Origin: Octopus sinensis
Lineage: Eukaryota
Reading direction: 5' to 3'
Assembly: GCF_006345805.1 (NCBI RefSeq)
Contig: NC_043011.1
Span: 8,990,001 to 9,054,000 of the forward strand
Length of the DNA: 64,000 nt
Positions 1 through 64,000 of this stretch are shown piece by piece. Positions within the stretch are counted from its first letter, which is position 1. Every line of letters begins with the position of its first letter. A model generated the notes under the pieces. The model made no database searches and was not told the DNA's origin. It was given only the letters and a program-made list of their open reading frames with translations. The position numbers were made by a program, and so were the translations under genes.

Positions 1-205
1 GCACACACACACACACACACACACACATGCAAACAGTCGTGATTTTACAGATGTATGTGTGTGGAATAAGATTTGTGAAATTCTTCAACCCTTGTACATA
101 TTGCTGTCATCGATGATGGGGATGATGATAATGATGATGATATTAACGTACAGATATAGTTGTGTTCAAGTGTGCTTATATCTATGTATACATATAGATG
201 TATAA

Positions 206-291
<86 letters not shown>

Positions 292-848
292 TGTGTCTTG
301 CAAATCAATTGCGCTTCAGCAAATATGTTCCCAGCTTCTCCGTGTTCTCCATTCCTTGGCAATCATTTGGAATTCATGTCTTATCTTTAGTGTTTCTTAT
401 TAAAGAATGAAGACGGAAATTTATGTTTTACAATTGAATTATCTGCTTCAGTGTCATTGATGCCATTTCTGGACGGTACCAATGAGGTATGTGAAATGGA
501 CTGACTTCAAATGGGGATCGAAACCAGACTGCTCCAATTGGAACGATATGTAATTCATATTGATCCAGTGGAAATAGATTAAAACAATTCCATATATATG
601 ATCCGGAATATATAATTTGAACAATTGGGTTGACTCTCTTTTACCACTGTTTTTTTCCGTTTCAAGTCTCTCTGCACATGATTCAGTCAGTAGTTACTCC
701 CAGGTACTCCTAGGTTTCTCCGAGCAATCGGCTTATCAAGCTGCTACCTGATCATTTGCGATGGAATTTTACACACCAGCAATGCACTCAATTTGGTGAG
801 TGGGAACATAGATATGATTGGTTAGGAACACTGAAGTTCCTTTCAGTG

Positions 849-880
<32 letters not shown>

Positions 881-1624
881 TGTATATATGTATATATAGG
901 ATTGCGGTTTCGTTTCCCAGACCGGGCGAGGTGAGGGTTTATTGAGCGAAAACACCTAAAGCTCCACGAGGCTCCAGCAGGGGGTGGTGGCGGTCCCTAC
1001 TGTACTCTTTCGCCACAACTTTCTCTCACTCTTTCTTCTGTTGGCCTGCTCGACTAGCCAGCAGGGTGGCGTCATTTGAAGGCTAAAACAATGCGAAGCA
1101 CATTGTGACCAGCGATGTGTAGCAACATCTGATAGCCTGGTCGGTCACGGTGATCACGGTGAGGGAAGCAGCCCCTTTCTTTTCGGTAAAACGATAAAAT
1201 ATGCCCAGTCCACATTTCAAAGAGGGAAAGATGCTTCGAGTCCCGCCCACTCAGTGCAAGCATTGGGGAAAAAGTAAAGAAGCCTTAAAGAAGAGGATAA
1301 TGTTGTTGTTGTTTTTTGTTGATGATGATGATGATGGTGGTGATGATGATGATGATGATGATGGTGATGGTGATGATGATATGAACAAAAATAACGTCAA
1401 GAAATTTTGGACAAACACATTTTCTTACAATAACATTGAATAGGGAGCAGGAAGGAAGGAAATTAACATTAAGTTATACGAAAAGGGAGTTAAGTAGAAA
1501 GGCCGCCATTCTGTGGATCTGGGTTTGGACTGTCTTGTGGAGTAATGACTACATAACAGGCACACTAAACTATTTAATCATAGCTACGCTGAAGACCATA
1601 TTAATTGCTGTCATGATAATGATA

Positions 1625-1689
<65 letters not shown>

Positions 1690-2099
1690 TAATAATAATA
1701 ATAATAATTTAAGAAAGGCCGAGCGTTGGATATTTGAAATGATCTTTGATGAGAATTATAAGGTGATACCTGGAACTTTTGACTGGTATAGTTACCTTAG
1801 TGTTGTAAACATAGGTATATTTTGAATCAGTCGCTTTTATGATTTAGCTGTCCTTGCATGGAATTTTTGTCTGTTTTTTTTTTTAAACAAATACTACCCT
1901 GAGAAGACTCAGATGCAAAAAGGTGAATTTTTTATAAATTCTCCAGTGGCCATGAGACGAAACAAATTGTTGGATTTATACTTGTTTTAATTATTTGTTT
2001 TATTATAGTATATTAAATATTTTTAAAGTATAGTTGTATTATATTATAATATATATCAATTTTTAATATGTCAATTGTATTTCTTCTCCATTTCCTTTA

Positions 2100-2460
<361 letters not shown>

Positions 2461-3053
2461 TATGTACTTATGTGTGTATGTATACATACATGTATATTAC
2501 TGCAAGCTACGCTGCATAAGATCTAGATCCGAAAGTAGTTTTTAATTAACTGAAATTGTAACTATAATTAATGAGAAGGAAAATTCATTTGCATTAATGA
2601 AAATTAATGTAAGTAGGGACAAGGGAGATAGCTTCCAAAATTTTACCTGACCAAAAATTACAGGTATGCAAGGTGTGTGTGTGTGCGTGTGTGTATCTGA
2701 TATAATAGGACCAATGAGTCTGCATAGAAAAATTATTAATGTCCCCTTTGCATTTCCTAACGAGTCCACCATACTTTAACGTCCAAATATCTAATTAAGC
2801 CATGGTGATGGTGATGAGGATGGGGGTGTAATTGCTTTGTTTCTACGTTAATGAATTTGTTCTTCTGTCGTAAATATTTCGGTGATGCACAGGGATATAA
2901 AAAAAACTATAGAAATAATAATAATAATAATAATAATAAAGAAAGGAGAAGAAGACAAAAGAAGAGGGAGAAAGCTAATGTGTTATTGTGTTCAGAACAT
3001 TCCACTGAACTAAAACGTAAACAATAATGATAATAATAATAATGATAATTATA

Positions 3054-3094
<41 letters not shown>

Positions 3095-3237
3095 AATAAA
3101 TAAATAAATAAATAAATAGATATATATATATAATGAAGTGTTAGTTTTAGCTATATATATTATATATATGTACATTCATATATATAAACATATAGATATA
3201 TATATGCATATATTATATCTGTGTATATATATATATG

Positions 3238-3338
<101 letters not shown>

Positions 3339-3594
3339 TATATATTATATGTAATATATATATATACATATATATATGCATGTACATATATATATGTATA
3401 TATGTTCTTGTTCCATGCGCCATATTTCTTGGTCGTCTGAAGAAATATATATGCATGTATATGAATATGTACATACATATACATATATATACAGATATAT
3501 ACTCATATACATACATATATGTATGTATATATATATATATACATACACACACATATATATATATGTATATATATATATGCATATACATATATAT

Positions 3595-3629
<35 letters not shown>

Positions 3630-3983
3630 TATATATATATATGAACATATACGACCAAAGGCCGATCCGTTAGTTACGCAGTAGAGAGGTCAAGATATCG
3701 CTTTTTAAGAAGAAACTACCGTAAAGTATTAAGTATTATCGTAGTAATATTGTAATAGATATACATAGAGCCATATATATGTATATAACAACGAGCCATG
3801 CCGAGAAAATAAGAACAAGTAGAGAAAAGAAAGCGTGTTTTCGAGGCATCACCACATTCATAGGAAAGCCTCTCTCATAACACGGAAGAAGCTTTTCATG
3901 TCTCCATATAAAGACAATCTTCTTTTTCTTCCTGCATTTTTTTTTTTTTTGCCTTTCTTATTTATTTTTAATCTATAGCAGAC

Positions 3984-4088
3984 CTCTTTGAACTCCTGAA
4001 TTTGATTTTGGTTAAACATGGCAAATATATTCGATGTTGCTCTTTGTGTACGGGGTCTACTGGGATTGGTCTTTTTGCGAGAGGCGGC
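3984..4088 (-). CDS. Myosin regulatory light chain, alternative exon B (smooth/non-muscle-type, phosphorylatable N-terminus): AASRKKTNPSRPRTQRATSNIFAMFNQNQIQEFKE
   Basis: Minus strand reads tttatgtttcAG|GCCGCC...TTCAAAGAG|GTctgc. The exon is 105 nt, phase 0/0. The peptide contains the QRATSN(V/I)FAMF..Q.IQEFKE hallmark of MYL9/MYL12/sqh-type RLCs, including the MLCK Thr-Ser site. Confidence 0.93.
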
Positions 4089-4194
4089 CTGAAACATAAA
4101 AACGAGGGAAGAGGATTTCAAAGGGTGGGAAGACTATGGAACATTTAACACAAAGTGATTTGTTTATTTCCCCTTTATTTGGTCTGTGTCCTAC

Positions 4195-4245
4195 CTCTTT
4201 CAGCTCCTGCATCTGTCTCTGGGACAACTTCACTCTTTTTGGAGC
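4195..4245 (-). CDS. Myosin regulatory light chain, alternative exon A (molluscan striated-type N-terminus): APKRVKLSQRQMQELKE
   Basis: Minus strand reads tttttAG|GCTCCAAAAAGAGTGAAGTTGTCCCAGAGACAGATGCAGGAGCTGAAAGAG|GTag. The exon is 51 nt, phase 0/0. With the upstream MAEE exon it gives MAEEAPKRVKLSQRQMQELKE, nearly identical to the squid mantle RLC N-terminus as I recall it (AEEAPRRVKLSQRQMQELKEAF). Missing from the ORF track because it is short. Confidence 0.92.
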
Positions 4246-4354
4246 CTAAAAATAGTTAAAACTGGTCATGATTACTGTGCAAAACAAATTTTTAAAAATT
4301 AGTAATAATAATAATAATAATGAAAATAATAATAATAATGATAAATAAATAAAT

Positions 4355-4599
4355 GCGCCCTTTTAAAGCCTGGCCAGGCTCATGGGCCCGGTTTCCCGGT
4401 TTCAATGGCGTGTGTGTTCCCCAGCTGGACAGGACGCCAATCCATCGCAGCGTTACTCATTTTTGCCAGCTGAGGGGACTGGAGCAACGTGAAATGAAGT
4501 GTTTTGCTCAAGAACACAACGCGTCGCCCGGTCCAGGAATCGAAACCACAATCTTACGATCATGGTGCTGACACCCTAACCACTAAGCCACGCGCCTCC
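4355..4599 (-). mobile_element. tRNA-derived SINE with V-domain-like core
   Basis: Minus strand has a tRNA-like head (GGAGGCGCGTGGCTTAGTGGTTAGG...GGTTTCGATTCC) with A/B boxes, a central GCGATGGATTGGCGTCCTGTCCAG motif and an (ATT)n tail. A related fragment lies near 35780. Confidence 0.75.
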
Positions 4600-6235
4600 A
4601 CAGTAATAATAACAATAATAAATAATTGGAACAAAGAGAAAGAAAGCAAGAATTAATTGTGTATGTGACAGGATTAAAAATCGAAGGATAATCTGATTTG
4701 CAGGTTATTTTCAGTTGCTTTGATTGCTGCTGCTCGAATTGGTTCCGATCAAATCCAGATGTTGTCTTCAACTCAGAGCTGACCGAAATCACCGGCGAGT
4801 TCTGTGATTTCTGTTTTTTGTTCAAGGACCGAACTAAAGAAACAGTTATTAATAAGATAGTGCTCTAGCTATTGACAATAGTACAGGTTTACTGACCCAT
4901 GGTACCTGTTTGTTATGAGGAGGAACGAGGCAGCGAGAATTAAGAACTGTCTCTAATAGCTATGACATAAGCAAGTTCTTGATCACATGACATCCACATT
5001 GTCTTGAGATAAATGTATCCTTTTTTTCTTTCCCTAAAATTAGTTGAAATAGGATATTTTTTTATAACTGCTGTCGAGAGGGATGAGATATAAAAGAAAT
5101 ATAAATGTGTGGCTTCCATGCATGTCCTCTGGGCAGCAGGGAAAAAAATATGAAGATCAGTGACTGCATGGATTAAATATTGAATTTCGTCTGTTCTTCC
5201 GAGTCTACAAAAACGAAATTCAAATCTGGTTGCAAAACTTCAGCTGTGTCTATGGCTACAACACCTGAATCTTCTGTAAAAAAGTTCTTGTTTAATCAAG
5301 TGAATGGGGTGACTTGCTGTTTAGATTTTAAAACGAAACCTACAAAGTAAAATTCTTCCTTGATCTGAAATGGAAAATAAAAGAGTTAAAATTTATCCTA
5401 ATTCTTTCTCCGACCAGTCGCTTTTTTCCCCCATTTTTCCTTCGTTTTTTAGCAAATTGTTCCTCTGGTTTTTGTTTTTGTTGGTATTTTGTGTTTACCG
5501 ACAGTCGTTTGGTGTTTTTGTACTAGTTATATTCGAGAGAAAAAGAACAGCTGATAGGTTCATCATCAATAGCCCTATAATAAACATCAAAACCAGAAAT
5601 GGTGATGAAACCAGTCATATATTCGGCGAATGTTCTCAGCGGAAGCGAGAATTCTGAGCTAAGAGAACATGGAAATAGAAAAAATATATTAATACTTCAC
5701 CAACACAAAATATTGGATATTTTAAAGAAAGAAACCTTTTGATGTAAATTAAAGGCGACAATTCTCCAGAATATATTGCCATTAAGTTTAATTAAACACA
5801 AGACTTTACATATAATTCAGTAATTGGTAGAAATTAGATATCTTCATCTCTTAACGAGAATAATGCAATATTTTATGTTGGTGGCGATATAAACAAATAT
5901 AATAATACACTTTATTTTATTCTTTTACTGGGTTCAAGCAATGGACTGCGGCCACGCTGGAGCACTACCTTTAGATATGTTACTCGGTTGTATCGACTCC
6001 AGTACTTTGTTATATATTTTATCGATCCCGTCCGTAGTCGATTATTGAAAAGCAAGTCGACCTTGGAGCACACTGAAGTAATTAGGACGGAGGTAAATAC
6101 CAAAAGGTATTTTCTTTTGTGCTTCGAATATATATGCATATATATGCATGCGCACACACACACACATACACACTCACACACACACCACATTCATACACAT
6201 GCACCGCGTACACACACATATATACATATATATAC

Positions 6236-6272
<37 letters not shown>

Positions 6273-6317
6273 CATACGCGCGCACACATACACACATACA
6301 TACATACATACAATACA

Positions 6318-6348
<31 letters not shown>

Positions 6349-6526
6349 CATACATACATACATACATACAATACATACATACATACATACATACATACAT
6401 ACATACATACATACATACATACATGCCTGCATACATGCATATACAGTATATATATATATGGTCCGATTCGATAATCCGGTAAAAGACAAAGAATAAGAAA
6501 GCGGTGTTCGTCTCGGATATACTTAC

Positions 6527-6546
6527 CTCTTCAGCCATTGTTGATT
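6527..6546 (-). CDS. Myosin RLC start-codon micro-exon (20 nt: 8 nt UTR + ATG GCT GAA GAG = MAEE; CDS 6527-6538)
   Basis: Minus strand reads cttaat...ctctgttttctttattatatattccAG|aatcaacaATGGCTGAAGAG|GTAAGT, with a consensus donor and a good acceptor. It joins in frame (phase 0) to either downstream exon. Confidence 0.88.
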
Positions 6547-6733
6547 CTGGAATATATAATAAAGAAAACAGAGTTTTAAAAATTAAGGTAATTAAATATA
6601 TAATTTATGAATATTAACATAATTAATATAGTAGAAGTTGAAAATCTAATAATACATAATAACATCGTGATTGAAAAGACAATATTACTCAGTCACTAAA
6701 TATTATTTAATCATTTCAACAAGTACGGGAGAT

Positions 6734-6777
6734 AACTTAGGACTAGTTTCGGACTTATTAGTCCTCTTCGGTGAAGC
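6734..6777 (-). ncRNA. Degenerate minimal type-I hammerhead ribozyme motif (U4C core change)
   Basis: Minus strand reads CCGAAGA-GGAC-taataa-GTCC-GAAA-CTAG-TC. Stem II is perfect and stem III is the palindrome ACTAGT, but stem I pairs imperfectly. Confidence 0.55.
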
Positions 6778-6851
6778 ATAAACTTCACAGTAAATGGATA
6801 CGTAATATTGTATGCGTGTAAGTGTGAAAAAGGAGTGTGTGTATTATATAT

Positions 6852-6908
<57 letters not shown>

Positions 6909-8127
6909 TGTGTGTTGTGGTGTGTGGTGTGTGTGTGTGTTGTGTGTGTGTTGTGTGTGTGTGTGATGGTTGATGAAAATGATTGGTGATTAGTTATTTG
7001 AACGATTGTATTTGTGGTGCAATCTTTCTTCTATCCTTACTTTGGCCACAATGCCACACTCGCCACAAATCCTGATAGCTGTAAGATCTATGTGGCCCCG
7101 CTCCCTCATTATATCTTTCGAATTTAATAACATTTAGGGGTTGCTATTCTCTCCGACAGCAGTGCCATCGCCCTGGGCTGTTCGTATCTGTATCTATCAC
7201 CCTTGATATACAGTCAACTCTAGGAAGAATCCCTCAGGATTCTCAGATGTAATTTGTTGCTTGAAGAAACCTGGGTGGCCCCATAATCGACCCCCAGTAT
7301 TTGATTGGTACTTTATTTTTTCGACCTAAGAAGAATTTGAACCCAAAACGTAAAGGGTCGTACATAAGAACCACCGGGAGTTTGTCCAACGCTTGATCAA
7401 TGCTGCCAATCTACCTTGGTTGTAGTGATACTGAAGGGGTGGGGAGAGGGGTACCAGTGGTTGTTGTTGTTGTTGTGGTGGTGGTGGTGGTGTTCTGAAG
7501 AACTCCATCTTCCACCAAAGATGGCTTCGAAAGACAGACTTCCATTGTCTTTGGTCATTTCCCGACTCACCAAACTCTCACCAGTTGTGGTTGTTGTTGT
7601 TGTTGTTTAGTATCAGGTCAGACACAAAGATGCTCGAACCATGACTCCGCATACCTAGGACTATATTATCCAATGTAACCTTCTTTTTTAGGACAGCAGG
7701 GTGAATTTAGCTGTTATTTCGTTAATATGGCTTTAGGTATATTATGCCTTCATAAAGACGAGATGGTCGAGGCTGGAATGTCTTTGATGAGAAGGTTGCT
7801 TGAGCAAACTAACCTGGGGTTAAATAACAACAAAAAAAAACGGCTGCTGTAACTACTACTACTACTACTACTACTAAAGCTGCTACTGCTGCTGCTGCTA
7901 CTGATGGTGATTATGATTGCTTTTACTAGGTTCACCTACTATAGTAGTGGTAATAGTATAACAGTAGTGGTGATGCTGGTACTCTTGGTGGTAATAGTAT
8001 ATGTCGTAGTAGAAGTACAAATTGTATTGGTAGTATTAGTGATAGTGTTGGTGGTGGTGGGAGCGATGGTGGTGATAACGATGATGATGGTTAGTAGATG
8101 TGGCAGTAATACTAGTAGTAGTGGTGG

Positions 8128-8158
<31 letters not shown>

Positions 8159-9675
8159 GAAGATAATTGTAGTGGTGATGGTTAGGAGTAATGGTGGCGG
8201 TGCTGTTGTTTGGTGGTGGTGGTGGTGGTGGTTAGATATCGGTGCACCTTTTACGGAGAAAGTGAACAACTGGCGAAGTTTATGGCAAGTACCGCTGGCA
8301 TGGTGCCACAGTAATTCTAGAAGACAGAGAACGTGTGTTACTGCTGCCCCTGCTGCTACCGTAAGTCTTGGAGAATTTCTCTCTCTCTCTCAACATATGC
8401 CAAGCATATTACCACTCACCTCCCCTCCATTTCCTTCACTTATTCTCCTGAATAAGTATCAACCCCTACCTACCCTTCTCCGTCTCTCACTTATTCCACC
8501 AAATTCTGGCTGCTGCTATTTCAAGAACAAGTCAAAAGTTTGGGGAATTCTGGGGGTTTTGGTTTTTGTTGTTTTTGCTGAAGAACAGGGTGGTGCATAT
8601 CTATCTATCAACACCCACACCCATACACACACACACACACACACACACCCATACATACACACACTGTTTTATTTAAAACCTTGTTTGTTTCTGCTAAATA
8701 CAAGCCATTATTGTTACCAAACTTCAAAACTTCAAAACTGGCATCGAACGCCGTCGGTTCCAGCTGGTTGGTTGAGGCCATTTGAAGCACTGTCATTAAA
8801 GAACACTGGACCTAGGCACAAGACATCATGAGTCTCTTGGTCTGCTAGAAATAACAGCCTGATGTCCCTGATATCACATAATCTTTAAAAAGGAAGAACT
8901 ACTCAATAATCTCGTTATAAATACAGAGTCTGGCCTGCAGATGGGGTGGTCACTGTTGGAACGCCTTTGTTATTAAATCTCGTGGATCAGGATTGATAAA
9001 TAACTACAAGACCCCTGATCATTTGTCAGGTAACTGTGTTCCCATTTACGTCAGAGGTCCCCTTCCTTACTCTGTATGGCACCGACTTCCATAGCTGGTT
9101 GTTCCAAATCTAAATCGTACCCGGGAAACATTTGATCTTTATTATCATGACACTCCGGGCAAAAGAGGAATCCAAGACCTTCATTATCTCTAAACCAATA
9201 CCTGCTTAAAGACTTGAGCACGCTGGGTACTTTCCCGAAGGGCCGCACGGCTATAGGGCCCATTGCTAAACTGTACATTCTGTGGTTATATACATAGGGG
9301 TCCCAGAGCAGTGCTTTGCCCTCTTCACACAGGTCTGTCCTCCAGCCTAGGTGAGCAGGGGATTCGAAACCTTCATTACGTTGACACTGGTTAATATAAG
9401 AAGGTGGATTATGGCCTGCGTTGTGCTGCATCTGGCCTGGAAATAGCCTCTGCTTCGCTCTAAGTAAGTGTGTCGGAAGTGTGAGTGTGGGGCGGGGGTT
9501 GATTACTTTCATCCAACTGGAAGTGTCAGGTTACGTGTGTGTGTGGGTGTGAGTGGGGTGTAGGTAGAGATAGACATACACACAACTGATTTCATCAGAG
9601 AAAAGCTTCAAGAGAGAGGGTGGCCAAGACGGGTAGAAGAAAGCTGGTGAAAGAAAAAGGTGTAAAAACAGAAAG

Positions 9676-9714
<39 letters not shown>

Positions 9715-9962
9715 ATGAGAGAGAGTGTGTGTGTGTGTGTGTTTGAGAGAGGGTGTTAGACAAGATAAAAGAAATCATTAAGAAAAAGGAAAAAGTCGAA
9801 AAGAGAGTGAGAGGGGAGAGAGAGGAAACTGAGAGAGAGAGAGAGAGAGAGAGTGAGGAGGAGAGAGGAAGTGAGGTTAGGGGTAAGGTGGAAGGGGAGA
9901 GAAGAGAAAGAGAGAGAAATAGAGGTGCAAGAGGAAGTGAATAAGTGCGGTGGGAGGAGGGT

Positions 9963-10004
<42 letters not shown>

Positions 10005-11939
10005 GGGATAGAGTGTGGAGTATGTGTGTAATAAAGAAAATAGGAAAAAAGGAGGGAGAAATAAAGAAAGAAAGAAAGAAAGAGAGAGAGGAAGGGAGGG
10101 AAAAGGAATAAGAGAAGAAGGAAAGTGAGAGAGGGGAGAGGGTGGAGTGAGATAATGAAGAGAGGATAAAAATATATTTGATTCTGGTTATGACCAAATT
10201 TAGCAGGATTCTGAAGGAATGGAATAGTTCTAGAATCTACCAAAGTGGCGTCGTAAGATAAGGGAATTGGTAAATTAAAGATGGCTTAAGTTAGCTAGGA
10301 TGTCTATATGTGGCGGACTGTTGTGTTAGAAATAGCAGCCAATATCACTTATTCCTGGTTTAGAAAAGGAAGGACACGTTTTAGATTTAGTTTTATTTGC
10401 TGCATGCGAATTAAAGATGGTATGGTCCCACGTTACACCTAATCCCAAACACTCATGATCAAAGGCATTCCAGCCATGTCCATCCTGTCATTTCTTATAG
10501 GAAAAGAATCCAGGACGATATTATCCCACGTGACCTTATATAATGTAGTAAAGTGTAAGCTGAGGGAGATTTGACTGTCATTTCTAGCCGGTCGGTCGAC
10601 CACATAGAGGATCCCTCATTGACTCATAATTATCTTATTTGACTTGTCGTTGTTGTTGTAGCTGTTGATTAACCCCAGGTCAGCTCTGATCGAGCAAGAT
10701 TTCAGTGATCAAAAGCGTTCCAGTCCCGACATCCACCTCTGCTTTTTTATACATCTACGACTACAATATCCAGTGTATCCATCTTTTGCAAAACGGTAAT
10801 TTGGCTGCTGCTTCTAACAAGATCTAGTGTTCCATATTCATAGAAGGTAGTGCGAGTTGGCAGGAACGGTAACATACAGAACTCAGTCCGTCAAACAGTT
10901 TAAACCTCTTGAATCTAAGTTCGAATCTTACTGGGATCTCATTTCTTTTATGTATTTTTCTGGCGGACGATGATTCAAATAGTACCAGTAATACGCTGGG
11001 ATTGACAATATAAAAAAAAGATATCCACTTTAAACCTTGCTGTTGTTATTGTTTAACCCTCGGTCCTTCCAGATAAAGCTGATCAAGGATCAAAGTCATC
11101 CTAGTAGACGAGAGTGTGTGTGGGTTTGAGAAATATTTGGCTATTATTCCTAACTGATCAAGCAACCGGTTAACAGGCTCTCTTAATGACTCTATCAATG
11201 TTTCTAATCATGGCTCTTCTTGTTTTATTGTGGGGCAAGATGTCGAACTACATACGTTTGAAATTTTGTGAGGGAGATTTGGCTGCTATGTTTAAGAATT
11301 TCACTTCGATCTTCGTCGAGAATTTCAAGATATTTAATATGTTGTTGGTATTTTTGTTGTCGTCATTGCCTTTATATAAAAACGTTTGGGTCTTTACAAG
11401 TGAGAACGATGGGACTCAATGATGTAAAGCAGAGCCCATATTTTTTAATAGCTGAGTATATTATAAGAGTTACTGAGGAATCTAGAGTTTCGTGCAAATA
11501 CATTCCTCAAGCACAAAGTGCAAAGTAGTTTACAACGAAATTCTAGTTAATTGCGTTACTAATATAATATTGTAAGCGCGTGCTTGTGTTTGTGACCCCT
11601 TCGGTCATGAATGACCATGGGATTGCACCTAGAAAGTTACCCTCCGAGGCACAAATCTGGGCAAGGTTGTTTAAGGAAGACCAACGATTCCCTTTAGGGG
11701 CCGAAGTACAACCATCCACTGCAAATTTAGCTGTTAATTTTTGATAGTAATGAGCTCATTGTACTCCGGGTTCAGACGCACTACACCCCATCTGAACAAG
11801 GTAAAAGAGGGGACAGAAAGCAGTAGTAAGTCTAGTAAAAAAAGACAGGCATGATTCCTAAAAGTTCAAGCATAATACATAGAATAAAGCACCAAAAGAG
11901 GGAAAATTGGACATGAAAGAACCATAAGAGAGGTTTTTA

Positions 11940-12950
11940 AGACACTCAGCTCTAAAATCTCAAATATAGAATGCAGTATCGGAAAAATAACACCATTCCA
12001 TATTAATTTAAAGTGACGGTTTCAAACCCTCATATTTCATATACGAATTGGACATATTAAATTCAATACCAAATATAATTATTTTGGATTAATTACGGAT
12101 AATATATTAGTGTGATTCCAAATTTTGAAACTGTAGGCTGAACCTAGATCACAGACCATTCTATTAAAACAATATTTTTTTTTTATTAACAACCTGTAGG
12201 CATACGGTATTTCGTTATGCCACCATAATATACTACAGAGTATAATAAACGTTTTTATCAGTCAACACCGTGTACTTCTGTGTTAGCAGTGCGCTTAAAA
12301 TCTGTAGAAATGACCTTAACACATATATTCTTTTAAATCTCTTCTTTTTTTTTTAATATTTCTGTAATGAGGAAAAATAAAGCCCTTCTCTGTTTTAAGG
12401 ATTTCTGATTCTTGGGGTGAGGAGGGAGGTATCCTTAAACCGAATACCTGGCCTCGTTTGCTTGCAACAGAGTGGACTCTGCTAAAGGTAAACTAGGTGT
12501 TATGTTGTGGTATTTAATCGAGCGACAGATTAATTCTTCTCCCCAAAAGTCTGCAATCAATATTTTTCATTCGATATTTAATCTCGAACATTTTAAGCCG
12601 AGCCTGTATCCATTTTGAATTTCAAGATCAACACGTAACACTGATTGACAAACTGGGTCAGATTTAAAACCATTGGTCTTATAATTGGATCAAACAAGTT
12701 AAAAGCTCAACAAATGAAAGACCTTCTGACGCACTTTAAAACCCTCAAATTTTCAAAATCTCTTCATCCTAGACATTAAATATGTAACACACTTTCACAA
12801 TGTCCCGTCCTTTCACACACATTTAACGTTACGCTTTCAAACTCAATCTTGCTTCATTCATAAATTTCAAAAATGAAACTTGTCATCAAATTCTAGAAAA
12901 CTGGATGGACAAAGTAGGTTTCAAGTTCAATACCAAATAACTCAAAGACT
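11940..12950 (+). mobile_element. Possible highly decayed Penelope-like retroelement remnant
   Basis: Only weak, frameshifted resemblance to PLE RT C-terminal motifs. No clean ORF. Confidence 0.25.
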
Positions 12951-13376
12951 AAACATCGATGATGAAATATAATTTAGACATTTGGTACCCCAACCCATGC
13001 AACTGTTTGCTGTACAACTCAAGGTCAATGATCAAATTGCTATCGTATATTTCAATAATTAATTCTTGTGTAATTTTTTTCCTAATTATGTACCTGCACG
13101 GGTATTTATATTTTAACACTCATCATAAATTTAAATTCACTTTTATCTTATTTATAGTGTGCATGTATATATTATATATATATATATATATTATATATAT
13201 ATATATATATGTATGTAGTATGTATATACATATACATATATATTTGATTACACCTGCGTTAAACTCCATTTATTTATTCACATATATATATATATATCAG
13301 CCTTCCTTCCGATCATCTTCAATGCAATGCTAGAGAATGACCAAACAAGGAGAAGAGCTGATAGTGAAGCAGAAAG

Positions 13377-13429
<53 letters not shown>

Positions 13430-13844
13430 GCGCACGCACGCACATACACACGCATGCATATCAAAGTGTAGGGCTGCTGGAGAAGAGCACCATTTGGTAT
13501 AGCTATCGCATTACATAAGGCAGTAAGGTAGCACCATGTTTACCAAATACCAAATAACTGGTGAGGCTGGATACTTTTACAAGTATTTCATCGCTCCATA
13601 TTGTAATCGTTGCTGATGTGTGTGTGTGAGAGAGAGAGAGAGAGAAAGGAGGGAGAGACGTTTACATACACATATACGCATATATACATATATACACACA
13701 TATATATGTGTGTGTGTATATGTATGTATATGCGTGTATATCTGTGTTTATGTGTATGTGTGTAATATATATATATATATCTAAGCATACATATATACAT
13801 ACATATATATATTATACATGCATACATACATACATACTATATAT

Positions 13845-13894
<50 letters not shown>

Positions 13895-15036
13895 ATATAC
13901 ATACATACATACATACATACATAGGTATATTTAAGATATATACGTATACATAAACACATACACATTATAGATATACACACACACATACACAGAATGTGTG
14001 TGTATATATACTATTTATTTTGTTTTATTTATTATTATCATTTGATTTTATAATAAATTTTGTTTAATTTTAAAATTTTGTTTATTATATTTGTTTATTA
14101 TATAAATTTTGTTAATTATATATTTAAATTATCAAAATTTATATATTTCAATTTTTGATAACAGATTTTTTTTCGGCGACAAAACATTTGTTGAAAATTA
14201 ATTTCGACTGCGCAAAATAAAACCTGGTCAGAAAATCACAGGAAAAGATCCTCTCATTGGTCAGTTTCACACTGAGATCTTTCACAATACAGCTTTAGGC
14301 TTATATGACAGAGGTAATACCTCTGCTTCCAGAATAATCTCTGGTGTAGTAAAAGTCAGAAAGCAAAGTCTGCTATTGACTGACCTGAAAGTTCCAGATA
14401 AGCTCATAAGAGAACGTCTTAAATTCCATTTTAGCCAGAACGCCATAAACGGTGGCACCAATATACATACGAATATATAGATGGCACTGCAGACACGTCT
14501 GTGACTGCACTTAACATATTTGGTAGAACCTAAGGGGGAATCTCTATTTGGTCGTTCGACCTGCTAAAAATAACAACCGAATCTTCTTCTCATCATAGAT
14601 TTAAAATAAGGACAAATCAAATGATGTAATTTGGGGGAAGGTACACAATATCTAAGAAAGAAAATGTTGTGATCGTCATGGCTGGAACGGTTTTGATCAT
14701 AGGTTTGTTCAGTCACGGCTGATCTGGGTCAACAACGACCCCAACAATAGGGCCACTCCTTATTTGGTGAAATTCGTTTATAAACTCTGTCATATCTGTA
14801 ACTCTCTACATTGGTGTCTCGAGTTGCTTTATTGCCTAAACATAAGGAGTACCTGTTGTAAGAAATAGACGCATCTGATTGAGGATCCGTTATGAAAATC
14901 AATATTAGGGGTCAATATGATCGATTATATCCTCCCACAGAAGGTGGTGTCCTTGCATTGTCCGATAGTCTGATGACTGAATCAAACAAGAGAAAGAATC
15001 TATGTCTGTACGTACACACACACACACACACACACA

Positions 15037-15085
<49 letters not shown>

Positions 15086-15299
15086 GTTATATCAATAGCA
15101 GTCTACGAGTACTGAAGCTTAATAAAACTGACAATCTAAGAGTACGATGCCCCAGCATGGCCGTCGTAATATAATAAAAGAATGTAAGATTTGTGTCTTT
15201 CTAAAGACCATTTACTGCCTCAGGGAAACGAAACGGTAACAAGTGGGAATCGAAACTAGATCCCAAGCCATTTAGTTTAGTGGAACTACCGTAAGGGTG

Positions 15300-16200
15300 A
15301 CAACAGACCGTATTATTGCAAAAGTGAAGCTAAAATCATTTCTTTCCTGTAGAACAGTCGGTAAGGAGCCGTACAAGGTGTTCTATTTATTATATCTACT
15401 TCGATACATCGCCGTTCAAACTTTCAATCCCGATTAAGTCCAATTAAGGTTTCGCCCTTCCCAAGTCCGTAAAATAGGTTACGTTAGCTATCATGTAACG
15501 AGGACCTTAAAGATTAGTAAGACATGTTAATCAACTTGCTATTTTAATGGGTTCAGTGAAGGTACCATTGTTTAACTGAATGAGCTGTTTATTTGGTTTA
15601 TATACCCAGGTGGGGTACGATTTAGTAAGGGTACTTTTATATAAGGTTTCATGTTCGTTGGGGCTTATGCATTGATCCCAAAGCTCCTAACACCAATCAA
15701 AAGCCACCCCAGGGTACTTTTATTTTCTCTTGAACTTCTACATAATGCCCCAACAATCCAATAGAATCGCTACACATTGTTTAATTAATTCTCGTGTACC
15801 AAATAAGGTCAACCAAAGAACTGATTCTTTTGTTTGTTTTGGATTTTTATGCAGTGACAGTTGCATTCACCTGCTACTGCACATAGATGTTTGACAAAAG
15901 AAACGTTTGGAATAAAGACCCTTACTCTTAATTTCTTTATATCTAACGGGTGTCAATGACAGAAACAGGTGATTACCAGATTAAAAAGGTTTAGAGTATT
16001 TTGTCTAGGTTCCATTAGACTTGTCAAGGAATTTAACTGAACAGAGATCGATAAATACCAGGGTTGGTTCAATCAACTTATCCCTCCTTCGTCAAGTTTT
16101 TCTTTGAAAAGATTTATTGAAATATTCAGTCTTCAATCCCATAACTCAGTTCTTAGTTATTCTATTTTAATGTTTTGCGAGAAAAGGTATGAGAGGAGGA
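15300..16200 (-). mobile_element. Possible highly decayed Penelope-like RT remnant
   Basis: Frameshifted peptides loosely resemble PLE RT motifs (PPLxP..., INRTPCTA ~ VYRKPTxTG). Confidence 0.25.
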
Positions 16201-17576
16201 GTTAAGGGTCACAGGATGAAGTTCAAAGGCGAGAAGTCCCCTAGGGTCCTATTAAGTTAAACTAACCCTACCAGGGTTACCTGTTAACCCAGTCTAAACT
16301 TTATGTCACGTGTTGAGAACAATGAAATACAGAGCTGCTACTGCTGCTGCTACTGCTGCTGCTACTGTGGTTGCTGCTGTTGTTTAGCCCTCGGTCAGCC
16401 GTGGTTAAACAGATCAGAGCAACACTGGTTAAACAAACAAAACTGATTTAATAGTTTCCAGTCACGTCTTTATTTTTCAAACTCATTGTCTCCACCTACC
16501 CCGCCCCCAAACCATTTTAGAATGTGATACGAAGGATAATCGACTGTTGTTTCTAGCAGGCCGTGCGACCGTATAAAGGCACGAGGGTGAGAGAAGGGAG
16601 GTTCCGAGCGAACTTCTGAATGTTCTGGCAGGAAACAGAATGGAGTCGATTAATCAGCATAAATTAGAATTAGCTTAAATATTAAAGGGTCGCAAGAAAG
16701 ATAGTGGGGTAAGTGGAGGGGGGGCGTGTGTGCACATATATGGGTTTTGTGTGTGTGTGTGTTTGTACATATATATGAGCATAAAGGCTATATTAGTTGA
16801 AACGGTTGACAACTCTCATTCGCAACGTATTTTTTTCTGGCAGTAATTTTTTTGAATATTAAAAGTTTCCACCCTGAAATACTACCCCTGCCCCCCCTAC
16901 CCCTGCACTACATAAATTCCAGGTACAGAAATGACAGGACAACGTGGAGAAGCAGAATATTTACACCTGGGAATATGGTTACAAACGAATCCAAAAGACT
17001 AAGTCTTCGATAACACAGTGCTTAAAACGATGATTATGATGAGGTGAGGGAGGGAGAAGAGGAAGAAGAGGTTTTACATCGCTCTCAGTGCCACATATTT
17101 TGAGGGTGGGGTTCATTGTCTTGGTAAACGAAAGAAGAGGAATTTAAATTCAGAAGATAAAGGCATGTAACTGAACACCATAAGATGTTTTGTCCGGTAC
17201 TCTAGGTTTCCTGTCATCCAACACCATGAAATAATTATTATACTATTAATTATTGTAATTAATTAATTATATTAATAATCATGTTATTAGTTTCTAACAT
17301 TAACTAATAATTCTATTTACCCTAAATAACAATTTCTAAAATAATGATCACTGTAAATATGAAATGGGTGATTTGAGGAAAATTTAGCTGTTAGTTCTAG
17401 CAGGTAAAGATCTACATAGGGACATCTTCACATGAAGATTCAGCTGCGATAAGTACAAATCTAGAAAGCCCAGTGCAGGGCAATACTTTGAGCTATCTTT
17501 CCTGCTTCTCATTTCAAAATGACATACCCCCGCGTTGAATGAAGGAATGAATGAATACCCGGGTACAAACTGTTAC

Positions 17577-17609
<33 letters not shown>

Positions 17610-17758
17610 AAGAAAACGTGTGTGTGCGTGTGTGTTGAAGAGAAACTAAAGTCTACATGCATGTAAAGAATCGAATATATTTTTGTTTGCCTTTGCGACA
17701 CAATACACATGCATATGCGTGCGCGCGCGTTTATATATAATATATATATAGTATATAT

Positions 17759-17793
<35 letters not shown>

Positions 17794-17983
17794 TATATTA
17801 TATATGTATGTATATATATGTATGCATGTATGTATGTAGTTATATATATATATATATTATATATATATATATAATATATATATATATATACATACATATT
17901 ATATATATATAATATAACATACATATATATATATATATATATATACAGAACATTATATATATATATATATATATATTATATAC

Positions 17984-18059
<76 letters not shown>

Positions 18060-18600
18060 ATATAGACATATATATATATAGTATATATATATATTATATA
18101 TATATATTATATATGTATTATATATATATATAGAGAGAGAGAGATAAATGTATGTATTTATATTATAGTAAAAATTCATTACTTTTCCATATCTCTTTGT
18201 CGCTTTATGCATACATGCATATGTATAAATGTATATAGATATGGTGTGTGTGTGTGTGTTTATCTATATGTGTGTGTGTGTGTTATATATTATATATACA
18301 TATATATTATACATACCCATACACACATATATAATATATAATATAATGAAATTATCGTATACAGTGCTCAGGTGCACCACGTATATATGTATGTATTGAA
18401 AATTAAGAGGAAGATATTAAGATTTATTTTAAAAAAGCTAATAGAAACTAAGAAAAAAATTATACTAAAATGAAATAAATGAAGAATAGAAAAGAAAACG
18501 AGAATAAAAGACTGGGAGAATAGAAGAATGAAAGAATGAAGTACTTCTTGATCCGTGTTCGTTAGTGTAAACGTATATATATATATATTGTTGCTCTTAC

Positions 18601-18715
18601 CTTAGGTTGAATGTACAACGAAGAGAAGGAGAATAAAAAGTTCCAAAGTCTGGAATAAAGCTACAGACAACCAGCAAATCTGACGACTAGCAAGTCAACT
18701 CAACTTCTAGAGAGC
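18601..18715 (-). other. Probable non-coding first exon of the myosin RLC gene
   Basis: Minus strand ends ...cattcaacctAAG|GTAAGAg, a strong donor at 18600/18601. The preceding non-repetitive sequence has no ATG and lies just downstream of a promoter-like motif cluster. The 5' boundary is approximate and the link to the RLC gene is inferred. Confidence 0.5.
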
Positions 18716-18737
18716 TGGGTGTCGGGTAGGAGAGTCA

Positions 18738-18792
18738 TTTATTCGACAGACCACGCCCACCGTGACGTCATCGCCCTCACCACCATATCAGG
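18738..18792 (-). promoter_or_regulatory. Putative RLC promoter: TATA-like GAATAAA (18738-18744, minus), KLF/Sp box CCACGCCC (18751-18758), perfect CRE TGACGTCA (18763-18770), CArG-like CCATATCAGG (18783-18792)
   Basis: Four motifs read directly within 55 bp of unique sequence, in the expected order upstream of the candidate first exon. Function is inferred. Confidence 0.45.
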
Positions 18793-19576
18793 AAAGGTGG
18801 AATGGGCAAAAGAACCGTTTCCCCACCTACCACCCACCTACCCATCATCTCACCTTCCTACCTACCTACCTACCTACCTACCTATCTACTTAGCTACCCG
18901 ACAGAAGTACCTGCCTATCTTACTACTCTACTACCCGTATGTTCGTACCTGCAGCCATCCCGTAGCAGAACTGTTCAACACCAACCGGTACCTTGGGTTG
19001 GGAAAGAAAGAAGTAAATGTGGCTAAAGGGTGGGGGGGGGCATGATGGTGATGATGATGATGGTGGTGGTAGTGGAGATGCTGGTGGTAGTAACTGGTGG
19101 AGATGGTAGCTGTTGTTGTTGTTGTTGTTCGTGGTGGTGGTGGTGGTGGTGGCGGTGGTTCGTTGCGAATACAATATTGATACATGGATGCTGATGAAAA
19201 TGGTAGTGGTGGTAGTGGTGGTGGTTGTGGTGGTGGTGGTGGGGAGGCAGAGCTGCTTGTGGTGGTGGTGGTGAAAGTAATATTGGTGGTAGTGAGAGTA
19301 GTAGTGATGGTAGTGATAGTTGCACTAGAGGCGGTGATGGTCATAGTTGGATGTGTGTGTGTGTGTGTGTGTGTAAGGAAAGCTTGGTATCAGTTTTCAC
19401 GTCTACCTTACTTTATTTTCTTCATTCTAAACATGTGTTTGGGATGAGAAAGATCTATGAGGTTTCGATTTCACTCACATACTTATGGATAGATGTGTGT
19501 GTAGCACGCACACACACATACACACCACATATGCATACATACAAAAATATATTATATAATATATATATTGTGTGTG

Positions 19577-19626
<50 letters not shown>

Positions 19627-19632
19627 AATATA

Positions 19633-19672
<40 letters not shown>

Positions 19673-19926
19673 TATATGTAATCAGAATAGACTTAAGTAC
19701 ATATATGCACACAACACACACACACACACACACACATATATGTATGTGTGTGTGGGTGTGTGTGGTGTGTGTGTGTTCATAGATAATTCATAAGCAACAG
19801 CACAGCATATACACACATGAATATGAGTCTATATTTATATATATCTATATACATATGCATATATATCTACCCCGCCCCATATATATATATATATATGGGA
19901 AGAGAGAGAGAGAGAGACAGAGAGAC

Positions 19927-19957
<31 letters not shown>

Positions 19958-20566
19958 CTCATACACAAACATGTGTGTGCGTATGTGTGTGTATCTGCAA
20001 TTATCACTCAGCCTCAAAGCATCTTTTGTCTTCATCTCCTTATCCTCTCTAATCGTCTCGAGATCATCCTCACACGGCCCCCACCCCAACCAGTATCCAA
20101 CCTCTTCCTTCCTTCCACTGAGAGAAGCCATTTATAAATTATTCCTAGCAGTTTTGCTCAAATGATGGAGAATCTGCCCCGGAGTAAGGACGACCCTCGA
20201 ACCACCGGCGATTCCCGTAGGGAGAAACATAGTTCCTCTATTTTGTGGTATATTAATCTGCCGCAATCTAAATAAACCTAGCAAACCCACTCAATCTACA
20301 ATTATCATATCATAAATTTATATAGTTTTATTACTCCAAACCACCACGAGGTATGTATATCACACATCCACCCTCCTACATAGGGTTTCGTGTTGGACCT
20401 TTTGGCTTGAATCAGTTCTTAGCTAAGGAACAACTTCAGTCTTGTGGTCATTCAGTTTCAAGGCGAATTTTGTGGATGGATCGTCAAAAGCATCCACCAA
20501 GCTCTCTATGTCCTCCGTACCATAACAGACAACGCTACAATCGTCATGAGACATCCCTATCTCCAC

Positions 20567-20597
<31 letters not shown>

Positions 20598-20619
20598 TCC
20601 CCTCTATCTCCCCCTCTCT

Positions 20620-22130
20620 CTCTCTTTGACATGTATGGTCTTGGTTTTAGTCTTGAAGTACACCATGAACAGATCTTGTCTTGTTCCAAACAGACAAAAT
20701 CTGACGCTAAACTTGTTGCATGGAATCGAGGTGAATGTCTTCCCGGTTATTGGCGCAATCACACATCCTTCTTCTTCGACTACCATTACATCATCAAACT
20801 GCGAAAGCTGGGCTTTCATTCTGTCACCTCATCCATCATTCAAGTTTTTAGCAGTTTCTAATTTACATATGACCTTTTTCCAGCTATTCAAACTTCCTGA
20901 GTTTCTGTTACCTGAGACCTGACCGTTGTACAATGGCGAATGACTTCATGAAGCCAAGAAGTCAAGTATTTCTCGTTTAACCTCGTACATTGTCGAGCTG
21001 CTTCTTTTCACACCATTGAACCTTCATCTTGCAACTATACCGAGGAAGTCTCTAAATTTAGCTGAGCTTGGTCGAATGTTGGAAGTTCGGAGAGATTTCT
21101 ATCCAGCTTAGTTGTGTTGTCCCCAACAGAAAAACAAGGACCGAACCCTTACAAACAAACACGTCTTAATGTTGCCATGCAGGCCCAACATAGTTTTAAC
21201 CGTGTCATACTAATGTGAACGAGATCACTCTGGCCTGCAAACTGTCTTGATTTTCTTGTTGTGCTTCCCATGATTCCAGAGCCTTACCAATATCTCATTC
21301 CTCAATGACTTAACATTTCTATCTGTCATTCTTTGTTGCCTTTTAGATGAGTTTGGGATTTCTAATTCTCTTTCATTCAGAGATTATTGGGAAGACTGTC
21401 TTCGGTCGAAATATTTGGTGGTCTGTAGATGTCCCCTCCATCTTATTAAGACATGAGGTGTGTACATCCCTTCTGGCCTAATGCCTACTTGTGATGGGCC
21501 TAGAAAATGCCAATATTTCGAATGCAGATGCATTCAGGTCACCGTTCTTCCTTAGATTCCCACGATGATTTTGGTAATGTTAATGCAATATTCGAAAAAT
21601 GGAAGAGAGGGAAAATTCCTCATTAGTATTGTACTTTCCCATATCCTGTTTCCCAGTAACACCAGACCCCTTCGCTGCTTCTTGTCCATCGCTGATATTC
21701 AAACCCTTCATTAGTTTCATCTTGTCTCTCTGGGATACCCTAAAAATGGTCAAAACACGTTTTTTGCACGGCCGCGGTTTGTAATCGTAGGAGCTTAAGC
21801 ATTAATCAAGCTATAACACAGCATCCTTTTTTAATAGGGACTCATAAAGTCATTATCCAATCGCGAAACGGCCGGTTTTGGAATCTAGTTTGTCCAAAGG
21901 GCAATTGTTTTGGTGTGAGGTGAGTTTGGCAAAGCCAATTCCAGACAGACGTCTTGGCTTTGTTGATTCACCACCACCCCCACTCAAAAGGTATGTGTAA
22001 TCCGTAACCAGGCTTTTGTTAAATTCCTCTTGTAATGGTCCTATCTGACTATGAAGGCGAAATACGTTTCTATTATATTTCATACACTGAAGCACGTCCA
22101 CGAAAAACAGGAAAATCTACATTTATTACA
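20620..22130 (-). mobile_element. Decayed RTE-clade LINE, APE endonuclease region
   Basis: Minus-strand fragments appear in RTE order with many stops: TYLLSG...RRLSGIGFA, LINA*APTITN, GVTGKQDMGKYNTN, MHLHSKYWHFL, TDHQIF. These match RTE motifs YTFFWSG..GVGFA, ISAYAPT, GKHGIGKCNSN, MHPRSKHWHLL, TDHxL. Confidence 0.75.
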
Positions 22131-22171
22131 ATGAAGGGCCATGGTTTATTCTCCACGCCTCATTCACTTTA

Positions 22172-22243
<72 letters not shown>

Positions 22244-22272
22244 GTCTATCTGTCTGTCTGTCTATCCGTCTG

Positions 22273-22343
<71 letters not shown>

Positions 22344-23244
22344 GTTTGTCTCTCTCTCTCTCTCCCTCTCTCTCTCCCTCTCCTCTGCCAATATATATAT
22401 AAATATATATATATAGACACACACGCTCACACGTACACACACACACACACACCACACACACATACACAGAAGCACACACGTACACACGCCTCCATTCACA
22501 CACATTTATATACACATGCAGATAGGCAGGTATATCATATTATTGCATTCTTACACGAGAATGCCTACCTTAATAAAACTGAGAATATAGAGAAGCGGGT
22601 GGGGCGGGGTGGCGCAGTTGCGTGGTTCTATATTTACTGGTCCTCGTTCTTCAATGGTAAATGTTGCAGCAATACACCACTGGTAGAATTCCCAGAAACT
22701 CACACAGAGAATAAGGGCACAAGAGTGGCGACTGCTAAATATAAACTACCAACCAACCCACCCCACCTACCTAGCTACCCACCCACCCACCTACCTACCA
22801 CCTTACTTACCTACCACCCCACCTACCTCAGCATGGTGTTTCAGATTCGTTGGTTGCAATCAACGTTTCAACGTGTGTGTGTGAGAGTGAGTGTATATGT
22901 GTGTATATATGTGTGTGTGTGTGTGTGTGTGTGCGTTTGTGTACACATACAAACACACGCACGCACACACATACACACACGAGTACCACGAGACTAACCT
23001 CGAGTGCGTGAAGACTACTTTGGTACTGTGCACGAAATACATCATTCAATCACACATATACACACATGTACAATATATATATATATATATACATACGTAC
23101 ATACATCACACAGACACACATATTTACATATATATATATATAGATATATATATATATATATATAATATATATGTATATATATATATATATACGTTTAAAT
23201 ATTTGTTGTGCAGATTTTTTATGTGAAGTCGTGTGTTGAAACAG

Positions 23245-23543
23245 ATATTGTATATTTCGGAATGGTCATATTGCCAGTTTAGCCAATAAAAACACACGCA
23301 CTATATATTTGGTGTTATTTTGCTTCAGTGTTATTATTTTTACATAATCTTAATCTTATTTTGGCCAGAGTTCTTTCGCAACAAAGGACCACTGATGCGG
23401 TCAAGGAGTGTGACGAAAGAACTCTGGCCAAAATAAGATTAAGATTAATGTAAAAATAAATAACACTGAAGCAAAATAACACCATAATATATAGTGCGTG
23501 TGTTTTTATTGGCTAAACTGGCAATATGACCATTCCGAAATAT

Positions 23544-23551
<8 letters not shown>
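23245..23551. repeat. Foldback (about 134-bp inverted arms, 35-bp spacer) containing a hammerhead-like motif at 23386-23429 (+)
   Basis: 23245-23378 is the near-perfect reverse complement of 23414-23551. The spacer plus right arm reads cca-CTGATGC-g-GTCA-aggagtg-TGAC-GAAA-gaac-TC-tgg. Confidence 0.85.
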
Positions 23552-23579
<28 letters not shown>

Positions 23580-23852
23580 CTGTATGATTATATATATTCA
23601 TATATATGTGTAGACATATATTAATAACAGATACGTATGCATGCGTGTATGTGTATATATGTGTATATATACGTGTGTGTGTGTGTATGTATATATATAT
23701 ACATATATATAGAAAGTTAAAGAAGTGATTTTTAAAATTCTCAAACGCAGGATAATGCTAATGATATAGCCTGAACAGGATAAACTACCCCTATTTTGCA
23801 GAAACAAGTGTTGGCGGCCAGCTATATATATATGTATAATATATACTTATAC

Positions 23853-23924
<72 letters not shown>

Positions 23925-24629
23925 TTGTATAAAATCTAGAAGCAGTACTCAGCAGATCTTCAACCTTTGCACCTTCGTAATGAAAGGTCTCCGACACCAA
24001 AAATAACCACATCGTATCTAAGAAGGTGTTTAATAGAGCTTTATCTCAATCAACTGCAGTGGGCCACCCTGGGCCAGTGTGGAACACTCTGAGTCACAAT
24101 GGTTCGCAGTGGGCATTTTCTGGACCTTAATGAAGAAATTCAACATGGGGACAGAAAAGGATTTGTACTTTTCAACAGCTTTACGTAATGGTAACCTGTG
24201 CGCTATTCATGCAACGTTCCATCGGAGAAGGGTCTCGGCGAAGGAACCCGGCAGGGCTGCCTCATTTCCCCAATTCTCTGTAATATCTTCAAGGAGCATC
24301 TTAATTAGAGACTCCACAAAATCTGCGATAATTAACGAAAACATGAACAAATGCCGACGGTACCTGTGCAACAAATGTCACTGTTGAAGGAGAGAAACTA
24401 AAGAAAGTGCAGCAGTTCAAATAGTTTGGAAGCCATGGTTAATGGTAACGGGTCAAGGTCTTAAGTCCTTACAAGAACCACATAGACAATCCCGGCACTA
24501 AACAAATTCAAACTGATATGAAGAGATAGCAGCATCAATATGACCACCACCACCAACAACAACAACAACGACAACAACAACAACAACAACAACAGCAGCA
24601 GCAGCAGCAGCAGCAGCAGACTCCCGCAT

Positions 24630-26078
24630 TCCCTTCTAATTTCCATCTTCCTGCTGTGATGTGGGTCCATCTGGCATCTCTGTTAAAAATTTGTCCAGAC
24701 GTTCTTTAAATATTCCCACATCTACACTTCATATATCTCTGAGGTTGTTCGCAGGAATGTTGAATAGTTGTGGAGCCCTGAATCCCAAGCTGTTAAGGTA
24801 CTGGGTCCTTTTCCGAGATGGAGAAGTCGGAGTCTTTAGCACTATGCAGTGTCGCTCAATTCAGATCTTTCAGTTCCAAAGTTGGGAGCTCAACCTTCCA
24901 GGATCGTCCATATATGAATCACTGCATGTCCTTCACGCCTTCTCTCAAGAGGGAAGAGCGAAGAGCTTCCGTTTATGTAGCCTTTCCCAGGATCTCATCT
25001 GTTTCACCAAATCAATCTTATGTGTGTTGTGGCGCTGGATTGCCTCAAGTTTCCTTACCCGTTTGAGGCTCTGTGGTCACCACAGTTGGCAGCAGTAATC
25101 CGAACGACTGAGAGCAAAAATTCTGCAAAAGAGTAGCGTGATAACTCTTTTTCTGGTTCTGAATGATCTCAGAATCCATCCAGCTGCTCACCCGCACACT
25201 GTTGCCATCTTCATGATATTCACATGGAAAGTTGCATCGTTGCTCATGTGGATTCCCTGGTCACGCACCGACTCTGACTCTGAGATTGCACTATTCGCTG
25301 GCCCTGTGCATTCCGACTGTTGTCTGCTTTGGGTCCGATAGTGGACTGCTTAAAACCTCTCAGCATTGAACTGCATGTTATTTTCATCGACCCATATGTA
25401 TATTGCTGTTCTTTTTCGTATGTCATGAGAGTCCTTGGCCACCTGCGATACTTTTGAATCGTCAGCATAGCTGGTGACAGTGTGGCTGGACTTATGGCTG
25501 AGGGTGTGCCTGAGAGAGCCACCACAAACAATATTAGTCCCAGGACAGTTCCTTGAGGGAGTCCACTGCGAATTGATGTTTCCCCAGTGAGAAAACAATT
25601 GGCTGCAACTGTCTGACTTTCAAAAAGTAATGCAGCCATCTTCTCAGTTTTCCTGTGATACCAAGATCACGCAGTTTATGACGTATCATCACATGATCAA
25701 CTTTGTCAAAGACCTTGGCAAAGCCGGGATACATCACATGCACATTTGAGTGGCTGAGCAGCTGTTTCAGTACCCACTCATAATGCTGTAGTAGCTGTGT
25801 GAAGCAGATCCACCCCGGTCGAAAGCCATGTTGTGTGTTTGTGAGGAAGTTATTTTCTTCCAGGAACGTTATCAGACAGTTCCATAACCTTGGTAACGAA
25901 GTCGCAGAGATAGGCCTGTAATGTTTAGCATCTGCTCTGCTTCCTCCTTTATGGACAGGACATAGGATCCCTTCCTTGAATAGTTTGGGAAGTTTACAAC
26001 TGGCAAGGAAACTCCGAAAAAGTACCAGCAGGGCTTTGGCGAAAGCTTTCTTGCCTGTCTTTAAAAGAACAGCTGGAA
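24630..26078 (-). mobile_element. 5'-truncated, decayed CR1-clade LINE (RT and C-terminus)
   Basis: Peptides in order: KHYRPIS, QHGFRPG, FAKVFDKVDH, GLPQGTVLG, SYADDSKV, ENNMQFN, and terminal NSLGFRAPQLFN...FKERLDKFLTEMPDGP. Contains frameshifts and stops. Confidence 0.88.
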
Positions 26079-26129
26079 ATCTACATACGTAGATACATAC
26101 ATACATACATACATACATACATACATACA

Positions 26130-26165
<36 letters not shown>

Positions 26166-26429
26166 CATACATACATACATACATACATACATACATACAT
26201 ACATACATACATACATACATACACTCACATATATATCTACAGGTTTGTTGGTGCCAATACACGAAACTCTCGGATCTTGAGTCACTCCGTTGCTTTTGCT
26301 AAATATTAATATATGTATATGTATATGTATATATATATGTATATATATATAAATAATATAATATATATATAATATATGTATGTATGTATGTATATATATA
26401 TATATATACACTTTACTCTTTTACTCTTT

Positions 26430-26792
26430 TACTTGTTTCAGTCATTTGACTGCGGCCATGCTGGAGCACCGCCTTTAATCGAGAAAATCGACCCCGGGAC
26501 TTATTCTTTTGTAAGCCCAGTACTTATTCTATCGGTCTCTTTTGCCGAACCGCTAAGTGACGGGGACATAACACACCAGCATCGGTTGTCAAGCAATGCT
26601 TGGGGGACAAACACAACACATATATATATATACATATATACGACGGGCTTCTTTCATTTCCGTCTACGAATCCACTCACAAGGCTTGGTCGGGCCCGAGG
26701 CTATAGTAGAAGACACTTGCCCAAGGTGCCACGCAGTGGGACTGAACCCGGAACCATGTGGTTGGTAAACAAGCTACTTACCACACAACCAC
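26430..26792 (-). mobile_element. tRNA-derived SINE, family A (bipartite with internal microsatellite)
   Basis: Minus strand has the head GGCGCAGGAGTGG.TGTGTGGTAAG...GGTTCAGTCCCACTGCGTGGCACCTTGGGCAAG. Near-identical copies at about 62600-63022 and 50205-51128 (split by an insertion); partial copies at about 35870, 50010 and 63250. Confidence 0.85.
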
Positions 26793-26937
26793 TCCTGCGC
26801 CTATATAATGTGTATATAATATATATATTATAATATATATTTGATATAGAATGGTAAGACAACAAAAGAATGAAAGAGACCTCGATATTATGTAAATAGA
26901 AGAATTTATCTGTAAATATAATATGTGACAATTGTTT

Positions 26938-27008
26938 GGTAGCCATGATGAAACTCCGAGCTTCGGATGTCGGGGCGGAAACCCACGCCGCCATCTCTTC
27001 AGTTACCG
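26938..27008 (-). ncRNA. Mutated hammerhead motif (second copy of the 36699-36771 family; GAAA>GAAG)
   Basis: Minus strand reads CTGAAGA-GATG...CATC-c-GAAG-CTCGGAG-TT. It is homologous to the 36.7-kb copy. Confidence 0.6.
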
Positions 27009-27869
27009 GGGAATGTATGTATGTATGTATGTATGTATATATGTATGTATATATGTATTGAAATTTTAAGTTGTGTCCTGACATATATCTTGATTCTTCA
27101 AACTTCAAATTACAAAGTCTAAATCAGAATGATCTTGAAATAACTCAGGAACTATTTGAACAGAAATCGCTCGACGGAATTACAGTTCTTACAGCTGAAG
27201 GAAATAGTTCTGAAAGTTTTCCAAATAGTTAACAAATGTAGAATTGCATAACCAAGAGCGATGCGGCTAAACGAGAATAATTTAGATTGTATAAAAGACT
27301 GCAGACATTTGGTCTTCTGACGCCAACGCTACAAAGAACTGCGTCGAAGAAATAAGGTGGAATTGTTAATTTGTATATAATTCTAGTGGAATATAATAAT
27401 ATACACAAACACAACACACTCATACTGCGCACGCGCGCCTTTAATGGAGGACTAAAGAAAAAAGTTGACTTCGGTGAGATTTGAAATCGAGATCCAAAGG
27501 TTCATAATTAAATTCTGAGCAGTGTTTTGTTCGACCCACCAACAATGCTGCCAATCCGTTGCAAAACTAGTAATTCTTTCTATTCTCGGTACAAAGCCGG
27601 AAATTTTGAGGAGTTGGGCAGGATAGTCGATTGCATGGATCCCAGTGTCCCACTGAGAATTAATTTATCGACCTCGGAGGATCTTGAACTCATAACGTAA
27701 ACACGAACGAAAGGCTGCTAAGCATTTTGTCCAGAGTGAACATAATTCTAACCGCTCGCCAAAGCAATTTGCCCGGTGTGTTGACGATTCTGCCAGCTCG
27801 CTGCCTTCACTGCAACAACAACAACGACTACGTCGATGATGATGGTGTTGGTGGTGGTGGTGGTGGTGG

Positions 27870-27905
<36 letters not shown>

Positions 27906-28399
27906 CATTTATTTGCCACCGGGGCGAAGGATGAGGTGGACAAAACAAAGACAGACCTAAAGTGTGAGGGTTTACGTATAATGAAATGATAAAAGAATGA
28001 AAGTGTACACAACATACAATAAACAAAGAAAGTATACAGAATACACAACCATAAAGAAAAAAAGGATCGAAGAACCCCACTGCGCAAGCCCCCACCCCAC
28101 CCCACCCCAAGAAAAGGGAAAGTACTCTCTCCAATCCCTTTTCTCTGACTCACAGGTCTATACTTTGAGCGCTGCTATCATTTTCGCAACTTTCTCGATA
28201 ATGATAATAATAATGTTTCTAATTTCAGCACAAGGCCATCATATTTAAGGGAAGGGCATTTTCATCACCCTCAATAGTTGACTGGTACTTATTCAGTTGG
28301 TCCCGAAAGGGTGAAAGGAAACGTCGACCTCGGTGACGTAAAGAATCATAAGAAATGCGATTAAGCATTTTGTCAGACGCCCAATCAGCTCTAGCAAAA

Positions 28400-29460
28400 A
28401 AGGGCTTGACATTTTAAAATGTCTGAAACAGAAGATACTTACAAAATCGTAACGAGCCCGTCAATATAAAGAAGCTGTAAAGATTCTTTGAATATATCGA
28501 TCATGGATACAACAGCCATGAGTAAGTTAGCTCCAATAATATAGTGATAGATCAAACCCATCATGTGTAAATGGCAAAATACAGCAAAAAAGAATTGTAA
28601 ATATTAAACCTATTTCTATTAGAAGAGGAATATTCCAAAAGGACACCCTCTCTCCACCCGTTTTCTTCTCGAAGCTTATACTAAAATACTGAAATAGAAT
28701 GAACTTGGTTACACATGCTAAGAGAATTTGACCTGAACTGATACGCTGCAACTGATAAACAATTAAAAACACTGCTGCAGAAAGTACACGGATTCACTAA
28801 GACTGACATAGGTTTCAGTTTATAAAAATGTGCTAAAGAATCTTTGAAAAGACCAAAGTTAATTGAAAATGCAAATATCATGATAGAAAAGGAACGGTGA
28901 TATGAGAATTGCAACTAATATGTCCTCATAAATTTACGAGAATCATTTAATGTGACAAACTACAACACAAATAGATGAAAGATAAAGATATAAATATTGT
29001 AACCGTATTAGATTATTACTTAAAATGGAGCTAAATGTCAAAAATACGTTGATATCCATTGATATCCTGGCTGCTCAAATAACAATTTATACCAGTAATT
29101 TAATCTAAAACTGTTTCACGTGCTTGAATCAATTAGCCTGGTTAACTTTCGTACAAATCAATAAATGTTTTGTTTCTCGATTTCTTTATTGGATGAATAT
29201 TTTTCGGCGTATATCCGAACATCCGATGTATCTGCCACTGAAGAGACCTAATCAAATCGAAACATCGTGTCTGTCTATTCACCGAGTTTCAGAACAAAAC
29301 CCTGGGTTACTAACACAAAAATTTCATTGAAAAGTTACCGTTCCATACATATATATGTATACATTATGAATAATATACACACCAGCATTTTAAGATATAG
29401 TTATAATATTCTCAACCGTAAGCTAAATGGAATCGCAAGAGTAGACAGGAAAACAAGCAA
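28400..29460. mobile_element. Decayed Penelope-like remnant with relic hammerhead (29233-29276, +)
   Basis: Weak minus-strand RT-like peptides (VSMIDIF ~ RYVDDIF). The plus strand carries gcca-CTGAAGA-gac..atc-GAAA-catcgtg-TC-tgtc. Confidence 0.4.
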
Positions 29461-30446
29461 ATAATGACTGCATATATACAATATACCTCTTAGATCTACG
29501 AAAAGCATATATTACCACGATATCGAAGACCAGTAGGTCAAACGCAACTAGAAAAACTAATATAAAATACCCACAGTAGGATCACAAAAGCCTTTTTAAC
29601 TGAAATTCCGAAACATAATGAGGAAGAATAAAATAACGCCAGAAAAGGAACTAGAGAATGATGAAGCGACTATATTTAGGGATCTGTTGCTCCGCACAGA
29701 CAAGAATGTCAAGTTTCATCGATGGGATATTTTTGGGAAAGGACCAGCAGGAAAGAAAATAACTCTAAACTGAAGCCTAGGTCCTAACAGACGATAATTT
29801 GTCCCCAAAAGAATTGGAAAAAAATATTCAGCTATAGAGTTCTCGAAATAAAGACAAACAGAACGTAGGAATTGGTATTGGCTTTAGGGACCAGTTATGA
29901 GTGTACTGTTTAAGCTGAAGGGACAAGGCTGACTCATTTAAGAATATTGTTTTAAAAGGGAGAGACAATAACGCTTCTGGTCAAGACATAATCCATGTTT
30001 ACGACCCTTTGAAAAAGAAGAGGAAGGATCAGAGAAGACAGGAGCAATCTAAGGATCGGTCAGAACAAACGAAGAGGGGAATATTAGCCCATAGAAGAAG
30101 TCTGAGGACTGGTCTCTTGGCAATACCAAAAGTTGTTTCGTCTATTTTTGCATTAATCCCTTGCAGAGATGCCTTGCAACCGGTTCCAATGTTTGGCTCA
30201 TTCATATTCTTTATAAAAATCTGCCTGTCTGTCTGTCTGTGAGTCACTCCTGCTTTTATCGTAATTGGTGCCAAAGATATTCTGGGAGGAAACACAAATA
30301 CCACCCCCCTCGTTACTTTCCACTGATATGATATCTTTTACAAGTTTTCTGGCATTCTGGGTAATGGTAGTGTAGTATCAGATGGTGGTGTACTATAGTA
30401 GTAGTAATAGTAGTAGTAGTAGTAGCAGTAGTAGTAGTAGTAGTAT

Positions 30447-30481
<35 letters not shown>

Positions 30482-30789
30482 TAGTAGTAGTAGTAGTAGT
30501 AGCGGTTGTAGTGGTAGTGGTGGTGGTGGTGGTGGTGGTGGTGGTGAGGGTTGTGCAGTTGTGGTGTTGGAGGTGTAGTGGCAGTGGTAAACACTGGTAG
30601 TGTTGATGTCAGTAGTGAGAGGCAGAGACGGTGGCATTAGTGCCAGTATTGGTAGTGGCGGCGGCAGCGGTGTTGGTGGTGATCTGATGCTGTTGTTGTT
30701 GCTGTTGTTGTTGTGGTTGTTAACATTACACAAGTGTTTCATCAGTGAAAGAGAGCATAATGGCTGCGTTGTAGGGAGGCAACGTGCTG

Positions 30790-30846
30790 TTGTAGTGATG
30801 ATGGTGATGATGATGATGGTGATGATGATGATGGTGATGATGATGG

Positions 30847-30877
<31 letters not shown>

Positions 30878-31183
30878 TGGTGATGGTGATGACGATGATG
30901 ATGATGATGATGATGATGATGGTGATGGTGATGGAGATGATGGTGATGATGATGATGATGGTGATGATGATGGTGATGATGATGATGATGATGGTGATGG
31001 TGATGGAGATGATGATGATGATGGTGATGATGTGTGATGGTGATGGTGATGGAGATGATGATGATGGTGATGAGATGTGGTGATGATGATGGTGATGGTG
31101 ATGGTGATGATGATGATGATGATGGTGATGGTGATGGAGATGATGATGATGATGGTGATGATGATGATGGTGATGGTGATGAA

Positions 31184-31214
<31 letters not shown>

Positions 31215-31942
31215 GTGATGGTGATGGTGATGATGATGATGGTGATGATGATGGTGATGATGATGATGGTGATGATGATGATGATGATGGTGATGATGAT
31301 GGTGATGGTGATGATGATGATGGTGATGGTGATGATGATGGTGATGGTGATGATGATGATGATGATGGTGATGGTGATGGAGATGATGATGATGATGGTG
31401 ATGATGATGATGGTGATGGTGATGGAGATGATGATGATGATGGTGATGATGATGATGGTGATGATGATGGTGATGGTGATGGTGATGGTGATGATGGTGA
31501 TGATGATGGTGATGGTGATGGAGATGATGATGATGGTGATGATGATGGTGATGGTGGATGGTGATGGTGATGAGGGTGATGATGATGGTGATGGTGATGG
31601 AGATGATGATGATGAGGTGATTGATGATGGGTGATGATGATGGTGATGGTGATGGTGATGGTGATGATGGTGATGATGATGGTGATGGTGATGGAGATGA
31701 TGATGATGGTGATGATGATGGTGATGGTGATGGTGATGGTGATGATGGTGATGATGATGGTGATGGTGATGGAGATGATGATGATGATGGTGATGATGAT
31801 GATGGTGATGATGATGGTGATGGTGATGGTGATGGTGATGATGGTGATGATGATGGTGATGGTGATGGAGATGATGATGATGGTGATGATGATGGTGATG
31901 GTGATGGTGATGGTGATGATGGTGATGATGATGGTGATGGTG

Positions 31943-31974
<32 letters not shown>

Positions 31975-32455
31975 GGTGATGGTGATGGAGATGATGATGA
32001 TGATGGTGATGATGATGATGGTGATGATGATGGTGATGATGATGGTGATGGTGATGGTGATGGTGATGATGATGATGATGATGGTGATGGTGATGGAGAT
32101 GATGATGATGATGGTGATGATGATGATGGTGATGGTGATGGAGATGATGATGATGATGGTGATGATGATGATGGTGATGATGATGGTGATGGTGATGGTG
32201 ATGGTGATGATGATGATGGTGATGATGATGGTGATGATGATGATGGTGATGATGATGATGATGATGGTGATGATGATGGTGATGATGATGATGGTGATGA
32301 TGATGATGATGATGGTGATGATGATGGTGATGATGATGGTGATGATGATGGTGATGATGATGACGATGATGATGATGATGATGATGATGATGGTGATGGT
32401 GATGGAGATGATGGTGATGATGATGGTGATGATGATGGTGATGATGATGATGGTG

Positions 32456-32487
<32 letters not shown>

Positions 32488-32653
32488 GATGATGATGGTG
32501 ATGATGATGGTGATGATGATGATGGTGATGATGATGATGATGATGATGGTGATGGTGATGGTGATGGAGATGGAGAGATGATGATGATGACGATGATGAT
32601 GATGATGGTGATGGAGATGATGGTGATGATGATGATGATGATGGTGGTGATGG

Positions 32654-32684
<31 letters not shown>

Positions 32685-32700
32685 GATGATGATGATGGTA
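30790..32700. repeat. About 1.9-kb compound trinucleotide satellite (GAT/GGT with periodic GGAGAT)
   Basis: Read directly. It is the source of the poly-His, poly-D/G and poly-M/V artefact ORFs. Confidence 0.95.
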
Positions 32701-33234
32701 CTAGTGGCAGTGGTGGTGGTGGTGGTGGTGGTATGACAACCACGAGATAACTATCAACACGCACTCAATATAATGCACACGTCTGTATTGCATAATACGT
32801 GAGTGTGAGTTTTATGTATCTCGCGTTACGTAAATGTTATGCGATAAAAAACAAAACAAAAAACTGCTTCTTTCTTTATTTCTTACTCTCTCCTTTTCTA
32901 TCCCTCCCTCAATTTATGTGTATTTGTGTGTGTGTGTGTATATATATATATTTATGTGTGTGCGTTTGTATCTGTGTTTGTCACCCTACCATCGTTTGAC
33001 AACCGATGTTGGTGTGTTTACGTCCCCGTAACTTGGCGATTCAGCAAAAACAGACCGATAGAATAAGTACTAGGCTTACAAAGAATAAGTCCTGGGATCA
33101 ATTTGTTTCACTAAAGGCAATGCTCCAGCATGGCCGCAGTGAAATGACTGAAACAAATAAAAGAATATATATATATGCTTGTTTATGAGAACGCGAGTAT
33201 GTGTATAGACAAACATACATACATGTATGCAGAC

Positions 33235-33250
33235 AGACAGACAGACAGAC

Positions 33251-33312
<62 letters not shown>

Positions 33313-33369
33313 GTAGGTAGATAGATAGGTAGATAGATAGGTAGATAGATAGATAGATAGGTAGGTAGG

Positions 33370-33416
<47 letters not shown>

Positions 33417-33461
33417 GTAGATAGATAGGTAGATAGATAGATAGATAGATAGGTAGGTAGG

Positions 33462-33501
<40 letters not shown>

Positions 33502-33502
33502 C

Positions 33503-33533
<31 letters not shown>

Positions 33534-33534
33534 C

Positions 33535-33565
<31 letters not shown>

Positions 33566-33597
33566 GAATAGATAGATAGATAGATAGATAGATAGAC

Positions 33598-33676
<79 letters not shown>

Positions 33677-33712
33677 CAGATAGATAGATAGATAGATAGA
33701 TAGAGATAGATG
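33235..33712. repeat. (GATA)n/(GGTA)n/(GACA)n microsatellite
   Basis: Read directly. Confidence 0.95.
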
Positions 33713-34251
33713 TAAATATGTGCGTGTCTATCTATCAACCCATTTATTCAGTTATCTGTATAGATTGAAATAAATTTATATACACACCCATACACTCACG
33801 TATATATACTGTATGTATACATATGTATATAGATATATCCAGAAGTATATGTGTGTGTATGCGTATGTGTGCGTGTGTGTGTGTGCGTGTGTGTGTCTGC
33901 CCTACCCACTTTGCCATCCGAGTTATCTCTACCAACCCTCCATCCCCGTTCCCTTGCCAACATCTTCTTCGCCATATACAGTCATCCTCTCACATCTCAC
34001 ATCTACCTTTATGCAAACACCACCACCATCACCACCGACACCTCCCTTTCATCTAGATCTTCTTCTTCTCCTTCTTCTTCTTCTTCTTCTTCTTCTTCTT
34101 CTTCTTCTTCTTCTTCTTCTTCTTCTTCTTCTTCTTCTTCTTCTTCTTCCTTCTTCTTCTTCTTCTTCCTTCCCTTCTTCTTCTTCATCATCCCACATCA
34201 CACACACCACCACCACCACCACCACCACCACCACCACCACCACCATCACCA

Positions 34252-34285
<34 letters not shown>

Positions 34286-34839
34286 TTCTTCTTCTTTTTC
34301 TCCTCCTCCTCTCCTCTTCCTTCGTCTTCGTCGTCGTCGTCGTCGTGTTCGTATGTACCAATATATATATATATAAATAGAACGTTTATACATACATACA
34401 TATATGTATGCGAGTGTATATCTGCTATACACTCACATGTTCCTCCACGTAATATACACACACCTACATTATACCATGCAGTGTGTGTGTGTGTGTGTGT
34501 GTGTGTTCCTTTTTAATTTCTGTAACTTATGATATTTATTCGCGCATCTTTTCGCGTTGTCTTGGCAATATATTTCCAGTTCTTTCGTTCCATTTACCAT
34601 CTTTACAAATTTTCTGATGGTACCATTCTTACCATTCTTAACGGCATCACTGGCACCAAACAAACAAACACTCAACCGACCTTATCTCTGTTTCTTTATC
34701 TGTTTCCCTACCCCACCCCTATCGCTCACACACACACACACACACACACCTATACACACATAAATTTGGGTATGTCATTATACATACATATTAACGTAAA
34801 TGTATGCTTCTGTGCGTATGTGTCAACGTGTTTATATAC

Positions 34840-34989
34840 ATACATACATGCAGACATACATACATACAATACATACATACATACATACATACACACATAA
34901 ATACATACATACATACATACATACATACATACATACATACATACATACATACATACATACATACATACATACACACATACATACATACA

Positions 34990-35023
<34 letters not shown>

Positions 35024-35118
35024 CATACATACATACATACATACATACATACATACATACATACACACATACATACATACATGCAGACATACATACATAC
35101 ACACATACATACATACAC

Positions 35119-35151
<33 letters not shown>

Positions 35152-35165
35152 CATACATACATACA

Positions 35166-35199
<34 letters not shown>

Positions 35200-35240
35200 C
35201 ATACATACATATATACATACGCACATACATACATACATAC
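34840..35240. repeat. (TACA)n microsatellite; similar tracts at about 6230-6425, 26095-26222 and 47470-47728
   Basis: Read directly. Confidence 0.95.
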
Positions 35241-35332
35241 ACATTTACATGCGTATTTCTTTTCATCTAATTTTTCTCCCCTTTCTTTCTCTTTTCCTGT
35301 GCATATATGTGTGTGTACATACATGCGCGCGG

Positions 35333-35384
<52 letters not shown>

Positions 35385-35676
35385 TGTATCCTGCTCGAAC
35401 TCACGACCCAGGGATTGTGAGCCGAATACCCTAAACACTAAACCACGATACATTTTTTTTAATTATAAAAGTTGCAAAAACATCCCTAAAAACTGGTTCG
35501 TTCATCGGGGGGCAATTGCGATCAAGAATCACAACTGTCCCCCGATGAACGGGAACGGGAAACTGAGCGGTAGCTTTTTTTTTGTGATGTTTTTGCAGCT
35601 TTAATAACAAAAAAAAATCATTCTACTCTTCTTTTTTCCACCTTGTTTTGCATTCTTCTGCTTACTCGTGTATGTG

Positions 35677-35738
<62 letters not shown>

Positions 35739-35964
35739 TGTGTGTGTATGTGTGTGTGTATTCCCGGCGGCACCCTGTGTCATTGAGCAAGACACTTTAT
35801 TTCACATTGCCCTGGTTCACTCAGCTGGCAAAAAATGAGTTTGTACCTAAATATCGAAGGGCCAGCTGCGACACTTGCCCAAGGTGCCGCGCAGTGGGAC
35901 TGAACCCGGAACCATGTTGTTGGTAAGCAAGCTACTTACCACAGCCACTCCTACGCCTTTATTT

Positions 35965-36461
35965 AATATATCTTTTGGAAGAGACCACGATCACGGGAAC
36001 TATGTATCTTGATATTCTTGAACGATTCCTTGTGTCTCAGTTTCCTACAGATGGTATTCTTGACACAGTACATATTTCAAAGGCTGGGGCACCGTACCAT
36101 TATGCAACGATTGTACGAAATTATCATGACAAGCGCTTCCCTCGTCGTTGGATTGGTCATGGGGGGAAGACATCTATGGGCAGCACGCTCACCTGATTTA
36201 ACACCATTTGATTCTTTCGCTTAGGGATTCATTAAGTCTATGGTAAATACCAGAAGAAGAATTAAAGATGTAGCAGAGTTTGGGAATTTTATTACTGATG
36301 CAGTTGAAGACATAACAGCATGCAAAGTGTGTTCCAGGAAGCAATTTATCACTTTGAATTCTGCAGAGGCACCGGGGCCATGTGCAGAACGGACTCTTTG
36401 CCGCATATTTTTTTAAATGAATATATTATTCAAATTTAAGTCAGCTTTTGAAATACCCTGT
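35965..36461 (+). mobile_element. 3' fragment of a Tc1/mariner-superfamily DNA transposon
   Basis: Peptides TITGTMYLDIL, GAPYHYATIVRNY, RWIG and WAARSPDLTPFDSF resemble the WPxRSPDLTPxDFFLWG catalytic region. It ends in TIR-like CTTTTGAAATACCCTG followed by TA. Confidence 0.75.
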
Positions 36462-36464
36462 ATA

Positions 36465-36503
<39 letters not shown>

Positions 36504-36619
36504 AATATGTTCAATAAGAAATAATTTTTTTCGAAATTTTTTCTCTTATGAGGTTTTTACGCTATCTACCTGACAATTTCTTGTTAAGTTTTCCTTATTA
36601 AGTAGTTGTCCTTAATTGC

Positions 36620-36653
<34 letters not shown>

Positions 36654-36698
36654 ATATTATATATATATATATATAAATGTAATATGTGACAATTATTC

Positions 36699-36771
36699 GG
36701 TAGCCATGATAAAACTCCGAGTTTCGGATGCCGAGTGGAAATCCACGCCGCCATCTCTTCAGTTATCTACC
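36699..36771 (-). ncRNA. Type-I hammerhead ribozyme motif with extended stem II (intact-looking core)
   Basis: Minus strand reads ggta-GATAA-CTGAAGA-GATG-gcggcGTGGatttCCACtcgg-CATC-c-GAAA-CTCGGAG-TT-TTATC-atggc-tacc. Stems I, II and III all pair. Confidence 0.75.
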
Positions 36772-36895
36772 CATCGGAAAAATGTTATATATATATATAT
36801 ATATGCATGCATGTAGTATGTATGTATGTAGTATGTATGTATGTATGTATGTATGTATGTATGTATGTATGTATGTATGTATGTATACACACACT

Positions 36896-36940
<45 letters not shown>

Positions 36941-36951
36941 TATATATATAG

Positions 36952-38221
36952 CAGGTCATCCCATAAGTTCTGTACGATTTTACCTTTTTCAAAATTGAAT
37001 GAAATTTAATAGTATTTTAGAAAGTCTAATGGAATTAAAAATTATTTTTATGCATTTGCGTACATTTAAACTAATTAAATATTATTTTTCAGAATAATAG
37101 AGTTAAAATTTCTTTGATTAAAACCCTTTCTAACATGGAAGTATCCAAAGAGCATTTAAGACACATAATGCTTTATGAGTACAAAAAAGGAAACTCTGCA
37201 GCCGAAGCGACTCGAAACATACACTCAGTTTATGGGAAAGAATGCTTGAATGAAAGAACTTGCAGAAGATAGTTTGCAAAATTCAGAAGTGGAGATCTCA
37301 GCCTTAAAGATGAAGATTAAATAGGACGTCTAGTTGAGTTTGATGATAAGCTCCTTGAGGCATTGCTTGAAGAAAAATCCTGCATTATCAGTTGAAGAAT
37401 TGGCAATAAAGCTTAGTTCAAACCATACAACTGTTCATCGTCATCTTCAACAACTTAGAAAGTTTCCTAAAGTTGGAAAATAGGTGCCTCATGAATTGTC
37501 TGAAAGCAACCGCAAGTACCGAGTTGATATCTGCTCTTCTCTCCATTCTCGCGAACTCATTTCACCTTTTTTGGATAGACTTGACGAAAATGGATCTTCT
37601 ATCGAAATATTAAACGTCGTAAATAGTGGCTTGGTAAAAGGGAAAAAGCTCAACCACAACCGAGAAGGGAACTTCATGGGAAAAAGGTTCTTTTCTCTAT
37701 CTGGTGGGATTGCAGAGGAATAATTCACTTTGAATTGTTACCACCTAACGCAACAATCAATGCTCAAGTCTATTGTCAGCAATTAGAGTGTTTGAACCAA
37801 ACTTTGAAGAAGAAAAGACCCGCTTCGGTGAATCGAAAAGGAGTGATATTTCATCAGAGCAATGCGCGACCCCACACTGCAAAGTTCACATCACAGAAGA
37901 TCAAAAAGCTTGGTTGGGAAAAAATTCCTCATTCACCTTATTCTCCCGACCTTGCTCCTTCAGACTACCATTTGTTTTGTAGTTCACAGAATCATTCGGG
38001 GGACATAACTTTCGCAAGGCGGTCGAAACTGACATTTCAGAGTTCTTCGCTTTGAAACCAAAAGAGTTTTACATTGATGGGATTAAAAAGCTTGTAAATA
38101 TATGGAAGGAAGTCATAGATAATCAGGGAACGTACACTGATGATTAAATTTCAATTAAATATAACATTTGATCACTTGTTTCCGTTATTCAAATTTCGGA
38201 CAGAACTTATGAGATAACCTG
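36952..38221 (+). mobile_element. Full-length (1.27 kb) defective mariner (D,D34D) transposon in a (TA)n tract
   Basis: Imperfect TIRs: CAGGTCATCCCATAAGTTCTGTACGA at left and the reverse complement CAGGTTATCTCATAAGTTCTGTCCGA at right. The transposase starts at ATG 37135 (MEVSKEHLRHIMLYEYKKG...) and contains HQSNARPH and YSPDLAPSDYHLF, with stops and frameshifts. Confidence 0.93.
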
Positions 38222-38268
<47 letters not shown>

Positions 38269-39871
38269 TAATACAATTATACACTATACTAATTATATTT
38301 TATTTTATATTATTTTTTCAAACTCAAAGCGCAACTAATGTGTTGCCAGGGTGCTATTCGAGAGATTTGGCTGTTATTTTTAGCAAACATAGATTACTTT
38401 CACAGTCATCCTATACATTTTTCTCGATGGAATCATTCACATTTATACTTGTTTTTATTTTTGTTTAAATTTTCTTTTTTCCCAGGTTTTTTTTCTTTCG
38501 TAACTTTCCTAATTAACAATATATAATCACTTAATTATAGGGAATATGAGAACACAATGATTAACACAACGGGTGTCTATTGGTTCAGAGAGAGAACATC
38601 GTGGTGGTGATGATGATGATGGTGATGATGATCGTGATGTCGGTTATGGTTATGATCATGACGATGATGATGATCATGATCATGATGATGGTGACGGTGG
38701 CGGCGGTGGTTATGGTTGTGGTGGTAGCAGTGGGTGTGGTGGGTGGTGATATTGACGATGGTGGTGGCAGCGGTGGCAATGTCGGCGAAGGCACCGGTGG
38801 CAGCAGTGACAGTGACTCTGATGGGGGCGGGGTCTGCCGTCGTCGTCATAGCAGTGATTGTGGTGGTGGTGGTGGTGGTGGTGGTGGTGGTAGCGGCGGT
38901 GGCGGTGGCGGCGGTGGTGGCGATATGATCCGCTGCAATGGTAGAAATGACGCTAGCTTTACCTAACAATGTACATCTAATTCTTTATTTAGTTTTAGCC
39001 TTCTAGATTCCGGGTTCAAATCTTACAAGCGTTCACTTTACATTATATTTCCCCTGGGTCAAAAGAAAAGAAAAACAAAACAAACAAAAAAAGATCTTAT
39101 CGGTGTGCTATTGTCTAGTCCCGAGTTACTCCTGATCAAAGATATTCCAGCCGTGACCATCCCGACTTTTTTCTATATTCAAAATTCTAACAATCACTGT
39201 GTCTTCGAAGGTGTCAGAATGTAACCTGAGGGAGATTTAGCTGCCTCTTCTTGTTGGTCTAGCCTCACGTGGAGTAGCTCTATAGTCAACCACATTGAGT
39301 ACCAGTCATACACCACGATCCATTCAATCGATTCCACTCTTTTCTATATCTGTGTCGGGTTTTGTGCGAATGAAACGCAAAATCAACAGAGACCAAAGAC
39401 GCCGAGCTGGCAGAATCGATAGCAAGCCGGACGAAATGTTGAGCAGCATTTCGTTCGTCTTTACGTTCTGAGTTCGAATACAGCCGAGGTCAACTTTGCC
39501 CTTCATTCTTTCGGAGTCGATAAAATAGGCACCAGTTGAGCACTGGGATCAATATAATCGATTTACTCCCCACCCCACCCATCCGAAATTGCTGGCCTTG
39601 TGACAAAATTTGGAACCAATGTTACTTAGAGCCATGGGTAAGCTAGCGTTGATCACAGATTTGCAAATTGCTTTCGATTCTCGCCTGTAAACAATTTCAT
39701 TTCACTTATACTCTGTCAACACATGTCGTTCAATGAAAAGCATGTTCTGTTATGGCTGCCCACGTTATACATCTGAGGACATGAGTCTAAAGAGGTGAAT
39801 ACCATACTGTTGTACCAGTCGACCATTTCCCCTTTGATTCTGATTCAATTTCTCATTATCTATCTACCTAC

Positions 39872-39939
<68 letters not shown>

Positions 39940-39940
39940 A

Positions 39941-39973
<33 letters not shown>

Positions 39974-39983
39974 CTCTATCTAT

Positions 39984-40758
39984 CTCGAGAAACACGAGGC
40001 CGACCTGCCCGAGATGCGGTCAGAGCGACGAAACCGTTCTGCACGCTCTCGTGCAGTGTCCAACAATTTCCGACCTGTGGGCTTATGTCGAACGACTGCT
40101 GTCACGTGTGGGACAAGTCGGTTTATCAGCCGAATCTAGCGCCAATATTTTCACGCCTCCTTCCTTCAAACGGAATGGAAGAGCTATTTTCATCATCCTT
40201 GTGGCTATGACGAACGAATGTATCTGAAAGGATTGGAAACAAACACTTTCCTCTCTGGTCAATCTCCCATCAACTTCTTCAAGTATCACTTGAAAAGGAA
40301 AGTGAGAGTAGAGAGGCAAGTTTTGTTTAGCGAATGTTTTAAAAAAAGATGGGTGAATGTAGCAAGGATGGCACATATAAATGACGAAGCCACCTTGAGC
40401 ATAATCCTATGAACCCGGAAAATTTAAAACAGAGGGTTACCTACTTGCAAACAAATGTGGTAACATGTAACAATATTGACCGAGGTTACCGTGGTCTTTT
40501 CCGTGGGCTTTTCTTCCCACGGATACACCTTATCTGCTTCCCCCTTTACTCTTTACATCATGACAGTGTGATACACGATCCCTATTGATCTTTTTTTTCT
40601 TTTGTTCCTTTTCCTTTTTTTTTTCTTCTTTCCCTTTTACGATCTATTTTGATCGAAAACCTAACCCACCTCATTTTTTTCTTCCCCCCCCAAAAAAAAT
40701 GCTCTACTTTGTAATCTGTCCCGTCTGTGTGCAGCCCTGTGTGGTTAATAAAGAAACA
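39984..40758 (+). mobile_element. Tx1/L1-like LINE, 5'-truncated copy A (ORF2 C-terminal zinc motif + 3'UTR)
   Basis: Encodes TCPRCGQSDETVLHALVQCP and is highly similar to copy B. It ends AATAAAGAAACA and is flanked by (TATC)n on both sides. Confidence 0.88.
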
Positions 40759-40843
<85 letters not shown>

Positions 40844-42106
40844 GCCGTGGTTGATGATGCGCAGACACGCGCTGAGACTGCGACATCTCTGGCTCTATGT
40901 AGACGACGGTGAACAGGTGTGGTCGCCGTTTGTGAGGCCGCTTTCCCGCAGCTCGTCTCCATGACCGAACTGCAGTCGTGGATCAAAAAGAGGCCGAAGA
41001 AGGGCGAATGGCACCGCGAGTGTCGCGTTGCTCTCAAGCAACTCTGCCGTCCTGGGTCGACCTTGAGTGACTTCAACACAACCAAAGCATTCTATAGGGG
41101 ATTAGTGGAGGGGAGGTACGACGACGAGCTCGGGGCGAACCTGGACGTCGACGAGGAGTACCTGACCCGCCTGTTCAGGACGACTTTCGGGCCAGGGCCC
41201 ATGGACAACTTCCAGAGATCCCTGGCCTGGCAGTGCTACCGAGAAGCGCTACCCGTTCGGGATAAGCTCTACAGACACGGCTCGAGAAACACGGGGCCGA
41301 CCTGCCCGAGATGCGGTCAGAGCGACGAAACCGTTCTGCACGCACTCGTGCAGTGTCCAACAATTTCCGACCTGTGGGCTTGTGTCGAACAACTGCTGTC
41401 ACATGTGGGACGAGTCGGTTTATCAGCTGAGTCTATCGTTAATATTGTCACGCCTCCCTCCTTCAAACAGGAAGGAAGAGCTATTTTCATCATCCTTGTG
41501 GCTATGGCGAAAGAATAAAGAATGTATCTGGTGGACGCGTCTGAAAGGATTGGAGACAAACACTTTCCTCTCTGGTCAATCTCTCATCAACTTCTTCAAG
41601 TACCACTTGAAAAGGAAAGTGAGAGTAGAGAGGCAAGTTTTGTCTAGCGAATGTTTTAAAAAAAGATGGGTGAATGTAGCAAGAATGGCACGTATGAATG
41701 ACGAAGCCACCTTGAGCATGATCCTATGAACCCAGAAATTGAAAACAGAGAGTTGCTTATTTGCAAAAAAAAAAAAAAAAGAAATATAAAATGTGACTCC
41801 ATTGACCGAGGTTACCGTGGTCTTTTCCGTAGGCTTTTTCTTTCCACGGGTAAACCTCACCTGTCCCCCCCTTTACACTTCATATTGACATTTGTGTGAT
41901 AACGATCCCTATTGATCAATATTTTTTTTTTCTTCCTCTCCCCTTTTTTTTAACCCCCCTTTTTTTTGTCCTCTTTCTCTCCTTTTACGATCCCTTTTGA
42001 TCGAAACTCCCCCTTCCTTTTTTTTTTTTTTAAACCTTCAAAAGAAAAGCTCTACCTTGTAATTTGTTCTATCTGTGTGCAGCCCTGTGTGGCTAATAAA
42101 GAAACA
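40844..42106 (+). mobile_element. Tx1/L1-like LINE, 5'-truncated copy B
   Basis: ORF 40919-41518 contains FQRSLAWQCYREALPVRDKL and the CPRC...H...C zf-RVT motif. Same 3' end (AATAAAGAAACA) followed by (TATC)n. Confidence 0.9.
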
Positions 42107-42187
<81 letters not shown>

Positions 42188-42188
<1 letters not shown>

Positions 42189-45100
42189 ATGGACGGACGA
42201 TAGTCACATCGGCTCGCAGTAAGTTTGCCTTTTATTGCCTTCAAAAGTTTGTGTTTTGATAATATTTTTTATGTAAAAGTTGTGCAACCACTAATACTTT
42301 CAGTTGTACAAATTCTTTGCACGGGAAACCTGCCCTGTGTGGCGTGTTTCCCGATTTTATAAATTTGTTTTCGGCTTACTTAACCATTTCTGTTTTAAGC
42401 ATGGCGACTTCAAGCCATGAAGTCGTCGGTGAAAAGGTCACTGGTCTCCTTGACAACGCTTACGACGTTGATTTCCCTATACTGCCTTGACCACAATTGC
42501 ATGAAGGAGAGGAGAAGGGGAAAAGCAACACAGGCGCAAGTGTGAGCATGGACGCTAACACCGCCACCGCCACGCAAAAACTGGTAAACAACCCGACGAC
42601 AGCTTCACAGCCATCTACTACTACGAACGACTCTGCCACAAACATCACTACCAACACCACCACCACCACCTCCACAAAAAACAAGACAAATTTCGCGGAA
42701 GCAATACGACCAAAAAGGAGAATTTTAAAATTCACTACTCAACAAATACAAGACACGAAATCTTTACTCACCAAAGAAGGCGACACAATACACCTAAATA
42801 TTCTACGTAACATTTTGGAAGAAGCACAAAAGAAGATGATCATCTACAAAATACTCAACACCAAGACAAAGAAACCAGAAAGCCCAGCAACAGAAAAGAT
42901 TGAGAAGTACCTCGCTTCTGTTTGGCACTTTCGAAATTGTGTGAATTGGGGGTGTAAATTTGCTACCGTGCAAGTTCGCTTCCATACGGAAGAATTAGCA
43001 AAGAAGTTTTCGACGCTTACTTTGCGCACAGACCAGGTAACAATGGTACCTAGCTATCCTGGGCGCAGAGTAACGAAAATAACAATAAACAATGTGCCTC
43101 CAGAAGTGGATACCCAGTGGCTGGTATCGGCCATCTGCTTCGATATAGAAGAAGCAGATATTTTAGAAATCGCCGACATTCCAGAGGAAAGCTGGACTGG
43201 CAAAAAGCTTGAAATATTGCTTCAAATCACCCAGGAAGCAATAAATAATTTACCAACCAGTGTTCAACTAAAAAAAGACCAAAAATTGTATGTAGTGGTG
43301 GAGGGCAGAAGGCCAAGATGCTATTTGTGCAACAGTGAGGCACACCTCAGATATGGTTGCCCAACTGCTGCCAGAAATAGGTAACAGCAACAGCAACCAC
43401 TCCCAAAACCTGGAAGATAACCTCTGCTACCCACACCACCTTCAACGCAAAAGACAGGAAAAACAGCAGACGATGCAAAAACTGTTTCCCCCTCACCAAC
43501 TACATCACAAATTACCTTCGACATCGCAACCAACTAGAAAAACAACACTACCACCAACATCAAAATACAGACCAACACCAACGCCAGCACCAAGAACAAC
43601 AACCAAGAAAACAAATAACAATGACGAAAAGACAAATTCTGCCCCTAATACCCCAACAACACAAACACCACACAAAACAACAACACCTTCTACAAACATA
43701 CATATAGATGCAAACGCTTTGCCTTTACCCCCTTCTGATTTGTCAGATTTTTCGTCTGACGACGAAAGTTCGCCTGAATGGCAAATAGCCACAGGGGGTA
43801 AAAGGAAAAGACCTAAAAAAACCACGAAACAAGCAAATGCAGGTAAAGCAGGGAGATATATAACTCCTGATAGTCCCTTACACATACAAACCAACAACAA
43901 CACCGCAAAAACACACAAACAACTAACAACAATAGACACAGAAAATAGAAAACTAATGAACCACATCGCATCTAACACAAACATTTGTGAAGATGAACCA
44001 TCCACGCACAACACCACCACAACACATAAAAATAGTACACGTCACACAAACGCAGCACCACACACTCAAAACCCTCTTTCCAAATGCGGTCGGGGGGTTC
44101 CAGAAATATTTATCAAAAAAACTTTTTAAGAACCTCCTCAAAGACATCCCAAAAGAGGAGGAAACTACTCAAAATTTCGAAACAAGTAAGTAACCTTCCC
44201 TCTCGTCTCTTTCACTGTTGTGTGTGAAACACAAATTTTCGACCATCAATTATGCTTAAATTAAGTTGTGTGAATGCACGTGGCTTGGCGTCGACTTGGA
44301 AGCAAGGTTACCTTCTAAATGACATCAAGTCACTGAACGTTGATATAGTAGCTATCAGTGAATTCGATCATCCGAATGTGCCAACGTGGACTTGGACAAA
44401 CCGCGTCAGATCGTAGAGATCGTATCTAGATAGAGTTCTATGTAGGACAGAGGATAGAGATAGTGTAGGATATCCACAATTTAAAATTGTCAGCTACACA
44501 GATCACAAATTTGTGACGTGTACGCAGGGTCCCGGTTACTGGAAACTAAACACATCGTTCTCAGCACGGCAGGTTTACAGCCATCGTTAACAACCGCCGG
44601 TGGTCTGCTCTGAAAATGGCAATCAAATCGGAATCAATTAGGTTTAGCAAGGAATTAGCGATAGATCGAAATAGAGTAGAGGGAGACTTAGTTAAGAAAC
44701 TAGAAGAGGCACTTACAACTGGCAGCGAGGATGGCCCTCGACCAACACCTCAACGCCAAACACGAAGGTTGCGTCGTCAGAGCTAAAATGCGTGCCTTGA
44801 GGAACGAAGGGATCGAAGCTGCGCGAGAGGTCCGGGTAGCGGAGGCGCAACATGGCAACAGAGCCACCATTCGGTCTCTAATAGATCAACAGGGATGCAG
44901 TTTACTCGAACCCGAAAGGATGTGTGAGGTCTTTCAACAGCACTTTGCTCGACTGTTTGGTGCGAGTGGTGGGTTGGAACGCGGGATGGATTTCAGTGCC
45001 TACCTGACCGACCTGCCGCGGCTCTCGGCAAGAGAAGCGGAGTGTTGTGAAAGTCCCGCGATGGCGGGCTGCGCGAGGGATAAGTCGGCTGGATTGGATG

Positions 45101-45922
45101 GTTTACCCTACGAGCTGTATTGTCAAATGCCAGACTTGTTTGGCGACCTCTTGGCATCAGTCTACTGCAACTGGCAACAAAACGGGAAAATCCCCGGTTT
45201 TGTGAGCCGAGGTGCAATGACGTTGCTGAAGAAAGACCCAAACAAGGGGAATTTTATAGATAATTTCAGGCCCATCACTCTGCTCAACGCAGATTTAAAA
45301 ATTTTGGCCAAAGTAATAGCCGAGAGGTTGGCGCTTGTCATCGATAAACTGGTCGACAAGGCGCAAACATGCGCCGTGCCGGGCAGAACCATACATGACA
45401 ACCTCCATCTGATGCGCTACATCGTGGACAGGGTAGTTAAGGATCCTGGTATGGGTGGGGCGCTGATCAATTTGGATCAGTCTAAAGCTTTCGATAGGGT
45501 CGATCATCGGTACCTGGCGGCCGTCCTCAGGGCGGCTGGCTTCGGTCCCGTCTTCCGCGGTTGGATCGCTGCCTTGTATAGCGGCATCCGATCGGTAATT
45601 CGGGTGAACGGTCACCTGACGAAACCGTTTGATATCACGTGTTCGGTCCGTCAGGGATGTCCCCTGTCGGCGCTTCTGTGTGTATTGACTCTCGAACCGC
45701 TACTGCGGAAGCTGGCGACACTGAGAACTGGGTTGCGGGACGAGCGTGTCGGCATATGCGGACGATGTCACCGTCATAGTGTCGAGCGAAAAGCACATCA
45801 AGATGCTAGGCGAGACACTAAAAGAATACGAAACGGTGATGGGAGCGAAAATTAACCCGGAAAAGTCAGTGGGTTTGCTACTCGGCACCTGGAGAACCAA
45901 GCCCATGCCGTCCGACTGTGGA
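42188..45922 (+). mobile_element. Tx1/L1-like LINE, copy C: 5'UTR, ORF1 with CCHC knuckle, internally deleted APE, RT; 3' end missing
   Basis: ORF1 42497-43384 ends in CYLCNSEAHLRYGC. ORF2 starts at 44252 (MLKLSCVNARGL...DIVAISE). RT motifs: GLDGLPYELY, FRPITLLNADLKILAK, LDQSKAFDRVDH, SVRQGCPLS, AYADDVT. Confidence 0.92.
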
Positions 45923-46683
45923 TCCCTTGCGTCACTCAAAATACACACCATCTTCACCGAAAACCTTAAGCCCTGCAACTGTTCCTTGCCAAGATTTGAA
46001 GGGCAGCAGGAAGAGGATCTTCGTATTTCAGTATGTACAATCAAATACATCGCATGACCTCAAGTCTGCGACAAATCCATGGTCGCTAAAGACCATTGCC
46101 CTGATGTTAGGGGAGGAACTGTAACGACTGGGTTGGCAAAGGGTCACTTCCAGCAATGATTATAGATGTATTTTACGGTTGAATTCAGTGAAATTAGTTT
46201 AAACAAATATAAATACATTCGCTGTTATTATTGACGGAACAGATATTATAAGATATGGATTTAGATCGCCAAGTATCGATGGCGCTCCTGAAGGTGAAAT
46301 GTTGCCGCGAATGTAGATATGTAAATATGTCTGTAACTTTGCATGCATATGCCCGTATATATGTAAATATGTACATATGTATGTGTGTAGTCGTGGATGT
46401 AGGAATTGTATATGTGCGCACATGCCTGCGTATGTGGGTGTGTATGTGTGTATGTATGTATGAATGTACGTACGTATGTAAGTGCATGTGTATCAGGTGT
46501 CGGTTGGGAAACTCTAGAAGGGTGACATCAGGTGAAACGCTAGACGTATCTAAACACATTCCATGAACACTTATGGTTATACTAGAACTAACAGCCTGTG
46601 GAGCTCTTATCAAATGCGCCTCTTCTCAACACGCTTCTCGTTGCCTTGGGACCCCATTTGTCTGCCTGTCTGTCTGTCTCCCC

Positions 46684-46738
<55 letters not shown>

Positions 46739-47055
46739 CACACAGCTATCTTTCCCCTTGCATTTTGTTTTCATCTGCGACCCTGCATTTTTCAACAGGC
46801 AGCATTTTTAACCCACCACTCGAATGGAATATGTATCTGTGTGTGGTGGTGTGTGTGTGTGTGCATGTATTATATGCATATTGATGTATGTATGTATATA
46901 TATATATGTGTAATACATATACATGTATGTACGTATATATATATATATGTATGTACGTATGTAAATATATATGTATGTACATATATGTATTTATATATAC
47001 ATATGTATATATACATACATACATATATATATAATATATATAGATATATATATAT

Positions 47056-47107
<52 letters not shown>

Positions 47108-47137
47108 TATATATATATATATATATATATAGTATAT

Positions 47138-47191
<54 letters not shown>

Positions 47192-48435
47192 TTATATATA
47201 TATATATATTTATATAGATAATATTTATATAATATATATATATATTATATATATATATATATATATAAAGTTAATCCAAACAAGAAAACACAGAAAAAAA
47301 GAGAAAAAAACACGCAACGCGAGGACGTGGAACATTAAAGTATTATTTGACGCTCAGGAAAAAGGAAGGTGTGTGTGTGTGTATGTATGCATGTATGTAT
47401 ATAGTTATGTATTTAGAGTTATGTATTCACAAATATGTAGAGATGTATCATTTACGCTCATATGTATACATAAATACATACACACATACATACATACATA
47501 CATACATACATACATACATACACATACATACATACATACATACATACATACATACATACATACATACATACATACATACATACATACATACATACATACA
47601 TACATACATACATACATACATACATACATACATACATACATACATACATACATACATACATACATACATACATACATACATACATACAGACATACATACA
47701 TACATACATACATACATACATACATACATTTCCCTCCACATTTATAGTCTTTAAATCTAAAGAAACCTAATGCCAGGTTTGTTTCCGCTTCGAGTTATTT
47801 TACACCCACACGAAACTGTGTGTAACGAAGTTTAATAATAATAATAATGAAATTATTGTATACAGTGCTCAGGTGCACCACAACGTTGAACCAGTCCAAT
47901 ATATTAAGATATATCCTGATTTTCATTAACCGTCTTTTTCAATTCATTTTTATTGTTCCCTAAAACCTTATGAAAGGCATTTTGTTGGCGGAAACTGTGC
48001 GGAGTCCCACCGAATGCGATGCGTTTGTAAGTGAAAGGTCCAGGTTGATTAAACAGTGTCACGTGGACTCTACCTGAACGTTATGCTAAGCGTACTCAAG
48101 TCTGTGCAAGAATAAAGTCGACCACTTTGATCGATAATTCAGTAATCGAATCTTTCTGTTGATTGAACCAAAGGAAATGGCGAGGCGCAAGCCGTGGAGA
48201 TCGCCCATCACACATGCCCGCGCGCGCACTCACACACACACACACATACTATATATATATATGTGTGTGTGTCTGCGTGTGTGTGTATGTATGCCTATAT
48301 ATAGGTACGCATGTATATATATATATATAATTATATATATATATATATTATATATATTATATATAATATAAATAATATATATTATATATACATGCATATA
48401 TGTATATATACACACACACATACATATATATACAT

Positions 48436-48502
<67 letters not shown>

Positions 48503-48941
48503 TGAGAACATTTACCTGAGCAAGCGTGGACACGTGAATGCTTGTGGCACAGGCTGTGTGTGTGTGTGTGTGTCTGTGTGTGTTTGCGTGTGTTAACATA
48601 TTTTGGTTCCTGACATTGGCAGCGCACCAATTATAGAAGTAGATGAAAGCAGTTAGTTACATCGACCCAGAATATTACTGAGGTTGTTTGAACGGTAGGG
48701 GGGGGGGTAAGCGGTTGGGGGTGCGCATCATAGACCTTAATACGATGGCAGGCAAAGTGAACCGCACAGGAATTTGAACTCAGTTCTCTGAGATACTGCC
48801 AGGCACATCTGCATACGCCTACACATCTTTCCGTACACGTATTAATATATATATATATTTGCCAGTGTGAGCTGCATGTGTGTGTGTATGTGGGTGTGCG
48901 TGTGTGCTTGCGTGCGTATGTATGTATGTATGTATGTATAT

Positions 48942-48990
<49 letters not shown>

Positions 48991-49439
48991 GGGGTGGATG
49001 GATTAGTAATAGGGTTCATTTAAAATCTAGGCGCATCAATATGTAGGAAGCCCAAACTGGCTAGGTACCACAACATAGGGTTCACAGTGAGGTAAAAATA
49101 AAAAAATAAAAAACCATGAGATTTCATGTGTTAGCAGGTGTATACAGCAGGTGTATAGATATGTAAGTACTGAATACGAAATAAATTGTAGATTCAACTC
49201 AGGATTAGTTCCAGGTGTGGTGTAGGTATAAAAAGAATATAAATGGGGCTTAAAATTTACTACAGCTGTTTTGGTACCGCTTTAGTGAATTTTAAACCCC
49301 AACGTAGTATTTCGTTTTGCAAGCATAATATACCAGCAAGTACATTAATGGTTTACGAGTCATTAGTGTGCTTTAGTTTTGTGTTAGCAGTGCGATATTA
49401 CCCTATTTATATATGGTCCTGCCCTATTTAAAATTGTCC

Positions 49440-49680
49440 CGAAACAGATGAAAGAGGAAAACGGAATCTGGACAAATTTCTTCAAGGAATACCAGGTAAG
49501 ACACCCATGCCTGGATACAAATCCCTCAACAAAAACTCCCTGCACGACTGGACCATGATACCATAAAACCTGGCTTTAAAAGGATTTAGATAATCCTATC
49601 AGGCGGTGCTATAAAGTTAGACATGGCCTGGACCAATCTTTGGTCGAAACCTGGCTAAGTTTATCTAAGCGTATATATAA
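49440..49680 (+). mobile_element. CR1-like LINE extreme 3' fragment
   Basis: KRNLDKFLQGIPGKTPMPGY...NSLHDW resembles the CR1 ORF2 terminus. Confidence 0.55.
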
Positions 49681-50429
49681 ACCTCGGCATAAGGATGTTT
49701 GTTTTTGCTTCACTTTTCCTTTTTCTTTTTTCCCTTTTCATTTTCTACTGAACTTTCTTTCTGTGAGTCCACAGCAAAGTTACTGTTTGATCCTTCGATA
49801 AATGGGCTGCCGTTGGACATTTCTGGTCCCCAATCCGCTTTCTCTCACTACCTCCACTCTATATTATACGAGCGGGCAAATCTCCCTCTAAGCACCCCAC
49901 CACAGACATATATGATAGAAGATTACATCGGATAATATTTCCCTAGACATACCATATCTGAACAAAAGACGAGATAGTCATGGCTAGAACGGTTTGATTA
50001 TAACAGGCATAGCTCTGTGGTATGAAATTTGCTTCTTAATCACATGGATCTGGGTTCAAACTCACTGTGTAGCACCTTGGACAAGTGTTTTCTACTATTG
50101 CACTGGGCTAACCAAAGCCTTCTGCGTTAATTTGGTAGACGGAAACTAAAAGAAGCTCATTGTAACACACACGCACATATATATATTCTTTTATTCTTTT
50201 ATTCGCTTCAGTCATTTGACTGCGGCCATGCTGGAGCACCGCCTTTAGTCAAACAAATCGACCCCAGGACTTTTTCTTTGTAAGTCTACTACTTATTCAA
50301 TCGGTCTCTTTTTGCCGAACCACTAAGTTACCGGGACATAAACACAACAGCATCGGTTGTCAATCCTTGGTGGGGGACAAGCACAGACACACAAACATAT
50401 ACATACATACATACATACATATATATATA

Positions 50430-50502
<73 letters not shown>

Positions 50503-50529
50503 CAATAATAAATCTCTGAACGAGATATA

Positions 50530-50566
<37 letters not shown>

Positions 50567-50621
50567 CGGAGATGTACTCGCATAGCAAGTAATTTGATCT
50601 GAGATCGTGTGCTGAAACGAA

Positions 50622-50914
50622 AACAATTGCAGCGTGGAAGGTGTTTATAAGCCATTTAAGAAACACACAAAAGCCGTTCGATTCACTTCAACATTTAAGT
50701 TTAATTTGTCAAAATATTTTCGTCGCTAAAATCTGCGACCTGTTCACTGACAAAAATCCGTGCTCAGATGCAGCACGGATTTTTGTCAGTGAACAGGTCG
50801 CAGATTTTAGCGACGAAAATATTTTGACAAATTAAACTTAAATGTTGAAGTGAATCGAACAGCTTTTGTGTGTTTCTTAAATGGCTTATAAACACCTTCC
50901 ACGCTGCAATTGTT
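50622..50914. repeat. Near-perfect palindrome (143-bp arms, 1 mismatch, 7-nt loop) carrying a variant hammerhead on each strand (50782-50831 +, 50705-50754 -)
   Basis: Arms compared base by base. The motif reads TTTGTCA-GTGAACA-g-GTCGC-agatttta-GCGAC-GAA-AATATT-T-TGACAAA. Confidence 0.9.
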
Positions 50915-50919
50915 GTTGT

Positions 50920-50968
<49 letters not shown>

Positions 50969-51139
50969 TACGCGCTTCTTTCAGTTTCCGTCTAGCAAAT
51001 CCACTCACAAGGCTTTGGTCGGCCTGAGGCTATAGTAGAAGACATTTGCCCAAGGTGCCACGCAGTGGGACTGAACCCAGAACCATGTGGTAGGTAAGCT
51101 AGCTATTTACCGCACAGACACTCCAGCGCATATGATATA

Positions 51140-52759
51140 TCTCTATATATAAAACTGAGAATGTGTGTCTGTCTGTCTGTCTGTGTGTTTCCCTAAAATT
51201 TGAGAACTACACAACCAATTTCATTCAAATTTTACACATGCCTTACTTAGGGTCCATGTAGTTTCATGGGCAAAAAAAATGTTCAACTTCTTGCCTAGAG
51301 CGAGCCCATAGCAATATCATATCTTTTCCACTATTTCAGTATTACATGTTAAAAGTGAAACAAAAACATTTCTCTATTTTATGTCAGATGCTTTCACTTT
51401 AACAATAAAAATTAAAGATAATAATAACAATTGAATTATATGTAGTAAGTAATAATTAAAATCAAACTAAAGTATGATATAATCGTAACATAACAAAAAG
51501 TAAAAATAGCAATTGGTATAAAATTGCATCAATGACATGAACTTGAATAAGTGGTTTCACATGAATGGGAATAAATTAAAAATAAAACTAGTGTGCAGAA
51601 ATGAAATAGTCCAGATGGAGCTGTGCACATACCGTTTACCACGGCTTTTACATTAGATTATCTGCTAATTAGCTAGCATTAAGTATCTATATGAAGTTTG
51701 GCTGTATGTAATGTCTGTTTTCTCGAACAGCCGCTTCTACTGAGTACTGCTGTTTGTTTATTTCTTATACATAAAGGACTATAGCTTCAACTGCGTACTG
51801 CTTTTTGATTCACCGTAAGGTTTGTTGTTATTATTATTATTACTGTTTAACTATTGTTATCACGTTTGTTGGTTCCTTGTAAGGGAAACGTTGTTGTGTT
51901 GCATTTGTTAAATAATTGTAAACTGTAACCCTCCCCCTTTGGGAGAAGGAGCTTTGGTTATTGTTTAAAAATTGAATTGTGTCCCTGTTTGGTGAAATTG
52001 ACAATATTTTCATCGTTTATACGGAAGCATTTTTGTTAGAATGCCTTCGATAGAAGAAAGTCCAAAAATGAATTTCGCTGCAGCCATCGGCGGGCGCGAA
52101 CTCATTAAAATTAAAATGGAAGAAATACAAACCTATTTCGGATTGATCACCGACAAAGACGGTGAATCTAGGATAACACCACCAAACGAAATAAAAAATT
52201 AAATTAAAGAAAGGACTATTGTCTATAAAGTATACAATGTAGAGAAAAAGAAAAAAAGATTTGAACACCTGGAGGAAAGCACCATTGAAAAGTGTGTTGG
52301 TGCGACTATGAAAGATATCTAATCAGAGGCGGTAAATTCGCCACAATAGAAGCAAGGTTCGAGTCAACGGAACATGCAAGGGAGTACTTAACTCGAACCT
52401 TGCAAAGTGGAAATATTTTATTTTTACCTTTATCTGGGACGTAGGACGTCCCGGATAAAGATTTTTAATGTCCCCCCCCCCACCCAGAAGTAGAGGTAGG
52501 CTGGATTGTAGCCACACTTCTATACAAGAGAGAGGACAAGATACAATTGATCGAAATTACAAGAGACAGGCTAACAATTCCAGTCTGTTATATATTTTGA
52601 GTATTGTTATCACTAGCGATATCAAGATATAACTTTGTATTTTGAATTTTATGTGTAGATGTATATATATAGATGTACATGTAATATGTACACACATATA
52701 TATACACATATATACATGCACTAGCACTATGACCCGGCAACGACGGGTCACAATGCTAG
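51140..52759 (+). mobile_element. Putative non-autonomous Helitron-like element
   Basis: The 5' end reads A|TCTCTATATATAAAACTG followed by (TGTC)n. The 3' end has a hairpin GACCCG..CGGGTC followed by CTAG|T at 52756-52760. Whether the two ends belong to one element is uncertain. Confidence 0.5.
52050..52580 (+). pseudogene. ORF1 N-terminal fragment of a second Tx1/L1-like LINE subfamily
   Basis: MNFAAAI...ITDKDGE...IVYKVYN...TIEKCV...GGKFATIEARF...YLGRRTSRIKIFNVPP aligns by eye with copy C ORF1 (TNFAEAI...LTKEGD...IIYKILN...KIEKYL...GCKFATVQVRF...YPGRRVTKITINNVPP). Confidence 0.75.
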
Positions 52760-52763
52760 TATG

Positions 52764-52794
<31 letters not shown>

Positions 52795-52959
52795 GTATGT
52801 GGGTATCAACGACGGCACCCACATCAGCATCGGTGACAGTAGCGCCAATGGCAAGGGGCCATGGATGACCACTACAACGGAATCGCCGGATCCACGCCTC
52901 ATTATGATAACGCCACTGATGGCAGCTCCAGCAACAACATCTCCAGACCCGGAGACAAA

Positions 52960-53600
52960 CGAAGATGCGCCAGGAATGGGAGCGCAACCAACACCCAAGC
53001 TTGGAAAAAAAATGGGATCAGCCGGGACCGGCTTCAAGCGACACCTGTATAACCAAAGGTCCTCTTCCAGGATTCTGGAAAGACGACTCGCTCCATCCCT
53101 GACCAGCTAAGTGTGGCGCCTCAAAGATGAAGGGACCCCATACGATATCAAATGAAGGAGCTTAGAGCGGCCAGACCCTTACAGTAAAGGGGGCGAACGC
53201 TGCAAGCTTTGTATAGCTGAGCGAGCAAGGATACTCAAAGACTCCCTGAAACCTGGAAATTTACATTCCTTGCACCCATCTCCAATACTACCTGCTGGAA
53301 GCATGGGATTCTTCGTTCACCGATTAGACCCGGAAGGGTCCTTACGATCTAAAAGCAACCCAAGTCAAAAATTCCCTATTCCCAACTTTTGGCCCAGATG
53401 AACAGTTCCAAGGGAGATAACCCGTCCTCGTTGACTCCGGAGTATTTATTGTTTGGTGACTTACTGACCAAATGACCGTAACCGTTCCTGCCTCCAAGAA
53501 ATGAAGAGTCATGTTGTCCGCGGCTTTAGATTCTGACGAGACGTCCATGGGGCTAAGCCCTTCGTGGATGCGAAACCATTGGTTACTCTATGACCGGACA
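52960..53600 (+). mobile_element. Penelope-like element 3' part: decayed GIY-YIG endonuclease, 3'UTR and terminal hammerhead
   Basis: GTGFKRHLYNQRSSSR...VWRLKDEGTPYDIK*RSLERPDPYSKGGERCKLCIAERARIL matches the PLE GIY-YIG C-terminal pattern (FKxRxxNHKxSF...IWxLK...Y.IKW...RCxLCLxEK). Confidence 0.8.
53515..53600 (+). ncRNA. Type-I hammerhead ribozyme with canonical core
   Basis: Reads TGTCCG..TAGATT-CTGACGA-G-a-CGTCCA-(GGGC taa GCCC)-TGGATG-C-GAA-ACCATTGGT-T-ACTCTA..CGGACA. All three stems pair, with one mismatch in stem Ia. Confidence 0.82.
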
Positions 53601-53634
53601 GACTTATATATATGTATGCGTGTATATGTATATG

Positions 53635-53665
<31 letters not shown>

Positions 53666-54959
53666 GTATATATATATATATATATCTTTGTGCATGTTAT
53701 TTTGGGGTATGTGTTTGTCCCCCCCCCCAACCATCACATGACTACAGTCATGGTGTTTTCCCCTTCTCGTAACCTAGCGATTCGGCAAAACATACCGATA
53801 GAGTAAGTGCCAAGCTTTACAAAAAATAACAAGTCCTGGGGTCGATTCGTTCGGCTAAAAATGTTTCAAGATGGTGCTGCAGCATGGCCGCAGTCTATTG
53901 ATTGAAACAAGTAAAAGATAAAGGACTGAAAGTGACCAAGCCAGGGGGAGGGGGAGCTAAGGCAACGAAACAACAACAACAACAATGTCAGTGACAAGGG
54001 AGATAAGTGGTAAGTTAACAGGTGTAAAGAGTAAGATTTCCCTTTCAGCCGAATCCCATCCGACGCAGCTGCCTTTCTATTATATATCGATAGCGAGACA
54101 CACACACACACACACACACGAATGTGTAGGTGGAGAGAGAGAGAGAGAAGGGGAGGGGGTATAAGTAGTTGCATGCGTCAAAAAGCATTCAATTTAATGA
54201 GTATAGAGTTAATTAATCGTGTTTTTTTGCTTTTTGTTTTCTTTTTTACAATCATATTAACCGGGACAGTTGGTTTTTTAAGTGTAAGTTCCAAAATGTC
54301 CGATAAGTCGAAAGTTTATCGTCAGACATTAGTTGACATCTCAACGTATGTGAAGCTTCAACTAAATGACGTGATTTGAACAAAAGACGAAGTTGTTTTT
54401 ACTTCTTTTGGGCGCATTCTGGGATCTCTGGGAAAAACGTTTCTCCTCTCAACTCTACGTATAAATTATTATCAAAGAGCAATAACAAATAAATAAACTA
54501 AAGATGTCGTGGTCTTTTAATTGAAACTTGATTTACACGTCTACATACATAGACAGAGGCATGAGACCACTTCTCACATTGACTCAAAGCAGATCTTGAG
54601 GAGAGAGGCCAATTCATTGAGAAGGTCACGGGCTGCAACGAAAGGACTTTGACTAGCAAACAACTGATTGATCGTTTAACCAACACATTAAACAAACGAT
54701 CGACTCATCAGCTGATTAGATATTTACCCAATTAATAAATAATAAAGAAGTGATGTTGGACCAGTGCATGTGTTTATTACCGTTAGCGCAACGACCCCCG
54801 CAAGACAAAACAAAAAGTGTTGATTTATTGTTTATCTCCAATTTAGTATTTTCCATTACTCAAATTTAGAGGAAGAAACACTGTCTATTGCCTTCGTGGG
54901 TTCTCTGGGACCGATGGGATTAAATCCGTACATGTTCCTCCGAATAGCATTTTTTTTTT

Positions 54960-55420
54960 ATTGTTGAAGGGAACAAAGATTAGTATCACCCTGCTTTTAG
55001 GGTGTCTCAACTATAAGCTCACTGTGGTGTGTGTAGGTCGCATGTGGATGAGCTTGGTGTGTGGAAGATTAGAGAGGAAGGAAAGGTGGTATCAAATGAA
55101 TAGAGGTGGGCATTGTTGGAGATGGAAGGCAGTAGAGCGTTGATGTAAGTTGGAGAAGACTTAACCGCGGAACACATCACAGTCGACGGAATGTGAGTCA
55201 GAAAGAGCTCTTACAACACAGACAGCATTGCTACGATCTTATTGGAAGCCACGGATAGATGGATGGCGGCCATAAGCGGATGGTTTTGTCAGAATAGTAG
55301 TGTACTTGGTAGGGCTGAGCATATTGCTGATGTGGGAAACAACAACAGGGATTTCCTCAAATTTCTTGAGCTCACTGATGAGTGAAATCGAAAAGAAGAT
55401 CGCCTGTAGATCTGGAATTA
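54960..55420 (-). mobile_element. Decayed CR1-like RT fragment
   Basis: RSTGDLL, VVVSHISN (~ALDISKAF) and YINALLPSISNNAHLYSFDTT (~YINDL...SYADDTT) occur in order. Confidence 0.6.
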
Positions 55421-55501
55421 ATTAAAATCATAATTAGTAATCATCAAGGTGGGAAAGAGATTCAAGAATGGTTGGTGTTAATCATTTTTGAGTGTTGGAT
55501 A

Positions 55502-64000: not shown

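What the first reader, a model, noticed from the sequence alone, without database searches (positions are those of the whole stretch)
3984..4245. One myosin RLC gene with two mutually exclusive N-terminal exons: Ca2+-regulated striated type vs phosphorylatable smooth/non-muscle type
Seen in sequence: two phase-0 exons lie 106 bp apart, both end in the homologous E(L/F)KE, and both are in frame with the MAEE micro-exon. Exon A lacks the RATS phosphorylation site; exon B carries QRATSNIFAMF plus a basic N-terminal extension. Established: scallop RLC isoforms with and without the MLCK site arise by alternative splicing, and squid mantle RLC begins AEEAPRRVKLSQRQMQELKE. Inference: cephalopods switch between direct Ca2+ regulation and kinase regulation of myosin II by exon choice in one gene. 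The 51-nt exon is invisible to ORF finders.
Basis: partly seen in the sequence, partly recalled or inferred. Interest (0 to 1): 0.75.

Follow-up and report, generated by a model that had tools for sequence, protein, structure and literature searches.

The report
Octopus myosin light-chain alternative N-terminal exons
The octopus muscle myosin regulatory light chain gene really has two alternative N-terminal exons, one with and one without a kinase target site, but both products are already in public annotation and the arrangement is an old, shared feature of molluscs rather than a cephalopod invention.

Summary
On the minus strand, a 20-nt ATG micro-exon (6527-6546, MAEE) is followed by exon A (4195-4245, APKRVKLSQRQMQELKE). 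Then come a 106-nt spacer and exon B (3984-4088, ...QRATSNIFAMFNQNQIQEFKE). All have AG/GT borders and are phase 0. The rest of the gene lies outside the window, 11.4 kb further on.

The window is Octopus sinensis. Both spliced products match RefSeq isoforms X2 and X1 of "myosin regulatory light chain LC-2, mantle muscle" letter for letter. They also match O. vulgaris models, and O. bimaculoides has corresponding X1/X2 models, so this is already annotated.

The same tandem exon pair, with a 66-73-nt spacer, occurs in abalone, a land snail, an oyster and a brachiopod. In the oyster the first exon carries RATSNVF. In octopus the second does.

The "switch between Ca2+ and kinase regulation" reading is only partly supported. 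The residues that make molluscan myosin Ca2+-sensitive lie in shared exons, so isoform B most likely adds phosphorylation on top of Ca2+ control. The genome also has a separate non-muscle light-chain gene carrying the same site.

Tissue use and actual phosphorylation were not testable here.

The parts
9071..9131 (-). 3' part of the upstream exon 1 (mostly 5' UTR). It contains an in-frame upstream ATG at 9131-9129 in weak context. The donor GT is at 9070-9069. The 5' end of the exon was not determined; a TATA-like tatataa lies near 9290.
   Evidence: tblastn of the N-terminal extension of the O. vulgaris 179-aa model CAI9736421.1 (P0005) hits 9131-9072 at 95% identity. The sequence reads ...ATACAGA|gtaagg. 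Splicing to the micro-exon gives IQ-K-ST-MAEE, as in P0005.
6527..6546 (-). 20-nt ATG micro-exon, aatcaacaATGGCTGAAGAG. It codes for MAEE and ends in phase 0. The acceptor is ttccag and the donor gtaagt.
   Evidence: The oyster gene has the same layout (ATGTCTGACGAC|gtaagt, MSDD).
4195..4245 (-). Alternative exon A (51 nt, phase 0-0), APKRVKLSQRQMQELKE. This is the mantle-muscle-type N-terminus with no RxxS-N-V-F site. The donor is gtagga.
   Evidence: It gives XP_029645814.1 exactly. It is 51/51 nt identical in O. bimaculoides. It matches the N-terminus of squid P08052 / PDB 3I5F_B.
4089..4194 (-). 106-nt spacer intron between the two alternative exons. It has a long pyrimidine tract before exon B.
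   Evidence: It is 102/105 aligned nt identical in O. bimaculoides, against 85-89% in large intron blocks elsewhere in the gene. The homologous spacers are 73, 67, 66 and 72 nt in Haliotis, Bradybaena, Saccostrea and Lingula.
3984..4088 (-). Alternative exon B (105 nt, phase 0-0), AASRKKTNPSRPRTQRATSNIFAMFNQNQIQEFKE. This is a smooth/non-muscle-like N-terminus. Thr22/Ser23 of the 174-aa isoform align with Thr18/Ser19 of MYL9. The donor gtctgc is weak.
   Evidence: It gives XP_029645813.1 exactly. It aligns to MYL9 chains 6xe9_C and 7mf3_D from residue 4. It is 104/105 nt identical in O. bimaculoides with one synonymous change. tblastn against the Haliotis and Bradybaena second exons gives E of 1e-9 to 1e-10.
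1..3983 (-). First 3,983 nt of the 11,366-nt intron that leads to the common exon. That exon (AFTMIDQDRDG...) starts at G000:C15:8982617, outside the window. The stretch is mostly microsatellite and low-complexity sequence.
   Evidence: One search found no coding frames. Searches located the downstream exons at C15:8982617-8982542, about 8982079-8981974, about 8981461-8981383, about 8980494-8980446 and 8979586-8979486 (stop).

Best explanation
This is the 5' part of the Octopus sinensis muscle myosin II regulatory light chain gene (RefSeq name 'LC-2, mantle muscle').

After a 5' UTR exon and a 20-nt ATG micro-exon (MAEE), the pre-mRNA offers two adjacent phase-0 exons. Each encodes the segment just before helix A of the first EF-hand. 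Either one is joined to the common exon that starts AFTMIDQDRDG.

Exon A gives the 156-aa isoform, the protein known from squid mantle muscle. Exon B gives a 174-aa isoform. Its 18 extra residues recreate the smooth/non-muscle N-terminal extension: basic residues, Arg at P-3, Thr-Ser, then Asn-Ile-Phe.

Shown here:
- the exons, their borders and their phase;
- exact identity of both spliced products to annotated isoforms;
- conservation of the pair, of its short spacer and, where the two exon types can be told apart (Haliotis, Bradybaena, Saccostrea), of its order, in gastropods and an oyster; the brachiopod has the pair and the spacer, but both of its exons are of the QEFKE type.

Inferred:
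1. The residues that make molluscan myosin directly Ca2+-sensitive sit in shared exons. Isoform B is therefore still Ca2+-regulated and adds a phosphorylation-dependent layer. Phosphorylation of Ser23/Thr22 would loosen the folded off-state, as in smooth muscle myosin. This would apply in a subset of muscles or stages, comparable to the catch-muscle-specific phosphorylatable light chain of scallops.
2. Joining A to B is disfavoured because the spacer intron is very short and exon B's long pyrimidine tract pushes its branch point close to exon A's donor (steric hindrance). Exon B's weak donor makes it the regulated, minor choice.
3. The pair arose by an ancient exon duplication. The phosphorylation site was then lost from different copies in different lineages: the first exon in cephalopods and the second exon in bivalves.
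For: Anatomy and reading frames.

Identity to annotated proteins:
- exact matches: XP_029645813.1 and XP_029645814.1 (O. sinensis); CAI9736424.1 and CAI9736422.1 (O. vulgaris);
- corresponding O. bimaculoides X1/X2 models, which differ at two residues (MADD for MAEE, and PEQT for PEGT): XP_014777425.1 and XP_014777426.1.

G000 has 13,516 scaffolds and 2,719.15 Mb, which matches the O. sinensis assembly in Table 1 of PMC10700109.

Alternative forms in the O. vulgaris annotation come from PASA updates using Iso-Seq and RNA-seq (PMC10700109). The B model there therefore probably rests on transcripts.

Selection signal: exon B is 104/105 nt identical with one synonymous change, exon A is 51/51 and the spacer is 102/105 in O. 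bimaculoides. Large intron blocks elsewhere in the gene are 85-89% identical.

Deep conservation of the tandem pair, always AG|...|GT, always a multiple of 3 and always followed by AFTMIDQ:
- Haliotis: 84 nt, 73-nt spacer, 99 nt
- Bradybaena: 87, 67, 99, plus a third exon
- Saccostrea: 81, 66, 81
- Lingula: 165, 72, 114

The second-exon donor GTCTG is shared by octopus, Bradybaena and Saccostrea.

Over the last 13 residues, exon B matches second-position exons 10-11/13 and first-position exons 5/13.

The phosphosite aligns to MYL9 Thr18/Ser19.

The Ca2+-switch residues are in shared exons: ENMGDNF and IKG. Their roles are described in PMC4914028.

A separate non-muscle light-chain gene lies on C8.

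The scallop catch-specific phosphorylatable isoform is described in PMC12040844 and seen in PDB chains 3pn7_B versus 2os8_B.
Against: - No read-level RNA evidence was available here. Use of exon B rests on gene models and conservation.
- No B-type isoform from squid or cuttlefish was found in the protein collection. Outside Octopus the cephalopod distribution is unknown. The Argonauta entry is A-type only.
- Orthology of exon A with the first-position exon of other molluscs is weak on sequence alone (7-8/13 against 6/13). It rests mainly on exon order.
- The steric-hindrance idea is untested. The octopus spacer (106 nt) is longer than in the other taxa, and no clear branch-point consensus was found in it.
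- A both-skipped model exists (CAI9736423.1, 139 aa), so exon choice is not a strict either/or.
- The local RNA fold shows nothing special (z = +1.0).
- Phosphorylation, and its effect on a Ca2+-regulated myosin, is inference by analogy. The role of the scallop counterpart is itself described as unknown (PMC12040844).
Confidence: 0.6

Rival explanations
1. Exon choice toggles myosin II between two exclusive control modes. Isoform A would give direct Ca2+ regulation. Isoform B would give kinase regulation and stand in for a smooth/non-muscle light chain.
For: Exon B is 11/13 identical to the octopus non-muscle light chain over its last 13 residues. It aligns to MYL9 across the whole phosphorylation segment. 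Exon A lacks the site.
Against: Gly117 and Lys149 equivalents, needed for the Ca2+ switch, are in exons common to both isoforms. A scallop heavy chain and essential light chain with a smooth-muscle regulatory light chain is activated by either Ca2+ or phosphorylation (PMC4914028). A dedicated non-muscle light-chain gene exists on C8, and a further paralogue on C10656.
Confidence: 0.12
2. Isoform B is not a muscle-type specialisation. Instead it is a developmental or non-muscle form, for example embryonic, or pairing with cytoplasmic myosin II heavy chain. The phosphosite would then serve cell-shape control rather than contraction.
For: Regulatory light chains bind the second IQ motif promiscuously (PMC4914028). 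The Iso-Seq data behind the O. vulgaris isoform models come from several developmental stages (PMC10700109). The exact B sequence was seen only in annotation sources, not in assemblies of public sequencing runs, while A was.
Against: A canonical non-muscle light chain already exists. In bivalves the phosphorylatable splice form is a bulk component of adult catch muscle (PMC12040844; PDB 3pn7_B).
Confidence: 0.2
3. Exon B is a prediction artefact or a decaying duplicate that is not spliced into mature mRNA.
For: No read-level evidence was examined. Its donor gtctgc is weak.
Against: The peptide is 35/35 identical, with a single synonymous change, in O. bimaculoides. Homologous exons with intact borders occur in the same position in Haliotis, Bradybaena, Saccostrea and Lingula. 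Expressed proteins with this N-terminus type are found on short (about 1-2 kb), presumably transcript-derived, contigs; their source organisms are unnamed, but their N-termini are near-identical to named gastropod models. The O. vulgaris model comes from transcript-based PASA updates.
Confidence: 0.04
4. Both exons are normally included in tandem, giving one 191-aa protein, so the 'alternatives' are an annotation split.
For: Both exons are multiples of three, so tandem inclusion keeps the reading frame.
Against: The 191-aa sequence is absent from a collection of about 15 billion proteins, while both single-exon forms are present. The sequenced squid mantle protein and its crystal structures have the A-only N-terminus. 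Tandem inclusion would duplicate the segment leading into helix A.
Confidence: 0.02

Closest known systems
Scallop adductor regulatory light chains: the catch-muscle-specific phosphorylatable form (RLC-a; Placopecten catch chain, PDB 3pn7_B) versus the striated form (PDB 2os8_B, 1b7t_Y)
   Same: There are two isoforms identical after ...QEMKE that differ only in the N-terminal segment. One has [10 protein letters not shown] and one lacks it. The myosin is directly Ca2+-regulated, and the phosphorylatable form is tissue-restricted (PMC12040844). The oyster gene shows the same genomic layout as octopus: an ATG micro-exon, two tandem phase-0 exons 66 nt apart, then a common exon.
   Different: In the oyster the site sits in the first exon of the pair (...[20 protein letters not shown]). 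The scallop catch N-terminus is of the same type. In octopus the site sits in the second exon (QEFKE type). The octopus phospho-exon is therefore the positional counterpart of the bivalve non-phospho exon. Octopus exon A is much shorter (17 codons) than any bivalve or gastropod counterpart. I did not examine a scallop genomic locus.
Vertebrate smooth/non-muscle light chains (MYL9, MYL12A/B) and Drosophila spaghetti-squash
   Same: The N-terminal extension has basic residues, Arg at P-3, Thr-Ser and N-V/I-F, followed by AMF.Q.QIQEFKE. Exon B aligns to MYL9 from residue 4.
   Different: Those are separate genes whose myosins depend on phosphorylation alone. Here the segment is an optional exon of a muscle light chain that keeps the molluscan Ca2+-switch residues. 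Octopus has its own orthologue of this class on C8. In that gene the N-terminus and the AFNMIDQ segment lie in one exon.
Squid mantle muscle light chain LC-2 (Todarodes pacificus P08052; PDB 3I5F-3I5I chain B)
   Same: Isoform A is its octopus orthologue. phmmer gives E = 2e-77 over the shared part, and the N-terminus is the same AEEAP(K/R)RVKLSQRQMQELKE.
   Different: Only the A form is known as a protein. No B-type decapodiform sequence was found.
Mutually exclusive exon pairs enforced by a short intervening intron, such as alpha-tropomyosin exons 2/3 (recalled from general knowledge, not tested here)
   Same: The exons are adjacent, homologous and same-phase, with a very short spacer (66-106 nt) and a long pyrimidine tract before the second exon.
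   Different: The mechanism is not demonstrated. The exons differ two-fold in length in octopus. The reading frame would survive double inclusion or double skipping, and a skipped model exists.

Membership tests
Myosin II regulatory light chain (EF-hand protein of the calmodulin superfamily) | EF-hand pairs, with a canonical 12-residue metal-binding loop in the first EF-hand only | tested here: met
   Pfam EF-hand_7, EF-hand_6 and EF-hand_1 score above their cut-offs at residues 36-79 of isoform B. The loop DQDRDGFIGMED lies in the common exon.
Myosin II regulatory light chain (EF-hand protein of the calmodulin superfamily) | Full-length similarity to light chains solved in complex with myosin II heavy chain | tested here: met
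   3i5f_B squid E = 2e-77, MYL9 8e-60, scallop 1b7t_Y 1e-50.
Light chain of directly Ca2+-regulated molluscan myosin | Gly117 (scallop numbering) in ENMGDNF, which completes the Ca2+ site on the essential light chain | tested here: met
   ENMGDNF is present in exon 6, which both isoforms share. It aligns with scallop chains. Its role is described in PMC4914028.
Light chain of directly Ca2+-regulated molluscan myosin | C-terminal Lys149 equivalent (IKG), required for regulation | tested here: met
   MVDIIKGKSKEDEE lies in the last exon, shared by both isoforms. It aligns with scallop ...MIKGSG....
Light chain of directly Ca2+-regulated molluscan myosin | Ca2+-dependent activation of the ATPase of the holoenzyme | not testable with these tools
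   This needs reconstituted myosin.
Phosphorylatable smooth/non-muscle-type N-terminus (myosin light chain kinase site) | Basic residues at P-8 to P-6, Arg at P-3, Thr-Ser at P-1/P0 and a hydrophobic N-V/I-F after the serine | tested here: met
   Exon B reads R-P-R-T-Q-R-A-T-S-N-I-F and MYL9 reads [12 protein letters not shown]. Two of the three upstream basic positions are kept. Exon A has none of this.
Phosphorylatable smooth/non-muscle-type N-terminus (myosin light chain kinase site) | Actual phosphorylation of the serine in vivo or by a purified kinase | not testable with these tools
   No phosphoproteomic data were available.
Mutually exclusive exon pair | Adjacent exons, same phase, homologous sequence, each spliced to the same flanking exons | tested here: met
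   Both are phase 0-0. They share 6 of their last 13 residues. Both single-exon products are annotated. The lengths differ (51 versus 105 nt).
Mutually exclusive exon pair | Never, or only rarely, included together or skipped together | tested here: inconclusive
   The tandem 191-aa form is absent from the collection. A both-skipped 139-aa model exists in O. vulgaris. No read counts were available.

The most novel reading that the evidence does not exclude
The two-exon N-terminal module of the muscle regulatory light chain, with its 66-106-nt spacer, is an ancient spiralian feature. It is shared by brachiopods and at least three molluscan classes. Ancestrally both copies were phosphorylatable, as they still are in Lingula; in the gastropods one copy keeps the full R-A-T-S motif and the other has a substitution next to a conserved serine (Haliotis R-Q-A-S, Bradybaena R-A-P-S), so phosphorylatability of both is plausible but not shown. 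Cephalopods and bivalves then each turned the pair into an on/off choice for phosphorylation by destroying the site in opposite copies: the first exon in cephalopods and the second in bivalves. That would be convergent evolution of a splice-selected regulatory layer on top of direct Ca2+ control. I found no description of this exon-level history in the searchable literature.
Probability: 0.45. Interest if true: 0.45.

Novelty: already known. Interest (0 to 1): 0.27.

Why it matters
The finding itself is ordinary. Both isoforms are already public gene models, and the principle has been known from scallop muscle biochemistry for decades.

What remains useful is this. Octopus muscles that use isoform B should have a second control input, kinase signalling, on a myosin that is otherwise switched by Ca2+. 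This could bear on slow, tonic or visceral contraction in cephalopods. It is directly testable with existing tissue RNA-seq.

The comparative result may also be of use. The exon pair and its short spacer are conserved from brachiopod to octopus, and the site has been lost from opposite copies in bivalves and cephalopods. This gives a clean natural experiment for two questions: how alternative exons are kept apart, and what the still-unexplained phosphorylatable light chain of catch muscle does.

Tried and rejected
- **B-type isoform in squid or cuttlefish.** I ran a full-length search, listed members of the three squid-like clusters, ran an N-terminal-region search and ran a short-query search for partial ORFs. 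Only A-type sequences of 153-161 aa were found. Absence from this collection is not evidence of absence, and no decapodiform genome could be reached with the tools.
- **A third alternative exon in octopus**, as in heterobranch snails. tblastn and a pattern scan over the whole gene found none. A second copy of exon 4, as the Dreissena isoforms suggest, was also not found.
- **RNA structure.** I looked for structure that could pair selector and docking sites around the exon pair. The fold is no more stable than shuffled controls (z = +1.0).
- **Branch-point consensus in the spacers.** Plausible sites exist in Haliotis (47 nt from the donor) and, read by eye from the printed sequence, in Saccostrea (about 41 nt). 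Nothing is clear in octopus.
- **Genomic loci for other species.** Requests for Biomphalaria, Crassostrea virginica, Pomacea, Mya and one Lingula isoform returned nothing, because only the longest product of a gene is indexed. The O. sinensis protein itself is withheld from that index.
- **A script error.** A first script failed because I assumed one file per locus.
- **Exon B as the octopus non-muscle light chain.** I considered and rejected this once the C8 gene was found.

Full report
**Where the window comes from.** The window is G000:C15:8990001-9054000 of a 2,719,151,902-base assembly in 13,516 scaffolds. These are the figures given for the Octopus sinensis assembly of Li et al. 2020 in Table 1 of PMC10700109.

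**The observation.** On the minus strand the sequence reads ...ttccag|aatcaacaATGGCTGAAGAG|gtaagt at 6546-6527.
- Next is tttttag|GCTCCAAAA...CTGAAAGAG|gtagga at 4245-4195.
- Next, 106 nt later, is tgtttcag|GCCGCCTCT...TTCAAAGAG|gtctgc at 4088-3984.
- The translations are MAEE, APKRVKLSQRQMQELKE and AASRKKTNPSRPRTQRATSNIFAMFNQNQIQEFKE.

Two refinements apply. The MAEE exon is an internal 20-nt exon with its own acceptor. An upstream exon ends at 9071, and it carries an in-frame ATG at 9131 that one O. vulgaris model uses.

**The rest of the gene.** Nothing coding lies between 3983 and 1. A whole-genome search with a squid light-chain probe placed the remaining exons downstream on C15. Reading them gives five exons:
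- AFTMIDQDRDGFIGMEDLKDMFSSLG, starting at C15:8982617, 11,366 nt after exon B
- RVPSDEDLKGMLKECPGQLNFTSFLTLFGDKVSG
- TDPEGTLRNAFCMFDEDNQGFIPEDY
- LKDLLENMGDNFTKEE
- IKNVWKDAPLDNKKFDYNAMVDIIKGKSKEDEE, with the stop at C15:8979486

**It is already annotated.** MAEE + A + common exons (156 aa) and MAEE + B + common exons (174 aa) are both present, letter for letter, in the protein collection.
- The 156-aa form is XP_029645814.1 (isoform X2) in O. sinensis and CAI9736422.1 in O. vulgaris.
- The 174-aa form is XP_029645813.1 (isoform X1) in O. sinensis and CAI9736424.1 in O. vulgaris.
- O. bimaculoides has the corresponding X1 and X2 models, XP_014777425.1 and XP_014777426.1. They differ at two residues (MADD for MAEE, PEQT for PEGT).
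- The tandem A+B product (191 aa) is not in the collection.
- O. vulgaris also has a both-skipped 139-aa model, an N-terminally truncated one and a 179-aa one that starts in exon 1.

The O. vulgaris annotation added alternative forms through PASA updates based on Iso-Seq and RNA-seq (PMC10700109). Its B model therefore probably reflects a real transcript, but I could not see reads.

I found no paper in the searchable library that discusses light-chain isoforms in cephalopods.

**Is exon B under selection?** The O. bimaculoides locus (L023) aligns colinearly. Large intron blocks elsewhere in the gene are 85-89% identical. Exon A is 51/51, the spacer 102/105 and exon B 104/105, where the single change is a synonymous AAT to AAC. 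The two species are close, so this is modest evidence on its own.

**Deep conservation.** The homology search returned many molluscan, brachiopod, nemertean and bryozoan light chains labelled as isoforms X1 to X6. They differ only in the N-terminus. I fetched four genomic loci and located the exons:

| Species | First exon | Spacer | Second exon | Other |
|---|---|---|---|---|
| Haliotis asinina | [28 protein letters not shown] (84 nt) | 73 nt | [33 protein letters not shown] (99 nt) | |
| Bradybaena similaris | ...[23 protein letters not shown] (87 nt) | 67 nt | [33 protein letters not shown] (99 nt) | third exon KHARTTTNILSTFRQAQVTEYKE, 362 nt further |
| Saccostrea cucullata | [27 protein letters not shown] (81 nt) | 66 nt | AQQQKVRAATSNVLTKFNQRVIQEMKE (81 nt) | preceded by an MSDD micro-exon |
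| Lingula anatina | 165 nt | 72 nt | 114 nt | both exons carry the site |

Every exon has AG and GT borders and a length divisible by three. Every exon is followed by a common exon starting AFTMIDQ.

Octopus exon B matches second-position exons at 10-11 of its last 13 residues and first-position exons at 5 of 13. It shares the unusual donor GTCTG with the second exons of Bradybaena and Saccostrea. Exon A fits first-position exons only slightly better than second-position ones (7-8 against 6 of 13). Its assignment therefore rests mainly on order.

On this reading the exon pair predates the split of molluscs and brachiopods. The octopus first exon has lost the S-N-V-F segment that most other first-position exons keep. 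In the oyster it is the second exon that has lost the Arg at P-3.

The two Placopecten chains in the PDB are 3pn7_B ([25 protein letters not shown]...) and 2os8_B (ADKAASGVLTKLPQKQIQEMKE...). They are identical after QEMKE. It also shows that the scallop phospho-segment is of the first-exon type, not the counterpart of octopus exon B.

**What exon choice does.** Exon B aligns residue for residue with the N-terminal extension of MYL9. Thr22/Ser23 of the 174-aa isoform correspond to Thr18/Ser19, with Arg at P-3 and two of the three upstream basic positions kept. Exon A, the form sequenced from squid mantle (P08052), has none of this.

The molluscan Ca2+ switch depends on light-chain Gly117, which completes the Ca2+ site on the essential light chain, and on Lys149 (PMC4914028). 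Their octopus equivalents, ENMGDNF and IKG, lie in exons 6 and 7, which both isoforms share. The same review reports that scallop heavy chain plus essential light chain carrying a smooth-muscle regulatory light chain is activated by either Ca2+ or phosphorylation.

The best reading is therefore that isoform B adds a phosphorylation input to a myosin that stays Ca2+-sensitive, not that it replaces one mode by the other. The role of the analogous catch-muscle isoform in bivalves is itself described as unknown (PMC12040844).

**Exon B is not the octopus non-muscle light chain.** A probe of the spaghetti-squash type finds a separate gene on C8 (about 101506723-101559128, minus strand). Its first coding exon reads [62 protein letters not shown]. 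A further paralogue lies on C10656. The kinases that serve that protein would plausibly also accept exon B. This is inference.

**How the two exons are kept apart.** Both exons are multiples of three, so the reading frame does not police the choice. The spacer is short in every species (66-106 nt), and in octopus the last 45 nt are 78% pyrimidine. Candidate branch points sit 41-47 nt from the upstream donor in oyster and abalone (the oyster site read by eye from the sequence). This is the arrangement expected if the A donor and the B branch point are too close to be used together, but nothing here tests that.

Exon B's donor (gtctgc) is weaker than exon A's (gtagga) or the micro-exon's (gtaagt). 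This fits B being the regulated, minority choice. The local RNA fold is unremarkable.

**Verdict.**
- The gene-structure interpretation is correct but already in public annotation.
- The functional interpretation needs softening, from 'switch' to 'added layer'.
- The claim of a cephalopod speciality is wrong, because the module is ancient.
- The one possibly new point is the exon-level history of reciprocal loss of the site. It needs more genomes to confirm.

Noticed in passing
G000:C8299:20069-20620, C9300:526430-526981 and C12469:24880-25431 (loci L018-L020; sequence read in L018:1480-2100): Three identical copies of a divergent light-chain-like gene sit on unplaced scaffolds. The product begins MASKKTVKRPQKRQQRSTSNIFAMIEPDQIKRFKEVFGIIDQDSDG. 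Its two apparent in-frame stops lie in GT...AG introns of only 27 and 24 nt. Introns this short are not octopus-like. From general knowledge they are typical of dicyemid parasites of cephalopod kidneys, so these scaffolds may be contaminant sequence in the assembly.
   Followed up: partly
G000:C8:101506723-101559128 (minus strand; L021, L011) and G000:C10656:16207-17693 (L006): The C8 locus is a canonical non-muscle/smooth-type regulatory light chain gene. Its first coding exon holds both the [15 protein letters not shown] site and AFNMIDQ. A third, diverged paralogue lies on an unplaced scaffold. Its N-terminal exon was not found within the 1.5 kb examined.
   Followed up: partly
window 9071-9131, minus strand: Exon 1 of the light-chain gene contains an ATG (9131-9129) in frame with the main start, with no intervening stop. 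Its context is weak (C at -3, T at +4), whereas the main ATG has A at -3 and G at +4. One O. vulgaris model (CAI9736421.1, 179 aa) starts there. The window differs from that model by one residue (Q for R). The sequenced squid protein begins at AEEAP, so the main ATG is the one used there.
   Followed up: partly
proteins P0084 versus P0076 (Dreissena polymorpha isoforms X2 and X4): These isoforms differ in the N-terminus and also in the segment corresponding to octopus exon 4 (LSPQDKILQDMVKEAPGQLNFTMFLSLF versus TVPSDTVLDGMVKEAPGNQLNFTAFLSIF). This suggests a second alternative exon pair in that bivalve. Octopus has only one copy of this exon.
   Followed up: partly
window 44704-45855 (+), 40913-41518 (+), 37627-38055 (+): These are transposable-element remnants: reverse transcriptase (Pfam RVT_1, E = 2e-21), the zinc-binding region of a reverse transcriptase (zf-RVT, E = 2e-8) and a mariner-type transposase fragment (Transposase_1, E = 1e-24).
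   Followed up: yes
window 30446-32764 and many other stretches (for example 2027-3690 and 33076-35600): Very long triplet and microsatellite arrays read as runs of His, Ser, Ile or Asp/Gly in every frame. The light-chain introns are largely made of (TA/CA)n-type repeats.
   Followed up: no
protein P0089 (99 aa, labelled Campylobacter fetus subsp. venerealis, on a 338-bp contig): This database entry is 100% identical to the octopus light chain from MLKECPGQLNF onward but is filed under a bacterial name. It is almost certainly octopus contamination in that bacterial assembly.
   Followed up: no
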